Below are positions 1-64,000 of a DNA stretch of 64,000 nucleotides, piece after piece. Location: contig CAVQNT010000005.1 of the NCBI GenBank assembly GCA_963714275.1, positions 32,001 to 96,000 of the forward strand. Reading direction: 5' to 3'. Source of the DNA: Candidatus Bathyarchaeota archaeon (GTDB taxonomy: Archaea; Thermoproteota; Bathyarchaeia; Bathyarchaeales; DTEX01). A program made the translations under genes and the position numbers. The notes below the pieces were generated by a model that worked only from the letters and a program-made list of their open reading frames with translations, ran no database searches and had not been told where the DNA came from. How positions within the stretch are numbered: position 1 is the first letter of the stretch; each line of letters begins with the position of its first letter.

Positions 1-515
1 GAGGAGGAGCCCTCATAAACCAGGCAATCCACACGATTGACTTGCTTCGCTGGATTATGGGACCGCCAAAATGTCTGTGGGCTCAGATGGATGCTTTTGC
101 TCATAAAATCGACGTTGAAGACCTCGCTGTGGCAGCTATCCGATTCGAAAACAACGCCTTAGGAACAGTTCATGGAAGTACAGCCATCTATCCCGGTCTT
201 CCCACGAGACTGGAGATTCACGGAACAAACGGCACAGCAATCGTAGAAGGCGAAAGGCTTAGGAGATGGGCAATTCTGGGCGAGAAAGAAGAGGTTGCGG
301 AGGGCGAAAAGGAGGGCTTAAAATCTTGGGCTAGTCCTGAACTTACTCCAGCAACTCACCATGTGTCTGTAATCGTGGATTTCGCTAAAGCTGTTTTGGA
401 GGATAGGCAGCCTTACGTGGATGGGGTTGAGGGTAGAAAATCGTTGGAGCCTGTAAAAGCCATTTATAAATCTGCCATGACACATATTCGTGTTGACTTT
501 CCGTTGAAGGAGTGA
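1..515 (+). CDS. Gfo/Idh/MocA family oxidoreductase, C-terminal part (5' end lies outside the window)
   Basis: Frame reads GGGALINQAIHTIDLLRW...VEDLAVA..F.N.ALG, typical of the GFO_IDH_MocA C-terminal domain. Confidence 0.85.
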   Translation, partial: GGALINQAIHTIDLLRWIMGPPKCLWAQMDAFAHKIDVEDLAVAAIRFENNALGTVHGSTAIYPGLPTRLEIHGTNGTAIVEGERLRRWAILGEKEEVAEGEKEGLKSWASPELTPATHHVSVIVDFAKAVLEDRQPYVDGVEGRKSLEPVKAIYKSAMTHIRVDFPLKE

Positions 516-521
516 AGGCGC

Positions 522-1313
522 ATGAAGGTTTTTATCATGACGGATCTGGAAGGCGCAACCGGCGTGTCCGGAGAATGGAACGACTTCAATCCCGGAGGCA
601 GAGAACACGATTCTGCTAGACGATTTTTAACGGGCGACGTCAATGCCGCCGTACAAGGCGCGTACGAAGGCGGCGCAGACGAGATTACGGTTCTTGATGG
701 TCATGGGGCAGCGTTCAGCATATTACTTGAAAACTTGGATCCTAGAGCGCAGCTCATTCGTGGCAGAAGGTCTTCGGAGCTCGAGGGACTGGATGAGTCT
801 TTCGGCTTAATGTTTGGTGTTGGCGCCCATTCTATGGCTGGAACTCCCGACGGTCTTTTGACTCACACTTTGTCTCATCTTGAAATAGACAATGTATGGC
901 TTAACGGACAGCTTATTGGAGAAATAGGGTTATGGGCTACCTTAGCTGGACAATATAATGTGCCGTTGGGGCTAATGACAGGCGATTTGGCTGCGGTCAG
1001 GGAAGCCCGAATTCTGTTGAAAGAAATTGAAGCGGTTGCCGTGAAAGAAGCCACAAGCCGATTTGCCGCCAGATGCCTTCACCCTCAAGTTTCATGGAAG
1101 CTAATACAGGAAGCAGCAAAAAAAGCAACAGCGAAAGCTGAAACGTTCAAACCCCATAAACCAGAGACTCCGATGGAACTTAAGGTTGAGTACCACAACA
1201 GCGAACGTGCCAATAAAGTTACAGAAAGAACCGGCGTTGTCAGAATCGACGGCAGAACAGCCTCTGGCACAGGAAACAACATCATGGACATCTATAAAAC
1301 ATTATTATCTTAG
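522..1313 (+). CDS. M55 family D-aminopeptidase (DppA-like)
   Basis: MKVFIMTDLEG N-terminus, DGHG, GAHSMAG and LTHT metal-binding motifs. Confidence 0.9.
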   Translation: MKVFIMTDLEGATGVSGEWNDFNPGGREHDSARRFLTGDVNAAVQGAYEGGADEITVLDGHGAAFSILLENLDPRAQLIRGRRSSELEGLDESFGLMFGVGAHSMAGTPDGLLTHTLSHLEIDNVWLNGQLIGEIGLWATLAGQYNVPLGLMTGDLAAVREARILLKEIEAVAVKEATSRFAARCLHPQVSWKLIQEAAKKATAKAETFKPHKPETPMELKVEYHNSERANKVTERTGVVRIDGRTASGTGNNIMDIYKTLLS

Positions 1314-1544
1314 AAAAATAATAAAGTGCATGAGAATCAAAAAGTTCAGGAATAAGATTAACCTGTTTACTATTTCATATAGTACGTTTGATGGTCAATA
1401 GTCAGCTAGCCAATTGAAACTCTGGAGTCTCTTTGGTCAACATAAATACTTAAAGCAGTCAACACAACTATGAAGTTAGGTGCCAGGAACCAAAGTTTAT
1501 GCTTCTAAAGAAATGTATATTTAGAAACGGGAAGGCTGGAAACA

Positions 1545-2420
1545 TTGCATGTTAACATTCCAACTAAGCGTTGCCCAAGGCTTTCTGTAGCAGTTTCTGC
1601 GTCGATCGTTTCGGACGTTCCGCACCTGAGGGAGAAGACTTCAAAAATCGGTTTTGTCGGGCGGGCTTTAGCCATGTTCCGCGTGGACGAAGTCATAATT
1701 TTCTCCGATGCCTCAGCTCAAAGCCAAGCTCGGGACATTGAGCTCGTCGCCACTTTGCTGTCTTACCTGGAAACCCCGCAGTACCTTAGGAAACACCTTT
1801 TCAAGATTAAGCCTGAACTAAGTTACGGCGGGATTCTACCTCCCCTACGAACCCCCCACCACCCTCTACGGAACCACGAAAAAGACTTAATAGTCGGGGA
1901 ATGCCGTGAAGGCGTGGTAGTTTCCCGCAACAATAAAGGAATCTTTGTCGAGGTAGGCGTTGAACGACCCGTTATAATCCTCAACGAGAATGTTTCTTTG
2001 AATTCGCGGGTGACGGTTAGAATAATGGAGAAGGGCAAACACTTCAGAGGTCAACTGATTACGCCTGACGACGTAGACCGTTATTGGGGATACAAGGTAA
2101 CAGTCGCAAACAAACCATTAGGGCGCATGTTAAGAGACCAATCTTTTGACTTCGTTATTGCCACATCACGGCTTGGAGAACCCTTCATGAAGGTTGCGGA
2201 CAAAATACGGACCGAATGGGACAAGTCTAAGTGTGTCCTCGTCGCCTTCGGAGCGCCATCAAAAGGTCTTCACGAAATTGTGAAGCAGGAAAAACTTGAC
2301 CTTGCAGACCTGGTGGACTTTGTCGTGAACACGGTGCCGAACCAAGCGACCGAGACAGTGCGAACCGAAGAAGCCCTATACGCGACCCTTGCTGCCCTTA
2401 ATTTGTTGATGTCTTCTTGA
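1545..2420 (+). CDS. SPOUT-class RNA methyltransferase (DUF171/MTH1-like)
   Basis: YLETPQYLRK, GILPPLRTPHH and C-terminal PNQATETVRTEEA motifs. Confidence 0.9.
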   Translation: MHVNIPTKRCPRLSVAVSASIVSDVPHLREKTSKIGFVGRALAMFRVDEVIIFSDASAQSQARDIELVATLLSYLETPQYLRKHLFKIKPELSYGGILPPLRTPHHPLRNHEKDLIVGECREGVVVSRNNKGIFVEVGVERPVIILNENVSLNSRVTVRIMEKGKHFRGQLITPDDVDRYWGYKVTVANKPLGRMLRDQSFDFVIATSRLGEPFMKVADKIRTEWDKSKCVLVAFGAPSKGLHEIVKQEKLDLADLVDFVVNTVPNQATETVRTEEALYATLAALNLLMSS

Positions 2421-4385
2421 CTCGTAGTGGAAATTCGGTATTTTTGGGTTTCAGAAGTCTTGTTTGTTCAATAAAGGTGCTCATTAAATGTTGTTTCTGT
2501 GTGTTGTCCAAGAAGCGTATCCAAACCATCATCGGTCCAGGTTCACGGTTCGCCCAAGCAAAATAAGGAATAACGGTGAATTCGGCAGTTCGTATTCTTT
2601 GCGACACATCAGTAAACCGTTGATAAAGATGGTCTTCAAAGCCTTCGGTTTCAGCTGCTAAACCCTCGCCCTTAATGGCAACCACACCATTAAGGAGGTC
2701 TAGCATCCACTCAGTCCTAATTTTAGACCTCGACGAAATTGCAATGTTACAGATGTTGCATCCTGGATTGTCAACCTGTTCAACACAATAAATAAGCGGT
2801 CCCCGCATCAATGCCACTCGGTCAGTATTCTCAGTTACGAACGGATGGCACAATATGTACTCAACAGGCAATGGTAGAGAAAGCCTGACCTGGTCTCCAG
2901 ACCTCCAAGAGCGATTCATCTCAACGTATGTTCCTGGCTGAAATTCCCCCTCGAAAGTTTCACCATTAACTTCAATCTTTGGGTCGTGGCTCCAACCTGG
3001 AATGCGAAGAAAAAGACTGAAATTCATTTTTTTACCAGTTTGAACTGTGACCTCAATTTCTCCGTCCCAAGGGTAGTCAGTCCGTTGGACAAGCGTTAAT
3101 TTTTCTCCTGAAAAATTAAGGTCTACAGTGCTTTGAACGTAAAGGTTTATCCAAACGCCTTGGGATGACGTGCTGTAAATGTAACCTGATAGTTGGGCAA
3201 GTAAACGGGCGATGTTGGATGGACAACAGGCGCATTCAAACCATGGTTGACGACGATGCCCTTCTCGGTCTGAAAGAGGATTCACGTAGAAGTACTCCTG
3301 ACCATCAAGCGAGATTCCCGACAATACACCATTGTAAAGGGCAAGTTCCATGACATCAGAAAATTTCGCCTCTCCCGTAATAAGCAGCATGCGCCAGTTC
3401 CACATAACATTTGCAATCGCTGCACACGTTTCAGCGTAAGCAGTCGCATTTGGCAGTTCATAATCGTCACCGAAGGATTCACCAGCATGTCTCGCACCCA
3501 ACCCTCCAGTGACATACATTTTCTGTCTCGTCATGTTGTCCCAAAGGTGGAGAAGCGCAGTTAATAGGGATTCGTCGCCTGTTTCCATGTAGACGTCCGC
3601 TGCGCCACAATTCAGATAGATTGAGCGGACAGCATGTCCAACGATTTTGTGCAGTTCACGAAACGGTTTGTGATCAATGTGATAGGCACCTCCACCGATC
3701 AACCCTTTTCCCCGCTGATCGATGAAGAAACACGCTAGATCCAGGTATTCCTTGCGTCCGGTTGTCCTAAAAAGTTCTACAAGCGCCATCTCAATCTCTG
3801 GATGCCCCGAAGTTCCCAACTTTTTATTTGGTCCAAAGGTGTCTCGAATGTGGTCTAAGAATCGGCAGGCAATGTCTAGGAGAGAACATTCCCCTGTTGC
3901 CCGATAATGTGCTATGCTTGCTTGTATCAGGTGTCCCGCGCAATATAGACTCGTGCATGTCCCGAAGGTTAGTCCACCTTTCCTTCTTACGATCAAAAGA
4001 AAAATACGTGTTCAAGTAACCGTTCTCATCTTGTGCATCCCCAATATCAACTATTATCTGCGTAATTAAGCGATGAAGTTCATCGGATTTTTTTCCCGCA
4101 ATCGAAAAGGCGACTGCTTCAACCCACTTGTAAACATCAGAATCGTTAAAAACTAATCCTTTGAATTCAACCTTCATCTTACCCGAGGCGCGACGGAAAT
4201 TATCTATTCGGTTAGTTTCCTCAAGAAGTCTTGAACTGTGAAGGTAAAGTGGTTTCACGGAGCATTTGTTGCCTTGGCGCCCAGAATCTGTCTTCTAAAA
4301 GCACTCTTTCTATGGGTACTGGACGCAGCCTCGCATAAGGACTATACGATGTATCTGTAATATATGTTGAGCCAAATTTTTTCAT
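2398..4385 (-). CDS. Glycoside hydrolase family 127 (beta-L-arabinofuranosidase-like); two apparent frameshifts (~3949, ~4229)
   Basis: FNDSDVYKWVEA, HELYCAGH, GHAVR, YAETCAAI and CACCPSN motifs spread over three frames. ATG at 4385 gives MKKFGSTYITDTSYSPYARLRPVP. Confidence 0.88.
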
Positions 4386-4461
4386 GAAAGCCTATCCTCA
4401 GAAACAATGTTTCCTTCTTTCATAAAAGCCTAAATGCTGCTTTTTCGTGAAAATTTTCAGG

Positions 4462-6702
4462 CTATTCGTAATACTCTGTTAAAGCCTGCTGTTCAGCCTT
4501 TTCTTCAGTGGACAGTTTCTCCCAGTCTTCGCGTTTCACGTAACCGCCGATTTGCTCCCTAATTTTCTTTGCAACCGCTGGACCAATCAGGGGGAGACCT
4601 GTAAGCGTGCTGAGTGGTACTCTCTGCAGATCCTCGAATGTTTTAAATCCTGCGTTATACATTACTCGGGCTCGCGCTCTGCCTACGCCTTCAAGCTTCG
4701 TTAGAGGTAGCAGTTCAGCCTTTACTCCTTTCACTACTCTTTCCCGTATCTCCATAATTCGGGGCAAGATGTCCTTGTGTCCCAGAAGCCTTGCTAGCTC
4801 AGAGACTGCTGTACAATAGCCACTCCGCTGTGGCGATTAAACGGTAAAGGTCTCCAGGTTCAACACTGAATGTCTCGATCATCTCGTCCTCGGAGGTTTC
4901 GTCAGCCCAAGCCTTGAAAACGAGGGCTGTTTTCACTTCGCCTAAAAATTCTTCGTAGTTGACTCTGTCCGCCCACTCGTCCGGCTGCTCAAACAGGAAT
5001 TCACCAGTGTGGTTTTCTGCGTACATCGCGACCTTTTCGAGTTCTCGGGTTGAACAGCGGAGCTTAGGAAACATGTCCGGAGTGTGCGCCACCATGTGCA
5101 TGAAGCTCGAGTTCCGAGAGCTTCGGTGCCCTGTTGGTTAAGCCGTCGCGGATGACTATGGCTGACACTGGGTCAATGTAAAGCTGGGAAATCCTTCTGC
5201 CGAACCGGGTGGCTTGGATGTTAGGTCCGTCGACCTCGATCATTTCTTCGTCGTAAAGAAACTTCAGAATCTTGGCGATGATTCCCTTGATGGCTCGAAG
5301 GTCGTACTGGAAAGCGTAGAGGGTCTTGCCGAAAAAGTCGTAGACGCCTTGCTCTGAACGGGCAAACTCTGACGCTATTGTGGCTAGAACGTGGGTTCTC
5401 AGAATCTTTTCGACGCCAAGCTTTGACCAGATCCGCTCAGGCTGGGCGAGAACGTCACTCGTGAGGAGGTAGTCCATCTCCTCTTCGGTTTTGGCGACCA
5501 AGACAGATTCGCCGATCTTGTCGTATTTGGGTCGCCCCGCCCTTCCAACCATTTGTTTGTACTCAATCACGCTTATTGGGTAGTAACCGTACCCAGGGTC
5601 GTAACGCCTGTAATTGCTGATGATGACCATTCTCGCTGGCAGGTTTACGCCAAAAGCAAGCGTCGGGGTTGCCGTGAGAACCTTTATTCTTCCGTCCCTG
5701 AACGAATCCTCAATTAATTTTCGGTGCGTCGCTCCTAAACCAGCATGGTGGAATGCAACGCCGTCCTTAACGAGGTCCGCCAGTAGCATGCTTATTCTTG
5801 TCTTTTCCCCTGAGCCTGCGATGGATTCTGAAATGTGCTCCAACGATCTGTGCATAACCTTCGAGAGGACTTTGCCAACTTCAGGCGCTGCTTTTTTCGC
5901 CAAGCCAACTGATTCTCTTCGGGTAGATGCGAAAATCAACGCTTGTCCGCCTTGTTGGATGCTGTGTAATGCGAGATTGATGGGTGGGTTGCTTGACAGT
6001 TTCTCTATTTTCGCTGAGTCGCCGTCCTTAAATTGAACCTCTAAACCTTGTAGGACGCCTTCTCTTAATGTAACTGGTCTCCACTGCGTCGAAACTGGAA
6101 CAGCTTTCAGCCACTCTGCGATGTCCTCAGCGTTTCTAACCGTTGCGCTTAAAGCCAACACTTGAACGTTCGGGTTCACCTGCAGCAGACGGGCTAGGAC
6201 AACCTCCAGCGTCGGTCCCCTGTCCGCGTCGTTTAAGAGGTGCACCTCGTCCGCGACCACAAGCGTAAGGTCGTCCATCCACTGAGCCCTGTGCCTAAGC
6301 AGAGAATCGCACTTCTCGTTCGTGGCGATGATGATGTCGAACCTTGCCAGCCAAGGGTCGCCGCTGTCAAAGTCACCTGTGGTTATGCCCACTCTGAGTT
6401 TTCCACCATTTGGCTTCTTTAAAGATTCGTACTTCTTGAATTCGGCGTATTTTTCGCTAGCAAGGGCTCTAAGAGGACATAAGTAAAGGACTTTACCGTT
6501 CCTTTCTATAACGTGTTTAACTGCGCACAACTCTGCTACAAGCGTTTTTCCCGAAGCCGTAGGACTGGTTAAAAGAAGGTTCTTTCCATCCAGCGCCCCA
6601 GCTTTTATGGCTTCTTCCTGTGGCGGATAGAGGCTCTTTGATGCCTGAGTCAATTAGCAGTTGTTTCGCTTGTTCAGGTATGCTCAGCTCTTCGGATAAC
6701 AA
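4462..6702 (-). CDS. hel308: Ski2-like DNA helicase Hel308/Hjm; three apparent frameshifts
   Basis: LYPPQ, PTASGKT, DEVH, FHHAGL, QMVGRAGRP motifs and a C-terminal HhH (GVGRARAR) across consecutive ORFs. Confidence 0.92.
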
Positions 6703-6730
6703 GTTTTAACCCTTTTTTCTGGGCGTGAGC

Positions 6731-8770
6731 CTAGGTTTTCTTCAGGTATCCTTCTCTTGGTTCGTAGATTGTGCCCTCTCTTCTCAGTAGACTCAATAGC
6801 CTTTCAGCTTCTATTCTGTCAATGTTGAACGCCGTAGCCAACCTATCAACAAGGTCGGACCTCTTCACTGCGCCTGTTTCTCTTTCCATATCAACCAGCA
6901 CGTTCAGGATTACCCGGAGTTTGTCCTGTAAGCTCTTGGGTTTACCAGTCATGATTATGTCGATGTCGATTTTGTGCGAAGTAACGTCGATGCCTGACTC
7001 TTCCAAGGACCACTTCATAATCGCGATAGCGTGGACCGCATCCTCAGTAATGACTTCTTCCCTCAAAGCAGCCTTCGCCCTAGCCTCAGATATCCTTACC
7101 AAAGATTCTAACTGGCGAGCAGTGATGGCGATAGGTGAACCCTCAACCTCGCTGGCGGAACGCATCTCCAAATAGAACTCCTTCAGCCTGTTGAAAGCTT
7201 CCTGAGTAAGAACAGGCGTGATTCCCTTGGCATAGGCGATGTACTTCCTTAAGAGGTCTGACGAAATAGGCGGCTCTTCTGGTGGAGCTTGACGCATGTG
7301 GAGATCAAGAATGTGTTCACTCATTTTGGTGTCCCGTTCTTTTTCAGGAACATCCTTCATCACGAAAATCAGATCGAACCTCGAAAGAATCGTAACTGGA
7401 AGCGAAATATTCTCAGCCACCGTCCTGTAAGCATCGTACCTTCCAAGCGCAGGGTTAGCAGCACCTAGAATAGCCGCACGGGCATTCAGGGTCGCCACAA
7501 TTCCTCCCTTCGCAATGGAGATCGTGTGCTGTTCCATAGCTTCGTGGATGGCAACTCTGTCTTCAGGTCGCATCTTGTCCATCTCGTCTATGCACGCTAT
7601 ACCTCTGTCCGCAAGAACAAGGGCGCCTGCTTCAAGTGTCATTCCGCCAGTTGCTGTGGGCAAAACAGCTGCGGTGAGCCCAGCTGCTGTGGTTCCTCTT
7701 CCACTGGTATAGAGTCCCCTAGGCGCAATCTTGGGCACATATCTTAAAAGCTGAGACTTTGCTGTACCGGGGTCTCCGACCAATAGGACGTTAGGTTCGC
7801 CACGTATGCTGATGTCTGGCAGGTGTTTGGGGACTCCTCCGAAAAGAAGGTACATTATTGCCTCCTTGATGTGCTCGTAGCCGTAAACAGAAGGCGCGAT
7901 GGAACGGATAATTTTCTCGTGCACATGCGGATCTCTGGATAACTCAAGAATCTGCTGCTCCTCCTCAGGCGTAACACTGAGTGATTCAAGTTCCCTTCCC
8001 GTTGAATCAATAAAGTTCGCCTCTATGTAAAGCGGAAAAGCTCTTGTTTTCCCCGTTTTTGAGGAAGCTTTGGTTTCCGTGTGGATGATGCCTATTACGT
8101 AAACGCGGTCGCCTGGTCTGGCAAGGTCAACAAGATCTTTTCCTATAAGCTGAATGTCTAAGGAACGTGGTGTTTGTCCAGGAGGTAGCTCCTCAGGATA
8201 TTCTTGGATGCGAAGCTCCTGCGAGTCAACGAACTCGGACTCTTCTTCTACCAGCTCAAAGTTACTCGTGTTCTTGCATGCTGGATTTGTACATTTCGAT
8301 GGAGAGGTTAAAAAATTGCCCGATTGGGGAACCTCTATCGTTTCTTCGCATCTGTTACATCTAAAAACAGCCTTTGTCACAAACGGTCTGACATTTGTTG
8401 CTCGGATGACTATGCCTTCTAACAATTCAAGCTTACCAATATGATCAGAGCTAAGTTCCCGTAAAGGAATCTTATAGGGAATGCCGCGAATTCTGACTTT
8501 AACTCCCTGTTCCCTAATTTTTTCAGCGTATTCAGGATCCTGTATCTGCAGCTGATCGAAGGTCGCGTTGTTCCCGTATTCCAGGAACTCTTCGGGTTTC
8601 TCAAGCAAACCCTCAACCAACATGCTGTCAAAAATGTCAAGGTCGTTAAAATCAAGAACCAACGAAGTGTCGCCGTTGATTGCCATCTGCGAGATTCTCT
8701 GTCGGTACTTGTCTGTTTTAAGGAAGCTTTGGAACCTTTCTTGAGGTTTATCTAAAACCAGTTCGGTCAT
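6731..8770 (-). CDS. mcm: Replicative helicase MCM
   Basis: Zn finger CxxC..CxxxxC, GDPGTAKSQ Walker A, IDEMDKM, LSRFD arginine finger, C-terminal wHTH; no intein seen. Confidence 0.97.
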   Translation of the reverse strand: MTELVLDKPQERFQSFLKTDKYRQRISQMAINGDTSLVLDFNDLDIFDSMLVEGLLEKPEEFLEYGNNATFDQLQIQDPEYAEKIREQGVKVRIRGIPYKIPLRELSSDHIGKLELLEGIVIRATNVRPFVTKAVFRCNRCEETIEVPQSGNFLTSPSKCTNPACKNTSNFELVEEESEFVDSQELRIQEYPEELPPGQTPRSLDIQLIGKDLVDLARPGDRVYVIGIIHTETKASSKTGKTRAFPLYIEANFIDSTGRELESLSVTPEEEQQILELSRDPHVHEKIIRSIAPSVYGYEHIKEAIMYLLFGGVPKHLPDISIRGEPNVLLVGDPGTAKSQLLRYVPKIAPRGLYTSGRGTTAAGLTAAVLPTATGGMTLEAGALVLADRGIACIDEMDKMRPEDRVAIHEAMEQHTISIAKGGIVATLNARAAILGAANPALGRYDAYRTVAENISLPVTILSRFDLIFVMKDVPEKERDTKMSEHILDLHMRQAPPEEPPISSDLLRKYIAYAKGITPVLTQEAFNRLKEFYLEMRSASEVEGSPIAITARQLESLVRISEARAKAALREEVITEDAVHAIAIMKWSLEESGIDVTSHKIDIDIIMTGKPKSLQDKLRVILNVLVDMERETGAVKRSDLVDRLATAFNIDRIEAERLLSLLRREGTIYEPREGYLKKT

Positions 8771-8785
8771 GTTGGCAACCTTCTC

Positions 8786-9333
8786 TTAAAGGATTTCGCG
8801 TCTCCATTCATTAATGATTTTGTCAAGCTCCTCATAGAGGGTCTGCTCTTCAGCAGTTAGGCTTCGCAATATTTGTCCTTTTTGACCCGGCGTGGAAGCT
8901 AATGTGATTATTTTTTTGAGCCTGCAATCAGCAATGTCTTTGGAGAGCTGCTGTACATGTTCATACTCTCTCATCTTTTCGGGGCTGCTTTTTGAAACGC
9001 CTTTCAGGTCTTCAAGCACCCGCCGCAGCCTAGGATAAAAATCGTCAGGAAGAGTGGAAAGGTTGCTTATGGGCTGAATGCGTTCCCTGTGAAGAATCGG
9101 GTAAAGCCCGGAAGCGTTCAAAGTTTCCTCTCTAGGACGGACTAATCCAGCTTTCTCTACTCACGTGCTATCCAAAACCTGATCTCGTACCCGTTTCCTT
9201 CATCGAACGGACCAACCTTTAAGCCGGTGAGCTCAATCTCAGGCGAACTTCTGACTGCAACCACCTTTATGGGTTTATTCTCGAATGAGGCGTCAGCGTC
9301 CTTTATTGGCGAACGGGCATTCTCGGAAGACAA
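8786..9333 (-). CDS. GINS complex subunit (Gins23-type); frameshifted near 9120-9160
   Basis: TTG at 9333 gives MSSENARSPIKD...VGPFDEG..YEIRFWIARE, followed by LSTLPDDFY..RLKKII..LTAEE. Lies directly upstream of mcm, as in TACK archaea. Confidence 0.8.
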
Positions 9334-9727
9334 GTCTTTAACCTTCTGTTACCTTTAGAAGCATACAATAATAAATGACACACATATAAAAGTTGAAGTG
9401 ACCAATATAGAACTTAAAACCAAGACTTTTTTAGGCTTAAAACAGCGAATCGCTAAGATTTTGAGGAAAAGATTCTATACATTATTGTATCTGCCGTTCA
9501 AACGTGGTTTTTTGTGTTCCAAAAGAAATGAATATTTGCGTCGCAAAACAGCCTATCTTCGGTCACTGAATGTTACACAAAAATTGAAATCTGATGTCAT
9601 ACAAAACAGATAGTTAAGAAAAGCCATTCTTCTAAAGACTCAATGTGATTATGCAATGATTTTTTAGGCTGTTTAAAGATAGGATACTTCGGGAAAGAAT
9701 TACGATAAAAGTCAAGGATGACCAACG

Positions 9728-10330
9728 TTGAAGCTTCATGTCCACAAAAAAGCCTTCAGAGCTTTAGGGATTTCTGAAAGCTTCGTCAAAGGCGAAAGCG
9801 AAAAGTCGGTTCTGGCAGGCGTGGTAATGCGGGCAGACAAAGCCATCGACGGATTCGTCTTCGCTGAGGCAACGGTAGGCGGGATGGACGCCACAGAAAA
9901 AGTGATTGGGATGCACAAAACTTTGGGAAGAGACGACGTAAACGTGCTTCTGCTGAATGGCTGCGTCATCAGCTGGTACAACGTCGTCGACCTACACAAA
10001 GTTGCCGAGGAAACTGGACTTCCCCTAATCTGCGTCACCTACGAGGAGTCTGAGGGTCTCGACAAATACTTCAAAGAACTGTTTCCAGAAGACTGGGAAA
10101 GCCGCGTCCAAGTCTACCACAAGAACAAGGAAAGGACGCCGCTGGAACTAAAAACTGGGCACATCATCTATGCAAGGTTCTTGGGAATGAGCTTAGAAGA
10201 AGCGAAACAAATCCTTGACAAGTTCACGTCTCACGGCGCCATTTCAGAACCCTTAAGAGTAGCCCGCCTTTTAGCAAGGGCGACAGTAAAGACATTGGTG
10301 CCAAAAGGTCACACAAGAACGCATAGTTAA
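9728..10330 (+). CDS. DUF99 family protein (endonuclease V-like fold)
   Basis: ATVGGMDATE, SWYNVVD and EPLRVARLLA motifs. Confidence 0.85.
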   Translation: MKLHVHKKAFRALGISESFVKGESEKSVLAGVVMRADKAIDGFVFAEATVGGMDATEKVIGMHKTLGRDDVNVLLLNGCVISWYNVVDLHKVAEETGLPLICVTYEESEGLDKYFKELFPEDWESRVQVYHKNKERTPLELKTGHIIYARFLGMSLEEAKQILDKFTSHGAISEPLRVARLLARATVKTLVPKGHTRTHS

Positions 10331-10375
10331 ATTCATAATGTTTTACCTCAGCTGAGTTACAACGAAGGGACATGA

Positions 10376-10810
10376 ATGTCTGGGTCTCTGGAAAGAAAAA
10401 TGGAAGAGATACAGCACATTCTAGAAAACCTGATTGCTGAAGCAGCAAACGGAACGCCCATAATTGTCGAGGGACCGAGAGACCGAGAAAGCTTAGAAAG
10501 GCTCGAAGTGAAAGGCGACGTAATATCCGCAAAAACAAAAGGAAAAACATTGTTGGATACGCTTCAGGAGATCGAAGACCGCAACAAAGACGAGGTCATA
10601 CTGCTCATGGACTTTGACAGAAGAGGCAAAGAAATGACCGCACATCTTATTAAGAATCTTGAAAAAAGTCGAATCAAAACAAACCTCGTTTTCTGGAAAA
10701 AACTTTCAAGCCTCGTTGGACGCGACATCAAAGACATAGAAGGTCTAGCCACATTCATTCAGACGCTTAACAAAAAAATAGGGAAGGACGCATCAAACTT
10801 GAGTCTTTAG
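10376..10810 (+). CDS. Small toprim-domain protein
   Basis: IIVEGPRD and LLMDFDRRG toprim motifs, KDIEGL. Confidence 0.85.
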   Translation: MSGSLERKMEEIQHILENLIAEAANGTPIIVEGPRDRESLERLEVKGDVISAKTKGKTLLDTLQEIEDRNKDEVILLMDFDRRGKEMTAHLIKNLEKSRIKTNLVFWKKLSSLVGRDIKDIEGLATFIQTLNKKIGKDASNLSL

Positions 10811-11085
10811 AAATTGATGTTACCAAGAGCTTACCTTCAAACACAAATTTATTAGGATTTTATATAAGAAAAAGTGTTCAGCAAGTAAGCTAGAAGCATC
10901 CCATTATGTGCTTGTATAATGAACGTAAAAACCGAATCTTTTTTATGTATGTATCTCACGTATATGGTGAGAGGTTTGTTTATTAAACCTCGTAAAAATT
11001 AGACTCAATAATGAACATTAAACGAATCATTACTTGAGGAATCAAAAAAAATGAAAATAATAGGAAACAAAGAGGTGTATGTTAA

Positions 11086-12222
11086 TTGTCTTTTCAACCT
11101 TTCACGGTTAAGTATGTTATCCGTGCAAAATTCAACGTTGAAGGAGTCGTCGAAAAACCCGACGTAATAGGAGCAGTTTTCGGGCAAACAGAAGGACTGT
11201 TCGGAACAGAACTTGACCTAAGGGAACTGCAAAAATCAGGAAGAATCGGAAGAATCGAAATCGACCTTAGATCAGAAAAGGATAAAACAGACGGCTCAAT
11301 CAACATCCCAACAAGCCTAGACAGAGTCTCCACTGCCATAATAGCAGCAAGCATAGAAAGCATAGACAGAATAGGTCCGTGCCAAGCAATCGTAAACTTG
11401 GTCAAAATTGATGATGTTAGGGAAACAAAAAGGAAAGCCATCATCGAAAGAGCCAAAGAAATCCTACACAACTGGAACCTCGAAAAACGACCAGAAACCG
11501 AAGAAATATTCCGAGAAGTCTCCGAAATCCTGAAAACCACAAAAGTCGAAACTTACGGTCCAGACAAATTGCCAGCTGGACCAGAAGTCAACTCTTCAAA
11601 AGAAATAATCATTGTAGAAGGAAGAGCTGACGTAATAGTTTTGATGAAACTGGGAATCCAAAACGTCATCGCATTAGAGGGAGTAAAAATCCCAGAAACA
11701 ATCATAAGGCTGACAAGAGAAAAAGAAGCCACAGCATTCCTAGACGGCGACCACGGAGGAGACCTGATTCTTAAAGAACTCCTGCAAGTAGCCAGCATAA
11801 AGTACGTTGCGAGGGCACCAAGCGGCAAAGAAGTCGAGGACCTAACAGCAAAAGAAATCGAAAATGCCCTTCAAAAGAAGATACCGATCGAAGAAGCGAA
11901 GGAGAAAAAGAAGAAAAGAAAAAAGGTCCTTGTACCCAAAGAAATCGTAGATGCAGCCAGTAAACTCAAGGGAACACTTGAAGCCATTCTCCTCAACGAG
12001 CAAATGAAAGAAGTAGGTCGAATGCCAGTCAGCGAACTTGCGGATAAAATCCGAGAAGCAGAAAACGTGAACACCGTTGTCTTCGACGGCGTCACCACAC
12101 AGAGACTCATAGACGTCGCAAGCGAAAAAAACATCAAGTTCCTAGTTGCAGCCCGAATATCCGAGGTCGTGAAACAGCCATTAAACGTGAACCTGCTGAC
12201 CTTCGAGGAAGTGTTGGAGTAG
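11086..12222 (+). CDS. dnaG: Archaeal DnaG (primase-like, exosome-associated)
   Basis: GVVEKPDVIGAVFGQTEGL, IIVEGRADV and FLDGDHGG motifs. Confidence 0.95.
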   Translation: MSFQPFTVKYVIRAKFNVEGVVEKPDVIGAVFGQTEGLFGTELDLRELQKSGRIGRIEIDLRSEKDKTDGSINIPTSLDRVSTAIIAASIESIDRIGPCQAIVNLVKIDDVRETKRKAIIERAKEILHNWNLEKRPETEEIFREVSEILKTTKVETYGPDKLPAGPEVNSSKEIIIVEGRADVIVLMKLGIQNVIALEGVKIPETIIRLTREKEATAFLDGDHGGDLILKELLQVASIKYVARAPSGKEVEDLTAKEIENALQKKIPIEEAKEKKKKRKKVLVPKEIVDAASKLKGTLEAILLNEQMKEVGRMPVSELADKIREAENVNTVVFDGVTTQRLIDVASEKNIKFLVAARISEVVKQPLNVNLLTFEEVLE

Positions 12223-12228
12223 CCAAAT

Positions 12229-12540
12229 CTACGCTAGGAAGTCAGTGAGAGTCTTAGGCTGCTTGGGCGACTCCGCTTCAAGGAGTACCTATTCATCTAC
12301 GTTAAACATCGATAGAATCCTTAAAGCAGCTGGAACAACCTGGTTTGAAATATAGTATTCTTTGTCCACCTCATCGTACGAAGCGAAAACGTAAGGCTTA
12401 ACCCTTTCGTAAAGTTCCCCCATTCCACGAGTGACGACGTACCCAACCTTATCACCGACCGCAAGGTCCCAACCTGAGTTAATCAGCATTTTCGCTGCCT
12501 GCACATGAGGTGCGTTCACTTCGTACTGTTCTAGCTCACT
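12229..12540 (-). pseudogene. polB: 3' remnant of a family B DNA polymerase gene (thumb plus PIP box)
   Basis: YEVNAPHVQAAK..GDKVGYVV..DKEYYISNQVVPAALRIL, then in-frame TAG (12289-12291), then VLLEAESPKQPKTLTDFLA*. No upstream polymerase domains. Confidence 0.8.
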
Positions 12541-12648
12541 ATTTAATATCATTGTTATTAAAAATGAATCTTTTCATCGAGTATTATGAGTAATTTAATA
12601 TTTATTAGAAGCGAAGTTCAGAAAGCTTATAAAACAATGTAAGAATTT

Positions 12649-15600
12649 ATGCTAAAGGGTTCAATAATGACAGTCCAAACGAAATGCCTCGTTGCCTTTG
12701 TTCTTTTATTCGCCTTAATCAACCTTCACATCGGTCCAGCTTCAGCGCAGGACACACCCCTCGTTTACGGTAAAGTTGTTGACGTCAAAACTGGACTGTC
12801 AATTTCTGACGCACATGTCGTTTTTTGGGACGCGGAGAAACTTGAGCCACCGACACTAGGCAATGGACACTACTTGACGGACGAAAACGGTAAGTACAGC
12901 ATCCCCGCTGGTTACTTGAGAGTTGGAAAAACCTATTACGTGTATGCTTTTCAAGGCGACTTCGAAGCTAAAAATGTCGAATATGTTCCCTCAAACAGGA
13001 GAACAATCCGTCTCGATACAAGCGAACCGCGGAACGTTTCGTTCTCGCTCTTCCCTGGTGCGATGGTTGAATGGGAAGGCACCGCTTATCTCGTTCAAGC
13101 CTTAAGCCCTGAGGACCGCGCCATAAAGATGACGGCGTTGTCTAATGTTACTGTTGAAGCCTCTTCGATGAGCGAATATGGAGATTCCGCTGAAATATAT
13201 TATATCAACCTAAGTCACAGAATAGCCATAATTCCTGCTGACACATCTGTTGTTTTGGAAGCAGAAATATGGTATTATTCAAGCGATCCGACTAGATTAT
13301 TTCCAGTTGACATGGAAGTTTTCCGTATTTATAATGGTTCGTTGCCCTTCTTTCTGCATCAGGGTGAACTGTTCTCTTTCAGAGTTCCGACATATAGTCT
13401 CAGAAGAGGCGTTGAATACGCTGAGAACAGGTATGTTGACATTACGTCTCAAGTGGATAGAGCGCAAAGCATCGGATTCGTCTTGTTTGGCGAAAGGCGT
13501 TCAATAAATCAAGCGCACCAATTAATCATAGAGGCTAGCGCCAGTCTGTCAACTGCCCGTACTGACATTGAATTTCAAACTGTTTGGCGAGACATACGTT
13601 CAGCGTTAACCACATTTAACGAAGTTTCCAATAAGCTTGCGATTGACCGTCAGATTGGTGAAGTAGGTGCTGCTTACTTGTCCGCTATTATGGCGGCTTT
13701 CAGCGCGGTGCTGGCTTTCTTTTTGTTTGAGGACAACCGAAAGAAATTTTACTCGAACATATTAATTTATGCAGCCTTTCTAATCATCCTATACTTCATT
13801 TACCCAGGTGCACACATAATTATTGACGAAAACTTCTTCCTTTTTCTTCCATCTGTTTTCCTTTCGTTTTTTGGAATAATGGCGATCGTCTTCGGAATTC
13901 CACGGATTTGGAGAGAAAGGATAATTGAGGGCGAAGTGTCTTGGAGGAGCGCGATCACCGTAATTTTCTCGATGGGGAAACGGGAAATAAAGCGTAGAAA
14001 GATACGGGGATTCTTCACCTTATTATCGATTGTTATACTTGTCTTAGCCTTCGTTTCCTTAACGTCATTCGGTTCGGCTTATGGTATGGTAGCTGATAGA
14101 CTAACTGCGACTGCACCCTCAGACGGCGTCATGGTAAAAAGAATGGTGAATGTAACATCTCCTCTTTCTAGTCCGCTAGGATTTTTTGATCCTACAGCGC
14201 TTGCTCAATGGGCAAGCATAAGTAATGTTGCGGAAAGACTCAAGAATCCTCCTGACGCTAACCCCGTTGTTAGGTTGGTTAATCCTAGAACTGGAACAGA
14301 CTGGGTAATTTACGGAGTAATGGGCGTAACGCCGTCAACCGAAAATATGTATACTGGTCTGAATCAGACAGTGGAAGCTGGCGGAAGATACCTCAGCAGC
14401 AACGTCTTGGACGAAGTTTTGTTAACGACTAGTGAAGCAACTCAGACTAGGCGTGGAACTTGGGCAGAATCTGACCCTTGATGTTTTGGGCACTGGAATT
14501 TCGAGGCAAGTCACGGTTGTTGGATTCGTCAACGATAATCAATACACAAATCTAATCGACATGGACGGCAATAACTTTGGTCCTCTTCGCATTGAAAGCG
14601 GGCAAGTAAGAAGATGCAATAACACCGAAGTAATTTTTTTGAACACTGTGACAGCCAAAAACATTCAAAGTCTGATTGATGCCAAGTATGGGTCAAGCGC
14701 GAAGCAGTTTGTTGTCCTCTCTGACTTTGTGTTCCGGCCCTCAGGCGGGATGAACACGGGAATAATTATTCCCCTTGCACGAAACCTCATTTACTGGTTC
14801 GCCTACGATGTTCTGGCTTCGACTAACGGAGTTATAACCTACTATCACATTGGTTCCTATTTTGAACTCAAAGGGGCAGCGGAACTCCTGATTCCGTTGA
14901 TTATGGTTGGCTTGAATGTCGGTATGGTGATGATGAACGCGGTTTATGAAAGAAGAAAGGAAATTCGCATCCTCTCCATGCTTGGGCTAAACCCAACCCA
15001 CATTGGGCTAATGTTCGTCGCCGAAGCCGTCATACTCGGCATGGTCGGAGGCAGCCTAGGCTACCTCATTGGACTCGGATTCTCAAGAACCATGGTGCTT
15101 TTCGGTCAAGAACTCATGGTCAGAGAGAAGCTAGAGTGGTGGTGGAGCGCAGCTGGCTTCGCGCTGGCAATGACAGCCTCAGTCGTGTCGTCCATTAGAC
15201 CCGCAGCGTTAGCAGTCAGCACATACACCCCGTCCATGGTTAAGAAAGTCAAAAGAACAGAAAAACAAACCAAGGTTCGTAGAGAAGAAATCTTCAAAGT
15301 TTACCAAGGAAGACAGCTGAGCATGCCCGTGAAGGTTCTTACAAGCGAAAAAGAGTTCTTCATCAGCTTCTTCCTTGACAGACTATACGAGCTTAAAGAT
15401 GGGTTTGTTGAACGCGTCGAAAACGTGGTGCAAGTCCCAGAAACTGAGGACGTCAAGGGAGAACTTGTGCTGGCAATAAACTTTGACTATGCCTTCGGAG
15501 CCACAGGAAGAGAGCGGGGAACCAAAAACAGTCTTGTCATGACGAAAAGCCCGAACGAAGACTATTACCGCGTCAGACTGGTTTCTGAGCCAGCAGTCAT

Positions 15601-15700
15601 GGGGTTACCCGAAACCGTGATCGAAAGAACAATCGATCTCATCCACGAAACCTGCCTGCTGTGGACAAAAGACAAAGGAAAATATTTAGGCACCGTTTAA
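12649..15700 (+). CDS. Large FtsX/MacB-like permease family membrane protein with N-terminal carboxypeptidase-regulatory-like domain; one frameshift (~14446)
   Basis: Signal peptide, VYGKVVD..TG, several TM segments, AVYERRKEIRILSMLGLNP FtsX motif. Confidence 0.8.
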
Positions 15701-15839
15701 TCCTATGGCATCTAGGATTTTTTAGTGAGTGTTAAGAGACAATCCTTTTTCTTGACATAAGGGATTGTGAGCTTATCGTATCAATTGCTGTTTGAACATG
15801 TACAAATGTAATTTATTCCATATTTTAAAAGTACACGGT

Positions 15840-17066
15840 TCACAGACGGTCAAGTAAACCAATCAGCTCGATCATGGCTCTGCCCGTGTGATAAGCTGCC
15901 TTCCAAGTGTGCGCCTTGTCGCCGACAAGTTTACCGTCGGGAAGGACAGTGTCGAACCATTCGCCGTTTTTCCAGTCTACTTGGTGTTTTTCGGTCCAGT
16001 CAAGAACTTTATCGAAATGTTCGAGGTAAACTGAGTCCTTAAACAAATTGTACATGTGAACCATCGTGACCAAAGCTTCAGCTTGTACCCACCAAATTTT
16101 GCCTAATCGGTCAGCGGGCTTGTTGAATGGTCCATTGTCGTAGATTCCGCCTTTTTCTGCGTCAGACCCAAACTCCATGCAGTAGTCATACACGGTTCGG
16201 AAAAAGGTGGTTAACACGCTTACGGGCATCTGCACCGCCTTACAGGCTTCTTCTATGAGCCATATGGCTTCGATGTTGTGTCCATAAGAGATTCTGTCCA
16301 CCTGAGGACCTTGCATGGGGCTCCAGTCGAGTTTGTGAAGGTCAGTACAGGCGCCAACCTTCATCCGTACCACAGTATTGCTTAGGATAAGGATTAGCTC
16401 AGTTAGCCGCTGTTTAACGAGAGGGTCTTTTGTAGCCATGTAAAGCACAGTGAATGCTTCAAGCAGGTGAAGATGAGTGTTCATTGTCTTAAAATCCATG
16501 CCGGGAGCCAAAGCCGTCTGCATGTCCATTTTAAGTAACGACCAGTCGGGGCTGAACAACTCACGGTACCCACCATATGTTGCGTCATACGCATGTTTTT
16601 CAATAAGGTTGAACAATTGTTTGGCGTTGTCAAGCGCTTCAACATTTCCGCTGGCAATTGCGTATTCAGAAATGGCGTAAAGCGCGAATGTTTGACCGTA
16701 CAGGTGTTTGAATTGTCTCTGGATGTGACCTTGCGGGTCCATTTCCCAGAAGAAGCCACCATACTTTTGATCCCACATTTTGTCACGCAGAAACCTGAAT
16801 CCGTGCTCCGTAGCCTGCAAGGCTTCTTTGCCTGCCCAGCCAGCCTCGTGGAGCTTCGAGAAGTACCAGACCATCCGCGCCTGAGAGACTATCATTTTCG
16901 GTCCGTCCCCCTTTGGTTTGCCATTAACGTCGTGGTTCAGGCAGTAGCCGCCTTTCTCCTTGTCTATTGTCGCGGGATACCAGAACGGCATGATGTTTTT
17001 GGTAAGAATCTTCTCCAATCGGTTTCTTGTTGTTTTTATCCATTTGTTAGAAGGAATTTTTGCCAT
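15840..17066 (-). CDS. AGE family epimerase (cellobiose 2-epimerase/N-acylglucosamine 2-epimerase-like)
   Basis: QARMVW, KTMNTHLHLLEA, SYGHNIE, KIWWVQAE and WKAAYHTGR motifs. Confidence 0.9.
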   Translation of the reverse strand: MAKIPSNKWIKTTRNRLEKILTKNIMPFWYPATIDKEKGGYCLNHDVNGKPKGDGPKMIVSQARMVWYFSKLHEAGWAGKEALQATEHGFRFLRDKMWDQKYGGFFWEMDPQGHIQRQFKHLYGQTFALYAISEYAIASGNVEALDNAKQLFNLIEKHAYDATYGGYRELFSPDWSLLKMDMQTALAPGMDFKTMNTHLHLLEAFTVLYMATKDPLVKQRLTELILILSNTVVRMKVGACTDLHKLDWSPMQGPQVDRISYGHNIEAIWLIEEACKAVQMPVSVLTTFFRTVYDYCMEFGSDAEKGGIYDNGPFNKPADRLGKIWWVQAEALVTMVHMYNLFKDSVYLEHFDKVLDWTEKHQVDWKNGEWFDTVLPDGKLVGDKAHTWKAAYHTGRAMIELIGLLDRL

Positions 17067-17178
17067 CGGCTCATCAACCTCAAACAATCTTAACAAGTGT
17101 GTTCTTATTGAATATAAAACTTGATTGACGCTTGATATAAGATGCGTATGTTAAGAATCCATAGACTTGACATGGACG

Positions 17179-19018
17179 TTATTTTTGGTAAAGGTCTTTG
17201 GCAATGTGACCTAACCCGTATTTTTCAAGGGTCTCAGGGAGAGGTTTACCTGAGCCTGTCCCAGCCCATTCCTGTGTAGTAGGCGTCAAGCATTTTGTCC
17301 CAATCGTCTAGTAGGCTTTTGTCTTTGCTTGGACCCGAATAAGGGGTCGACCCGTATCTCGGTGATGGCTTATCCAAGTCTTTGCCTACTATGCCATGTT
17401 TGACATTGAAAGCCCTCAGGAGATGGACGATTCTTCGACCAGCAGTAAATGCTTCGTCATACGAGAAGTCCCATCCTGTTACTGCTGATAATGCTTGAGA
17501 CAGAAGCTCCACGTTTGTTCTCGAGTTGAAACGGCACACAACCAACGAGTCCTCAAAAATCATTCCTCCCTTGTCGTGAATGTTTGCTTCAGCAATGTCT
17601 TTCCAATATGGAGTGGACCTAATGGTGGGGGGACTCCCCAAGTTTCAAGCGTTCCCGTGTTCGAGATGACTGTGTCAAACATTTCAGTCCACCTGTTGCG
17701 GTGGTCGTGCCCTCGAGGCGAGTTTCCCTTCATTGTGTGAATAGCGAAGTTTGTTGCTTCGCCGCCTATTTTTTGGGCAGACCGCATCGCTCCTTCGCTT
17801 AGTGTCTCGCCTATTCCTTGCTTGTTTGCGATGAGGTTGAGAAGAAGCCTTGCTGCCTCAGCGTTTCCCCACGAGAGGTCAAGGTTGTTCAGTTGCTCCT
17901 TCGTGAGAATGCCTTTCTCGTAGCATTCCATGGTGAACCCGACGACCCATCCAGCCTCGTTTGTCTCTAAGCCTAATCGGTCGACCTCTTTACTGAGCAT
18001 CATCGCCGCATCAATGTCATCCTGCCCTATTTGTGACGACCAAGCTGCAAGCTGTTCATACTCGGGCTCTTCCAAAACCTCGCCAATGTACGGTCCTTCA
18101 GTAATCTTCATCATGTCGCAGTGATGAAGCTGGCAAGCCCAACAAGAGTTTCTGCCGATGGAGTATTGTCCCCTAATGTATTCGGCGCCAAACTTCTGCA
18201 ACTTGGTTTCACCAATTTTCCACATGCTTGTTGTGTAGTTTTTCACAGGTAGCACGCCAGTACCAACGTTTGGAGGAATGTTCCAGAGGGTCCCATAATT
18301 GTAAAGCATCTTGTTTTGTTCCTTAACGTTTTCAACCAGTTTCTTAGCGATCTCTCGAACCCTGTTGGGGTTCTTTATTGAGATTTTTTCTTTGTCCCTT
18401 CTGATGGCTATCGCCTTAAGGTTCTTTGACCCCATTACCGCTCCAGATCCATTATGAGAAGCTCGAGTGCCCGTAATCAAAAAATACGCCAGCAAACTTG
18501 ACAAGGTTCTCCCCAGCTGGACCGATTGAGGCAACAGCCATGTCCCGTTCTCTGCACCCGTGGGCATGTTTCACAAGGTCCGCGGTTTTGTAAGTGTCCA
18601 TTCCTTTGAGCCATTCAGCGTCTTTTAGATCCGCAGATTCAGAGTCTATGTAAAGATACTTGGGGCTCTCGACTTTTCCGTGGATTACTATGCCATTTAA
18701 TCCGCACAATCTAAGGTAAGCTCCGAAATACCCGTTTGCTTGGCTGCATCCAGCGCCGTTGGTGAGAGGACCTTTTGTTACGACCGAGACTGAGCCTGAA
18801 CCTCCAATCGGGGTAGCATTAAGTGGACCAGCAGCGATAATCAGTCGGTTCTCTGGATTAGACCATTCAATTTCCGCTGAGACTTCGTCGTAAAGAATCT
18901 TGGCTCCTAATCCTGTGTCTCCAATGAACTGTCTTAAAATTTTCTCAGGCAATTTTTGCCTTTCCACTTTGTTTTTACTTAGGTCAACTTTTAGGATGCT
19001 TCCCTCGTAGCCCGTCAT
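17179..19018 (-). CDS. Aldehyde:ferredoxin oxidoreductase family (tungsten enzyme); three apparent frameshifts
   Basis: MTGYEGSILKVDLS, SIGPAGENLV, GAVMGSKNLKAI, CWACQLHHC, EPEYE, C-terminal GWD..GKPLPETL. Confidence 0.9.
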
Positions 19019-19085
19019 TTCTTGAACACAAACCAAAAATGCTAACCGAAGCCATAAATAATTAACGTTTACCGAGGGATCATGT

Positions 19086-19301
19086 TTGAAGGTTAAACGG
19101 GAAGGCGCAAAAATCATTGTCACTTGGCAAAGAACAAAAACTGAAGACGCTGAAAAAGCAAAAGAACTTTTCACTAAGCTTACACGAGAAGGATGGCTTG
19201 CGTTCCTGTTTTTGGGCGATGAGAACCGTCAACAAAGAGTTCTTGAATTTAACCCAGAACACGGAAGGCTTCGGTTCATACCGCTTTCTGAAGGCGGTTA
19301 A
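19086..19301 (+). CDS. Small hypothetical protein (71 aa)
   Basis: ORF with GAGGG upstream, divergent from AOR, protein-like composition. Confidence 0.6.
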   Translation: MKVKREGAKIIVTWQRTKTEDAEKAKELFTKLTREGWLAFLFLGDENRQQRVLEFNPEHGRLRFIPLSEGG

Positions 19302-19414
19302 TTTTTGTGTAACAATATGTTTCGTTGAAGACTTCGAAACCAAATATTTATATGACAAGTCTGAAGGATATCGTTCGGGACAGAAACTAAAGCGTATGTT
19401 GGAAGGGTGATTGT

Positions 19415-20270
19415 ATGGTTATTGCAGTAATAGGTGCAGGTGTCATCGGTAGCGCTGTGGCAAAAGCCTTGGTTCAAAACGTTGTAGCAGACAAAATTGT
19501 CGCGACTGATAGTCGGGTAGAACAGCTTGTTGAGCTCAAAAAGGTCGGCGTCGAAACAATGACGGATAACAAAAAAGCCGCATCAACCGCAGACACAGTA
19601 ATACTTTGCGTGAAGCCAAAAGACGTTAAGGCTGTCCTCGCAGGAATTCGAAACGAAATCAAAGATAAACTTGTATTATCAATGGCTGCTGGCGTCAGCC
19701 TATTTTTGCTGGAGAAAGGTGCCCCGAAAGCGAGGTTCGTTAGAGTCATGCCTAACCTGGCAATCCTCGTGCGCGAATCTTTCATAGCTTACTGTGCAGG
19801 AACCAATGTTACTAGTAAAGACAAAGATGCAATAAAGAAAATTTTGGGCACGATGGGAACCTTTGTTGAAGTTGAAGAGGACAAAATGGACGCTATAACA
19901 GCTCTTAGCGGTTGCGCCCCCGCCGTTCTAGCAACATTAACAGAAGCAATAGTCGAGGGCGGAATTGAGGCTGGACTGCCCCCAGATTTGGCTTTAGCTG
20001 CTTCTGCTCAATCTATGGTTGGAACTGGCAAGCTGTTGCTCGAAGCGAAAAAGTCTCCAGTCTGAAATTACTAGAATGGTTGCTACGCCAGGCGGAGTGA
20101 CAGAGGAAGAGCTTATGGAGCTGGCAAAGTTTCCCTTACAGCAAGCTTTCATTTGTTCTTTACAGGCGGGGACTGAAAAATCCAAAAGAATAACTCAGAT
20201 TCTAGTCTGCGGAAGACCAGTGAAAAATGGGTTATTAATTGTCGACTTAAACTCTGTCGGTTTTCATTAG
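19415..20270 (+). CDS. proC: Pyrroline-5-carboxylate reductase; frameshift ~20061
   Basis: IGAGVIG Rossmann motif, VRVMPN, TALSGCAPA, VATPGGVT. Confidence 0.92.
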
Positions 20271-20798
20271 GTCCCGAAGTCTCTCGACGCCTTGAATCTG
20301 CTTTATGTATCCTGCCACGCTTTTAGGAAGAAGGGTCGTCCAGCTTTTGTCCTGAACCATTCTTTCCCTAATCTCGGTTGAGGAGCACTGTTCCCTTTTG
20401 AAGAACGGAATTGCTTTGACGTCGAAGTTCGATTCTATGAAGAGTCTCCGCGTCAAGGATTCATTTGAATAGACAACGTTGAATTTTGGTACCAGCGAAC
20501 AGACGTGGGAGACCCAGATTCCGTGAATTTCGAGGTCAGCAACAGGAATAATGTAGAATCTGGATGGGTCAACGCTTGCTTCGTCAAGCGCCATCCTTAT
20601 CATGGTGATTCTCTCGCCTGCCGTGAAAGGGTTCCTCAACGTGTGGCTTTCAAGGGCGCTTCCAACCATGATGATGATTTCGGATGAGTTTTCAAGGATA
20701 TGTTGAACAGCTTCTAGGTGCCCGAGGTGAAAGGGTTGAAACCGACCCGGATACAAAGCTCTTTCAAACTCTTTTTTCGTGTAAGGAGAACTGCTCAT
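20247..20798 (-). CDS. nadM: Nicotinamide-nucleotide adenylyltransferase
   Basis: GRFQPFHLGH, NPFTAGER and SSTEIR motifs. Confidence 0.93.
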   Translation of the reverse strand: MSSSPYTKKEFERALYPGRFQPFHLGHLEAVQHILENSSEIIIMVGSALESHTLRNPFTAGERITMIRMALDEASVDPSRFYIIPVADLEIHGIWVSHVCSLVPKFNVVYSNESLTRRLFIESNFDVKAIPFFKREQCSSTEIRERMVQDKSWTTLLPKSVAGYIKQIQGVERLRDLMKTDRV

Positions 20799-21063
20799 TC
20801 CATCGCCACCATTACCCAGAGATTAATCGACAGAGAATGTTATGTTCGAGATTTATTACTTTTGCCAGAAAATTCGGTCAGACCGCAAATCCGCAGCTTT
20901 TCCACTGATTCTTATTATATAGGAAAATTCTGCGTAGTCACGGAAATTGAAAAATCGATGATAAATTGATGAAATACTATATTATAAAAATTCTACCTCA
21001 CTGAACAGACTCTTACCTATGTTTGCGCCATAAAACAAACCTAAGCTTTTCTGCATCGACAGT

Positions 21064-21107
21064 TATTGTCACACAAACGGAAAAACCTATTGTCACACAA
21101 AACAGAC
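21064..21107. repeat. Tandem TATTGTCACACAAA direct repeat, shared with 44071-44114
   Basis: TATTGTCACACAAACGGAAAA-N3-TATTGTCACACAAAACAGAC; the first 21 bp recur identically at 44071. Confidence 0.75.
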
Positions 21108-21282
21108 AGGCCTAAGACGGCATTGTTTGTTGTTCAAAAAAGCAGATTCAGTTGTTGTTCAAAAACCTGATGGATGTCAATATAAAGATAATAAAATATT
21201 AATAATAAAATTTAAACCTCAAACCCAAACTAACTCTCTTTCAATCTCTCTTTAAAAAAAGAAACATCGGCTTAGAAGAATT

Positions 21283-21402
21283 TTATTTTTTATCTGGTAG
21301 AATTACGACTTTGCCTTGTTTGCACTTCTTGATATATTCCGCAATATGTTTCTCGGCTTTTCCACGTTGCCTTCGCCTTGCGAATCCTTCTCCTTCTGTC
21401 AT
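21283..21402 (-). CDS. Putative small basic protein (39 aa), below the ORF-track cutoff
   Basis: MTEGEGFARRRQRGKAEKHIAEYIKKCKQGKVVILPDKK*, with purine-rich GCGAAGGAA just upstream. Confidence 0.5.
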   Translation of the reverse strand: MTEGEGFARRRQRGKAEKHIAEYIKKCKQGKVVILPDKK

Positions 21403-21683
21403 TTCCTTCGCCTTAAAGTTTTCATCGGGGATGAGAATGAGAAATTAACTACATATGAGGATAAAACTTTTTTGCCAAATCTGATTTTTCTTCCATCCCA
21501 TTACATAATAATTTTCCCATTATATGGTTTTTTCCAATAAGACATTGCTTCATAAAAAAAGATGAATGTAGCAGGAAGAAGTCCGTTAAACCTTATTATT
21601 AATAATAATAGGATTTTGTGAATGCAGCTTTTGTTGGCGAAAATGTTTTAACTTTGGCGAAAAGACTACTTTCGGTTCTGACG

Positions 21684-22377
21684 ATGAGGGTCTCATCAAA
21701 AAAAATTGCGCTCGTAAGCGTCTTCGCAGCCTTGCACGCCGTGTTGTACCTGCCATCTTTTGAGCTTTGGCGAAGCTGGAGCATCTACTTAGAACCCGTT
21801 GAAGGAATAATCCTGGGTCCGTGGGTAGGATTCGCCTCCGCCTTTGTGGGAAGCATGGTTGCTAGGGCAGTTAAACCTTCAGAATTGTGGTTGTTCGGCG
21901 TAATCGCTGAACCCTTAGGCGTAATGGCGTGCGGGTTCATTGCGAAGAAACAGTGGAAGCCTCTGCTGGCGATTTACGTTTTCATGTTGGGAGCATACTT
22001 CGCGCATCCTTTTGGGAGGAGGTTTCCACTCTGGACCATTCTGGACATCCTAGGCTGCGTTGGTGCTTATTTTCCCAGTGACGATGATGAGTAAAAGGTT
22101 ATTCGAAGAAAACAACCGTTTCCTTCCCTTCACCTTTCCCCTTGTCGCCTTTATTGGAACGGTGACGGACGCTTTAACAAGAATTTTTTTGTTGGTACCT
22201 GTCGGTTTGTATACTGTTTTCGGTTGGCCAGCGGAAACGGTCTATTCCATGTTCATTTTAGGAGCAGCCGACTCATACATCGAAGATATCCTGGTCATAA
22301 CAGTCTCGTTCATAATTGGTGCACCCTTGATTGCGGCTCTAAAAAAAGTACTTGCGTTAAAACAGCCTTTGAGCTAA
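21684..22377 (+). CDS. Membrane protein, ECF transporter S-component-like; frameshift ~22054
   Basis: About 6 TM segments, IALVSVFAAL..., GIILGPWVG pattern typical of S components. Confidence 0.65.
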
Positions 22378-22465
22378 AGAATAAAGAATCTGTAGAAGCC
22401 TAAAATCGAATCCACCTCTTAAACAGCTGATTTTAGATAAAGCGGTCTTAGTAAAACAGAGTTTC

Positions 22466-22473
22466 TTTAAATA
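22466..22473 (+). promoter_or_regulatory. Candidate TATA box of the ribosomal protein operon
   Basis: TTTAAATA about 60 nt upstream of the uL22 start. Confidence 0.4.
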
Positions 22474-22533
22474 TCGCGGGATAATTCTTATAAACCACCA
22501 TGCATCTGTTGAATGAAAGTCGGTGAATGCGTA

Positions 22534-23007
22534 TTGCCAAAATGGGGATACTCCGTGATAGGGTTAGACCCTGAAACGACCGTTAAGGCCAGCGGAAGAG
22601 AGCTAAAAGTATCGCCTAAAGCAGCAGTTGAAGTGTGCACGGCAATCAAGGGAATGAAGCTCGACGAAGCCAAAACGTTCCTCGAGCAAGTCCAAAAGAA
22701 AAAGAAAGCAGTCCCCTATAGAAAACACAGAAAGACGCTTCCTCACCGAAAAAACCTCCAAACAATCGCTGCTGGAAGATACCCCGTTAAGGCGGCAGGC
22801 AAAATTTTAGAAGTTCTCGAAAGCGCCGAATCAAATGCCATGTTCAAAGGCTTAGACACTGAACGTTTGAAAGTGGCTCACGCTGCAGCTTATCCCGGAA
22901 TTAAGGTGGAGAGGTTTATTCCCAGAGCCATGGGGAGGGCGACACCTCGGAATGACATCTTGTGCCATGTGGAAATTGTTTTAGAACAGGTGGGAGGAGA
23001 AGTTTAA
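22534..23007 (+). CDS. rpl22: 50S ribosomal protein uL22
   Basis: MPKWGYS, GRYPVKAA, PRAMGRATP; GGTGA ribosome-binding site before TTG. Confidence 0.96.
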   Translation: MPKWGYSVIGLDPETTVKASGRELKVSPKAAVEVCTAIKGMKLDEAKTFLEQVQKKKKAVPYRKHRKTLPHRKNLQTIAAGRYPVKAAGKILEVLESAESNAMFKGLDTERLKVAHAAAYPGIKVERFIPRAMGRATPRNDILCHVEIVLEQVGGEV

Positions 23008-23781
23008 TTGTCTTCCATTAAACATTTTATTGAAGAATCAATCAGAAAAACGGGCGTAGACGAATTTTTGTGGAAAGAATTTGAAAGAGCAGGCTACGGA
23101 GGCGTAGACATAACAAGAACTCCGCTGGGCACAAACATAGTCGTCTACGCGATGCGTCCAGGTATAATCATAGGACGAGGGGGTACAACGATAAAAAATC
23201 TAGCACAATCATTAGAAACCAATTTCGGATTACCTAACCCACAAGTCTCGGTAGCAGAAATCGAAGTCCCCGAACTAAACGCTCAAGTTATGGCTTCACG
23301 AATCGCGTCCACTCTTAAACGGGGCGTGCATTTCCGCAGGGCAGGTTTCTGGGCACTCACCCAAGTAATGGAAGCAGGAGCGTTAGGAGCCGAAATAATC
23401 ATAAGCGGAAAACTGAGGACTGAACGAGCCAGAAAAGAAAAGTTCCGCCAAGGATTTGTACCAAAAAGCGGAGAGCTCGCTATAAAGTACGTAAGAAGAG
23501 CAGTTGTTCACTGTCAAATGAAACCAGGAATATTCGGCATTAGAGTTTCAATAATGCCTCCAGGAATTGAATTTCCCGATCAAGTCAAGATACTGGAAAT
23601 AGAACCCGAACCGCAACCTCCAAAAGAAATTGTTAAAACACCCGAGACAACATCTGAAGAAAAAGCTGAGAAAACAGAAGAGGTTACTCAAGGGCAAGAG
23701 GAACAGTCAGAAGATGAAACTTCGTCTGAAGAAGCATCTAAAGTTGACACTGAACCCCAAGAGAAGGAGAGCGAAGCCTAG
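23008..23781 (+). CDS. rps3: 30S ribosomal protein uS3 (acidic C-terminal tail)
   Basis: RPGIIIGRGG KH motif, GAEIIISGKLRTERAR. Confidence 0.97.
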   Translation: MSSIKHFIEESIRKTGVDEFLWKEFERAGYGGVDITRTPLGTNIVVYAMRPGIIIGRGGTTIKNLAQSLETNFGLPNPQVSVAEIEVPELNAQVMASRIASTLKRGVHFRRAGFWALTQVMEAGALGAEIIISGKLRTERARKEKFRQGFVPKSGELAIKYVRRAVVHCQMKPGIFGIRVSIMPPGIEFPDQVKILEIEPEPQPPKEIVKTPETTSEEKAEKTEEVTQGQEEQSEDETSSEEASKVDTEPQEKESEA

Positions 23782-23997
23782 ATGCCGATGAAGAGGATGC
23801 GGGAAATCCGCGAGATTTCGGACGAAGAACGTTTAAAGCGGCTTTCTGAGCTGAAAACTGAGCTTGTGAGAATGAAAACTATGGTGAAGGCTGGAGGAGC
23901 AATTGAGAATCCTTCTCGGATTCGTGAACTCCGAAAAACGATTGCCCGCATCAAGACTGTGATGAACGAAAAAACGGAAAGAGGTAAACAAGAATGA
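23782..23997 (+). CDS. rpl29: 50S ribosomal protein uL29
   Basis: ENPSRIRELRKTIARIKTV and operon position. Confidence 0.95.
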   Translation: MPMKRMREIREISDEERLKRLSELKTELVRMKTMVKAGGAIENPSRIRELRKTIARIKTVMNEKTERGKQE

Positions 23998-24276
23998 CCG
24001 TTACGCCGACAATTCTTCAACATGAGTTTATTGGTCTCGAAGCAAAAGTCGTACGTCAGCTCAAATCAGAGTCAGATAGGAATACGGGGGAAAGTCTTGA
24101 ACGAGACCCAAAAGACTTTGATAATATCACATAACGACAAAGAAAAACGCATAATCAAGGGAACATCAACGTTCCAATTCACGTTTCCTGACAAAACCGT
24201 GATTGAAGTAGAAGGCAAAGTCTTGGTTGGACGACCAGAAGACCGTGCCAAAAAAATTGTAAGGAGAAATTGGTGA
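23994..24276 (+). CDS. rnp1: RNase P protein component 1 (Rpp29/Pop4); frameshift ~24057
   Basis: MTVTPTILQHEFIGL..., GKVLNET, GRPEDR; sits between L29 and S17. Confidence 0.9.
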
Positions 24277-24587
24277 TGGCAAAAGCAACAGGTTCAGAAA
24301 AATCATGCAGTGATCCTAACTGCCCGGTCCACGGCTCACTTAAAACGAGAGGCAGAGTCTTAGACGGCGTTGTTACAAGCGCAAAAATGGACAAAACCGT
24401 CATAGTGCGAAGGGACTTCGTGTATTATGTCCGTAAATACAAACGTTATGAAAGACGACACAGCCACATTCCCACTCACAATCCTCCATGCATAGGAGCC
24501 TTAGAAAACGACCATGTAAAGATAGCAGAATGCAGACCCATCAGCAAAACTGTTTCATTCGTCATCATAGAAAAGACAGGAACGTGA
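24276..24587 (+). CDS. rps17: 30S ribosomal protein uS17
   Basis: CSDPNCPVHGSL, KYKRYERRHS, ECRPISKT. Confidence 0.96.
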   Translation: MAKATGSEKSCSDPNCPVHGSLKTRGRVLDGVVTSAKMDKTVIVRRDFVYYVRKYKRYERRHSHIPTHNPPCIGALENDHVKIAECRPISKTVSFVIIEKTGT

Positions 24588-24594
24588 GCGACTA

Positions 24595-25034
24595 ATGGCA
24601 GCTAAAGCAAAAGGAAGAGGCTTACTAGCCAAAGGAACAGTCGGATACAGAATGAAAATTACAGCTGGATTGCCAGTTGGCTCAATGCTTAAGTGCACAG
24701 ACAACTCAGGAGCAAAGGCTCTCAGGTTAGTTCAAGTCACAAGATACAAGGGAAGGCTTAGACGTCGCCCGTTGGCTGCCGTAGGCGACATGATCGTCGT
24801 TTCAGTTAGACGAGGAACCCCTGACATGAGAAAAAGCTCTTCAGAGCCGTCATAGTCAGACAGGTCAAACCCTTCAGGCGACCTGAAGGAAACTGGGTGC
24901 AGTTTGAAGACAACGCCGCGGTGATACTAACGCCGGAAGGCGAGATGCGAGGCTCAGAGATACGTGGTCCCGTGGCGAGAGAAGCAGCTGAAAGATGGCC
25001 CAGAATTGCGAGCGCCTCGAGCATGATAGTGTAG
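24595..25034 (+). CDS. rpl14: 50S ribosomal protein uL14; frameshift ~24833
   Basis: CTDNSGAK, then FEDNAAVI and [16 protein letters not shown] in the next frame. Confidence 0.95.
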
Positions 25035-25052
25035 GTTCAAGGTGAAGTTGAC

Positions 25053-25532
25053 ATGAAGCTGAAGACGAAAAGCCCAAGCAAACAGAGGAAAAGGCTTTAC
25101 ACAGCACCTTATCATAGCCGTAGCCATATTTTTTCAGCTCATCTTTCTTCTGAACTAAGGGGTTCGCATAACTCTCGAACCATGCCGGTAAAGAAAGGGG
25201 ACACAATAAGGGTTCTTCGAGGCGACTATAAAGGGTTCGAGGGCAAAATATTGAGAGTCAACCGTAAAGGTTACAGAATCATTGTTGATGGTATAAATAG
25301 AGAAAAAGCAGACGGAACCTCTATTCCGGTAGCCATTCATCCCTCAAAGGTTGAAGTTATCCGATTAGACCTTGACGATAAATGGCGTGATAAAATTCTT
25401 CGACGAAAAGGACCAGAAGAAGAGGAAAAGCCTCTAGAAAAACCTGTGGAAAAACCAACTAAAAAGGTAAAAAAACGAAGCACCAAAAAAAGAACCTCTG
25501 AACAACCTGAAAAAATAGCGGAGAAAGAATAA
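25053..25532 (+). CDS. rpl24: 50S ribosomal protein uL24
   Basis: PSKQRKRLYTAPYH, KOW motif KKGDTIRVLRGDYKG. Confidence 0.96.
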   Translation: MKLKTKSPSKQRKRLYTAPYHSRSHIFSAHLSSELRGSHNSRTMPVKKGDTIRVLRGDYKGFEGKILRVNRKGYRIIVDGINREKADGTSIPVAIHPSKVEVIRLDLDDKWRDKILRRKGPEEEEKPLEKPVEKPTKKVKKRSTKKRTSEQPEKIAEKE

Positions 25533-25533
25533 C

Positions 25534-26296
25534 ATGGGAAAAAAAGGCGGAAAAGCCCACCTAAAACGAGAAGCAGCTCCCGGATTCTGGCCAATTCACA
25601 GAAAGGAGCTCATGTGGACCATTAAGCCTACGTCTGGTCCTCATCCCATTCATCAATGCATCCCTTTAGTGATTATGGTTCGTGAAGTCCTTGGTCTAGC
25701 TCAAGACGAGGAAAGAAGCGAAGAAAATTGTTTCGCAGAGCAAAATTAAGGTTGATGGAAGAACCATCCACGATGAACGTTTCCCCATAGGGCTAATGGA
25801 TGTTGTTTCCATTCAAGAGATTAACCAAAACTATCGCGTTGTTCCGTCAGAGAAAGGGTTAATCCTCCATCCAGTAAGCGAGGACGAAGCAAAATTCAAG
25901 ATTTGCAGGATTGAAAACAAAAAAACCTTGAATAAAGGAAACATTGAGCTTAACCTTCATGATGGTAGAAACCTGTTGGTCCATGTTGAAAGTGCACATA
26001 AACCGGATGAAGACGTTTACAAAACTTTTAACAGTCTAAGGATCAGTGTTCCAGAACAGGAAATTCTCGAGTATTTGAATCTGGAAAAAGGGAATCTGGC
26101 AGTCTTTGCTGATGGTAGCAACATTGGAAAATATGGAACAGTCACATCAATCGAAGAACAGACAGGGCAGAAACGAAGGAACTTTCTCATAACAATACAA
26201 AACGAAAAAGGCGAAGCCTATCAAACAATACTCAAATATGCAATTACTGTTGGAGACAAAAAACTGAAAATAACTATGCCTAACAAGGAGGCTTAA
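25534..26296 (+). CDS. rps4e: 30S ribosomal protein eS4; frameshift ~25702
   Basis: HLKREAAPGFWPI, GPHP, FPIGLMDVV, LNLHDGRN. Confidence 0.95.
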
Positions 26297-26300
26297 TGAA

Positions 26301-26840
26301 GTGGGGTCAGTAGAAACCAGCGAAAAACAATATGATAATCCGATGCTGAAGCCAAGAATTGTTAAAGTGGTCGTGAACTCTTCAATCGGCAAATCAGGCG
26401 AACCCCTTGACAGAGCCATGAAAATCATAGAGGACCTAACTGGGCAAAAACCGTGCACGAGAAATGCCAAAAAAACTTTGAGGGAATTTGGCATCAGAAA
26501 GAAAGAGCCCATAGCCTGCATTGTCACGTTACGTGGCGAAAAGGCAAGGGAGTTCTTAACTAAAAGTTTACGGGCGGTTGACAATCAGATTTCTCAACGA
26601 TCATTCGATAAACAAGGCAACTTCTCTTTCGGTATCAAGGAACACATCGACATTCCTGGCACCAAGTACTCTCCAGATTTAGGCATTATCGGCATGGACA
26701 TTTCAGTGACTCTCGAACGACCTGGGTACAGAGTGAAACACAGGCATCGAGCAAGTGCCAAAGTGGGTTCGCAGCATTTATTAACCCCCGATGAAGCCGT
26801 ATCATTCTTGAAAGACCAATTCGGTGTGGGAATCACGTAG
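26301..26840 (+). CDS. rpl5: 50S ribosomal protein uL5
   Basis: [31 protein letters not shown]. Confidence 0.96.
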
Positions 26841-26851
26841 GAGCGTCTGAC

Positions 26852-27016
26852 ATGAACGCACAGAGCACAAAAAAGGAACGGAAATTCGGCAAAGGAAGCA
26901 GACCGTGCAGAAGATGCGGGTCTTACGGACCCGTAATTCGGAAATACGGTCTTAACCTTTGCAGACACTGTTTCAGGGAAGTTGCTGAAAAATTGGGTTT
27001 CAAAAAGTATCAGTAA
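26852..27016 (+). CDS. rps14: 30S ribosomal protein uS14 (Zn-binding), not in the ORF track
   Basis: [13 protein letters not shown]...[22 protein letters not shown]. Confidence 0.95.
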
Positions 27017-27031
27017 TGAAGGGAAACACGA

Positions 27032-27416
27032 ATGGATACAGTCGCAAACGGTTTAATAACAATAATGAACAACGAGCTGAAGAAGAAAGAAAGAGTGCAT
27101 TATTGCTCCTGCTTCAAAACTCCTAGGTAACGTGCTAAGAATCATCCAGATGAACGGTTACATCGGAGAATTCGAGTTCATTGACGATGGACGCTCCGGA
27201 AAAATCAGAGTGCAGCTTCTCGGTAGAATAAACAAGTGCGGCGCCATCAGACCGAGATTTGCGGTGAAGACTAAAGACATTGAAAAATGGGAAAAATCGT
27301 TCCTTCCGTCAAGGGACATAGGTGTCATCGCAGTTTCAACGTCCAAAGGCGTCATATCGCACAAAGACGCTGAACAAAAAGAGGTTGGAGGGCTGCTCTT
27401 AGCCTTCGTATATTGA
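27032..27416 (+). CDS. rps8: 30S ribosomal protein uS8; frameshift ~27078
   Basis: [33 protein letters not shown]. Confidence 0.95.
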
Positions 27417-27431
27417 CTTGGAGGACATGAT

Positions 27432-27977
27432 ATGTCTCGTTTGGAAACTCGGACCGTCCAGATTCCTAAGGAAGTAACAGTTACGTTAGATGGTAAAATA
27501 ATCGAGGTTAAGGGTGAGAAAGGGCGTCTAGTTAAAGATTTTTCTCAGACTTCCATCGTTATCCGAGTTGAGGAAGGCGAGATAACTGTTTCAGCCCTGC
27601 GACAAAAAAGAAAAGAGTCCGCTCTCGTCGGAACCATTTGTTCTCATGTGAACAACATGATAAAGGGGGTAACAAAAGGTTTCACGTATAAACTTAAAAT
27701 CGTCTTTTCTCACTTCCCGATTTCAGTGAAGGTTCAGGGAAATCGTGTCGTCATTGAAAACTTCATTGGAGAAAGGAATCCGCGTGCAGCCAACATAGTA
27801 GGCGACTCCTCCGTTTCAGTGAAGGGAGACGATGTCATAGTTAAAGGCGTTAACATCGAAGATGTGAGCCAAACTGCCGCCAACATTGAGCAAGCTACAA
27901 TTGTGAGGCGAAGAGACACACGAAAATTCCTTGATGGAATCTACGTTTTCGAAAAGCTAGAAGGGATGGTTGATTGA
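27432..27977 (+). CDS. rpl6: 50S ribosomal protein uL6
   Basis: KIVFSHFPI, NFIGE, QTAANIEQ, FLDGIYV. Confidence 0.96.
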   Translation: MSRLETRTVQIPKEVTVTLDGKIIEVKGEKGRLVKDFSQTSIVIRVEEGEITVSALRQKRKESALVGTICSHVNNMIKGVTKGFTYKLKIVFSHFPISVKVQGNRVVIENFIGERNPRAANIVGDSSVSVKGDDVIVKGVNIEDVSQTAANIEQATIVRRRDTRKFLDGIYVFEKLEGMVD

Positions 27978-28414
27978 CTGAGCAAAAACGAGACACGGCG
28001 GCACTTCTTAAGAAAAGAGAAAAAGAGAAGAGCAAGAATCCCAAGTTTCTTCGTCAAGAGAGCTGGCGGTATAAACGTCTCAATGAAAGCTGGAGAAAAC
28101 CACGCGGCGTAGACAACAAGATGCGAAAGAAGGTCAAAGGATGGCCTAAATCGCCCGGAAGTGGCTACCGTGGACCAAAGAGCTCAAGGGGATTGCACCC
28201 TTCAGGATTCATGGAAATCATGATTCACAACATTGATGACTTAGGCAAGGTTAAACCAGAATCGGAAGCAGCAAGAATAGCCCATACAATCGGTAACAAA
28301 AAAAGGATCGAAATACTCAATAAAGCCAGAGAGATGGGAATTCACGTTCTGAACCCAAGAAAATTCAGAGAATTAGAGAAACCATCCTCTGAGAAAAAGG
28401 AAACTAAGGAGTAG
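27974..28414 (+). CDS. rpl32e: 50S ribosomal protein eL32
   Basis: SWRKPRGVDNKMR, RGLHPSG. Confidence 0.96.
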   Translation: MTEQKRDTAALLKKREKEKSKNPKFLRQESWRYKRLNESWRKPRGVDNKMRKKVKGWPKSPGSGYRGPKSSRGLHPSGFMEIMIHNIDDLGKVKPESEAARIAHTIGNKKRIEILNKAREMGIHVLNPRKFRELEKPSSEKKETKE

Positions 28415-28441
28415 AAACACCGCGTTGGAGAATGATTTGTT

Positions 28442-28894
28442 ATGAGTTTAGTGAGCCAACGTCGCATGGCTGCGGAGATACTGAAGGTGGGCGAAAACAG
28501 GGTGTGGATTGACCCTGAAAGAGCCGACGATGTGGAGTTAGCCATATCAAGAGAGGAAATCAGGAGACTTATCCGAGACAGAGCCATCAAAAAGATGCCT
28601 GAAAAAGGAATAAGCAGAGCACGCGCTCGACGTATTCATGATAAAAAAGTTGCTGGAAGAAGAAGGGGACAAGGAAGCCGCGAAGGAACAAAGGGCGCCA
28701 GAACTCCCTCCAAGGAGGCGTGGATGAAAAGGGTGAGAGCGCAGAGAAAGAGGCTCCGTGGACTAAGAGACTCGCACGCACTTAATGAAACCGTCTATCG
28801 GCAGCTATACATTATGTCAAAAAGTGGTTCATTTCGTTCGGTGGCAGACCTTGATCGTTACATGGAAGCTCATGGTCTTAGGAGGAAAAGGTGA
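28442..28894 (+). CDS. rpl19e: 50S ribosomal protein eL19
   Basis: QRRMAAEILKVGENRVWIDP, GRRRGQGSREG. Confidence 0.96.
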   Translation: MSLVSQRRMAAEILKVGENRVWIDPERADDVELAISREEIRRLIRDRAIKKMPEKGISRARARRIHDKKVAGRRRGQGSREGTKGARTPSKEAWMKRVRAQRKRLRGLRDSHALNETVYRQLYIMSKSGSFRSVADLDRYMEAHGLRRKR

Positions 28895-29502
28895 TGAGTA
28901 AAGGCCCAACATACAACGTTCCTTACCGACGGCGGAAGGAAGGAAAAACAAACTACAGCCTAAGAAAAAGGCTAGTGGTATCAGGACTTCCGAGGATTGT
29001 TGTCAGAAGAACCAGCAAAAACATCCTAGTTCAATTAGTGGAACCTGACATTAAAGGCGACAAAATTGTCACCTCAGCTCATTCTGGCGAATTAAGAAAG
29101 AAATACGGCTATCTTGGAAGCCTCAACAACCTTCCAGCTTCGTATCTAACGGGACTGCTTTGCGGATACAAGACTAAAGCCAAAGATGTGAAAGTAGCCG
29201 TCTTGGACATCGGTCTGCAGATTCCGTCCAAAGGAGCAGATGTCTTCAGCGTCTTGAAAGGCCTTTTGGATGCAGGAGTTGAGGTTCCTCACAACGAAGA
29301 GGTTTTGCCAGACGAGAAAAGAATTGCTGGCGATCATATCGCAAAATATGCTGAGCAACTTTCTGCTAATCCAGACGAATATACCCGTTTTTTTTCAGCG
29401 TACACAAAAAGAGGGCTTTCTCCAGAAAAAATCACGGAACACTTCATCAAAGTCAAGGAGAAAATAGCCTCAGACTTCAAGAAACCATCAAAGAAGACCT
29501 AG
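28894..29502 (+). CDS. rpl18: 50S ribosomal protein uL18
   Basis: YRRRKEGKTNY, NNLPASYLTG, VLDIGL. Confidence 0.96.
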   Translation: MSKGPTYNVPYRRRKEGKTNYSLRKRLVVSGLPRIVVRRTSKNILVQLVEPDIKGDKIVTSAHSGELRKKYGYLGSLNNLPASYLTGLLCGYKTKAKDVKVAVLDIGLQIPSKGADVFSVLKGLLDAGVEVPHNEEVLPDEKRIAGDHIAKYAEQLSANPDEYTRFFSAYTKRGLSPEKITEHFIKVKEKIASDFKKPSKKT

Positions 29503-29509
29503 CCTTGTT

Positions 29510-31375
29510 TCATGGATTTTTAAGTTCCAAGTTTACGTGGTAGAGGTCCCCTTCGATTCCATATTTCATCTGGTATCCTGATTTCCTGAAAATGTGGAAC
29601 ATTCGGTTATTATCCTTCAAGACCCACGCTGTGAACTTTGTAATTCCATACTTCTGTGCTGTCTCAGCTAAATATCGGAAAAGCGTTGTGCCTAAACCTT
29701 GGTTTTGCCAGTCGTCCCTGACTAATAGTGCCACTTCAGCTAGGTCAGTATTTGGGACGCGCGAGTCACTTCCTATTGCGATTATGTTTTCTCTTTCCTC
29801 TTCTGTTGTTGTCCCCACCAGAACCATCTCATTCTTATAGTCCACGATGACGTAAGGCCACACACGTTTCAGAGGCATGGTCTTCAATGAGCCGAGGTAA
29901 CGTTTAGTGACAGCATCTTTTGACAGCGAATAGAATAGATGCTGCTTCAACGTTGCGTCTGAAGGCTTAATTGGGCGTAACACAACCTTTGATCCGTTTT
30001 TCAATGATACATTTTTGACAAGTTCCTCTGGATACTCAATTTCTGGGAAGGACATAACTTCCTGAGGAACATAACGATGGTTCTTTGCCCAAGCCAGCAG
30101 CTCATTCCTGAACTTGGGAAAGGCGACGTTAATTAGCGAAAGCGCCCTTTCCTTTATCGCTTTCCCCTTCAACGCTGCAACGCCATATTCTGTGATCACA
30201 TAATTTACGTCGCCTCTTGTCAACACGACTCCTGCACCTTTAGATAAAAAAGGCTTAATACGTGTGACTTTCCCCTTCTTTGCGGTTGACGGAAGCACCA
30301 TTATGGCTTTTCCGCCATTCGACATGTTGGCTCCCCTCATGAAGTCCGCTTGTCCTCCTAAACCGCTGTAGAAACGGTAACCCAAAGAATCCGAACAAAC
30401 CTGACCCGTTAAGTCCACTTCCAAAGCTTGGTTTATCGCAACCATCTTCTCGTGCTGGCTGATCACAACTGGGTCGTTTACATAGTCTGACTCGTAAAAC
30501 TCCACCATTGGATTATTGTCAATGAAATCGTAAAGGCGCCGGGTTCCCATCGCAAAGGAAGCAATTATCTTTCCTCGGTTTATCGTCTTTTTCGAACAGG
30601 TGACAACACCATCCTCAACTAGGTCAACGACCCCTTCCGTCAGCAACTCTGTATGTATACCAAGATTTCTTTTGTCTCCCAATGAGTCAAGGACAGAATC
30701 TGGGACACTTCCTATCCCAATCTGAAGGGTCGACTCGTCCTCCACCAAGTCTGCCACGTGCTTTGCGATTCTGCCAGAGATTATGTCCTGTTCAGAATGT
30801 GGAGTTTCAAGAATCGGTTCATCGTGTTCCACGATCACGTCAACGTCGTTTACATGGACGAAACTGTCACCTAATACTCGGGGCATCTCTCGGTTCACCT
30901 GTGCAATCACGAGCTTAGCCTTCTCGGATGCTGTCTTCGTGATTTCAACCGAAACTCCTAAGCTGCAGAAACCGTGTTCATCAGGGGGCGTAATCTGAAT
31001 GAGAGCCACGTCGATGGGAACCATACCCTTAGCTATGAGTTTAGGCAGTCCAGACAGAAAAATTGGAGTATAGTCCGCTCTTCCCTCGGCGACCGCTGAC
31101 CGCGTGTTGATTCCGACAAAAAAGGCGTTTAAACGAAACCTGTCAGAATAGATGGGCTTTGCATAGGGCGCAACACCCAGAGTGTGAACGTGAAGAATTT
31201 CGTTGTCCGCGAGATGGTTGGCTTTCTCAACAAGCCCGTTGACGAGGAATTGGGGTTCGCCGCATGCTGATCCAATGAAAATGTGGTCGCCAGTTTTTAT
31301 CAGACTAAGGGCTTCGTCAAGGTTCTTCTTCTTTTCGTCATATGACCTTCGACGCAATTCATGCGCAGCATTCAT
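29510..31375 (-). CDS. Acetyl-CoA hydrolase/CoA-transferase (Cat2-like) fused to a C-terminal GNAT domain
   Basis: LQIGIGSVP, GIHTE, YSGLGGQADFMRGA, VITEYG; then LRPIKPSD..AEVALLVRDDWQNQGLGT. Confidence 0.9.
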   Translation of the reverse strand: MNAAHELRRRSYDEKKKNLDEALSLIKTGDHIFIGSACGEPQFLVNGLVEKANHLADNEILHVHTLGVAPYAKPIYSDRFRLNAFFVGINTRSAVAEGRADYTPIFLSGLPKLIAKGMVPIDVALIQITPPDEHGFCSLGVSVEITKTASEKAKLVIAQVNREMPRVLGDSFVHVNDVDVIVEHDEPILETPHSEQDIISGRIAKHVADLVEDESTLQIGIGSVPDSVLDSLGDKRNLGIHTELLTEGVVDLVEDGVVTCSKKTINRGKIIASFAMGTRRLYDFIDNNPMVEFYESDYVNDPVVISQHEKMVAINQALEVDLTGQVCSDSLGYRFYSGLGGQADFMRGANMSNGGKAIMVLPSTAKKGKVTRIKPFLSKGAGVVLTRGDVNYVITEYGVAALKGKAIKERALSLINVAFPKFRNELLAWAKNHRYVPQEVMSFPEIEYPEELVKNVSLKNGSKVVLRPIKPSDATLKQHLFYSLSKDAVTKRYLGSLKTMPLKRVWPYVIVDYKNEMVLVGTTTEEERENIIAIGSDSRVPNTDLAEVALLVRDDWQNQGLGTTLFRYLAETAQKYGITKFTAWVLKDNNRMFHIFRKSGYQMKYGIEGDLYHVNLELKNP

Positions 31376-31495
31376 GAGAAAAACACCTTTATTAATATCG
31401 CATCGTCACCTAAATAAGAATCAGCCACACATAAATATTAGACAATGCCCTCATAAGGCGCACCGTAACAAGCCAAACTTTAACGAGGTTAACGC

Positions 31496-33596
31496 ATGAA
31501 GCTCGAAGCCTTCTTTAAGCCAAATTCAATCGCCGTGGTAGGAGCAAGCAGGGAGCCAGAGAAGGTAGGTCACAGAATATTCAGAAACCTCGTTGAAAGC
31601 GGATTCAAGGGTAAACTTTACCCAATCAACCCAAAAGCAGACGAAATACTAGGCATAAAATGTTATGGCAATGTCTCGGATGTCCCAGACCAGATTGATC
31701 TCGCCGTGATTGCTGTTCCCGCCAAGATCGTGCCAACGCTAGTCTGAGGAATGCGGAAAAAAAGGCATAAAAGGAATAGTCGTTGTCTCAGCAGGATTTA
31801 GCGAGACAGGCAGAGAAGGCACACAGCTAGAAAAGAGCTCTCGCTGTGTGCCAGAAATACAATATGCGAATGCAGGGACCAAACTGCCTCGGATTCATCA
31901 GTACCCAAAGCAACATGAACGCTTCTTTCGCTGCAGTCAAGCCTACCGTTGGAAACATAGACTTTTATTTCACAAAGCGGGGCTTTGGGAAGTGCGATTC
32001 TGAACTGGGCGCTTCAGAACGATGTTGGATTCACGAGCTTCATTAGCTTGGGAAACGAGGCTGACTTGAACGCTGCAGACTTCCTCGAAGCCTTGGCTGA
32101 CGACGAACAGACAAGAGTGGTGGGACTATATGTTGAAGGCGTCAAGAACGGATGCCGCTTCATCGAAGAAGCCAAAAAAGTTTCCGAAAGGAAGCCTGTT
32201 ATTGCGTTGAAGGCGGGGACAACCGATATGGGCGTGAGAGCCGTTTCTTCTCACACCGGTTCGCTTGCTGGTTCAGACACAGCTTTCTCAGCTGCTTTCA
32301 GGAAGGCTGGCGTACTCAGAGTCAACACGTTGCGGGAACTTTTTGAGCTCGTTCTAGCTTTCGAGGACCAGCCGTTGCCCAAAGACAGAAACATACTGAT
32401 AATAACTAATGGCGGCGGTCCCGGAATCTTGACTGCTGACGCCTGTGAAAAAGTGGGTTTAGGGCTGCCGTTGCTCGAGTTTGAAATTATAGAGGAACTA
32501 CGAAGTTCCCTTCCGCCTCACGCGAGCCTAAACAATCCCTTGGACGTTTTGGGGGACTCGGATGAAAGCCGATACGAATTAGCCTTGAAGGCTGGGCTTA
32601 AAAGCCAGAACATAAACGGAGTCATAGTCATTTTGACTCCTCAAGCCATGACGCCTTCAGACAAGGTTGCCGAGGTTATCGCTAAGGTCAGGGGATCATC
32701 GGATAAACCAATTATTACTTCATTTATGGGGCTCGACGACGATTCTGTTGCTGTAAAAACGTTGTTGAAAAACAATATTCCTAACTATCCTTTCCCTGAG
32801 TCAGCCGCGTTTGCCCTTAAGATGATGTATGAATATGGTTCGATCCTTAAGAAACCAAGCGAAGGGCCATCATTCTCTACGCAGATTGACGTTGAGGCTA
32901 TTAGGCAAATTCTTTCTGAAATACGCGCTGATGACAGGTTAGTTCCCACGATAGATGAATCTTTCAGGATTGCACAACAATGCGGGATTTCGGTGCCTAA
33001 AGCAACGATCGCTAAGTCTTCAGATGAAGCAGGACAAATAGCAGATTCAATCGGTTACCCCGTCGCATTGAAAGCTTGTTTCTCCCGAAATTCTACACAA
33101 AACAGATTTGGGAGGAGTCATGCTCAATATTACCTCATGTGCCGAAGTAGAGCGGAATTATGACATTATTCTAGGCAAGATACATGGTTTGATGCCTCAA
33201 GCCAGAATATTTGGGATCCTCGTTCAGAAGATGGTTCTTAAGGGAAAAGAGGTGATTGTGGGCGCTGTTAGGGACGCCCAATTCGGTCCCCTTATGATGT
33301 TCGGTTTGGGAGGAATTTACGTCAACTTTCTGCGAGACGTTTCGTACCGTTTATGCCCTCTCACAAAATCGGAAGCAAACGAGATGATTGAAGAAACAAA
33401 AGCATACACCCTTCTTAGAGGCGTAAGGGGAGAATCGCCGTCTGACGTCGATTCGGTGGTTAACGTAATCCTAAAGGTTTCGCAGATCATGAGCCAGTTT
33501 GAAGAAATCGTTGAGATGGAAATTAATCCGTTGTTCGTTTACGAAGAGAAAAAGGGATGTGTTGCAGTAGACATAAAAATGGTAATAACTAAGTGA
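31496..33596 (+). CDS. Acetate--CoA ligase (ADP-forming), alpha-beta fusion; four apparent frameshifts
   Basis: PNSIAVVGAS, GPNCLG, SHTGSLAG phospho-His motif, TNGGGPG, NPLD, ATP-grasp GYPVALK..FGPLMMFGLGG..EINPL. Confidence 0.9.
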
Positions 33597-33618
33597 ATAA
33601 CGTAAGAAGGAGAATGGT

Positions 33619-34686
33619 ATGAACAAAAAAGCAATTTACATAGCCTCAACCAAGGAACTTGCAGGAAAAAGCCTCGTAACCGTAGCATTAGCTTCAATTG
33701 CTAAAGACTTGGGTCAGAACGTGGGCTATTTTAAGCCAGTAGGCGTGGAAAGTGCAACGGACGAGAAAGGAGAGCCACTTGACGAAGACGTTGAAACGAT
33801 GAGAACGATTCTGAACATAAAAGACGAAGTAAATTCCGTGTGTCCTCTTGTAATCCGAAAAGACGCGTTCATCGAGCAGTTCACAGATGTTGAAGCTTCT
33901 GAGGTTGTGAAAAAGCTAGAATTGGCTTATAAAACGGTTTCTCGGGGAAAAGAGTTAATCCTGATCGAAGGTCCTCCCACCTTGTCTGTTGGGGCTTTCC
34001 TCGGTTGCCCAGTGCCTAAGTTGGCTGTTGTTTTCGACTCAAAAATCCTTCTTGTTGAAAAGTTTGAGGACGATCTTATAGTTGATGATGTCCTCCAAGC
34101 TCGAGATTACTGCACGAAATGGAAGGCTGAACTATACGGTGTCATTTTGAACCAGGTTCCTTCAGCCAAGATGCTGAAAGCCAGAAACGTCGTTAAACCC
34201 GCCATTGAAAAGAACGGAATAAAAGTCATAGGCATAATTCCTGAAGACAGAACGATTAATGCCCTCACGATCAACGAAATCTATGCAGCAATCGGAGGAA
34301 AAATCCTAGCAGGCAAAGACGGCATGGAAAAAACAGTTTCAACCGTCCTCATAGGCGCGATGACTCCAGAAAGCGCAGTCAGGTACTTCCGGAAAGCCAA
34401 GAACGAACTAGTCATAACTGGAGGAGACAGAACAGACATTATATTCGCTGCTTTAGAGGCAGGCGTTTCCGCTCTTGTCCTTACAGGAAATCTGTATCCC
34501 AGCGTAAAAATTTTTCCACGAGCCGATGAACTAAAGTTACCGATGATTCTTGTGCCATTCGACACGTATAATACTTTACAGATAATTCAAAAAATCGTCG
34601 GACGAATTAAGCCTACAGATAATGTACGGATAAACCGAGCTAGAAAATTAGTTAAAGAAAACGTAGACTGGAAACAAATCCTCTAG
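33619..34686 (+). CDS. Phosphotransacetylase-family protein (BioD-like N-terminus plus DRTGG domain)
   Basis: AGKSLV, GYFKPVG, LVITGGDRTDI, LTGNLYP. Confidence 0.88.
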   Translation: MNKKAIYIASTKELAGKSLVTVALASIAKDLGQNVGYFKPVGVESATDEKGEPLDEDVETMRTILNIKDEVNSVCPLVIRKDAFIEQFTDVEASEVVKKLELAYKTVSRGKELILIEGPPTLSVGAFLGCPVPKLAVVFDSKILLVEKFEDDLIVDDVLQARDYCTKWKAELYGVILNQVPSAKMLKARNVVKPAIEKNGIKVIGIIPEDRTINALTINEIYAAIGGKILAGKDGMEKTVSTVLIGAMTPESAVRYFRKAKNELVITGGDRTDIIFAALEAGVSALVLTGNLYPSVKIFPRADELKLPMILVPFDTYNTLQIIQKIVGRIKPTDNVRINRARKLVKENVDWKQIL

Positions 34687-34736
34687 AACGATTAAAGGTC
34701 GAACTAGTCGCATACAACAAAAAGGGAAGAATCTAT

Positions 34737-36516
34737 ATGCCTTTGAGACAGCCGATTGTTTGCGTCCTTGGACATGTGGACACTGGAAAGACACTTCTGC
34801 TTGACCAAATACGCAAAAGCAGCGTACAAGCGAGGGAAGCCGGTGGAATGACGCAACACATCGGTGCCAGCTTCTTCCCGGTTGAAACACTGAAGGAATT
34901 AGCAGGTCCGCTTCTTCAGAAGTTTGGTGGAGACGTAAAGATTCCAGGTCTTCTAGTGATTGATACGCCTGGACATGAGGCGTTCGCGAATTTGAGGCGT
35001 CGTGGAGGTGGAGTAGCAGACATAGCAGTCTTGGTCATTGACCTTCTGAAGGGGTTTGAGGCTCAGACTCTCGAGTCCATTGAAATTCTGAAGTTAAGGC
35101 GGACGCCCTTTTTGGTAGCAGCGAACAAGGTCGACCGAATCGCAGGATGGATTTCTCAACCCAATTCTTCTTTTTCGGAGTCTTTTAAGAAACAGGACAA
35201 ATTTGTTCAGCAATCTGTGGACGAACATTTGTACACCATTATTGGAAAATTTTCCGAAATGGGGTTCAGAACAGACAGGTTCGACAGAATCACGGATTTT
35301 ACGCGTACCATCGCTATTGTGCCAACAAGCGCCAAGACAGGCGAGGGCATTACCGAATTGGTGGCAGTCCTAACAGGGCTTACACAGCAATTCCTCCAAA
35401 GCAGACTGCAGACAACGAAGGGTCCTGCGAAAGGCACAGTCCTGGAAGTCAAGGAAGAGGTTGGACTAGGCGTTACAGTCAACGCGGTTATCTACGATGG
35501 CGTCCTACGGAAGAACGACACAATCATCTTAGGCGGAAAAAGCGGACCGATCGAAACAACGGTCCGTGCCATTTTATTGCCTAAACCTCTTGATGAGATT
35601 AGGGATCCGAGAGACAGGTTCTCGGTAGTGGACGAGGTTTCCGCAGTCTGCTGGCGTAAAAATTGTTGCGCCCAACCTTAATGAGGCTCTAGCTGGCGCT
35701 CCTCTTTACACTGTTCCCTCAAAAAATAAGTTAGCATCGTACTTTAACGAGGTTTCAGACGAAGTACAAAAAATCCGAGTGTCAACCAACGTTGACGGCG
35801 TAGTTCTAAAAACTGACGCTTTAGGTTCATTGGAAGCGATAGCTGAGAGCCTACAGAATGAGGGCATCCCCATTCGGCTGGCAGACGTAGGCGACATTTC
35901 AAAAAGGGACATCACCGAAGCTGCCGCTGTAAAAGAAAGTGAACCCCTTTACGCCGCGGTCTTAGGCTTTAACGTGAAAATTCTTCAGGACGCAGAGGAA
36001 GAAGCTGAAAATCGGAAGGTCCCAATTTTTCGAGAGGTCATAATCTACCATTTAATCGACGAGTACCTGAAATGGATGCGAGTAGAAAAAGAAGCCCGCG
36101 AAAAACACGAGTTTGAAAGGCTTATAGCACCAGCCAAAATCAAGGTCCTGCCAGGCTATGTATTCAGGAAAGCAAAACCAGCCATAGTCGGAGTAGAAAT
36201 TCTTGCCGGAAAAATTAAGCCCAAGGTACGATTGGTCACGGTCGAAGGGAAAGAGGTAGGTGAGATACTTCAAATCCAAGAAAAAGGCGAAGCCATTTCC
36301 TCAGCTGAAGCTGGGAAACAGGTTGCTGTCTCTATCGATAAACCTGTAGTGGGTCGTCAATTTAACGAAGGAGACACGCTTTACGTTGGAGTGCCAGAGG
36401 AACACGCGAGTAGGTTACAGAAGAAATTCCAGGACCGACTGGATCCAGCTGAATTGGAATGCCTTAACGAATTAATCGAAATAATGCGGAAGGCGACGCC
36501 TTTCTGGGGCGCTTAA
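34737..36516 (+). CDS. infB: Translation initiation factor aIF5B (IF-2); frameshift ~35647
   Basis: LRQPIVCVLGHVDTGKT, DTPGHEAF, NKVD, LGSLEAI. Confidence 0.96.
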
Positions 36517-38055
36517 CAATAAACCTTTAGACACTTCGTTTTAACTATTTCCACTTTCCCAGTCTCTATGATTTTCCGAAATATTTCAGTACTCTTTCTC
36601 AGTGTCCTCTTCTTTGTTTTGAGGTCAACAGCGTAAAGGCCAAATTTCATGCTGAATCCTTTTGCCCACTCATAATTGTCGATTAGTGACCAGTAAAAGT
36701 ATCCTCGCAGATCAATTTTTTCTTCGTTTATGGCTTTTTCTAACATTTCTAGGTGATCCACAAGGAACTGTCGTCTAAGCGTGTCTTCAGCGTCAGCTAT
36801 ACCATTTTCAGTTATATACATTGGTTTTCCGTATGCTTTCATCTTAGTCAAGGCTTCCAGTATTCCCTGCGGATAAATTTCAGACCCAAAGTCAGACGTT
36901 GGCAGCCCATCGTGAGACTTGCTTCTTGGTTCACAGGCAAAGCCATACCCTCTCTGCAAATCTGGCAACACTGGCATTCCAGTCGCCAACCTTACAAGAA
37001 GTGATTTTTTGCCCCTGACCACAAGACGTGTATAGTAGTTCACGCCGATCCAGTCCACCTTGTTTCTCATGTATGCCTTTGCTTCCTTCTGCTTTCCTCC
37101 AAAATCAAATTCTAGTACGCCCTTCGTCACAGATTGAACGAAGTAGTTGTTGTGCATGAAATCCATGACCTCGGCTGCTTTGAGGTCGTCTTCCTTGTCA
37201 GTCAGCGGTTTCATGGGAATGACATTTTGTATTAACCCAACATTGGCTGCAACTGAGCTGTCATCGTCAGCTTTGATGGTGTCCACCCTCTTCACCGCAT
37301 CGAACGCACGTGCATGCGCTAACGCCAAATGAACAACAGCCTTCTTGTATGCCCCAAAATTTCTAGTTGCGGGCGGAAAACCTGACTCTTTCATGAGATA
37401 ACAGGCTTCAGGCACAACCGCAGGTTCATTGAATGTTGCCCAGTTGTCCACGACGTCGCCTAGTTTCCAAGCAGCGTAAGCCGCATATTTAGTGAATTCA
37501 ACCACGGAAGTCTCATCTATCCAACCTTTCGGACCTTTTCTAAGATTAATGTCGCGAGCAACTATGGGATCATGAATCCAAAGAGGAAGCGTAAAATGGT
37601 TGAGGCAGACGAAAACCTTGAAACCTTTTTGTCTTAGGTCCCCAATTATGTCTCTATAATGGTCTAATGCCTTATTATCCGCGACCTTTTCGAGCCTTTG
37701 AAGAGTTCCTTCATTTATGTTAATGTCTGCGATGTTGCCATCAGAAGCCCTTTCAACGCCCACTTCAATGCTCGTTGTGCTTTTAGGAAAAATTCGGCTC
37801 CATTCCACTCCTATCCTGAAAGCGTTGAACCCAAGTTCCTTAGCTGATGTCGTGGTCTTGCTTGTACATGTGCCAGTAGTCCACGCCATCCTCGGGAAAG
37901 TCTCCGTTGACTATTCCTTTCTGAATGTTCTGTTTGTCATGCACCCATGCATACCAATCTGTGTTGGGGTCCAGACCGTATTTTGCAGAGTCGCCCATCT
38001 CAAACTGGAACCCGCTTGTTGACGCACCCCACAGAAATTTTTCAGGAAAAACCAT
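36513..38055 (-). CDS. Glycoside hydrolase family 1 (archaeal beta-glycosidase); frameshift ~37846
   Basis: [23 protein letters not shown] acid/base, ITENG nucleophile, DNYEWAKG. Confidence 0.93.
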
Positions 38056-38257
38056 TTACACCATCTTCTACAAAAGCATTAAAAAATATTACTAAATATT
38101 TGTGTCAACCTCGTCAATTCATTAACAATAATTCATCTTTTTGGCTTAAATTATTCGCTTAATGGATGTGTCACCGATAGCTGAGCTAGCTAAAATGTTG
38201 AAACCCAGAAAACCTTATGTTAGCGTTAAAACTTAGTAAAAAAAGAAGCCTTTTAGT

Positions 38258-38540
38258 TTATTCTCTTCTTCGCCAGTATATTAGGAATACGACTGCGGAA
38301 GCGGCAGCTCCAGCTGCAGCAACAATGAATAAAAGGTATTGCGTCACGAACATTATTATGATGTTCAGCCACGTGTTGTTCACGATGAACTGTCCAGACG
38401 TACTGGTTGATGGCAGGTAAACGCTATCGCCTGCGAGCCTAGCGCGCGCTAAGACCCTCATGTCTTGTTTCCTGTGCAAGTGCTGTCCATCCGTAAATAA
38501 GTCAAGGACGATGTTGTCTAATTCGAAGACGATTGCTGAT
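38258..38540 (-). pseudogene. C-terminal fragment of a membrane-anchored surface protein
   Basis: Ig-like AGDSVYLPS segment, hydrophobic TM helix and WRRRE tail; no convincing start codon. Confidence 0.45.
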
Positions 38541-38722
38541 GGCTAAAATAGTTATTAACGAACCATCTGAATCAAAAGATAGTCAGAAATCCACATGATA
38601 AAAAATCATTATTACTGAAAAAGATATTAAAATTAAAAAAAATGGATAAAGAATCAGCCAAAGCTGATGACCAAGTCTATCCACCGAAAGCCGTAGTCTA
38701 TTACTGGATTTCTGTATTGTTT

Positions 38723-38990
38723 TTAGCTACTGGCGGACGATCTTTTAGATACCGCTCCAACGCTAAACGTGAAGCCACAGTTGTCACATCCGATTGTGTA
38801 GCGGCCCGCTTGCTTTAGTCTTCTAGAGCGGCACTTCGGACAGCTGAAGCTTAGTTGTTAGCTCTTCGACTGACTCTTCTGTGGCAAAAAACAATGTGGG
38901 AGATTTGAAGGCTTTCATGGCAATATATAGGATTATCACTACAGCAACGGCAGCGAATATTAGTATCGCATAGGTTATAGGGTCGTTGAT
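38723..38990 (-). CDS. Putative membrane-anchored zinc-ribbon protein downstream of ftsZ; frameshift ~38846, start codon uncertain
   Basis: NDPITYAILIFAAVAVVIILYIAMK (TM), then SCPKCRSRR...GCDNCGFTF; AGGAGA ribosome-binding site before an ATC codon. Confidence 0.6.
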
Positions 38991-39022
38991 ATTACCTGTC
39001 TCCTAAACGCTTTACCATTCAT

Positions 39023-40105
39023 TTATTCGCTGAAAAGCTTCCCGAAGAATCCTTTCTTAGGTGCCTCTTGCTTGACCACATCGACCTGTTGTCCTACTCC
39101 AGTAGGACCTTCTAACACCCCAAAGGGCGAAAGATTTCCTACGAGGAACGGACTTTCGACTCCTGCCAAGACCACTGTTGCACGCATGCTGCCTTGCCTT
39201 TGGCTGTTAACTCTAGCGCCCCATGACACTTTTGCAGTTGGAGAGATCCTGCTTATGACGATTTCTCCAGCTCTGTTGACGTCTTCTAGGGTCATGTCGT
39301 CGCCGCCTTCAATGTGGATCAGAGCGCCCTCAGATTTCTTGATGTCGCCTATGTCGAGTAATTGTGCGTCTAGTGCTCTTTCAACAGCGTCTTCTACCAT
39401 GGTGTCTCCTTGTCCTTCGCCAACACCCATCGCGCATACTCCGCTTCCCATCATAATCGCTTTCAAGTCAGCGAAGTCGAGGTTCACGAGGCTTGGGGTA
39501 GCTATGGTTTCAGCAGTGTTCTTTATGAAGGTTGCAATCAGTTCGTTGGCAACCGCGAAAGCTTCTGTAAGTGGCAGGTTACCAGCGACTTTTCTGAGTC
39601 TGTTGTTGTCAATCACGATAACTGCGTCGCATACTTCAACTAGCCTTTTTAGACCTTCCTTTGCCTTCAAGAGCCTTGCTCTTTCAACAGCGAAGGGCGT
39701 TGTGATTACTGCTAGTGTCAGAGCACCCATTTCCTTTGCTAGTTTTGCCACTACCGGAGATGCGCCTGTTCCTGTTCCACCGCCGAGACCAGCTGTTATG
39801 AAGACTAGTCCAGCGCCGGACAATAGTTTCTCGATTTCTTCGACGGTTTCTTCAGCAGCCTTTGCACCTTGCTCTGGGAAACCTCCGGCTCCGAGACCAC
39901 CTGTGACTTTGTATCCGAGGAGTATTCTTTGGTCAGCCTTTGTTATGCTTAGGTGTTGTGCGTCGGTGTTCATTCCGTAGATCCTTGCGCCTGAGACTTC
40001 TTTGTTTTTCATCCAAGATACGATGTTGCATCCAGCTCCACCGAGTCCTATTACAGCAATCTGTGGGATAGCTTCTCTGGCTATTTCTTCGATACTTCGT
40101 TCCAT
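39023..40105 (-). CDS. ftsZ: Cell division protein FtsZ
   Basis: GLGGAGCN, NTDAQHL, GGGTGTG tubulin signature, T7 loop NLDFAD. Confidence 0.95.
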   Translation of the reverse strand: MERSIEEIAREAIPQIAVIGLGGAGCNIVSWMKNKEVSGARIYGMNTDAQHLSITKADQRILLGYKVTGGLGAGGFPEQGAKAAEETVEEIEKLLSGAGLVFITAGLGGGTGTGASPVVAKLAKEMGALTLAVITTPFAVERARLLKAKEGLKRLVEVCDAVIVIDNNRLRKVAGNLPLTEAFAVANELIATFIKNTAETIATPSLVNLDFADLKAIMMGSGVCAMGVGEGQGDTMVEDAVERALDAQLLDIGDIKKSEGALIHIEGGDDMTLEDVNRAGEIVISRISPTAKVSWGARVNSQRQGSMRATVVLAGVESPFLVGNLSPFGVLEGPTGVGQQVDVVKQEAPKKGFFGKLFSE

Positions 40106-40270
40106 ATTTTCTGTCTCCTTTTATAAATTTTCTTTTTTCTGAAAGTTCGATTTTTAATTATTCAACCGTGGATATAAAGCTTTCCAAGAGTTAATAAAAT
40201 TTACTGACAGATGAAATAGAATAATAAACTATATTACAACACTAGAGTAATAATAAATATCATTAAAATA

Positions 40271-40296
40271 TAACCTTAGAACTAATCTTAAGGTTA
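40271..40296. promoter_or_regulatory. Inverted repeat in the divergent ftsZ/RHH promoter region (candidate operator)
   Basis: TAACCTTA-N10-TAAGGTTA, with AATATCATT direct repeats on either side. Confidence 0.4.
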
Positions 40297-40374
40297 CATG
40301 AATATCATTCAAAAGTTAATTTATCAATAACTTTTATATACTAAAAAGGCTAAATCTTCGCTGAGGAATTTGCC

Positions 40375-40566
40375 TTGGCCGAGCAAGGAATAGAAACGAA
40401 AGATTACGATGAGATCGTCGTGAAGCTTGCCGTATCAAAAGACTACCTTAGAAAGCTCGAACTGTTAATAAACGTAAAAAGAATATTCTCAAGTAGGGCT
40501 GAGGCTTTAAGACGGTCATTAGAGCTACTATTTGACAAGTACCAAGACGCTTTGAAAGAAAACTAA
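40375..40566 (+). CDS. Ribbon-helix-helix protein (CopG/CdrS-like)
   Basis: VVKLAVS beta strand, then ..LELL...FSSRAEALRRSL RHH pattern. Confidence 0.75.
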   Translation: MAEQGIETKDYDEIVVKLAVSKDYLRKLELLINVKRIFSSRAEALRRSLELLFDKYQDALKEN

Positions 40567-40734
40567 TAAAGACTTCACTCTACAGCATCACAAAATCTTC
40601 GTTCAATCGCCCAACCATTTTATATTTTCTATTCTGTAGCGATCAGCATTTATCTTAATGATACAACTCGCCCGAAAGAAAAGAAAATAATGGATAAAAT
40701 GTACGCGACGAGAATAATTGTTGCAATTACAATT

Positions 40735-41370
40735 TTAACCCATTCTAATGTTATCAAGTTTAGGTGTTAAGGCATCTGGAAAAGGCAGCATGAACCAAGT
40801 ATTAGATTTATAGTTTAGGTATGCTTCACCAAGTTTTTTTGTTAAGCCTTGTTCTTTAAAGTAAGCCATCAAAACGTAAGCATATGTCATTGTTCCCCAC
40901 GAAATCAATGATATCGGTCTCGCAGTCCTTAACGAAACTCCGAGAATTAATACAATTATGCCAAGATATTGCGGATGCCTAAAGATTCTATATAGTCCTT
41001 TCGTTAACAGAGCGCTACGATCTTCAACCCACAAAGCGAAGCTCCAAGAAAATATGGCTGTGCCAATCAACATTAGAATCACGGAAACTGCGATCCAAAA
41101 CGTGACTAATGGTTGTTTTATGAGGTCAGCATATAGGTATGTGAGGAAGTATAACGAACTCCCTCTACCAAATGGGTCGGATGTGTCCCGTAAAAATGGC
41201 CAAGGCAGTGTCATGACGTAATGTAGGCCTAACGGGAAAAACATAATGTATAATAGCGGATTTACGAGAATCCATATAGAAGGAATGGTTGTGAAGTAAA
41301 AATTTATTAGCATGGACGCTTCACGAATCCGCTTCCTTAGCATGCTCATTCGGTTTCCCGCCTTCATCAC
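40735..41370 (-). CDS. Isoprenylcysteine carboxyl/phospholipid methyltransferase family membrane protein
   Basis: LLTKGLYRIFRHPQYLG, and E..L..K.GEAY..YK. Confidence 0.75.
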   Translation of the reverse strand: MMKAGNRMSMLRKRIREASMLINFYFTTIPSIWILVNPLLYIMFFPLGLHYVMTLPWPFLRDTSDPFGRGSSLYFLTYLYADLIKQPLVTFWIAVSVILMLIGTAIFSWSFALWVEDRSALLTKGLYRIFRHPQYLGIIVLILGVSLRTARPISLISWGTMTYAYVLMAYFKEQGLTKKLGEAYLNYKSNTWFMLPFPDALTPKLDNIRMG

Positions 41371-41472
41371 GTAAAATCAATAAATATTCAAAATCATATA
41401 ATGATACATCGAATAAATTATTTAGGATTATTTAACCACATTTACCAAATTGACGAAACATTGTTTAAAACT

Positions 41473-42267
41473 TTACACAAATTTTCTAATATAATTCAAA
41501 GCATATTTCAATGAGCCATCAATGTCCGTTGCAAGTTCAAATTCCATGACCATATATCCATCGTAACCAATTTTTTTTAACGCATCAATAAACTTCTTAA
41601 AGTTTATGATTCCCTTACCTGGAGTTAATCTATCATTGTCTGAAAGATGAACGTAAGCCAACCTTTCACCAGCTATTAAAACGGTTTCTTTGAGAGAGTC
41701 GTTTTCAGCGTGAATATGGAAAATATCAGCCATTACAAGAATGTTGTTTTCACTGACTTCATCGAGCATACGCAACGCATCAGCCATCGTGTTAACTAAC
41801 TGGGCATTCTTTTTACAGGCAAATTCTACAACGAAAACTGTTCCATACTGCCTGCATAGACGACTGATTTGTTTAAGGCTTTTCACAGCTTGGTTCCATG
41901 TGTCATCGTATGGGGCTTCCAGTTTTGAGCCTTGAAAAGCCCATCCCGCTTGAATGATGTTGCAGTTTAGCTCGTTAGCAATGTTCATACACTCAGTCAT
42001 GTAGGCAAATGCCCTTTTTCGGACACCCAAACTAGGAGAAGCAAGGTAAAGACCGTGCGTAACATTCAAATGCCTCGTACCTATCGCAGCCACTTTCACG
42101 CCAGTTTTTTGTAACGAATTTTTTATTAAATCCGTGTTCAATTTAGACGGCCATTCCTTAAAGTTGAGTTCAATGCCCTGATAACCTAGAACCGAGGCTT
42201 TCTCGACAATTCGGTGATACGGTAAACCAGAGTTTTCGTACATGACTGTGCTGAAACCTAACAACAA
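41473..42267 (-). CDS. Sugar phosphate isomerase/epimerase (TIM barrel)
   Basis: GYQGIEL, ADIFH, YVHLSDNDRLTPGKG, GYDGYMVME. Confidence 0.85.
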   Translation of the reverse strand: MLLGFSTVMYENSGLPYHRIVEKASVLGYQGIELNFKEWPSKLNTDLIKNSLQKTGVKVAAIGTRHLNVTHGLYLASPSLGVRKRAFAYMTECMNIANELNCNIIQAGWAFQGSKLEAPYDDTWNQAVKSLKQISRLCRQYGTVFVVEFACKKNAQLVNTMADALRMLDEVSENNILVMADIFHIHAENDSLKETVLIAGERLAYVHLSDNDRLTPGKGIINFKKFIDALKKIGYDGYMVMEFELATDIDGSLKYALNYIRKFV

Positions 42268-42407
42268 ACTTGGCGCACCTTTTTTTACGGTCTAACCTAT
42301 TTTTAGTGTCTAAGTAATAAACTTGATTAGAATATGAAAATAAAAAAAGGGGGCTCAAAGTATTTTATACTTTTACGACCCGATTTGAATATTCGCTAGT
42401 TTATTTG

Positions 42408-43800
42408 CTATATCATTTTTTTAAGTTCGTCCAACCATGGGTACAGTTTCTTGAGTCTCTGCATTGCTTCTGCCACTTTTTCTTGAGGATACTCGTAGGG
42501 TTGAAGTTTGCCATTTAGGTAATCATCATACGCTTGCATGTCGAAATACCCGTGTCCACACAGCAAGAACAGAATAGTCTTCTTTTCTCCGGTTTTCTTA
42601 CACCTCAAAGCTTCGTCGATGGCGCCCTTGATAGCGTGAGCAGGTTCAGGAGCCGGAATTATGCCTTCACTTTGTATGAAGATTTTAGCCGCATCGAACA
42701 CTTCAACTTGGTTGTACGCCCGTGACTCCATCTTCTTTTCCGAGACCAGTCGACTTATTGTAGGAGCAATTCCGTGGTAGCGTAAGCCTCCTGCGTGAAT
42801 TGGGGCAGGAATGAAATCGTGGCCGATAGTGTGCATTGGGACCAAAGGCGTCAGTCTCGCAGTGTCTCCGTGGTCAAATGTGTATTCTCCTTTTGTCACT
42901 TTTGGGCAAGCTGTGGCTTCGATGGCTATGAACTTGACGTCTTTCGGCGCTTTTCCAGTAACTTTATCATAGTAGAAGGGCCAGAAGAGTCCTGAGAAAC
43001 TGCTTCCGCCACCTATACAGCCAAATATTGTGTCCGGGTAATCGTCCACGGATTCTAGTTGCTTCTTGGTCTCTAATCCGATTACTGTCTGGTGTATGAG
43101 AACATGGTTGAAAACGCTGCCTATGCCGTACTTGACACCTTCTTTTTTTAGGGCATCCTCGACAACTTCGCTTATGGCGATTCCTAAGCTTCCCGGACTG
43201 TTTGGGTCTTCTTTGAGGATTTTTCTTCCGCTTTCTGTTTTGTCACTTGGGCTCGCGTAGACGTTTGCTCCATAGGATTCCATCATTATTCTTCGGTATG
43301 GCTTTTGGTTGTAGCTCGACTTTGACCATGTAAACTGTGCACTTTATTCCATACATCATACAACCGAAGGCTAAGGCAGAACCCCATTGACCAGCACCAG
43401 TTTCGGTGGACATGCGTTCCGTTCCTTCCTTCATGTTGTAGTAGGCTTGAGGGATAGCAGTGTTAGGTTTGTGGCTTCCCGTGGGACTGACTCCTTCGTA
43501 CTTGTAGTAGATTTTCGCAGGCGTCTTCAAAGCCCTCTCAAGTCCCAAAGCCCTGAAAACAGGCGTGGGTCTCCAAAGATTATAGATGTCTCTCACTTCA
43601 TCGGGAATGTCAATCCACCTGTCCTTACTCATTTCCTGAGCGAGGATGGCCTTCGGGAAAATCAGGGGAATAATTCCCGGTCCAGGCGCCCGTTTGTCTG
43701 GTTCTATGGATGGAGGTAAAGGTTTTGGCAGGTCAGGAAGAATGCTGTACCATTGTTTGGGTAGTTCTTCTTCGTCTAGCAATATTTTTCTTTGTTGCAC
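42408..43800 (-). CDS. trpB2: Stand-alone tryptophan synthase beta type 2 (TrpB2); frameshift ~43316
   Basis: [14 protein letters not shown] lysine, [26 protein letters not shown]. Confidence 0.93.
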
Positions 43801-44070
43801 TTTTGTTCACCATTGTTTTATTCGTTATGAATCTTTTGCACACATTCGTCATATTTAAATCTTACGAGTACACTTCTGTTCATAACAAAAACCATAAAAA
43901 CAGCCATCACAGAAACCTTGAATAAAAGAAATAATCTAAACAAACAAATATTAAGCGCATTTCTATAAAAAAATCTATACACAATAGAAACTAACACAAA
44001 TCAATGAACAAATGGCCTAAAACAACTGAATAAACGTGCCTTAAAATGGTTGTTTTTCACAGTGCTCTGG

Positions 44071-44114
44071 TATTGTCACACAAACGGAAAACTCGAATGT
44101 TTCACAAAACAGAC
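44071..44114. repeat. Second copy of the TATTGTCACACAAACGGAAAA...CACAAAACAGAC element
   Basis: 21-bp identity plus a downstream CACAAAACAGAC shared with 21064-21107. Confidence 0.75.
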
Positions 44115-44183
44115 CAGTCAGAAAGCGTAGTTAAACCATCGCGCCTTATAAAATAAATTCTATATTGATTATAAAAATCATCG

Positions 44184-44277
44184 TGGTGCGGCCGCCGAGA
44201 TTTGAACCCGGGTTGTCGGCTGTCCTCTCTTCAGCAAATGGGAGGCCGGCGTCCTAACCAAACTAGACTACGGCCGC
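44184..44277 (-). tRNA. tRNA-Gly(CCC) with a 17-nt canonical intron (44222-44238); CCA encoded
   Basis: GCGGCCG acceptor stem, CCGGC-CT-CCC-A|intron|A-GCCGA anticodon arm, GGTTCAAAT T-loop, ends ACCA. Confidence 0.92.
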
Positions 44278-44509
44278 TGTCGTTGTTAATTTTGTGGGTT
44301 GATTTAAATCTCTTGTGTGCGTGTAGCATATGAGACACGATTATGTTTATACTTTTTCTTCATATTTTTTCAAACAAGGTTAATGTTTACAGGCACGCAA
44401 TGGATTAATTGTTCATTACACATAAATACACCCGCAATTCAGAGAATAATAAATAGATTCATTGTGGTTCTAATTCAAGTTAAAAGAGAGAAGTGAAAGG
44501 AACTTTTAT

Positions 44510-46334
44510 ATGTGTGGAATATTCGGTTGCGCGTTAAAGAACGGAAAGGCTGCTCCCCTAATTCATGCTGCCCTAAAAAGGCTCGAATACAGAGGATACG
44601 ACTCTGTCGGCGAAGCTACCATTCAAAATGGTGTTCTCTACATAAAGAAAGACCAAGGAAAAATTGACGATGTTCACAAAGCCATTGACTTAGACAACCT
44701 GCCAGGCAACATAGGAATCGGGCATACAAGATGGGCTACGCACGGAGCTCCCTACCAAGTTAATGCACATCCGCACACTGACTGCGAAAACAAGATCGCT
44801 GTTGTTCACAACGGCATAATTGAGAATTTCTCTGCATTAAGAAAGGAACTGGAAGGTTTAGGACACGAATTCAAGTCTAAGACTGACACCGAGGTTATCC
44901 CGCACCTTATTGAAGAAAACATGAAGAAGGGGATGTCACTCGTTGAAGCAGTCCGCGACTCATTGAAAAGGCTTAACGGTTCTTATGCCATTGCAGTCTT
45001 ATCAAACATTGAACCTGATAAGATTGTTGTCGCTAGAAACGAGAGCCCGCTTGTCATTGGCGTCGGTGAAGAAGCAACCTATTGTGCATCAGATATTACA
45101 GCTTTCCTTCCCCTGACAAACAGAACGGTGATACTCGAAAACGGCGAATTAGGCATACTAGAAGCTGACAAGTACGAGATTTGGAATATTGACGACTGGA
45201 AGCCAGTAAAAAGAGAACCGGAACAGGTTACTTGGACCGTGGAAATGGCTCAGAAGCAAGGTTATCCTCACTTTATGATTAAGGAGATTTATGAACAGCC
45301 AAGATGCTTGAGGGACACTCTTAGGCTGCAGGACTTGTACCTCGACCTTATGGCTACGTTTCTGGACCGAGCTGGAGAAGTGTTTCTCGGTAGCTGCAGG
45401 AACCTCTTATCATGCTTGCCTAGCGGCCTCGTACATGTTTTCAGATCTTGCTTTCTTGGCGACTCATCCAGTTATTGCGTCTGAGTTCATTGAACAGGAA
45501 GGGATGGCGATTAACATCAACAGCACAATCCTCGCTGTGAGCCAATCAGGCGAAACTGCTGATACGCTGGCTGCTGTGGATTATGCTCGAAACCGAGCTG
45601 CCACAATATTGGGATTGACGAACGCCGTTGGTTCAACTTTAACCAGAATCTCAAGAGTATACATAGTTCAGCAATCAGGTCCCGAGATCGGCGTCGCAGC
45701 GACAAAGACATTTACGTCTCAGATGTCAGTGCTTGCGCAACTCGCCTTAAGAGTCTCGAAGATTCGGGGCAAAATCGGGCACCGACAGATAGAGGAGCTT
45801 GAAAAAAGCGTCAGCCAGATTCCTGACATAGTTGAGGCAACGATCAAGAAAAACGAACCGAAGGTTCTAGAAGTTGTCAAGAAACTTAAGAAAAAGCCAG
45901 TCTTCTTCTTTCTAGGCAGGGGGATAAGCTCAGCGACAGCGCAAGAAGCCAGACTTAAGATCATGGAGATCGCCTACGTTCCCTCAATAGCCTATCCTGC
46001 GGGAGAAAGCAAGCATGGTCCCATAAGCCTTGTGGAACCTGGGTTTCCCGTGGTGTTCGTGTGTCCTAGGGATGAGACACGCAAGACGATAGTTGGGAAC
46101 ATAATGGAAATGAAGGCGCGGGGAGCCTCAATAATCTCCGTCATCGAAGAAGGAGATGAGGAAATCAAAAGCCTGTCAGACGAGTATTTCGAGATACCCG
46201 GAAGCCTGCCTGAAATACTGACGCCGATTGCCTTCATTGTACCCTTACAGCAGCTTGCCTATTACATGGCTGTGGAAAAAGGGTTAAACCCCGACATGCC
46301 GCGGAACCTCGCAAAATCCGTCACAGTAAAATGA
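44510..46334 (+). CDS. glmS: Glutamine--fructose-6-phosphate aminotransferase; frameshift ~45390
   Basis: MCGIFG, GHTRWATHG, SQSGETADT, PRNLAKSVTVK. Confidence 0.97.
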
Positions 46335-46505
46335 AAGGAAAAACGGTTAACCACCATCATGGGTTCCGTCAAAGAGGATTCTTTCTACCAATTTTTAGTG
46401 AAGGAAACAAAATGCCTAATCTTTCCATATGTGCCAGTGGAAACAATATTTATGCCTTCGTTTCTCATATTGTTTGTAGAAAAAAATGCCATGCAAGGGA
46501 TGTGA

Positions 46506-47213
46506 TTGAACAATCAGTGGGAAAACCTTATACAAGACCTCATAAGAAGTGGCATACTTAAAACTCCACAGGTCATCAAAGCGATGAAGTTGGTGCCAAG
46601 GTGCCTTTTTCTGTCCGAAAACGACAAGGCGTGCGCGGCTATTGATACTCCGCTTCCAATCAGCTCGGGGCAAACGGTTTCTGCGCCACTTGGCTGACCT
46701 TAAAGATCAGCTGGGCGAGACATGGTTTCGATAATGAACGAAGCCTTGGAGCTTGAGACTGGACATACTGTTCTGGAGGTCGGAACAGGTTGTGGATGGC
46801 ACGCTTCAACCGTCGCGGAGATCGTGGCGCCAAGCGACATGCCTAAAGAAAAATGGGGTCACGTTTACACAGTTGAAATTGTTTCAAAACTGGCTGAGTC
46901 CGCAAAAAACAATATTACCAAGACTGGTTACGGCGAACGGGTCACAGTTGTCTGCCAAGACGGTTCTGAAGGTTACCACGATAAGGCTCCGTTCGACAGG
47001 ATTTATGTGACTGCTGCTGCGCCTTATGTTCCTCCTCCGCTCAAGGATCAGCTAAAACAAGACGGCGTCATGGTTATTCCAGTGGGTGCGCCGGGATTCT
47101 TTCAGACTCTTCTTCGACTAAGGAAGGTTGAAGGTCAATTCTCAGAGGAAGATCTTGGAGGTGTAGCGTTTGTTCCCCTGGTTGGAAAGCACGGTCATAA
47201 ACTTTTGTGGTGA
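46506..47213 (+). CDS. pcm: Protein-L-isoaspartate O-methyltransferase, interrupted by a 30-nt BHB intron (join 46506..46689,46720..47213)
   Basis: VPR..F...DTPLPI..GQTVSAP|HMV, VLEVGTGCGW, APFDRIYVTAA, VAFVPLVG. Both halves are in the same frame, separated by a 30-nt insert containing stop codons. Confidence 0.92.
46690..46719 (+). other. Predicted archaeal bulge-helix-bulge intron in pcm mRNA
   Basis: 4-bp CGCC/GGCG helix, two 3-nt bulges (AC^U and AG^A), 7-bp intron stem; excision gives CCA-CAC-ATG (Pro-His-Met). Confidence 0.85.
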
Positions 47214-47338
47214 CCAATCCTGTGACATATTGTTTTGTATTATGCGTCTTTCAGTTCCAAAATTTGTTGATGGACAAACTATCGAAAAAAAATATATCTC
47301 TGAAGCGTGTTTAACCATTCTATATCTGAGGGAACCTT

Positions 47339-48116
47339 GTGGGTCCTGATTTACTGGTTTGGCTGATGCTTGCCTTAGGAACGGTCGCTATTGGTCTAGT
47401 TATACTCATAATTATGGAACAGGAAAAGGGAAAAACAATGACCAAAGAGAAGGTAAAGCTACGCAAAATTCAGGCAGTAAGTACGTTACCTCAATCAGTT
47501 AAAAAGACTGTCACAAACGACATTATGAACGAAGCAAAGGACAAGCTTAGGCTACTTGACCTTGATAGAGAAATTCTTAGCTACGCTGTCCGACGGCTTT
47601 ATGAGGCTAGTGCTGAGGGAAAAATTTCCGAAGCCGAGAGAGACCAGTTGGCGCTGAAGTACAAGATGGATCTTGCTAGAATTAATGAAGATATTGAAAG
47701 AGGCGAATCCATAGTAGCCTTAAACGAACTTGAAAAAATGCAGGAAGATCTTGTGAAGCTGTTCTCGGAACGGTTTGACGATATGAATAAGAAAATTGAT
47801 GATCTGAAATTAAGATCTGGCTTAATCACTTCAGCCCCAAAGGAAACCATAATTCTTGAAACCTTGAAGAGACAGCCACAGATAGAACAGCCGCCTGAGA
47901 AAGAGGAACTACAAGAAGAAACCATTTTTGAAGAAAAAGTCGAAGACCTCAAGCAACCAACTGACAAGACGGTTGAACCAAAGACGAAGAAAGCAAGTAA
48001 ACCGAAGCCTCCCACTGAGCCTGAAACAGGCGAAGCTTGAGAAGAAGGTTGAGGAGATCGTGGCTGAGGTTGAGAAGGTTCTGAAAAAGCTTGGGCAAAT
48101 GGAAGTTGAAGAGTAA
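47339..48116 (+). CDS. Membrane-anchored coiled-coil hypothetical protein; frameshift ~48037
   Basis: N-terminal TM helix, long helical region, P/E/K-rich linker, C-terminal amphipathic helix EKKVEEIVAEVEKVLKKLGQMEVEE. Confidence 0.7.
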
Positions 48117-48117
48117 A

Positions 48118-48816
48118 ATGGTTTGGAGAGAAGCTGCTAAAAGAAGGGCTGCTGTTGAGGCGGTTAAACTTGTCAAGGACGGTTCTATTTTGGGTCTTGG
48201 CGCAGGCTCAACCATAACTTATGCTGTTAGGGAAATCGGAAGAAGAATAGAAGAAGAACATATCAGGATTTTGGCTGTTCCATCCTCCAATCAAACTCAC
48301 CAATTAGCCACGGAATGCGGCGTCCCATTGACTACTCTTGATGAGCATCCGAACCTTGACTTGGACATTGACGGAGCCGACCAGATTGACGCAGACTTAA
48401 ACTTAATAAAAGGCATGGGTGGCGCCCTGACAAAAGAGAAAATCGTGGCGTCTTCGTCAAAAGCCTTAGTCATAATTGCTGACGAAACGAAGCTTACCGA
48501 CGTTTTGGGAAGAAATCATCCTTTGCCTGTTGAGGTTTTGCCATTCGCTTTGCCGCTTGTTACGTCTAAGATAAAGGTGCTTGGTGGACTGCCGATCCTC
48601 AAAATGAGCAAGGAAGGGTTTGGTCCTTTTGTTACGGATAATGGTAACTTCATTTTGAATGTGGATTTTGGCGTCATTAATAATCTGATTCAGTTGGATC
48701 GACAGTTAAAGTACATTAACGGCGTCATAGAGACAGGATTATTTCTAGGGATGACGGATATAGCGTATGTTGGTACCGAAACCGAAGTCAAAGTGCTCCG
48801 AAAAGGCAGTCGTTGA
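48118..48816 (+). CDS. rpiA: Ribose-5-phosphate isomerase A
   Basis: LGLGAGST, DGADQID, KGMGGALTKEKIV, TDNGN, GVIETGLF. Confidence 0.96.
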   Translation: MVWREAAKRRAAVEAVKLVKDGSILGLGAGSTITYAVREIGRRIEEEHIRILAVPSSNQTHQLATECGVPLTTLDEHPNLDLDIDGADQIDADLNLIKGMGGALTKEKIVASSSKALVIIADETKLTDVLGRNHPLPVEVLPFALPLVTSKIKVLGGLPILKMSKEGFGPFVTDNGNFILNVDFGVINNLIQLDRQLKYINGVIETGLFLGMTDIAYVGTETEVKVLRKGSR

Positions 48817-48850
48817 TTATCGAGATAAATTATGATAACTATTTATTGGT

Positions 48851-49165
48851 CTAGAGTTCGCTGTTGAGCCATTGAAGGTATTTTTTGCTGCCTGCAATGA
48901 TGGGTATTGAGACAATTTCAGGCGTCTCGTAAGTGTGCATTTGAAGAATCGTCTCCTCGACTTCGCCGTAGAGTTCCCCTTTTGTTTTGATCTGGCACAA
49001 CCATTCTTCGGCTTTCTCTATCTTGCCCTTCCAGCGGTAAATACTTGTTATAGGACCAATTATCTGGACGCATCCTGCCATCCGTTTGTTAACTAAAGTT
49101 TCAGCAATCTTTTCAGCAGTCTCCTTAGTCTCGGTTGTCGTGAGAACTTGGATGTATTCATTCAA
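48851..49165 (-). CDS. cutA: Divalent-cation tolerance protein CutA
   Basis: AGCVQI..ITSIYRWKG, HTYETPEI, YLQWL. Confidence 0.93.
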   Translation of the reverse strand: MNEYIQVLTTTETKETAEKIAETLVNKRMAGCVQIIGPITSIYRWKGKIEKAEEWLCQIKTKGELYGEVEETILQMHTYETPEIVSIPIIAGSKKYLQWLNSEL

Positions 49166-49320
49166 AGACGCATCGCCTTCTGTTCAGTGAACAAATAAAG
49201 TAATTTACACACATAAATCCACACGTAAGACAATAAATGCTTCGACAAAACCTTCAACGCGACCTGTTAAGAATAGATTTAAATGAAGCTGCATCAAAAA
49301 AGGATAACTGTCAAATTCAA

Positions 49321-49431
49321 GCCGGGGTAGCCTAGCTTGGTTTGGGCGCCAGACTCATAATCTGGAGAACGCTTAGGGTCAGAAACAACCTTTGCGCCCA
49401 GAAGTCGCGGGTTCGAATCCCGCCTCCGGCA
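49321..49431 (+). tRNA. tRNA-Met(CAT), elongator type, with a 36-nt non-canonical intron at 45/46 (49368-49403); CCA not encoded
   Basis: GCCGGGG acceptor stem, CCAGA-CT-CAT-AA-TCTGG anticodon arm, GGTTCGAATCC T-arm; removing the intron gives the variable loop AGGTC. Confidence 0.9.
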
Positions 49432-49461
49432 TTTTTGGATACGCCCCAGTAATTTTTCATC

Positions 49462-49660
49462 TTATTTTCTCCTCTTGAAGAGCTTGGCATGGTTGATTTC
49501 GCAGACATATTTGAATACGGTTTCTATGAGGGTTTTAGTTTCGTCAACGGTTTCAACGACTTTGCATATGTATTCTTCGGCTTCGTGTTGAAACAATGCT
49601 TCCTCAAGTTGGATTTAGACTAAGAAGTTTTGATGCTTCTGTGTTCTTGGAATCTCATGA
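49462..49660 (-). pseudogene. C-terminal remnant of a tyrosine recombinase/integrase
   Basis: MRFQEHRSIK/LV*IQLEEALF...YICKVVETVDETKTLIETVFKYVCEINHAKLFKRRK*; TAA (49615-49617) at the expected catalytic Tyr position. Confidence 0.7.
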
Positions 49661-50020
49661 GTCAGCTTAGCTTACGTTAGTTAAAACTTTACTATTAAGA
49701 GGTACAATTAATGTTCAGTTTAGCGAATGTTCGAAACTCTAATATCTTTTGTTTCTATTCTTCTATGTGGTTTGAGGATTGAAAAAGGCCGAGTTTAGAT
49801 GTCCAGTGTGCGGTTCAATATTACATAGGCAGGGACAGGCAGGTGAGCTAGCTTAACTACACGTAGAAACACGCTATATAGCAAATCTTTTCTACTTGCA
49901 GAAAATTCCAGCAATATAAGGAGATTAATCATTTTTTTGTATAAACTGTTGCTTTTCAGGCTTGCAAGGCATGGTTTTTTCGGGTTTTAGAAGGGCATTT
50001 TTCTACATGTAGAAACGTTT

Positions 50021-50233
50021 CTACGAGGGTTTAGAACTCTTCTTTGGCTTCAAGATAATCATAAATCCTTGATCTGAGGGCAGCAGAACTTGGACAGACA
50101 CCTCAAGATCCCTGTCAAAAAAGGGCTTCACGAGGTCATGAAACTTTCTGGAAACTGGCACAGCGACCTGTTCATACTCGTAAAACCCTTTCCCGTGATA
50201 GTGTTGCTTCAAAACGCGGCGGAGAAGCCTCAA
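50021..50233 (-). CDS. Small hypothetical protein (element-associated)
   Basis: 70-aa ORF downstream of the wHTH gene, GGGAGGA upstream. Confidence 0.55.
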   Translation of the reverse strand: MRLLRRVLKQHYHGKGFYEYEQVAVPVSRKFHDLVKPFFDRDLEVSVQVLLPSDQGFMIILKPKKSSKPS

Positions 50234-50274
50234 AACAACCTTCCTCCCTTTTCAGTTCTAACAGGTGGTTGACT

Positions 50275-50559
50275 TCACGATTTGGTGTGTTTTAGTTCCG
50301 AAAACAATTCATATATGTATCTGGCAACTTCATTTTTAGGGTCAACCTGAAAAGTAACCGGAGACGACTCGTGCTTCTTTACCCATCCGAGGTCTATGAG
50401 TCTTTCCAGTTGCTGTGTGACTGCGGGTGTTCTGAGACCTGTTGCCTTAACTAAACCGTACTTTGTGTATGCTTCTTCCGGCTTCAAGACTAAATGCAGC
50501 AACACTCTAAACTGAGGCTCCACATCCCAACCCAACCTCAAGTTCATCCCAGACAACAC
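50275..50559 (-). CDS. Winged-helix DNA-binding protein
   Basis: YTKYGLVKATGL....V..QLERLIDLGWVKK wHTH pattern. Confidence 0.7.
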   Translation of the reverse strand: MLSGMNLRLGWDVEPQFRVLLHLVLKPEEAYTKYGLVKATGLRTPAVTQQLERLIDLGWVKKHESSPVTFQVDPKNEVARYIYELFSELKHTKS

Positions 50560-50835
50560 TTAGTCGCCTGTTATTGGTAGTTAACATAATGGACTAGAGC
50601 TAACCACCAAACTAATTTAAGCAGTCTGTGAAAAGAGAGGGAGAGGGGTTCTCCATCAAGCTCACTAGTTAAATGACAACTATCCATTTCTGTGGCAATA
50701 ATCTGAGAATGTGATAAGCGGAAGCGCAGCCTACATATTCTGCGTGTTAGCAGCAGAAAAACTCTTGAAAACTAAGTATTTTTTAATATGATCTTTTTCA
50801 ATAATATTTAGAGGTGAAGGGTAACGACGCCTAGA

Positions 50836-51590
50836 ATGAAGGTTTTAGTAAGTGGGGCTAGCGGTAATATCAGTCAAGTTTTCAGAGAGCATTACAGGAA
50901 CTATTACTCTTTGAAATTGATCTACCATCAAGGGGTCATAAAAGCTTCACCAAATGAAAAGGTGGTACAAGCAGACATAACCAACTTCGATTCCGTGTTA
51001 AAAGCAATGGAAGGCACAGAGGCTGTCGTCCATCTGGCTGCTGACGCAAGAGATGACGCACCTTGGGATTCTATTCTAAATCTCAATCTTATAGGTACCT
51101 ATAATGTCTTTGAAGCAGACTCACAGATGTGGCATAAAGAAGATCGTCTATGCCAGCTCGAATCATGCTTGCGGTTTCGCTGTAAAAGAATCTGAGTTGG
51201 TTGGACCAGACGCTCCCATAAGACCCACTAATCTCTACGGTGTCAGCAAGGTTTTCGGAGAGGCGCTTGGACGCTACTATTCTGATAATTTTGGTTTATC
51301 AGTAATCTGCTTAAGGATTGGTGTATTCTTGCCAAAAGATTGGAATCTAAGAGACTTATTCAAGAAGTTCCTTTCAGGTGAGTTGACCGCTGAGTATCCC
51401 CCCAGAAACTTATCGCAATGTGGATTAGTGACTATGATGTGTCGCAGTTGATACATAAAAGCCTTGAAAGTGATGTGAAATTCGGCATCTTTTACGGAAC
51501 CTCCGATAATAGTTCAAGAATATTTGATATAACACCTGCTAAAGAAAAGCTGGATATAAGCCACAAGATAAAGCAGAGAATTATTTATGA
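50836..51590 (+). CDS. NAD-dependent epimerase/dehydratase (uronate dehydrogenase-like); several frameshifts
   Basis: VLVSGASGNI, VVHLAA, GTYNVFEA, YASSNHA, YGVSK. Confidence 0.85.
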
Positions 51591-51709
51591 TAATTCCTTT
51601 AGCAAAGCTAGCTATCTGCCAGTCTGTGTTCTAATGTTACAACTTTAAAGTTTGTTTCGATGTTCAGCTGTTCTGAAATGTAGACATATTATGTGTATAG
51701 AATAATTAG

Positions 51710-52813
51710 TTGAGGTGGGAATTAGCCTTGGATAGGGGACAGTTATATCGGAGTCTCTCTTTTGCTTTGCTTTTCGCGTTGTTCTTGCCGTCTATTTCTG
51801 CTGGTCTTGCAGACAGGGGGTTGGTGCATGTGGAGCCCGGTGTCTCGATTTATGAGCCTGGGCAGAAAGCCATCATAGCTTGGAATGGGCAAGAGGAGAT
51901 ACTGATACTTTCCACCGATGTAAGTGCAACGGGCGAGACATTGGTTCTTGAGATTATGCCTCTTCCCTCAAACCCTAAGAAGATAGAAAAGGCTAGCTTT
52001 GAATCCTTTGTCACAATCCAGACCATACTTGACGCACATGCTCGAGTAGTTTTAGGGAGATAACTATGGATCTGAAAGCACAAAGAGTATAGAGGTTACT
52101 TTCCACGAGAAGAATAGGAGCCCACGATGTTACAGTCGTCAAAGCAGGCGACGCCTCAGAGCTTACGTCTTGGGCTGAAGAGTTCCTAGAATCCAACAAT
52201 GTTACTCGGGGGATTTCGCTAAAAAACTTTGAAGCCGTGATCGAAGATTATATGGCTCTGGGTTTCCGGTTCTTTGCCCTCGATATAATCCAGATGTCAG
52301 CTGACCAGAAGAGCGTTGAACCTATTCTGTACCAGTTTGAAACCAACTTCCTCTACTATCCGCTAAGGATTTCGTCCCCAATCTCCGGAGACACCAAGAT
52401 AACTCTCTTCCTGTTGACTAATGGCAAAATTCAAAGTGATTTCCTTTTCTCTCAGTATACGCCGATTGTAAAAGCGTATTTCCGAAGCTCCAGCCTGTGG
52501 GAGCCCATCGACTCAATTTGACAAAAGGTCAGCTGAAGCATCATCGACCTCAGGATAGGTGAATTGTTCCCGAAGGGCGCGTGGTTAACCGTTATGGAGT
52601 ATGAAGGTCCACTGAGTTGGCTAACAAGAGATTTTGTGATTTCGGAAGCTTCAATAATAGCTGAAAAAGAGCCAGAGAACCCTAGCCAAGATGATTCGAT
52701 CAGACTCACAATTAGCCTACTTCCTTCTAGTTGGCATTGCTACGGGCGCAGTACTCACACTAGCCTTCGCAACACTCACATTTGAAGTAATGCGCAAGAA
52801 ACAAAGTACCTAG
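51710..52813 (+). CDS. DUF2330-like secreted/membrane-anchored protein; several frameshifts
   Basis: Signal peptide, ADRG, EPGQKAIIAWNGQEEILILSTD, PLPSNP, YYPLRISS, C-terminal TM helix. Confidence 0.65.
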
Positions 52814-52946
52814 AATTTTGACGTGTCTCGCAAGAAAGACAGTTAGACGCAAAGGTATATGAGACATGCTGGCTGAGGGAACCTACAAAGCCGCAGTTGA
52901 ACTCCACGGACAATGAAGCTGTGCGGATTGAGCGATATATGTTTTT

Positions 52947-53138
52947 TTATGTCGTCAGTAATTCCGAAAGTGCTTGTTGAAAGAAATAGTCCTCTTTATT
53001 ATAAGTGTTCACGTGCCCTTTTGGGCATTTATGCGTATTATACTTCATGATTTCCTTTTTGAATTTCTCTGTGTCCATGCTCATTTTTGATGAGAACGTT
53101 ACGCCACAGCTCTTGCATTTAAGATAAAGAGAAGGCAT
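52947..53138 (-). CDS. Small Zn-finger-like protein
   Basis: MPSLYLKCKSCG...HKCPKGH. Confidence 0.6.
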   Translation of the reverse strand: MPSLYLKCKSCGVTFSSKMSMDTEKFKKEIMKYNTHKCPKGHVNTYNKEDYFFQQALSELLTT

Positions 53139-53370
53139 TTTTCCCCTTCCTGAGATTACTTCTGTTGTCAACAGTTATATATTTTTTGGCAGTATAAAAC
53201 TTTGGGAGAAAAAAGGAAGGATCAATAGGAGACTCTTAGCTGAGCTATTACGGAAATGTTTTCGATTCTTACTCGAATGAAGGCTTGAATATTTATTTCT
53301 CACGAATTTTTGTGTCGGGTTGAGGTACGCACATTGTCTTTTATTAATTTTCAATATTTGTATCTCATAG

Positions 53371-53640
53371 GTGTTTAAAGTGAGCTCAAAACGTTCCCGG
53401 ATTGAAATTTACCTCGACATCTTACAGACCATAAAGAAAGGCGTCGACAAGCCTACACGAATCATGTATCGGACTAACCTTTCCTGGAAACCTCTTACGC
53501 ATGTTCTCGACACCATGATGGAGCAAAAGCTGATTACTTCTGAAGAGTTGGGATGCCACATAACCTACAAGATCACAGACAAAGGCATAAATGTACTCAA
53601 CTACTTCCACGAAGCCATGCAACTCATCGAAATTAAATAG
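53371..53640 (+). CDS. Archaeal winged-helix transcription regulator
   Basis: KRSRIEIYLDIL...PTRIMYRTNLSW...YKITDKG. Confidence 0.85.
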   Translation: MFKVSSKRSRIEIYLDILQTIKKGVDKPTRIMYRTNLSWKPLTHVLDTMMEQKLITSEELGCHITYKITDKGINVLNYFHEAMQLIEIK

Positions 53641-53835
53641 AAGCTGTTAGTCAAAACTAAACGAGATAGCTAATTCTTTTGAAATTATCGCGTTTATTAT
53701 TTAATCAGTGCAAACTATCCTTGTAAAAGACGCAATTTGGCTTAGATTATTTGTGTTGATGATGTAGCTAGCTACATAGCGACTTAGCAGACTTTTTAAG
53801 AGAAATGGGGGAGTGTGTTGTGTTGGTAGGCTTGC

Positions 53836-54081
53836 CTATTTCCTAGTTCTAGGACACGCCACAAAATGTAGCCTAGAATCAAGTATGCCATTCACCGTGT
53901 CAATTTGGTTGAAGTAAATCCTTTCAAGTTCCGGTATACTTTCTGCCTCAATTCTGACGATAGCATCAAAGATGCCAATGACAAGTCGCGCTTCTTTTAC
54001 TCCATCTATGCCTTTAACCTTCTCTATGAAGTTCTTTTTACTTCCAGACTGTAGATGGAAAAGAATATATGCGGTCTCCAT
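53836..54081 (-). CDS. Stand-alone Lrp/AsnC ligand-binding (RAM) domain protein
   Basis: AYILF...IDGVKEARLVIGIFDAIVRIEA. Confidence 0.8.
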   Translation of the reverse strand: METAYILFHLQSGSKKNFIEKVKGIDGVKEARLVIGIFDAIVRIEAESIPELERIYFNQIDTVNGILDSRLHFVACPRTRK

Positions 54082-54083
54082 TT

Positions 54084-54380
54084 CTAATCCTCTTCCTCAA
54101 AGACTCTATCATCAACGCAAAGTAACGTAGCAGTTGATTCTATGCCTTCAATCATCGAAAAGTCTTCAATAATTAAGTTTTCGCAATCATGGATTTTCGG
54201 AAGGTTCAGCTTTATGATAGCATCGTAATCCCCAAACAACAGTTGTGCATTTTCTACACCTTCCAAAGAGAGTAACTTGTCCACCACAGAACGATTGTAT
54301 CCTTGCATTTCTGTTTGAGTACGGATCTTTACTAGAACATAGGCTTCCGTTGTTAGCAAGCCTCCTATCAAACTCTTCAC
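54084..54380 (-). CDS. Stand-alone Lrp/AsnC ligand-binding (RAM) domain protein
   Basis: EAYVLVK...LEGVENAQLLFGDYDAIIK...IEGIESTATL. Confidence 0.8.
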   Translation of the reverse strand: MKSLIGGLLTTEAYVLVKIRTQTEMQGYNRSVVDKLLSLEGVENAQLLFGDYDAIIKLNLPKIHDCENLIIEDFSMIEGIESTATLLCVDDRVFEEED

Positions 54381-54497
54381 TTTTAGTGTTTATACAGTTT
54401 TTGGTTTTCTACCATAGCGTCTGTTCCGTGTTGCTAGCTAAGCCCATTTATGCACAACTCCACCCCGCGATACGCATCACTTTCACTTGATTTAAAT

Positions 54498-55257
54498 TCA
54501 GCTTAGTATGACATCGACAAGCAGAGCGAATATTATTCCCAGTAAAAGACCGACAGAGACAGTGTGCTTATGCCCGTACTCGTGCGCCACTGGGATCAAT
54601 TCGTCTGCTGTGATGTAGGTCATTACTCCTGCTGCGAAGGCGAGTGAAGAGCCTATTACGCTCTTTGTTCCAACAAGAGATAAAGCGACAGCCCCAATTA
54701 AGGCGCCCACCGGTTCAGCTAGCCCCGATAGAAATGTAATAACTGCGATCTTCAATGGCTTCATTTCTGTTGATGTAAAGGGAATAGCGGTGGCAATGCC
54801 CTCAGGTATATTGTGCAACATTATGGCTATGGCGATTATTATCCCAAGTCGAGGCATGTACATGTAACCCGCAGCAACAACTAATCCTTCAGGAAGGTTA
54901 TGAAGTGTTATTCCAATAGCGATGAGCACTCCTGTTCTGTACATTCTTGAGTTATTGCCCTTTTCCCTTTTCTCCCCCCTCGTCAGTTCAATGTGAGGGA
55001 GGGTTAGGTCGAGAGCCATTATGACGAGAGCGCCCAATGAGAATATTATGATCAACTCTAGGTGAGTAAGCAATCCTTCGGCCTCTAGAAAAAGGGTCAT
55101 TGAATGAAACCAGAAGCATCACGCCCGAGGCAAACCCCATAGAGAAGCCTACAAACCTGTCGCTAACCTTTTTTAGTAGAATGACAATTATCCCGCCAAT
55201 TCCCGTTGCCATTCCTGCGATAAAGCTTAGGAGAAATGATTCTAGAACCATATCCAT
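54498..55257 (-). CDS. ZIP family metal transporter (ZupT/GufA-like); frameshift ~55095
   Basis: GFASGVML, LHNLPEG, LHNIPEG, SGLAEPVGA, DELIP. Confidence 0.9.
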
Positions 55258-55429
55258 ATCGTGATGCTTTTCCTAGTTCTGTAAAATCCAGTTATACCTG
55301 ACCTTTTAAAGAAGCCAATCTCTGCTATCCTTTGGCATAGATATCTACTTAGATAGCTACTTTTAATCCCAAACCCGAACGGTGACGAAATCAGAGAAAC
55401 TGCCTATCTTTTCAAACGTTTTTTATGTG

Positions 55430-55522
55430 TTATTGTTGTGTCTTCGAAGGTTTCTCTTTACGCTTTTTTCTTTTTTCTTTCCTTTCCTTCTTAGTCATTG
55501 GTTTTTTCTTAGTACCACTCAT
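55430..55522 (-). CDS. Putative very basic micro-protein (30 aa)
   Basis: MSGTKKKPMTKKERKEKRKKRKEKPSKTQQ*. Confidence 0.4.
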   Translation of the reverse strand: MSGTKKKPMTKKERKEKRKKRKEKPSKTQQ

Positions 55523-55950
55523 ACCCAATTCAATCGCCACATACAATTAGCCGGCATAGATAATAAATGAATCTATCATCTCCATGGTTGTGTCACAAAA
55601 ATTCCAGATTTTACTGTTAAAGAACATCATATGTAAATGTATTCGCTTTTGGCTAGGTCTCTGTTCCGCTCTTCTATATGTAAGGCTAGAATTTTGGATA
55701 TCCCCACATACTAAATCATGCTTTGTATGCGCGTGCTAAGATGGAACTAAATGGAAGGGATTCTTGGAATCCACGTTTCACGTTCACCTCTAAGAAACTT
55801 TACGAATAAGAGAGCTTCTTCGTTAATCAAGGTCTCAATAGTCTGTTTGTTTCCTACTCTTATTCATGGAATTTCAACAATAGCCATCTCTAGAAAAAAA
55901 GTATCATCTAACTCTACTGTTCCTAAAATTTCTTAACAACACAAACTTAT

Positions 55951-56481
55951 CTAACTAATTTTCTGTAAAGCAATTTGTTGCCAAAACTCTAGAGAGTGTT
56001 CTATATTAAGAAATTCCACTCCTTTGCCATCTACATTAACATTTACAAGTTTTGCCCATTTCAGTCCTCCAAATCCATAAAAGAAGTGCCATTTGGCAGC
56101 ACATTTTGAACAAATAATGTAATCTTTTCCACCAAAAGAAAACTTTGGTGTTAATGATCCTTTAGCATAACATAGAGGGCAATATTGAAAGTATAAACTA
56201 ATTTCGCGTTGAGCATTATGTAATATATGTTCAGTCAAATATTCTTCTTTTTTTGCCACCGTTCCGTACATAGTCAAACCCAAGCCTAATACTGCTAAGA
56301 TGATTCCAAAGAAGGCCATTAAGATGTCGAACATATACTCCTTTTGTGTAGATGCAGAGAAAAATCTCGCAAGTTGCCAAGTAAATGTCTGGTAGTCACC
56401 CATAACAGTATATCCGTATAAAATCATGAATCCCCCAATCATCAAAACAGCAATGCCCAAAATGAGATAATTCTCTTTCAT
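55951..56481 (-). CDS. Hypothetical membrane protein with two TM helices and a CxxC..CxxC domain
   Basis: GGAGG ribosome-binding site, two hydrophobic helices, CPLC and CSKC. Confidence 0.65.
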   Translation of the reverse strand: MKENYLILGIAVLMIGGFMILYGYTVMGDYQTFTWQLARFFSASTQKEYMFDILMAFFGIILAVLGLGLTMYGTVAKKEEYLTEHILHNAQREISLYFQYCPLCYAKGSLTPKFSFGGKDYIICSKCAAKWHFFYGFGGLKWAKLVNVNVDGKGVEFLNIEHSLEFWQQIALQKIS

Positions 56482-56942
56482 TTTTCATCCTCCGCACACA
56501 GCCTAAGAAATAAAGTGTGCTTCTCTCCAACATCTCATATTATATTTTGTTCACATAATTGATTTTTGGAACTTCTTATAAACTAAATTAAGTCAAATTA
56601 AATAGATTATTAATTAACTATTGAACTCTGTTCGTGGTACTTACTACTAAGTAATCCATTTCAATGAGAACTAAATGGTTGATTTGATGGAAATTGCGAT
56701 TTCGATAATGGCTAAATCTCTCTGTTAAGGGTCAACAGAAATGTAATTTCCGTTCTGAAGTACACATTCGCCTATTTCTTTTTGAAAATGTTGATAATGT
56801 TTAACATTCCCTAGTCACTAAATAATTTTTGCTTTGTAGATTCATTAAAATTTTTCTGTATTTCTTTGTATTCTAGGCGTGGTGTTGGCTTATGGATTGG
56901 GATTCGGAGATCAAAAAATCATTTCATTTAGCTTAGAAATTC

Positions 56943-57124
56943 TATAACTGAAAGCAGACTTTTTTCAAGACTGCTTTTTTCATTATCCTTCTCTATCTCT
57001 GTTCTGGATGTCTGCCGTAGAGGATTATATTCACCAATGAACTCAGGCTTGTTAATCCATTCTGCAAAAAGAGAAAGTCCTCCTTCTCCATAACCCTCAG
57101 GTTCACATTTTTACCTTCAAGCAA
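56943..57124 (-). pseudogene. N-terminal fragment of a RimJ/RimL-type GNAT acetyltransferase
   Basis: MLEGKNVNLRVMEKED..AEWINKPEFIGEYNPLRQ, frameshifted and truncated. Confidence 0.55.
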
Positions 57125-57283
57125 TTATACCACCATACGTTCTTCTATCAGTTTCAGTTCTTATGATTTTTGCGCCTTGTTTTATGTGCTTGTATATGAT
57201 TTTTGACAGCCATATCTATGTAAGTGACGAGGAATAGCCATACAAAATAGCTTGCTAGTGATATTTTACGGTTGTAGGCTGGC

Positions 57284-57673
57284 TTATTTTCTTTCAATCA
57301 ATTCGATGAGTGTTCCATCTGGATCCTCGACAAAGGCTATCAATGAACCATGCGGACTAAGCCTGAAAGGTTCATCCGTGATCGTGACTCCTTCTTTCCG
57401 CATCACCGAGATAGTCTTTTCCATCTCTTTAACTTCGAAGGCGAGATGATCAAAAACCCTGTCCTCGTATTCCGCTTGAATAAACTTCTTCTGGTCTCTG
57501 TAGAGGGTTAACTCCAACTTTGCTCCTTTCCCTTCGGGATCTTGAAGAAATGCGATTTCAGCGTTATTCTTGGCAATCTCGTGCCGGTTCAGAAGTTTTA
57601 GTCCTAGTAATCTCGTATAGAAATCAATCGACTTTTCCATGTTGCTTGTCCGAATACTGGCATGAGTAAACAT
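57284..57673 (-). CDS. VOC family protein (lactoylglutathione lyase-like)
   Basis: FTHASIR..SIDFYT.LLGL, LEL, FDHLAF, FVEDPDGTLIEL. Confidence 0.9.
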   Translation of the reverse strand: MFTHASIRTSNMEKSIDFYTRLLGLKLLNRHEIAKNNAEIAFLQDPEGKGAKLELTLYRDQKKFIQAEYEDRVFDHLAFEVKEMEKTISVMRKEGVTITDEPFRLSPHGSLIAFVEDPDGTLIELIERK

Positions 57674-58000
57674 ATTTTCACCTAATTCTTTATCACTTTC
57701 ATCACATATAGGGATTAGGTAGAATATTAATATCGATTATCATGATTATTTTTAAATTTAATATTTGAAGAGACTTTAGTTGATTATTGATTCTCATGTC
57801 GGTCCGAGCTCCTCTAAAGCCTTTAGGAAATATGTCGAGATTATGGACACATTTGGTGGGATTTGATTTTAATTTTTTGGGTTTGGTTTAGGGGTTAAAA
57901 TTTAACACTTTTTCACTTCCATATTGGAAATTATATCCCCCAAATAAATGATATCGCATAATAACAATTATTATTGCCTTCTAAAGCACTATTATATAAT

Positions 58001-58594
58001 ATGAACAATAACGAATTACCCCCTGGACAACACAAAATCAACGCCCTTCTAAGATGGAACATAGACCATCCTGGAATCGTGTACCAAAACCCTAAGTTTG
58101 ACCCGAAAACATGGATCCTAACAATTAATGGAGAAGTAGAGAATCCAGTAGAACTAAGCTGGCTTGAATTTCAAAAGCTTCCAGCAATCGAGTCCATGAG
58201 CGATTTCCATTGCGTAGAAGGATGGAGCATCAAAAACTTAACGTGGTATGGCGTCCTATTTAAAACATTAATCGCGATCGTGAAACCTACTATGGATGGA
58301 AAATTTGTCATCTTTCAATGTTCAGATGGGTACACAACATCTCTCAACCGCGAAGACCTTTTCAAAAACAATGTTCTGTTGGCTTACAAACTCAACGGAC
58401 AATTTTTAGAAATCCCAATTGGCGGTCCTTTAAGACTGATCGTGCCAGACAAATATGCTTACAAAAGTGCTATGTGGGTTGAGAAGATAACCTTCGCTAA
58501 GAAAAAAGAGCTCGGATTCTGGGAAAAAAAAGGATACAGCGACACCGCGGAAGTCTGGAAAAATGACCGGTTTGCTGAAAGGAAGGTTCTTTAG
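58001..58594 (+). CDS. Molybdopterin-dependent oxidoreductase (sulfite oxidase family)
   Basis: LPPGQ, DFHCVEGWS, GGPLRLIVP..YAYKSAMWV, GFWE..GY. Confidence 0.9.
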   Translation: MNNNELPPGQHKINALLRWNIDHPGIVYQNPKFDPKTWILTINGEVENPVELSWLEFQKLPAIESMSDFHCVEGWSIKNLTWYGVLFKTLIAIVKPTMDGKFVIFQCSDGYTTSLNREDLFKNNVLLAYKLNGQFLEIPIGGPLRLIVPDKYAYKSAMWVEKITFAKKKELGFWEKKGYSDTAEVWKNDRFAERKVL

Positions 58595-58918
58595 GACAAT
58601 GACCTTCCTTTATAGATAGGAGGCGTAAACACTAAAAAATCGCAGATAAGACATATTCTACAGAAGATAAGGCTAAAAAAAAATTTAACGCCAGTAGTGT
58701 GTAGAATACTTTTCCTTTGTCATTTAGGTCTTCTTTTTTTCAGTTATGAAACCTTCCATAATACTTCCATAACAGAAAAAGCGTTGCAACTACGAAAGCT
58801 ATCTCACTATACTTGAATATCCTTACGATAAAATATCACTTTTTCAAAATTTTGTTGCTTGCTGAGACCTTTTTTATATCGCAACATTTTTAGCATTGTT
58901 AAATGTCAAAACATCTAC

Positions 58919-61468
58919 ATGGCTTACTGGGCGAAGACATCTGAGGAGACGATTAAAGAGTTCTCTTCATCCGAGAACGGCCTTGACGAGAAGGAAGCCG
59001 GCGAAAGGCTGAAGAAATACGGCCTTAACGATATTCCTATTAGGAAAAAGAAGTCCGCTCTTAGCTTACTCTTCTCACAAATCAAGGACCTGTTAATCAT
59101 CACGCTGATAATCGCGTCACTTATTTCTCTTTTTACTGGGGGAACAAACGAGGCAGCAGCAATTCTCGCCATAGTTATCATAAACATCTCAGTAGGATTC
59201 ATCCAAGAGTATAAATCGGAAAAATCTCTGCAAAAGCTGATCAAATACATAAAGTACGAGGCGAAGGTTCTAAGAAACGGTGAAGTCACCGAAATTGAAA
59301 CAAGGTACATCGTGCCTGGCGACATAGTTCTTCTAGAGACCGGAGATAGGGTTCCTGCTGACCTTCGCCTTATAGAAGCGGATGAGCTCAGACATCGATC
59401 AATCCATAGTCACAGGAGAATCGTATCCCGCGCATAAGAGTTCGTCCCCCCTCAAAACTGAAGCTTCAGCGCCTCAGAATATGGAGAACATGGCTTTCAT
59501 GGGAACCCTAGCCGTAAACGGCAAGGGAAGGGGAGTCGTAGTGGCCACTGCGATGAAAAGCACCTTTGGGAAGGTAGTAGGTCTTCTGAAAACAGAGGAA
59601 CCAGAGACAAACTACCAGAGGAACATAAGGAAATTTGGAAGCCTTCTGATAAAAGGAATAACTATTGGAATAGTATTCATATTCATAGTGAATGCGATAA
59701 CAGGATTTCTGTCGAATTCTTTAACAGCAGAGAGAATCCTTGACTCGGCTCTCTTCTCTTTGGCTCTAGCTGTCGGCATAATACCGGAATCGTTGCCCAT
59801 AATCATCACAATTGGGCTTTCTAGAGGAGCCACACTGATGGGCAAAAAGGGGGTTATTGTCAAGAAGTTGAGCACCATAGAAGACTTAGGGAATATGGAT
59901 ATTTTCTGTTCAGACAAAACAGGGACTCTAACTGAGAACACGATTTCTTTAATCGATTACGTTAATCTGAACGGTGATAAAGATGATGAAATGCTACAGC
60001 TCGCGTCCTACTGTACATCAGTTGTACAAACAACGAAAACGATGACTGGCAATCCGTTGGACGTTGCCTTAATGCAATATATCAAAGGAAAAGGCATTCA
60101 GAACCAGTTCGATGAGCGTGTTGAACTTATCCCATTTAATTATTCCAGAAGAAGGATGAGTGCAGTTGTCAAGAGAAACGGCAAGCCGTTGCTTGTCTGC
60201 AAAGGGGCTCCGGAAAGCGTAATCAAAGCATCAACAAAGATGAAAATGAAAGGAAGAATCGTCAAAATTGATCAGGCTAAGGTTCAAGAAGCCTCTGAAA
60301 CACTGTTCAGAAAAGGCATTCGAGTTATCGGTGTCGCAGTAAAGGATGTTGCAGAGAAGCTAGACTACAATGAAGACGAAGAGAACAACATGACCTTTCT
60401 TGGATTTCTATGCTTCAAGGATCCCTTGAAAGCGACAGCCAAAGAATCCATAAACCAGTTCCGTGAGCTTGGTGTACAGGTCAAAATTCTAACCGGAGAC
60501 AACCCAATCGTCACAAAAACCATCGTTGAAGAAGTAGGCATCGACGCAGAAGAAATATTGTTAGGAGAAGACGTTGATGCAATGGACGATGTACAGCTTG
60601 AAGAGAGCTGCGGAGAATACAAACGTTTTTGCAAGATTGACCCCTGAACACAAGGCAAGGATCGTGTCTCTTCTCAGCAAGCATGGGCATGTGACAGGCT
60701 TCCTGGGAGACGGCGTTAATGATGCTCCAGCATTAAGATATGCTGACGTAGGGATTTCTGTTGATGGTGGTGTAGATATTGCTAAAGAAGCAGCTGACAT
60801 AATATTGACCCAACCAAGTTTAGACATTATTTCTGGAGGAATTATTGAGGGCAGAATCACCTTCAGTAATACGACGAAGTACATTCTGAATACGATATCT
60901 GCCAACGTGGGAAACATGGCAACGCTTGCAATAATTTCGGTCATACTGGACTTCCTGCCTATGCTCCCCATTCAGGTGCTTCTAACGAACTTGATCAGCG
61001 ACGGACCTTTACTTTCAATCTCAACGGATAAGGTCGATGAAGAAGAGCTGAATCAAACCTAGAAACTGGAATATTAATCTGATAAGTAGTTTCGCCAAGT
61101 TCTTTGGTGGAATAAGTTCTGTCTTTGATTTCATAACTATAATCCTAACATTATTTCTAGTCGGGTCCAACATTGCCTTGTTTAGGACTTGCTGGTTTAT
61201 CGAGTCGACATTATCAGAGATCATAGTCACTTTCGCAATAAGAACAAAAATGAGATTTTACAGGAGTAGACCAAGCAAAATTCTCATTTTATCATCAGTG
61301 GTATTCGGTCTTCTGACAGTCCTATTACCATACTCACAGTTCAATACCGTCTTTGAATTCTTTCCACCGACTCCATTTCTCCTATCAATTATCTTTAGTA
61401 TATTACTGCTTTACTTTGTAGTGGTTGAATTGGTGAAGCACTTCTTCCACAAGAAGATTCATTTATGA
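58919..61468 (+). CDS. P-type ATPase, probably Mg2+-translocating (MgtA-like); about three frameshifts
   Basis: TGES, IPESLP, CSDKTGTLT, KGAPE, TGD, GDGVNDAPAL, SANVGNM, FLPMLPIQVL, WFIES. Confidence 0.88.
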
Positions 61469-61609
61469 AGTTAGCTAGTTCGAAACATAATTCTTGAAAA
61501 ACACCTCATTCAGCACCACGTATCTAAACCGAGAGAGGAAGAGATTTCCTTCAAAAGTTAGCTATAGCTAGCTAAAAAAAGGGGGATTTTCGGGAGATAT
61601 CACCAAAGA

Positions 61610-61637
61610 CCAGAAGGTTCGAATCCCACCCCCGGTA
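61610..61637 (+). repeat. Degenerate copy of the tRNA-Met 3' end (candidate attR)
   Basis: CCAGAAG-GTTCGAATCCCACCCCCGGTA versus tRNA CCAGAAG(TCGCGG)GTTCGAATCCCGCCTCCGGCA. Confidence 0.65.
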
Positions 61638-61770
61638 TTATGATAGTATTTTTTAAAGTAAATTCAATGTATTGCTTAGGATAGAAGAAGTGAAGGACTC
61701 TGAATGGTTTATATGACATTAAATTTTCGATGTTAAGTTTTCGATGTTGAGTGGTTAGCTGACTTAGATG

Positions 61771-63255
61771 CTATTTTTTACCTCGACCTCTCATGAAAAT
61801 AAAAGCCACGATTACGCCTATTCCAGCAGCTGCAGCTCCTATGACAACGTACATTATTGGGAATCCTTCTCCAAGAGGAGTCAACGTCACGTCAACAACC
61901 ATATCCACTGTTTGAACGCTGGGTATCTGGACTCCGTTATACACGAGTCCTTGATAAGGCGGTGTGCCTGGCCAATTCAGTGTCTCAACGACCACGTTCT
62001 TGTTTGCCCTTATAATGTGTGTTCCAGGTGAAGACAGCGAATAGTAGGTGTCAGCTTGGATGGTCCAGTTTAACGTCCAGTCTAACGTGATATCCGTGTC
62101 CTCGGACGCGAAAATGTAGGCTTCAACAGATGAATCGGCGGGAAGATAGAATGGAGTGTCTTCATTAGGCTTAACACCTAAGTATGCAACACCTGACCCG
62201 TAAGCATCAAAAGTTCCATTGTGCCCCTGTGAATTAGCAATTGAGCCGTTATGGAGATATTCAAGTGTGACTGGCTTGTCGCTTTGTACGACGATTGCGT
62301 TTGCTGAAGGCTTAAAGCTGACCCCACTGCCTGCTTGTATGTTTGTTGTCAGTATTTGTTGTTTGGTTTCAATATTCAAAACCGTGATCTTCGCGTCCTG
62401 GGCAGCTGACGCTCTAAACCCGTAGTGTTCAATAGGGTCCCAGCTAGGTTGAGACCACGAATAGAAAGTATTGCCTACAAACCCTCCTTCAGCAGAAGGC
62501 AAAAAGAACGAACGAGCATCTCCCCAAATATCCACAGGTCTTCCTGACTGGATCATAATGTAACCCGTGGAAACAATCTTGTATGTAAAGAAAGGTTGCC
62601 ACAACATCTCTTTCCACGTGTTCACTGGAATCTTGTATTGTTGTTGTATACTGTCATTTCTTGTCTCAGTAACCTCAGCATTCTCCAAAGCAAAGATTGC
62701 GTATCCTACGGTGTAACCGTTTCCAGATCCTAACAAGATAAACTCTTTCCCAACGTAAGTTCCGCTAGTGGACTGATAAAACGAATCGGGTAAAGGTCCA
62801 GAAGTTGCGTTGCCAGCGGGAACTGACTCATAATTAAGGAGATAAACGCTTGCTAACTTGTCTGTTTCAACTCTAAAAAAGGTTCCATTCTTGAAGACAG
62901 CGTAATATTTCTGCATGCTGTTTATTGTGGCTGTAACCAGTGAGCCATTATCCATACTGTAGACTTTTACGTGAGTGCCATCTACTATACCCACAACTGC
63001 CACCAACCCAGCTTTCACTATATTCGCTGTCCCCGTCGAATTTGTGTCTAACCTCCAGTCTGAATTAACATTACTTCCGTCAGTCAAATTGTACTGATAC
63101 ATTTTTGCTGGAACATAACCGAAATAATCGTATTTTTCCTGCGCATACACCTCATGGACATTTGTGAGGAAGAAAAAAAGAGAAAAATTACATACCAAGA
63201 GGATTATGATTGCTGTCGTGGAAAATTCCTTCATGATATTAGTTTTTACTTTCAT
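61771..63255 (-). CDS. Secreted, C-terminally anchored beta-rich surface protein
   Basis: Signal peptide, beta-rich body, C-terminal TM helix and RGRGKK tail. Confidence 0.75.
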   Translation of the reverse strand: MKVKTNIMKEFSTTAIIILLVCNFSLFFFLTNVHEVYAQEKYDYFGYVPAKMYQYNLTDGSNVNSDWRLDTNSTGTANIVKAGLVAVVGIVDGTHVKVYSMDNGSLVTATINSMQKYYAVFKNGTFFRVETDKLASVYLLNYESVPAGNATSGPLPDSFYQSTSGTYVGKEFILLGSGNGYTVGYAIFALENAEVTETRNDSIQQQYKIPVNTWKEMLWQPFFTYKIVSTGYIMIQSGRPVDIWGDARSFFLPSAEGGFVGNTFYSWSQPSWDPIEHYGFRASAAQDAKITVLNIETKQQILTTNIQAGSGVSFKPSANAIVVQSDKPVTLEYLHNGSIANSQGHNGTFDAYGSGVAYLGVKPNEDTPFYLPADSSVEAYIFASEDTDITLDWTLNWTIQADTYYSLSSPGTHIIRANKNVVVETLNWPGTPPYQGLVYNGVQIPSVQTVDMVVDVTLTPLGEGFPIMYVVIGAAAAGIGVIVAFIFMRGRGKK

Positions 63256-63554
63256 CTCTGATTCCTTCTTATTGGATAAGTCTAAGATAATTGTTAGCCA
63301 TTATGTCTATAAAAAATTTTTGTAAACAACGCTGTTTTTTAATATATCTATTAACAATTTATGAATGGGCAAAAAAGGGTAATAACCGTTCAACAAGATG
63401 AATTCCAAAAAGCGTTACAAAAGATTCGGCTTCAAAATGTTTCCTCGTATGAACCTTCCATAAAAAATAGGAGGTCAAACGTGCACAAATCCTTCTTGCC
63501 AATAATAAATATTATATTCTTAGAAAAAAGCCCTTTATTTTTTGTGAATCTACG

Positions 63555-64000
63555 TTATTTTTTGCCTCGGTTTCTTAAGAATAGCAACGCTGCGATTCCG
63601 CTAATAGCGGTGGCTGCAACCCCTATAACCACGTACGTAATTGGGAAGCTTTCTCCCAACGGAGTCAAAATTACATCTGGAACTACGTCAACTGCCTGAA
63701 TGCTGGGAATTTGGACTCCCTCATATTGTAATCCTTGATACTCCGGTTCGAAGGGCCAGTTCAAAATTTCGATAACCAGTTTCCTGTTTGCTTGTATTAT
63801 ATGTGTTCCTGGCTGAGTTATCAAATAGTAAGAGTTTGCTTTTATAGTCCAAGGTTTGTCATCCAAAGTGACTTCTGTCTCTTCGGATGCGAAAATGTAG
63901 GCTTCCACATACGAATTGACGGGAAGATAGAATGGAGTATCCTCGCCAGGTTTTACGCCGATGTATGCCACACCAGACCCATATGCACTGTACATTCCGG
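63555..64000 (-). CDS. Paralog of the 61771-63255 surface protein (5' end lies outside the window)
   Basis: AYGSGVAY.GVKP.EDTPFYLP..S.VEAYIFASE and other long stretches shared with the downstream gene. Confidence 0.8.
   Translation of the reverse strand, partial: GMYSAYGSGVAYIGVKPGEDTPFYLPVNSYVEAYIFASEETEVTLDDKPWTIKANSYYLITQPGTHIIQANRKLVIEILNWPFEPEYQGLQYEGVQIPSIQAVDVVPDVILTPLGESFPITYVVIGVAATAISGIAALLFLRNRGKK

What the first reader, a model, noticed from the sequence alone, without database searches (positions are those of the whole stretch)
46680..46725. Candidate BHB mRNA intron in the active-site motif of protein-L-isoaspartate methyltransferase (pcm)
SEEN: the conserved PIMT motif GQT[IV]SAPHM is split inside the His codon by a 30-nt insert (46690-46719, TTGGCTGACCTTAAAGATCAGCTGGGCGAG). 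The insert carries in-frame TGA (46695) and TAA (46701). The junctions form a textbook bulge-helix-bulge: central helix CGCC (46684-87) pairs with GGCG (46714-17), bulge 1 is A-C^U, bulge 2 is A-G^A, the intron stem is UGGCUGA/UCAGCUG, and a short exon helix is UG/CA. Cutting after the second nucleotide of each bulge and ligating gives CCA-CAC-ATG (P-H-M), restoring frame and motif exactly. KNOWN: archaeal EndA cleaves BHB motifs at these positions; the established protein-coding example is crenarchaeal cbf5, whose intron also lies at the catalytic motif. INFERENCE: production of this protein-repair enzyme depends on the tRNA-splicing machinery and may be regulated by it. Unspliced RNA would give a 63-aa stub, possibly plus an N-truncated product from ATG 46722. 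I do not know of a described pcm intron; gene callers would report two fragments or a pseudogene.
Basis: partly seen in the sequence, partly recalled or inferred. Interest (0 to 1): 0.93.

Follow-up and report, generated by a model that had tools for sequence, protein, structure and literature searches.

The report
tRNA-type intron inside archaeal pcm gene
The protein-repair gene pcm of this sediment archaeon (class Bathyarchaeia) is interrupted by a 30-base intron of the kind normally found in tRNAs, kept at the same spot in about a hundred related genomes, which makes it only the second protein-coding gene family known to carry such an intron.

Summary

Single-sequence folding is weak evidence (z about -2). 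Comparison is decisive. Of 87 distinct junction sequences from 110 loci of Bathyarchaeia genomes, 81 carry an insert at exactly this site. The inserts are 28-46 nt, 51 of 81 are not multiples of three, and all 81 have a stop on read-through. The 4-bp central helix is intact in 80 of 81. All 9 inner-stem pairs show compensatory changes.

Cutting after the second bulge nucleotide always restores a His codon. Intron-less relatives read Pro-His-Met at that point. The intron also occurs in other orders of the class and in two families outside it.

The genome encodes two EndA paralogues and RtcB. Its cbf5 gene has a BHB intron at the catalytic Asp codon, as in Crenarchaeota.

No RNA data cover the locus, so splicing itself is inferred. 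My literature searches found only cbf5 as a coding-sequence precedent. Public gene calls hold only the 3' exon. Verdict: a real, conserved mRNA intron and a new member of a known kind.

The parts
46506..46689 (+). pcm exon 1: from the putative TTG start to the first letter (C46689) of the split His codon; encodes ...GQTVSAP plus C of CAC
   Evidence: ORF list; Pfam PCMT positions 3-59 of 210; aligns to residues 19-77 of 1JG1. The start codon is only the first TTG after a stop and was not verified.
46690..46719 (+). 30-nt BHB intron, with in-frame TGA at 46695 and TAA at 46701
   Evidence: An insert sits at the same site in 81 of 87 distinct junction sequences, 28-46 nt long. It is also present in 9 of 20 and 9 of 12 further regions that I picked from other orders and families.
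46720..47213 (+). pcm exon 2: AC of the His codon, then MVSIMNE... to the stop codon
   Evidence: ORF 46722-47213; Pfam PCMT positions 61-209 of 210; aligns to residues 79-228 of 1JG1.
46684..46687 (+). 5' strand (CGCC, in exon 1) of the 4-bp central helix H; pairs with 46714-46717
   Evidence: 4 of 4 pairs in 80 of 81 sequences; CACC/GGUG double change in 4 sequences; 99.7% of cells paired.
46714..46717 (+). 3' strand (GGCG, in the intron) of central helix H
46688..46690 (+). 5' bulge A-C^U; predicted cut after C46689
   Evidence: The bulge is [A/U]-C^N in 81 of 81 sequences. The rule that the cut falls between the 2nd and 3rd bulge residue is taken from PMC2738675.
46718..46720 (+). 3' bulge A-G^A; predicted cut after G46719
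   Evidence: The bulge is A-N^A in 81 of 81 sequences.
46691..46697 (+). 5' arm of the inner (intron) helix h'; pairs with 46707-46713; the loop is 46698-46706
   Evidence: All 9 counted inner pairs have changes on both sides; 87.4% of cells are paired; 0 of 500 shuffles reach the observed score; slid registers give 22-42% paired.
46707..46713 (+). 3' arm of inner helix h'
46682..46683 (+). 5' side of the short outer helix h (UG), pairing with C46721 and A46722
   Evidence: G-C in 80 of 81 sequences (G-U in 1); U-A in only 31 of 81. This helix is weak, and its letters are constrained by coding.
46721..46722 (+). 3' side of outer helix h (CA)

Best explanation
The pcm gene (protein-L-isoaspartate O-methyltransferase) of this Bathyarchaeia genome contains a 30-nt archaeal bulge-helix-bulge intron at 46690-46719, in phase 1 of the His codon of the invariant S-A-P-H-M motif.

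Shown: the insert and its BHB geometry are conserved at this exact site across many genomes, with compensatory base changes. Removing it restores a His codon in every case. Intron-less relatives carry exactly that junction.

Inferred: in the pre-mRNA, exon-1 bases CGCC pair with intron bases GGCG to form the 4-bp helix. This helix is flanked by two 3-nt bulges and closed on the intron side by a 7-bp stem. The host splicing endonuclease, probably a heterotetramer of the two EndA paralogues, cuts after the second nucleotide of each bulge. RtcB then joins the exons to give CCA-CAC-AUG and probably circularises the intron. The mature mRNA would encode a PIMT of about 225 aa. Unspliced RNA can only give a 63-aa stub, and perhaps an N-truncated piece lacking the His.

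Whether the intron has a role (regulation, or protection of the site) or is a tolerated passenger is open. I lean to passenger, because it has been lost precisely several times.
For: (1) All 30 loci from 38 matching genomes of the same order (41 searched) have an insert of 28-40 nt between S-A-P and M.

(2) Among 80 named Bathyarchaeia/Thermoproteota records, 74 have the insert and 6 lack it.

(3) Pooled, there are 87 distinct junctions, 81 with an insert. Lengths are 28-46 nt and 51 of 81 are not multiples of 3. All 81 have a stop on read-through. The central helix is 4 of 4 paired in 80 of 81. Splicing gives CAC in 80 and CAT in 1.

(4) Pair counts: 88.2% of cells are paired against 74.2% in shuffles (0 of 500 reach it) and 22-42% in slid registers. 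All 9 inner pairs have double changes, in 213 cells.

(5) Exon codon choice is constrained by the helix. Ala-Pro is GCGCCA in 73 of 81 intron-bearing sequences, while the 6 intron-less ones use four different spellings. Where the exon has GCA, the intron has GGUG.

(6) The same site is occupied in other orders of the class (9 of 20 regions I picked, inserts of about 21 to about 58 nt) and in two families outside the class (9 of 12 picked).

(7) Exactly one residue, the His, is missing between the fragments relative to solved PIMTs. No contiguous His-Met codon pair exists in the DNA, so only BHB-guided joining recovers it.

(8) The machinery is present. There are two PF01974 genes: one is closest to the A. 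pernix EndA chain 3P1Z_B (E 2.6e-42) and keeps the His, while the other has no His at the aligned position. There is one RtcB gene. ARAGORN calls introns in 12 of 39 tRNA genes.

(9) The same genome's cbf5 carries a 28-nt BHB insert in phase 1 of the catalytic Asp codon, and 27 of 30 relatives do too.

(10) DNA contigs from two studies carry the insert, and no intron-less joint was seen.
Against: No RNA evidence exists. No listed run holding the locus is RNA, and the two RNA runs I laid gave no cover. Splicing, the cut sites and the ligase are therefore inferred.

The outer helix is only 1-2 bp, so this is not a fully canonical hBHBh' motif.

The MFE fold of the single sequence pairs the 3' bulge, and its z-score is modest.

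The sequences are related, so shuffle statistics overstate independence.

The CA...AC repeat at the borders means sequence alone cannot fix the cut within one or two positions; the BHB rule does that.

The regions were chosen by me from open-frame lengths, so those fractions are not frequencies.
Confidence: 0.88

Rival explanations
1. Split gene without splicing: the two ORFs are translated separately, a 63-aa N piece and a 163-aa C piece from ATG 46722, and assemble into an active enzyme. The conserved hairpin would serve translation coupling or transcript stability.
For: An ATG follows the insert directly in every locus. Public gene calls hold the 3' ORF as a protein of its own. No RNA data exclude this reading.
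Against: The Met is part of the universal S-A-P-H-M motif, so its presence says nothing about an internal start. The invariant His would be encoded by neither piece, yet all 41 intron-less sequences seen keep it. The conserved 3-nt/4-bp/3-nt geometry and the fact that every one of 81 variants restores CAY in frame have no purpose under this reading. N pieces would end in variable junk residues.
Confidence: 0.04
2. Programmed translational bypass (ribosome hop) over the insert, as in phage T4 gene 60, with the hairpin as the take-off signal.
For: A stop codon lies shortly after the break and a stable stem-loop lies within the gap.
Against: There are no matching take-off and landing codons. No contiguous His codon precedes the ATG in frame, so a hop cannot give H-M. 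Insert length varies from about 21 to about 58 nt while the bulge-helix-bulge register is kept. The gene 60 comparison is from memory.
Confidence: 0.02
3. The RNA is processed at these sites, but not by EndA/RtcB (another nuclease or ligase), or it is cut without re-ligation as a way to shut pcm off.
For: Enzyme assignment rests only on motif likeness and gene presence. The outer helix is weak.
Against: The geometry is the one that defines EndA substrates. The same geometry sits in cbf5, for which the paper I read in passages reports EndA-dependent cleavage in Crenarchaeota. Precise restoration of the reading frame argues for ligation.
Confidence: 0.04
4. Pseudogene or assembly artefact.
For: This assembly does contain 1-nt frameshifts in other conserved genes (cbf5, ilvC and a Sua5-like gene).
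Against: The insert is present in independent assemblies from many studies. Both exons stay under strong protein conservation (60-91% identity).
Confidence: 0.01

Closest known systems
BHB intron in cbf5 pre-mRNA of Crenarchaeota (Watanabe 2002; Yokobori 2009, PMC2738675, passages read)
   Same: It is a short intron inside a coding sequence, between the first and second letter of the codon of an essential residue in a conserved motif. It has a BHB-like motif cut between the 2nd and 3rd bulge residue. The hosts have a hetero-oligomeric EndA. The distribution is patchy, with losses. The same cbf5 intron site is occupied in this genome and in 27 of 30 relatives.
   Different: The host gene is different (a protein-repair methyltransferase, not an RNA pseudouridine synthase), as is the lineage (Bathyarchaeia and neighbours). 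Here the central helix and both bulges are regular, whereas the paper calls most cbf5 motifs unconventional. cbf5 splicing was shown by cDNA and in vitro cleavage; pcm splicing is not yet shown.
BHB intron in the 5' UTR of HVO_1309 mRNA, Haloferax volcanii (PMC7714728, passages read)
   Same: It is an mRNA substrate of the tRNA splicing endonuclease.
   Different: That one lies in an untranslated leader and does not interrupt a reading frame. It occurs in a euryarchaeon with a homodimeric-type enzyme (enzyme type recalled, not checked).
Archaeal pre-tRNA and pre-rRNA BHB introns
   Same: The structural motif, size range and predicted enzymes are the same. ARAGORN calls introns in 12 of 39 tRNA genes in this genome.
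   Different: The host RNA here is a messenger. Exon bases of the motif are also codons, which shows up as constrained synonymous sites.
IRE1/RtcB splicing of XBP1/HAC1 mRNA in eukaryotes (recalled)
   Same: It is protein-only, spliceosome-free removal of a short mRNA intron at stem-loop sites, with RtcB-type ligation, and it changes the reading frame of the product.
   Different: The nuclease and motif are different. That system is stress-regulated by design, and no regulation is shown here.

Membership tests
Archaeal bulge-helix-bulge (EndA-type) intron | Two 3-nt bulges on opposite strands separated by a 4-bp helix | tested here: met
   The window has helix 46684-87/46714-17 and bulges 46688-90 and 46718-20. 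The helix is 4 of 4 paired in 80 of 81 sequences, with bulges [A/U]C^N and AN^A in 81 of 81.
Archaeal bulge-helix-bulge (EndA-type) intron | Inner helix h' closing the intron side | tested here: met
   All 9 pairs have changes on both sides; 87.4% of cells are paired; slid registers collapse to 22-42%.
Archaeal bulge-helix-bulge (EndA-type) intron | Outer helix h closing the exon side (canonical hBHBh') | tested here: inconclusive
   There are only 1-2 pairs: G-C in 80 of 81 and U-A in 31 of 81. The motif is therefore near-canonical or relaxed. Such motifs are said to need the hetero-oligomeric enzyme (PMC2738675 passages).
Archaeal bulge-helix-bulge (EndA-type) intron | Cutting at the symmetric bulge positions yields a functional RNA | tested here: met
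   In silico, CAC or CAT is restored in 81 of 81 sequences, and also in the other orders and families. Exactly one residue is missing relative to solved PIMTs.
Archaeal bulge-helix-bulge (EndA-type) intron | Host encodes the splicing endonuclease and an RtcB ligase | tested here: met
   Two PF01974 genes (98.4 and 76.2 bits) and one PF01139 gene (592 bits) are present. PDB matches are to crenarchaeal EndA chains.
Archaeal bulge-helix-bulge (EndA-type) intron | Observed cleavage and ligation (spliced RNA, excised or circular intron) | not testable with these tools
   No RNA run holds the locus. Two RNA runs laid gave no cover. The metagenome junction probe found only unrelated intron-less alleles.
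Protein-L-isoaspartate O-methyltransferase (Pfam PF01135, PCMT) | Full-length match to the family model | tested here: met
   The N fragment matches model positions 3-59 and the C fragment 61-209 of 210. PDB PIMTs 1JG1 and 2YXE align on both sides of the break.
Group I / group II intron or intein | Ribozyme core of hundreds of bases, or an in-frame protein-splicing domain | tested here: not met
   The insert is 21-58 nt, has stop codons, and its length is often not a multiple of 3. No Rfam family other than the two tRNAs scored in the window.
Programmed translational bypass (T4 gene 60 type) | Matching take-off and landing codons that allow the correct product | tested here: not met
   There is no matching codon pair, and no contiguous His codon lies in frame before the ATG. 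The family definition is recalled.

The most novel reading that the evidence does not exclude
Bathyarchaeia and neighbouring lineages carry a small set of ancient, position-conserved BHB introns placed in phase 1 of the codons of catalytic or invariant residues of housekeeping enzymes (pcm and cbf5 so far, probably more). The shared placement would reflect a mechanism rather than chance. One possibility is spread by reverse splicing into conserved, structured mRNA sites, followed by reverse transcription. Another is a checkpoint that ties the output of protein-repair and RNA-modification enzymes to the activity of the EndA/RtcB RNA-repair axis.
Probability: 0.2. Interest if true: 0.88.

Novelty: new member of a known kind. 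Interest (0 to 1): 0.72.

Why it matters
For over twenty years cbf5 has been cited as the only archaeal protein-coding gene interrupted by a tRNA-type intron. A 2020 paper I read in passages (PMC7714728) still says so.

A second host gene shows that enzyme-dependent mRNA splicing in Archaea is not a one-gene oddity. It is conserved across a globally abundant, uncultured class and lies in the same codon phase of an invariant residue.

It gives a natural covariation data set for the BHB motif in a coding context. It raises the question of how such introns are gained and precisely lost: at least 7 changes on a tree of 103 sequences.

It also has a practical consequence. Public annotations of Bathyarchaeia pcm, and probably cbf5, hold truncated proteins: 120 of 120 best hits are 158-172 aa. 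Metabolic reconstructions and protein family alignments for this group are therefore slightly wrong, and gene callers for Archaea should test BHB junctions.

Tried and rejected
RNA evidence. The look-up of sequencing runs listed no RNA holder. Laying two DNA and two RNA runs gave DNA contigs with the insert and no cover in the RNA runs. This is a blank, not evidence either way.

Junction probe. I scanned metagenome contigs with a short degenerate probe for the predicted ligated junction. It found 21 contigs, but all are at most about 77% identical in nucleotides to my 110 loci (one 65-nt piece reaches 81.5%). They are other intron-less lineages, not spliced transcripts.

Genome-wide search for further mRNA introns in the window's genome:
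- A strict ORF-bridging BHB scan gave 958 candidates, 315 of them at most 70 nt long.
- Of the 9 I translated, only pcm was convincing. One was a URO-D-like gene with a probable frameshift.
- A relaxed scan gave 101 candidates. It recovered cbf5 but dropped pcm at my codon-score cut-off.
- Several of its top hits that I read through (ilvC, a Sua5-like gene) are 1-nt frameshifts in real coding sequence.
- The method therefore has poor sensitivity and specificity in this assembly, and I draw no count of introns from it.

Single-sequence folding as proof was rejected because the z-scores are only -2.09 and -1.62.

Support from a paper for the catalytic role of S-A-P-H-M: one search and one paper gave nothing. 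That role is recalled, and I rely on conservation instead.

Literature. Six searches found no pcm or isoaspartyl intron. Subscription journals and supplementary files were not visible.

Full report
WHAT IS IN THE SEQUENCE

The window carries a pcm gene on the + strand that is broken into two ORFs in the same frame. The first is 46506-46697 (63 aa, ending GQTVSAPLG-stop). The second is 46722-47213 (163 aa, starting MVSIMNE).

Pfam PCMT matches the first at model positions 3-59 and the second at 61-209 of 210. Against the solved P. furiosus enzyme 1JG1, the first fragment (to S-A-P) ends at residue 77 and the second starts at residue 79. Against 2YXE the picture is the same. Exactly one residue, the His of S-A-P-H-M, is therefore missing.

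The 30 bases 46690-46719 carry TGA (46695) and TAA (46701) in frame.
- central helix CGCC (46684-87) with GGCG (46714-17);
- bulges ACU (46688-90) and AGA (46718-20);
- inner stem 46691-97 with 46707-13;
- two outer pairs, 46682-83 with 46721-22.

Cutting after the second base of each bulge and joining gives CCA-CAC-ATG.

IS IT MORE THAN CHANCE?

On the single sequence, barely. The MFE z-scores are -2.09 (71 nt) and -1.62 (47 nt). The MFE fold pairs the 3' bulge with UCU upstream. The BHB conformer is -10.1 kcal/mol against -15.5 for the MFE, or -13.5 if only the bulges are forced open. In a whole-genome scan for BHB geometry bridging two open frames, this site ranked 5th of 315 candidates of at most 70 nt. 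BHB-like geometry alone is therefore common.

COMPARATIVE EVIDENCE

The record titles of the nearest public genomes name the group as Candidatus Bathyarchaeia.

In the same order:
- Searching 41 genomes with the 3' ORF gave 38 with a match.
- All 30 loci returned have an insert of 28-40 nt between S-A-P and M.

Among named records:
- 80 were kept of 170 relatives found.
- 74 have an insert of 28-46 nt.
- 6 have none and read CCN-CAY-ATG.

Pooled, the 110 loci give 87 distinct junction sequences, 81 with an insert:
- 51 of 81 lengths are not multiples of three.
- 81 of 81 have a stop on read-through.
- The central helix is fully paired in 80 of 81: CGCC/GGCG in 74, the double change CACC/GGUG in 4, a G-U variant in 2, and one mismatch in 1.
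- The bulges are [A/U]C^N and AN^A in all.
- The spliced codon is CAC in 80 and CAT in 1.

On a MAFFT alignment whose gaps fall only in the loop, the named structure pairs 88.2% of cells. Column shuffles give 74.2% (0 of 500 reach the observed value) and slid registers give 22-42%. All 9 inner-stem pairs show changes on both sides, in 213 cells. The sequences are related, so the shuffle count is not a probability. The slid-register control and the number of pair types per column (up to 6) do not depend on that.

Synonymous sites in exon 1 are constrained by the helix. Ala-Pro is spelled GCGCCA in 73 of 81 intron-bearing sequences, but in four different ways among the 6 intron-less ones.

DISTRIBUTION

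A class-wide search covered 301 genomes, 264 of them with a match. Open frames around the 3' ORF were either about 160-200 aa or at least 224 aa. I fetched 20 regions, chosen by that figure and therefore not a random sample:
- 9 carry an insert at the same site. Family f35 has five cases of 21-25 nt. Family f20 has three, of up to about 58 nt, one with CACC/GGUG. Family f26 has one.
- 11 read S-A-P-H-M without a break.

A phylum-wide search covered 151 genomes, 107 with a match. I fetched 12 chosen regions:
- The insert is present in 6 of 6 genomes of family f46 and 3 of 3 of f57. The tool places both outside the class.
- It is absent in 3 others.

On a FastTree of 103 distinct pcm proteins (81 with the insert, 22 without), the fewest changes of state are 7. 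Well-supported branches force at least 2. The intron is therefore old and has been lost, or gained, repeatedly and precisely.

The junction probe found 21 metagenome contigs that read GCG-CCA-CAC-ATG. All are distant intron-less alleles, at most about 77% identical in nucleotides. They show that the predicted ligated sequence exists as a normal gene. They are not evidence of splicing.

MACHINERY AND CONTEXT

The genome (2.64 Mb, 10 contigs, 91% complete) has two genes with the tRNA-intron endonuclease catalytic domain.
- One (185 aa) is most like the A. pernix chain 3P1Z_B (E 2.6e-42). It keeps the His in the ...GIDHAP... stretch.
- The other (189 aa) has Ala-Asp where its best PDB match has His-Ser.

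This fits a catalytic plus structural pair, as in crenarchaeal heterotetramers. That assignment, and the conserved Lys of the 'crenarchaeal loop' that I see aligned, rest partly on recall.

One RtcB gene is present. ARAGORN calls introns in 12 of 39 tRNA genes. Both tRNA genes in the window are over-long, at 94 and 111 nt.

A SECOND mRNA INTRON IN THE SAME GENOME

A search for TruB_N hit cbf5 only from model position 17, in an open frame of 114 aa. Reading the locus shows a 28-nt insert after the first letter of the catalytic Asp codon. It has helix CCUU/AAGG, bulges AG^A and AU^A, and inner stem GACC/GGUC.

In 30 loci of relatives:
- 27 have an insert of 18-40 nt at that site.
- The helix is fully paired in 24 of 27, with CCUU/AAGG, CUCU/AGAG and CCCU/GGGG variants.
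- All 27 restore the Asp-Pro of the motif; the codon after them reads Lys in 25 and Asn or His in 2.
- 3 are intron-less.

This is the site described for Desulfurococcales and Sulfolobales. [quoted passage not shown]

HOW IT MOST LIKELY WORKS

Shown: the conserved motif, the restoration of the frame, and the presence of the enzymes.

Inferred: the pre-mRNA folds into the BHB. EndA cuts after C46689 and G46719. RtcB joins the exons and probably circularises the 30-mer. The mature mRNA encodes a PIMT of about 225 aa.

Rivals:
- Two separate polypeptides. This would lose the invariant His, which all 41 intron-less sequences keep.
- A ribosome hop. There are no matching codons and no contiguous His-Met in the DNA.
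- Another nuclease, or cutting without ligation.
- An artefact. This is excluded by independent assemblies and by DNA contigs of two studies that carry the insert.

I put the intron reading at 0.88. A regulatory role is possible but untested. Repeated precise loss suggests the intron is dispensable.

COMPARISON WITH THE KNOWN, AND NOVELTY

The kind is known: a BHB intron in an archaeal mRNA. The only coding-sequence case in the papers I could search is cbf5. A 2020 paper on the Haloferax endonuclease says so explicitly and adds a 5'-UTR case (PMC7714728, passages read). A 2026 review of non-canonical splicing that I searched by terms does not mention cbf5 or any archaeal mRNA intron.

Six full-text searches found nothing on a pcm or isoaspartyl intron, nor on BHB introns in Bathyarchaeia mRNAs. 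Subscription journals and supplements were not visible.

Public protein collections hold the 3' exon as if it were the whole protein. The 120 best of 2759 hits are all 158-172 aa, with names such as 'protein-L-isoaspartate O-methyltransferase', '..., partial' and 'methyltransferase domain-containing protein'.

I file it as a new member of a known kind, of good interest to specialists in archaeal RNA processing and of practical use for annotation.

LIMITS

- There is no RNA evidence.
- The window's assembly has 1-nt frameshifts in several conserved genes. This undermined my attempt to count further mRNA introns.

Noticed in passing
Outside the window: G000 C2:624212-624239 (- strand); L114 about 1790-1850: cbf5 of the same genome has a 28-nt BHB insert after the first letter of the catalytic Asp codon. 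27 of 30 relatives in the order have an insert of 18-40 nt there, and 3 are intron-less. I did not find the crenarchaeal cbf5 intron site reported for Bathyarchaeia in the papers searched.
   Followed up: yes
L114 about 1480-1500 (cbf5); G000 C2:715892-715955 (ilvC-like); G000 C2:161070-161094 (Sua5/TsaC-like); G000 C2:198911-199848 (URO-D-like): Single-base frameshifts lie inside otherwise well-conserved coding sequence of the window's genome. Relatives have cbf5 open across that point. These are most likely assembly indel errors, so ORF-based inferences in this assembly need care.
   Followed up: partly
L135-L143 (genomes G378, G329, G399, G357, G371, G364, G406, G392, G385): The pcm intron is also present in two families that the tool places in the same phylum but outside the class. 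One has a 10-bp inner stem and CACC/GGUG as its central helix. Their names could not be obtained.
   Followed up: partly
window 44184-44277 (-) and 49321-49431 (+): Two tRNA genes flank the pcm region. Both are longer than a mature tRNA (94 and 111 nt), so both are intron-bearing. ARAGORN and Rfam disagree on one of them: only Rfam finds 49321-49431 in the window call.
   Followed up: no
window about 1-137 (G000 C5:31360-32137, - strand): ARAGORN calls a tRNA-Ile(GAT) with a 685-nt intron that runs into the start of the window. It may be a false call or an unusually large tRNA intron.
   Followed up: no
window 45435-46334 (+): The ORF just upstream of pcm has two SIS domains (GlmS-like C-terminal half) but no glutaminase domain in the 299-aa frame. 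It may be N-terminally cut by a frameshift, or it may be a stand-alone SIS protein.
   Followed up: no
loose ends at window 46709-46713: The same metagenomes hold contigs of other Bathyarchaeia whose pcm exons match the window but whose intron sequences differ. Several intron variants therefore coexist in one sample.
   Followed up: no
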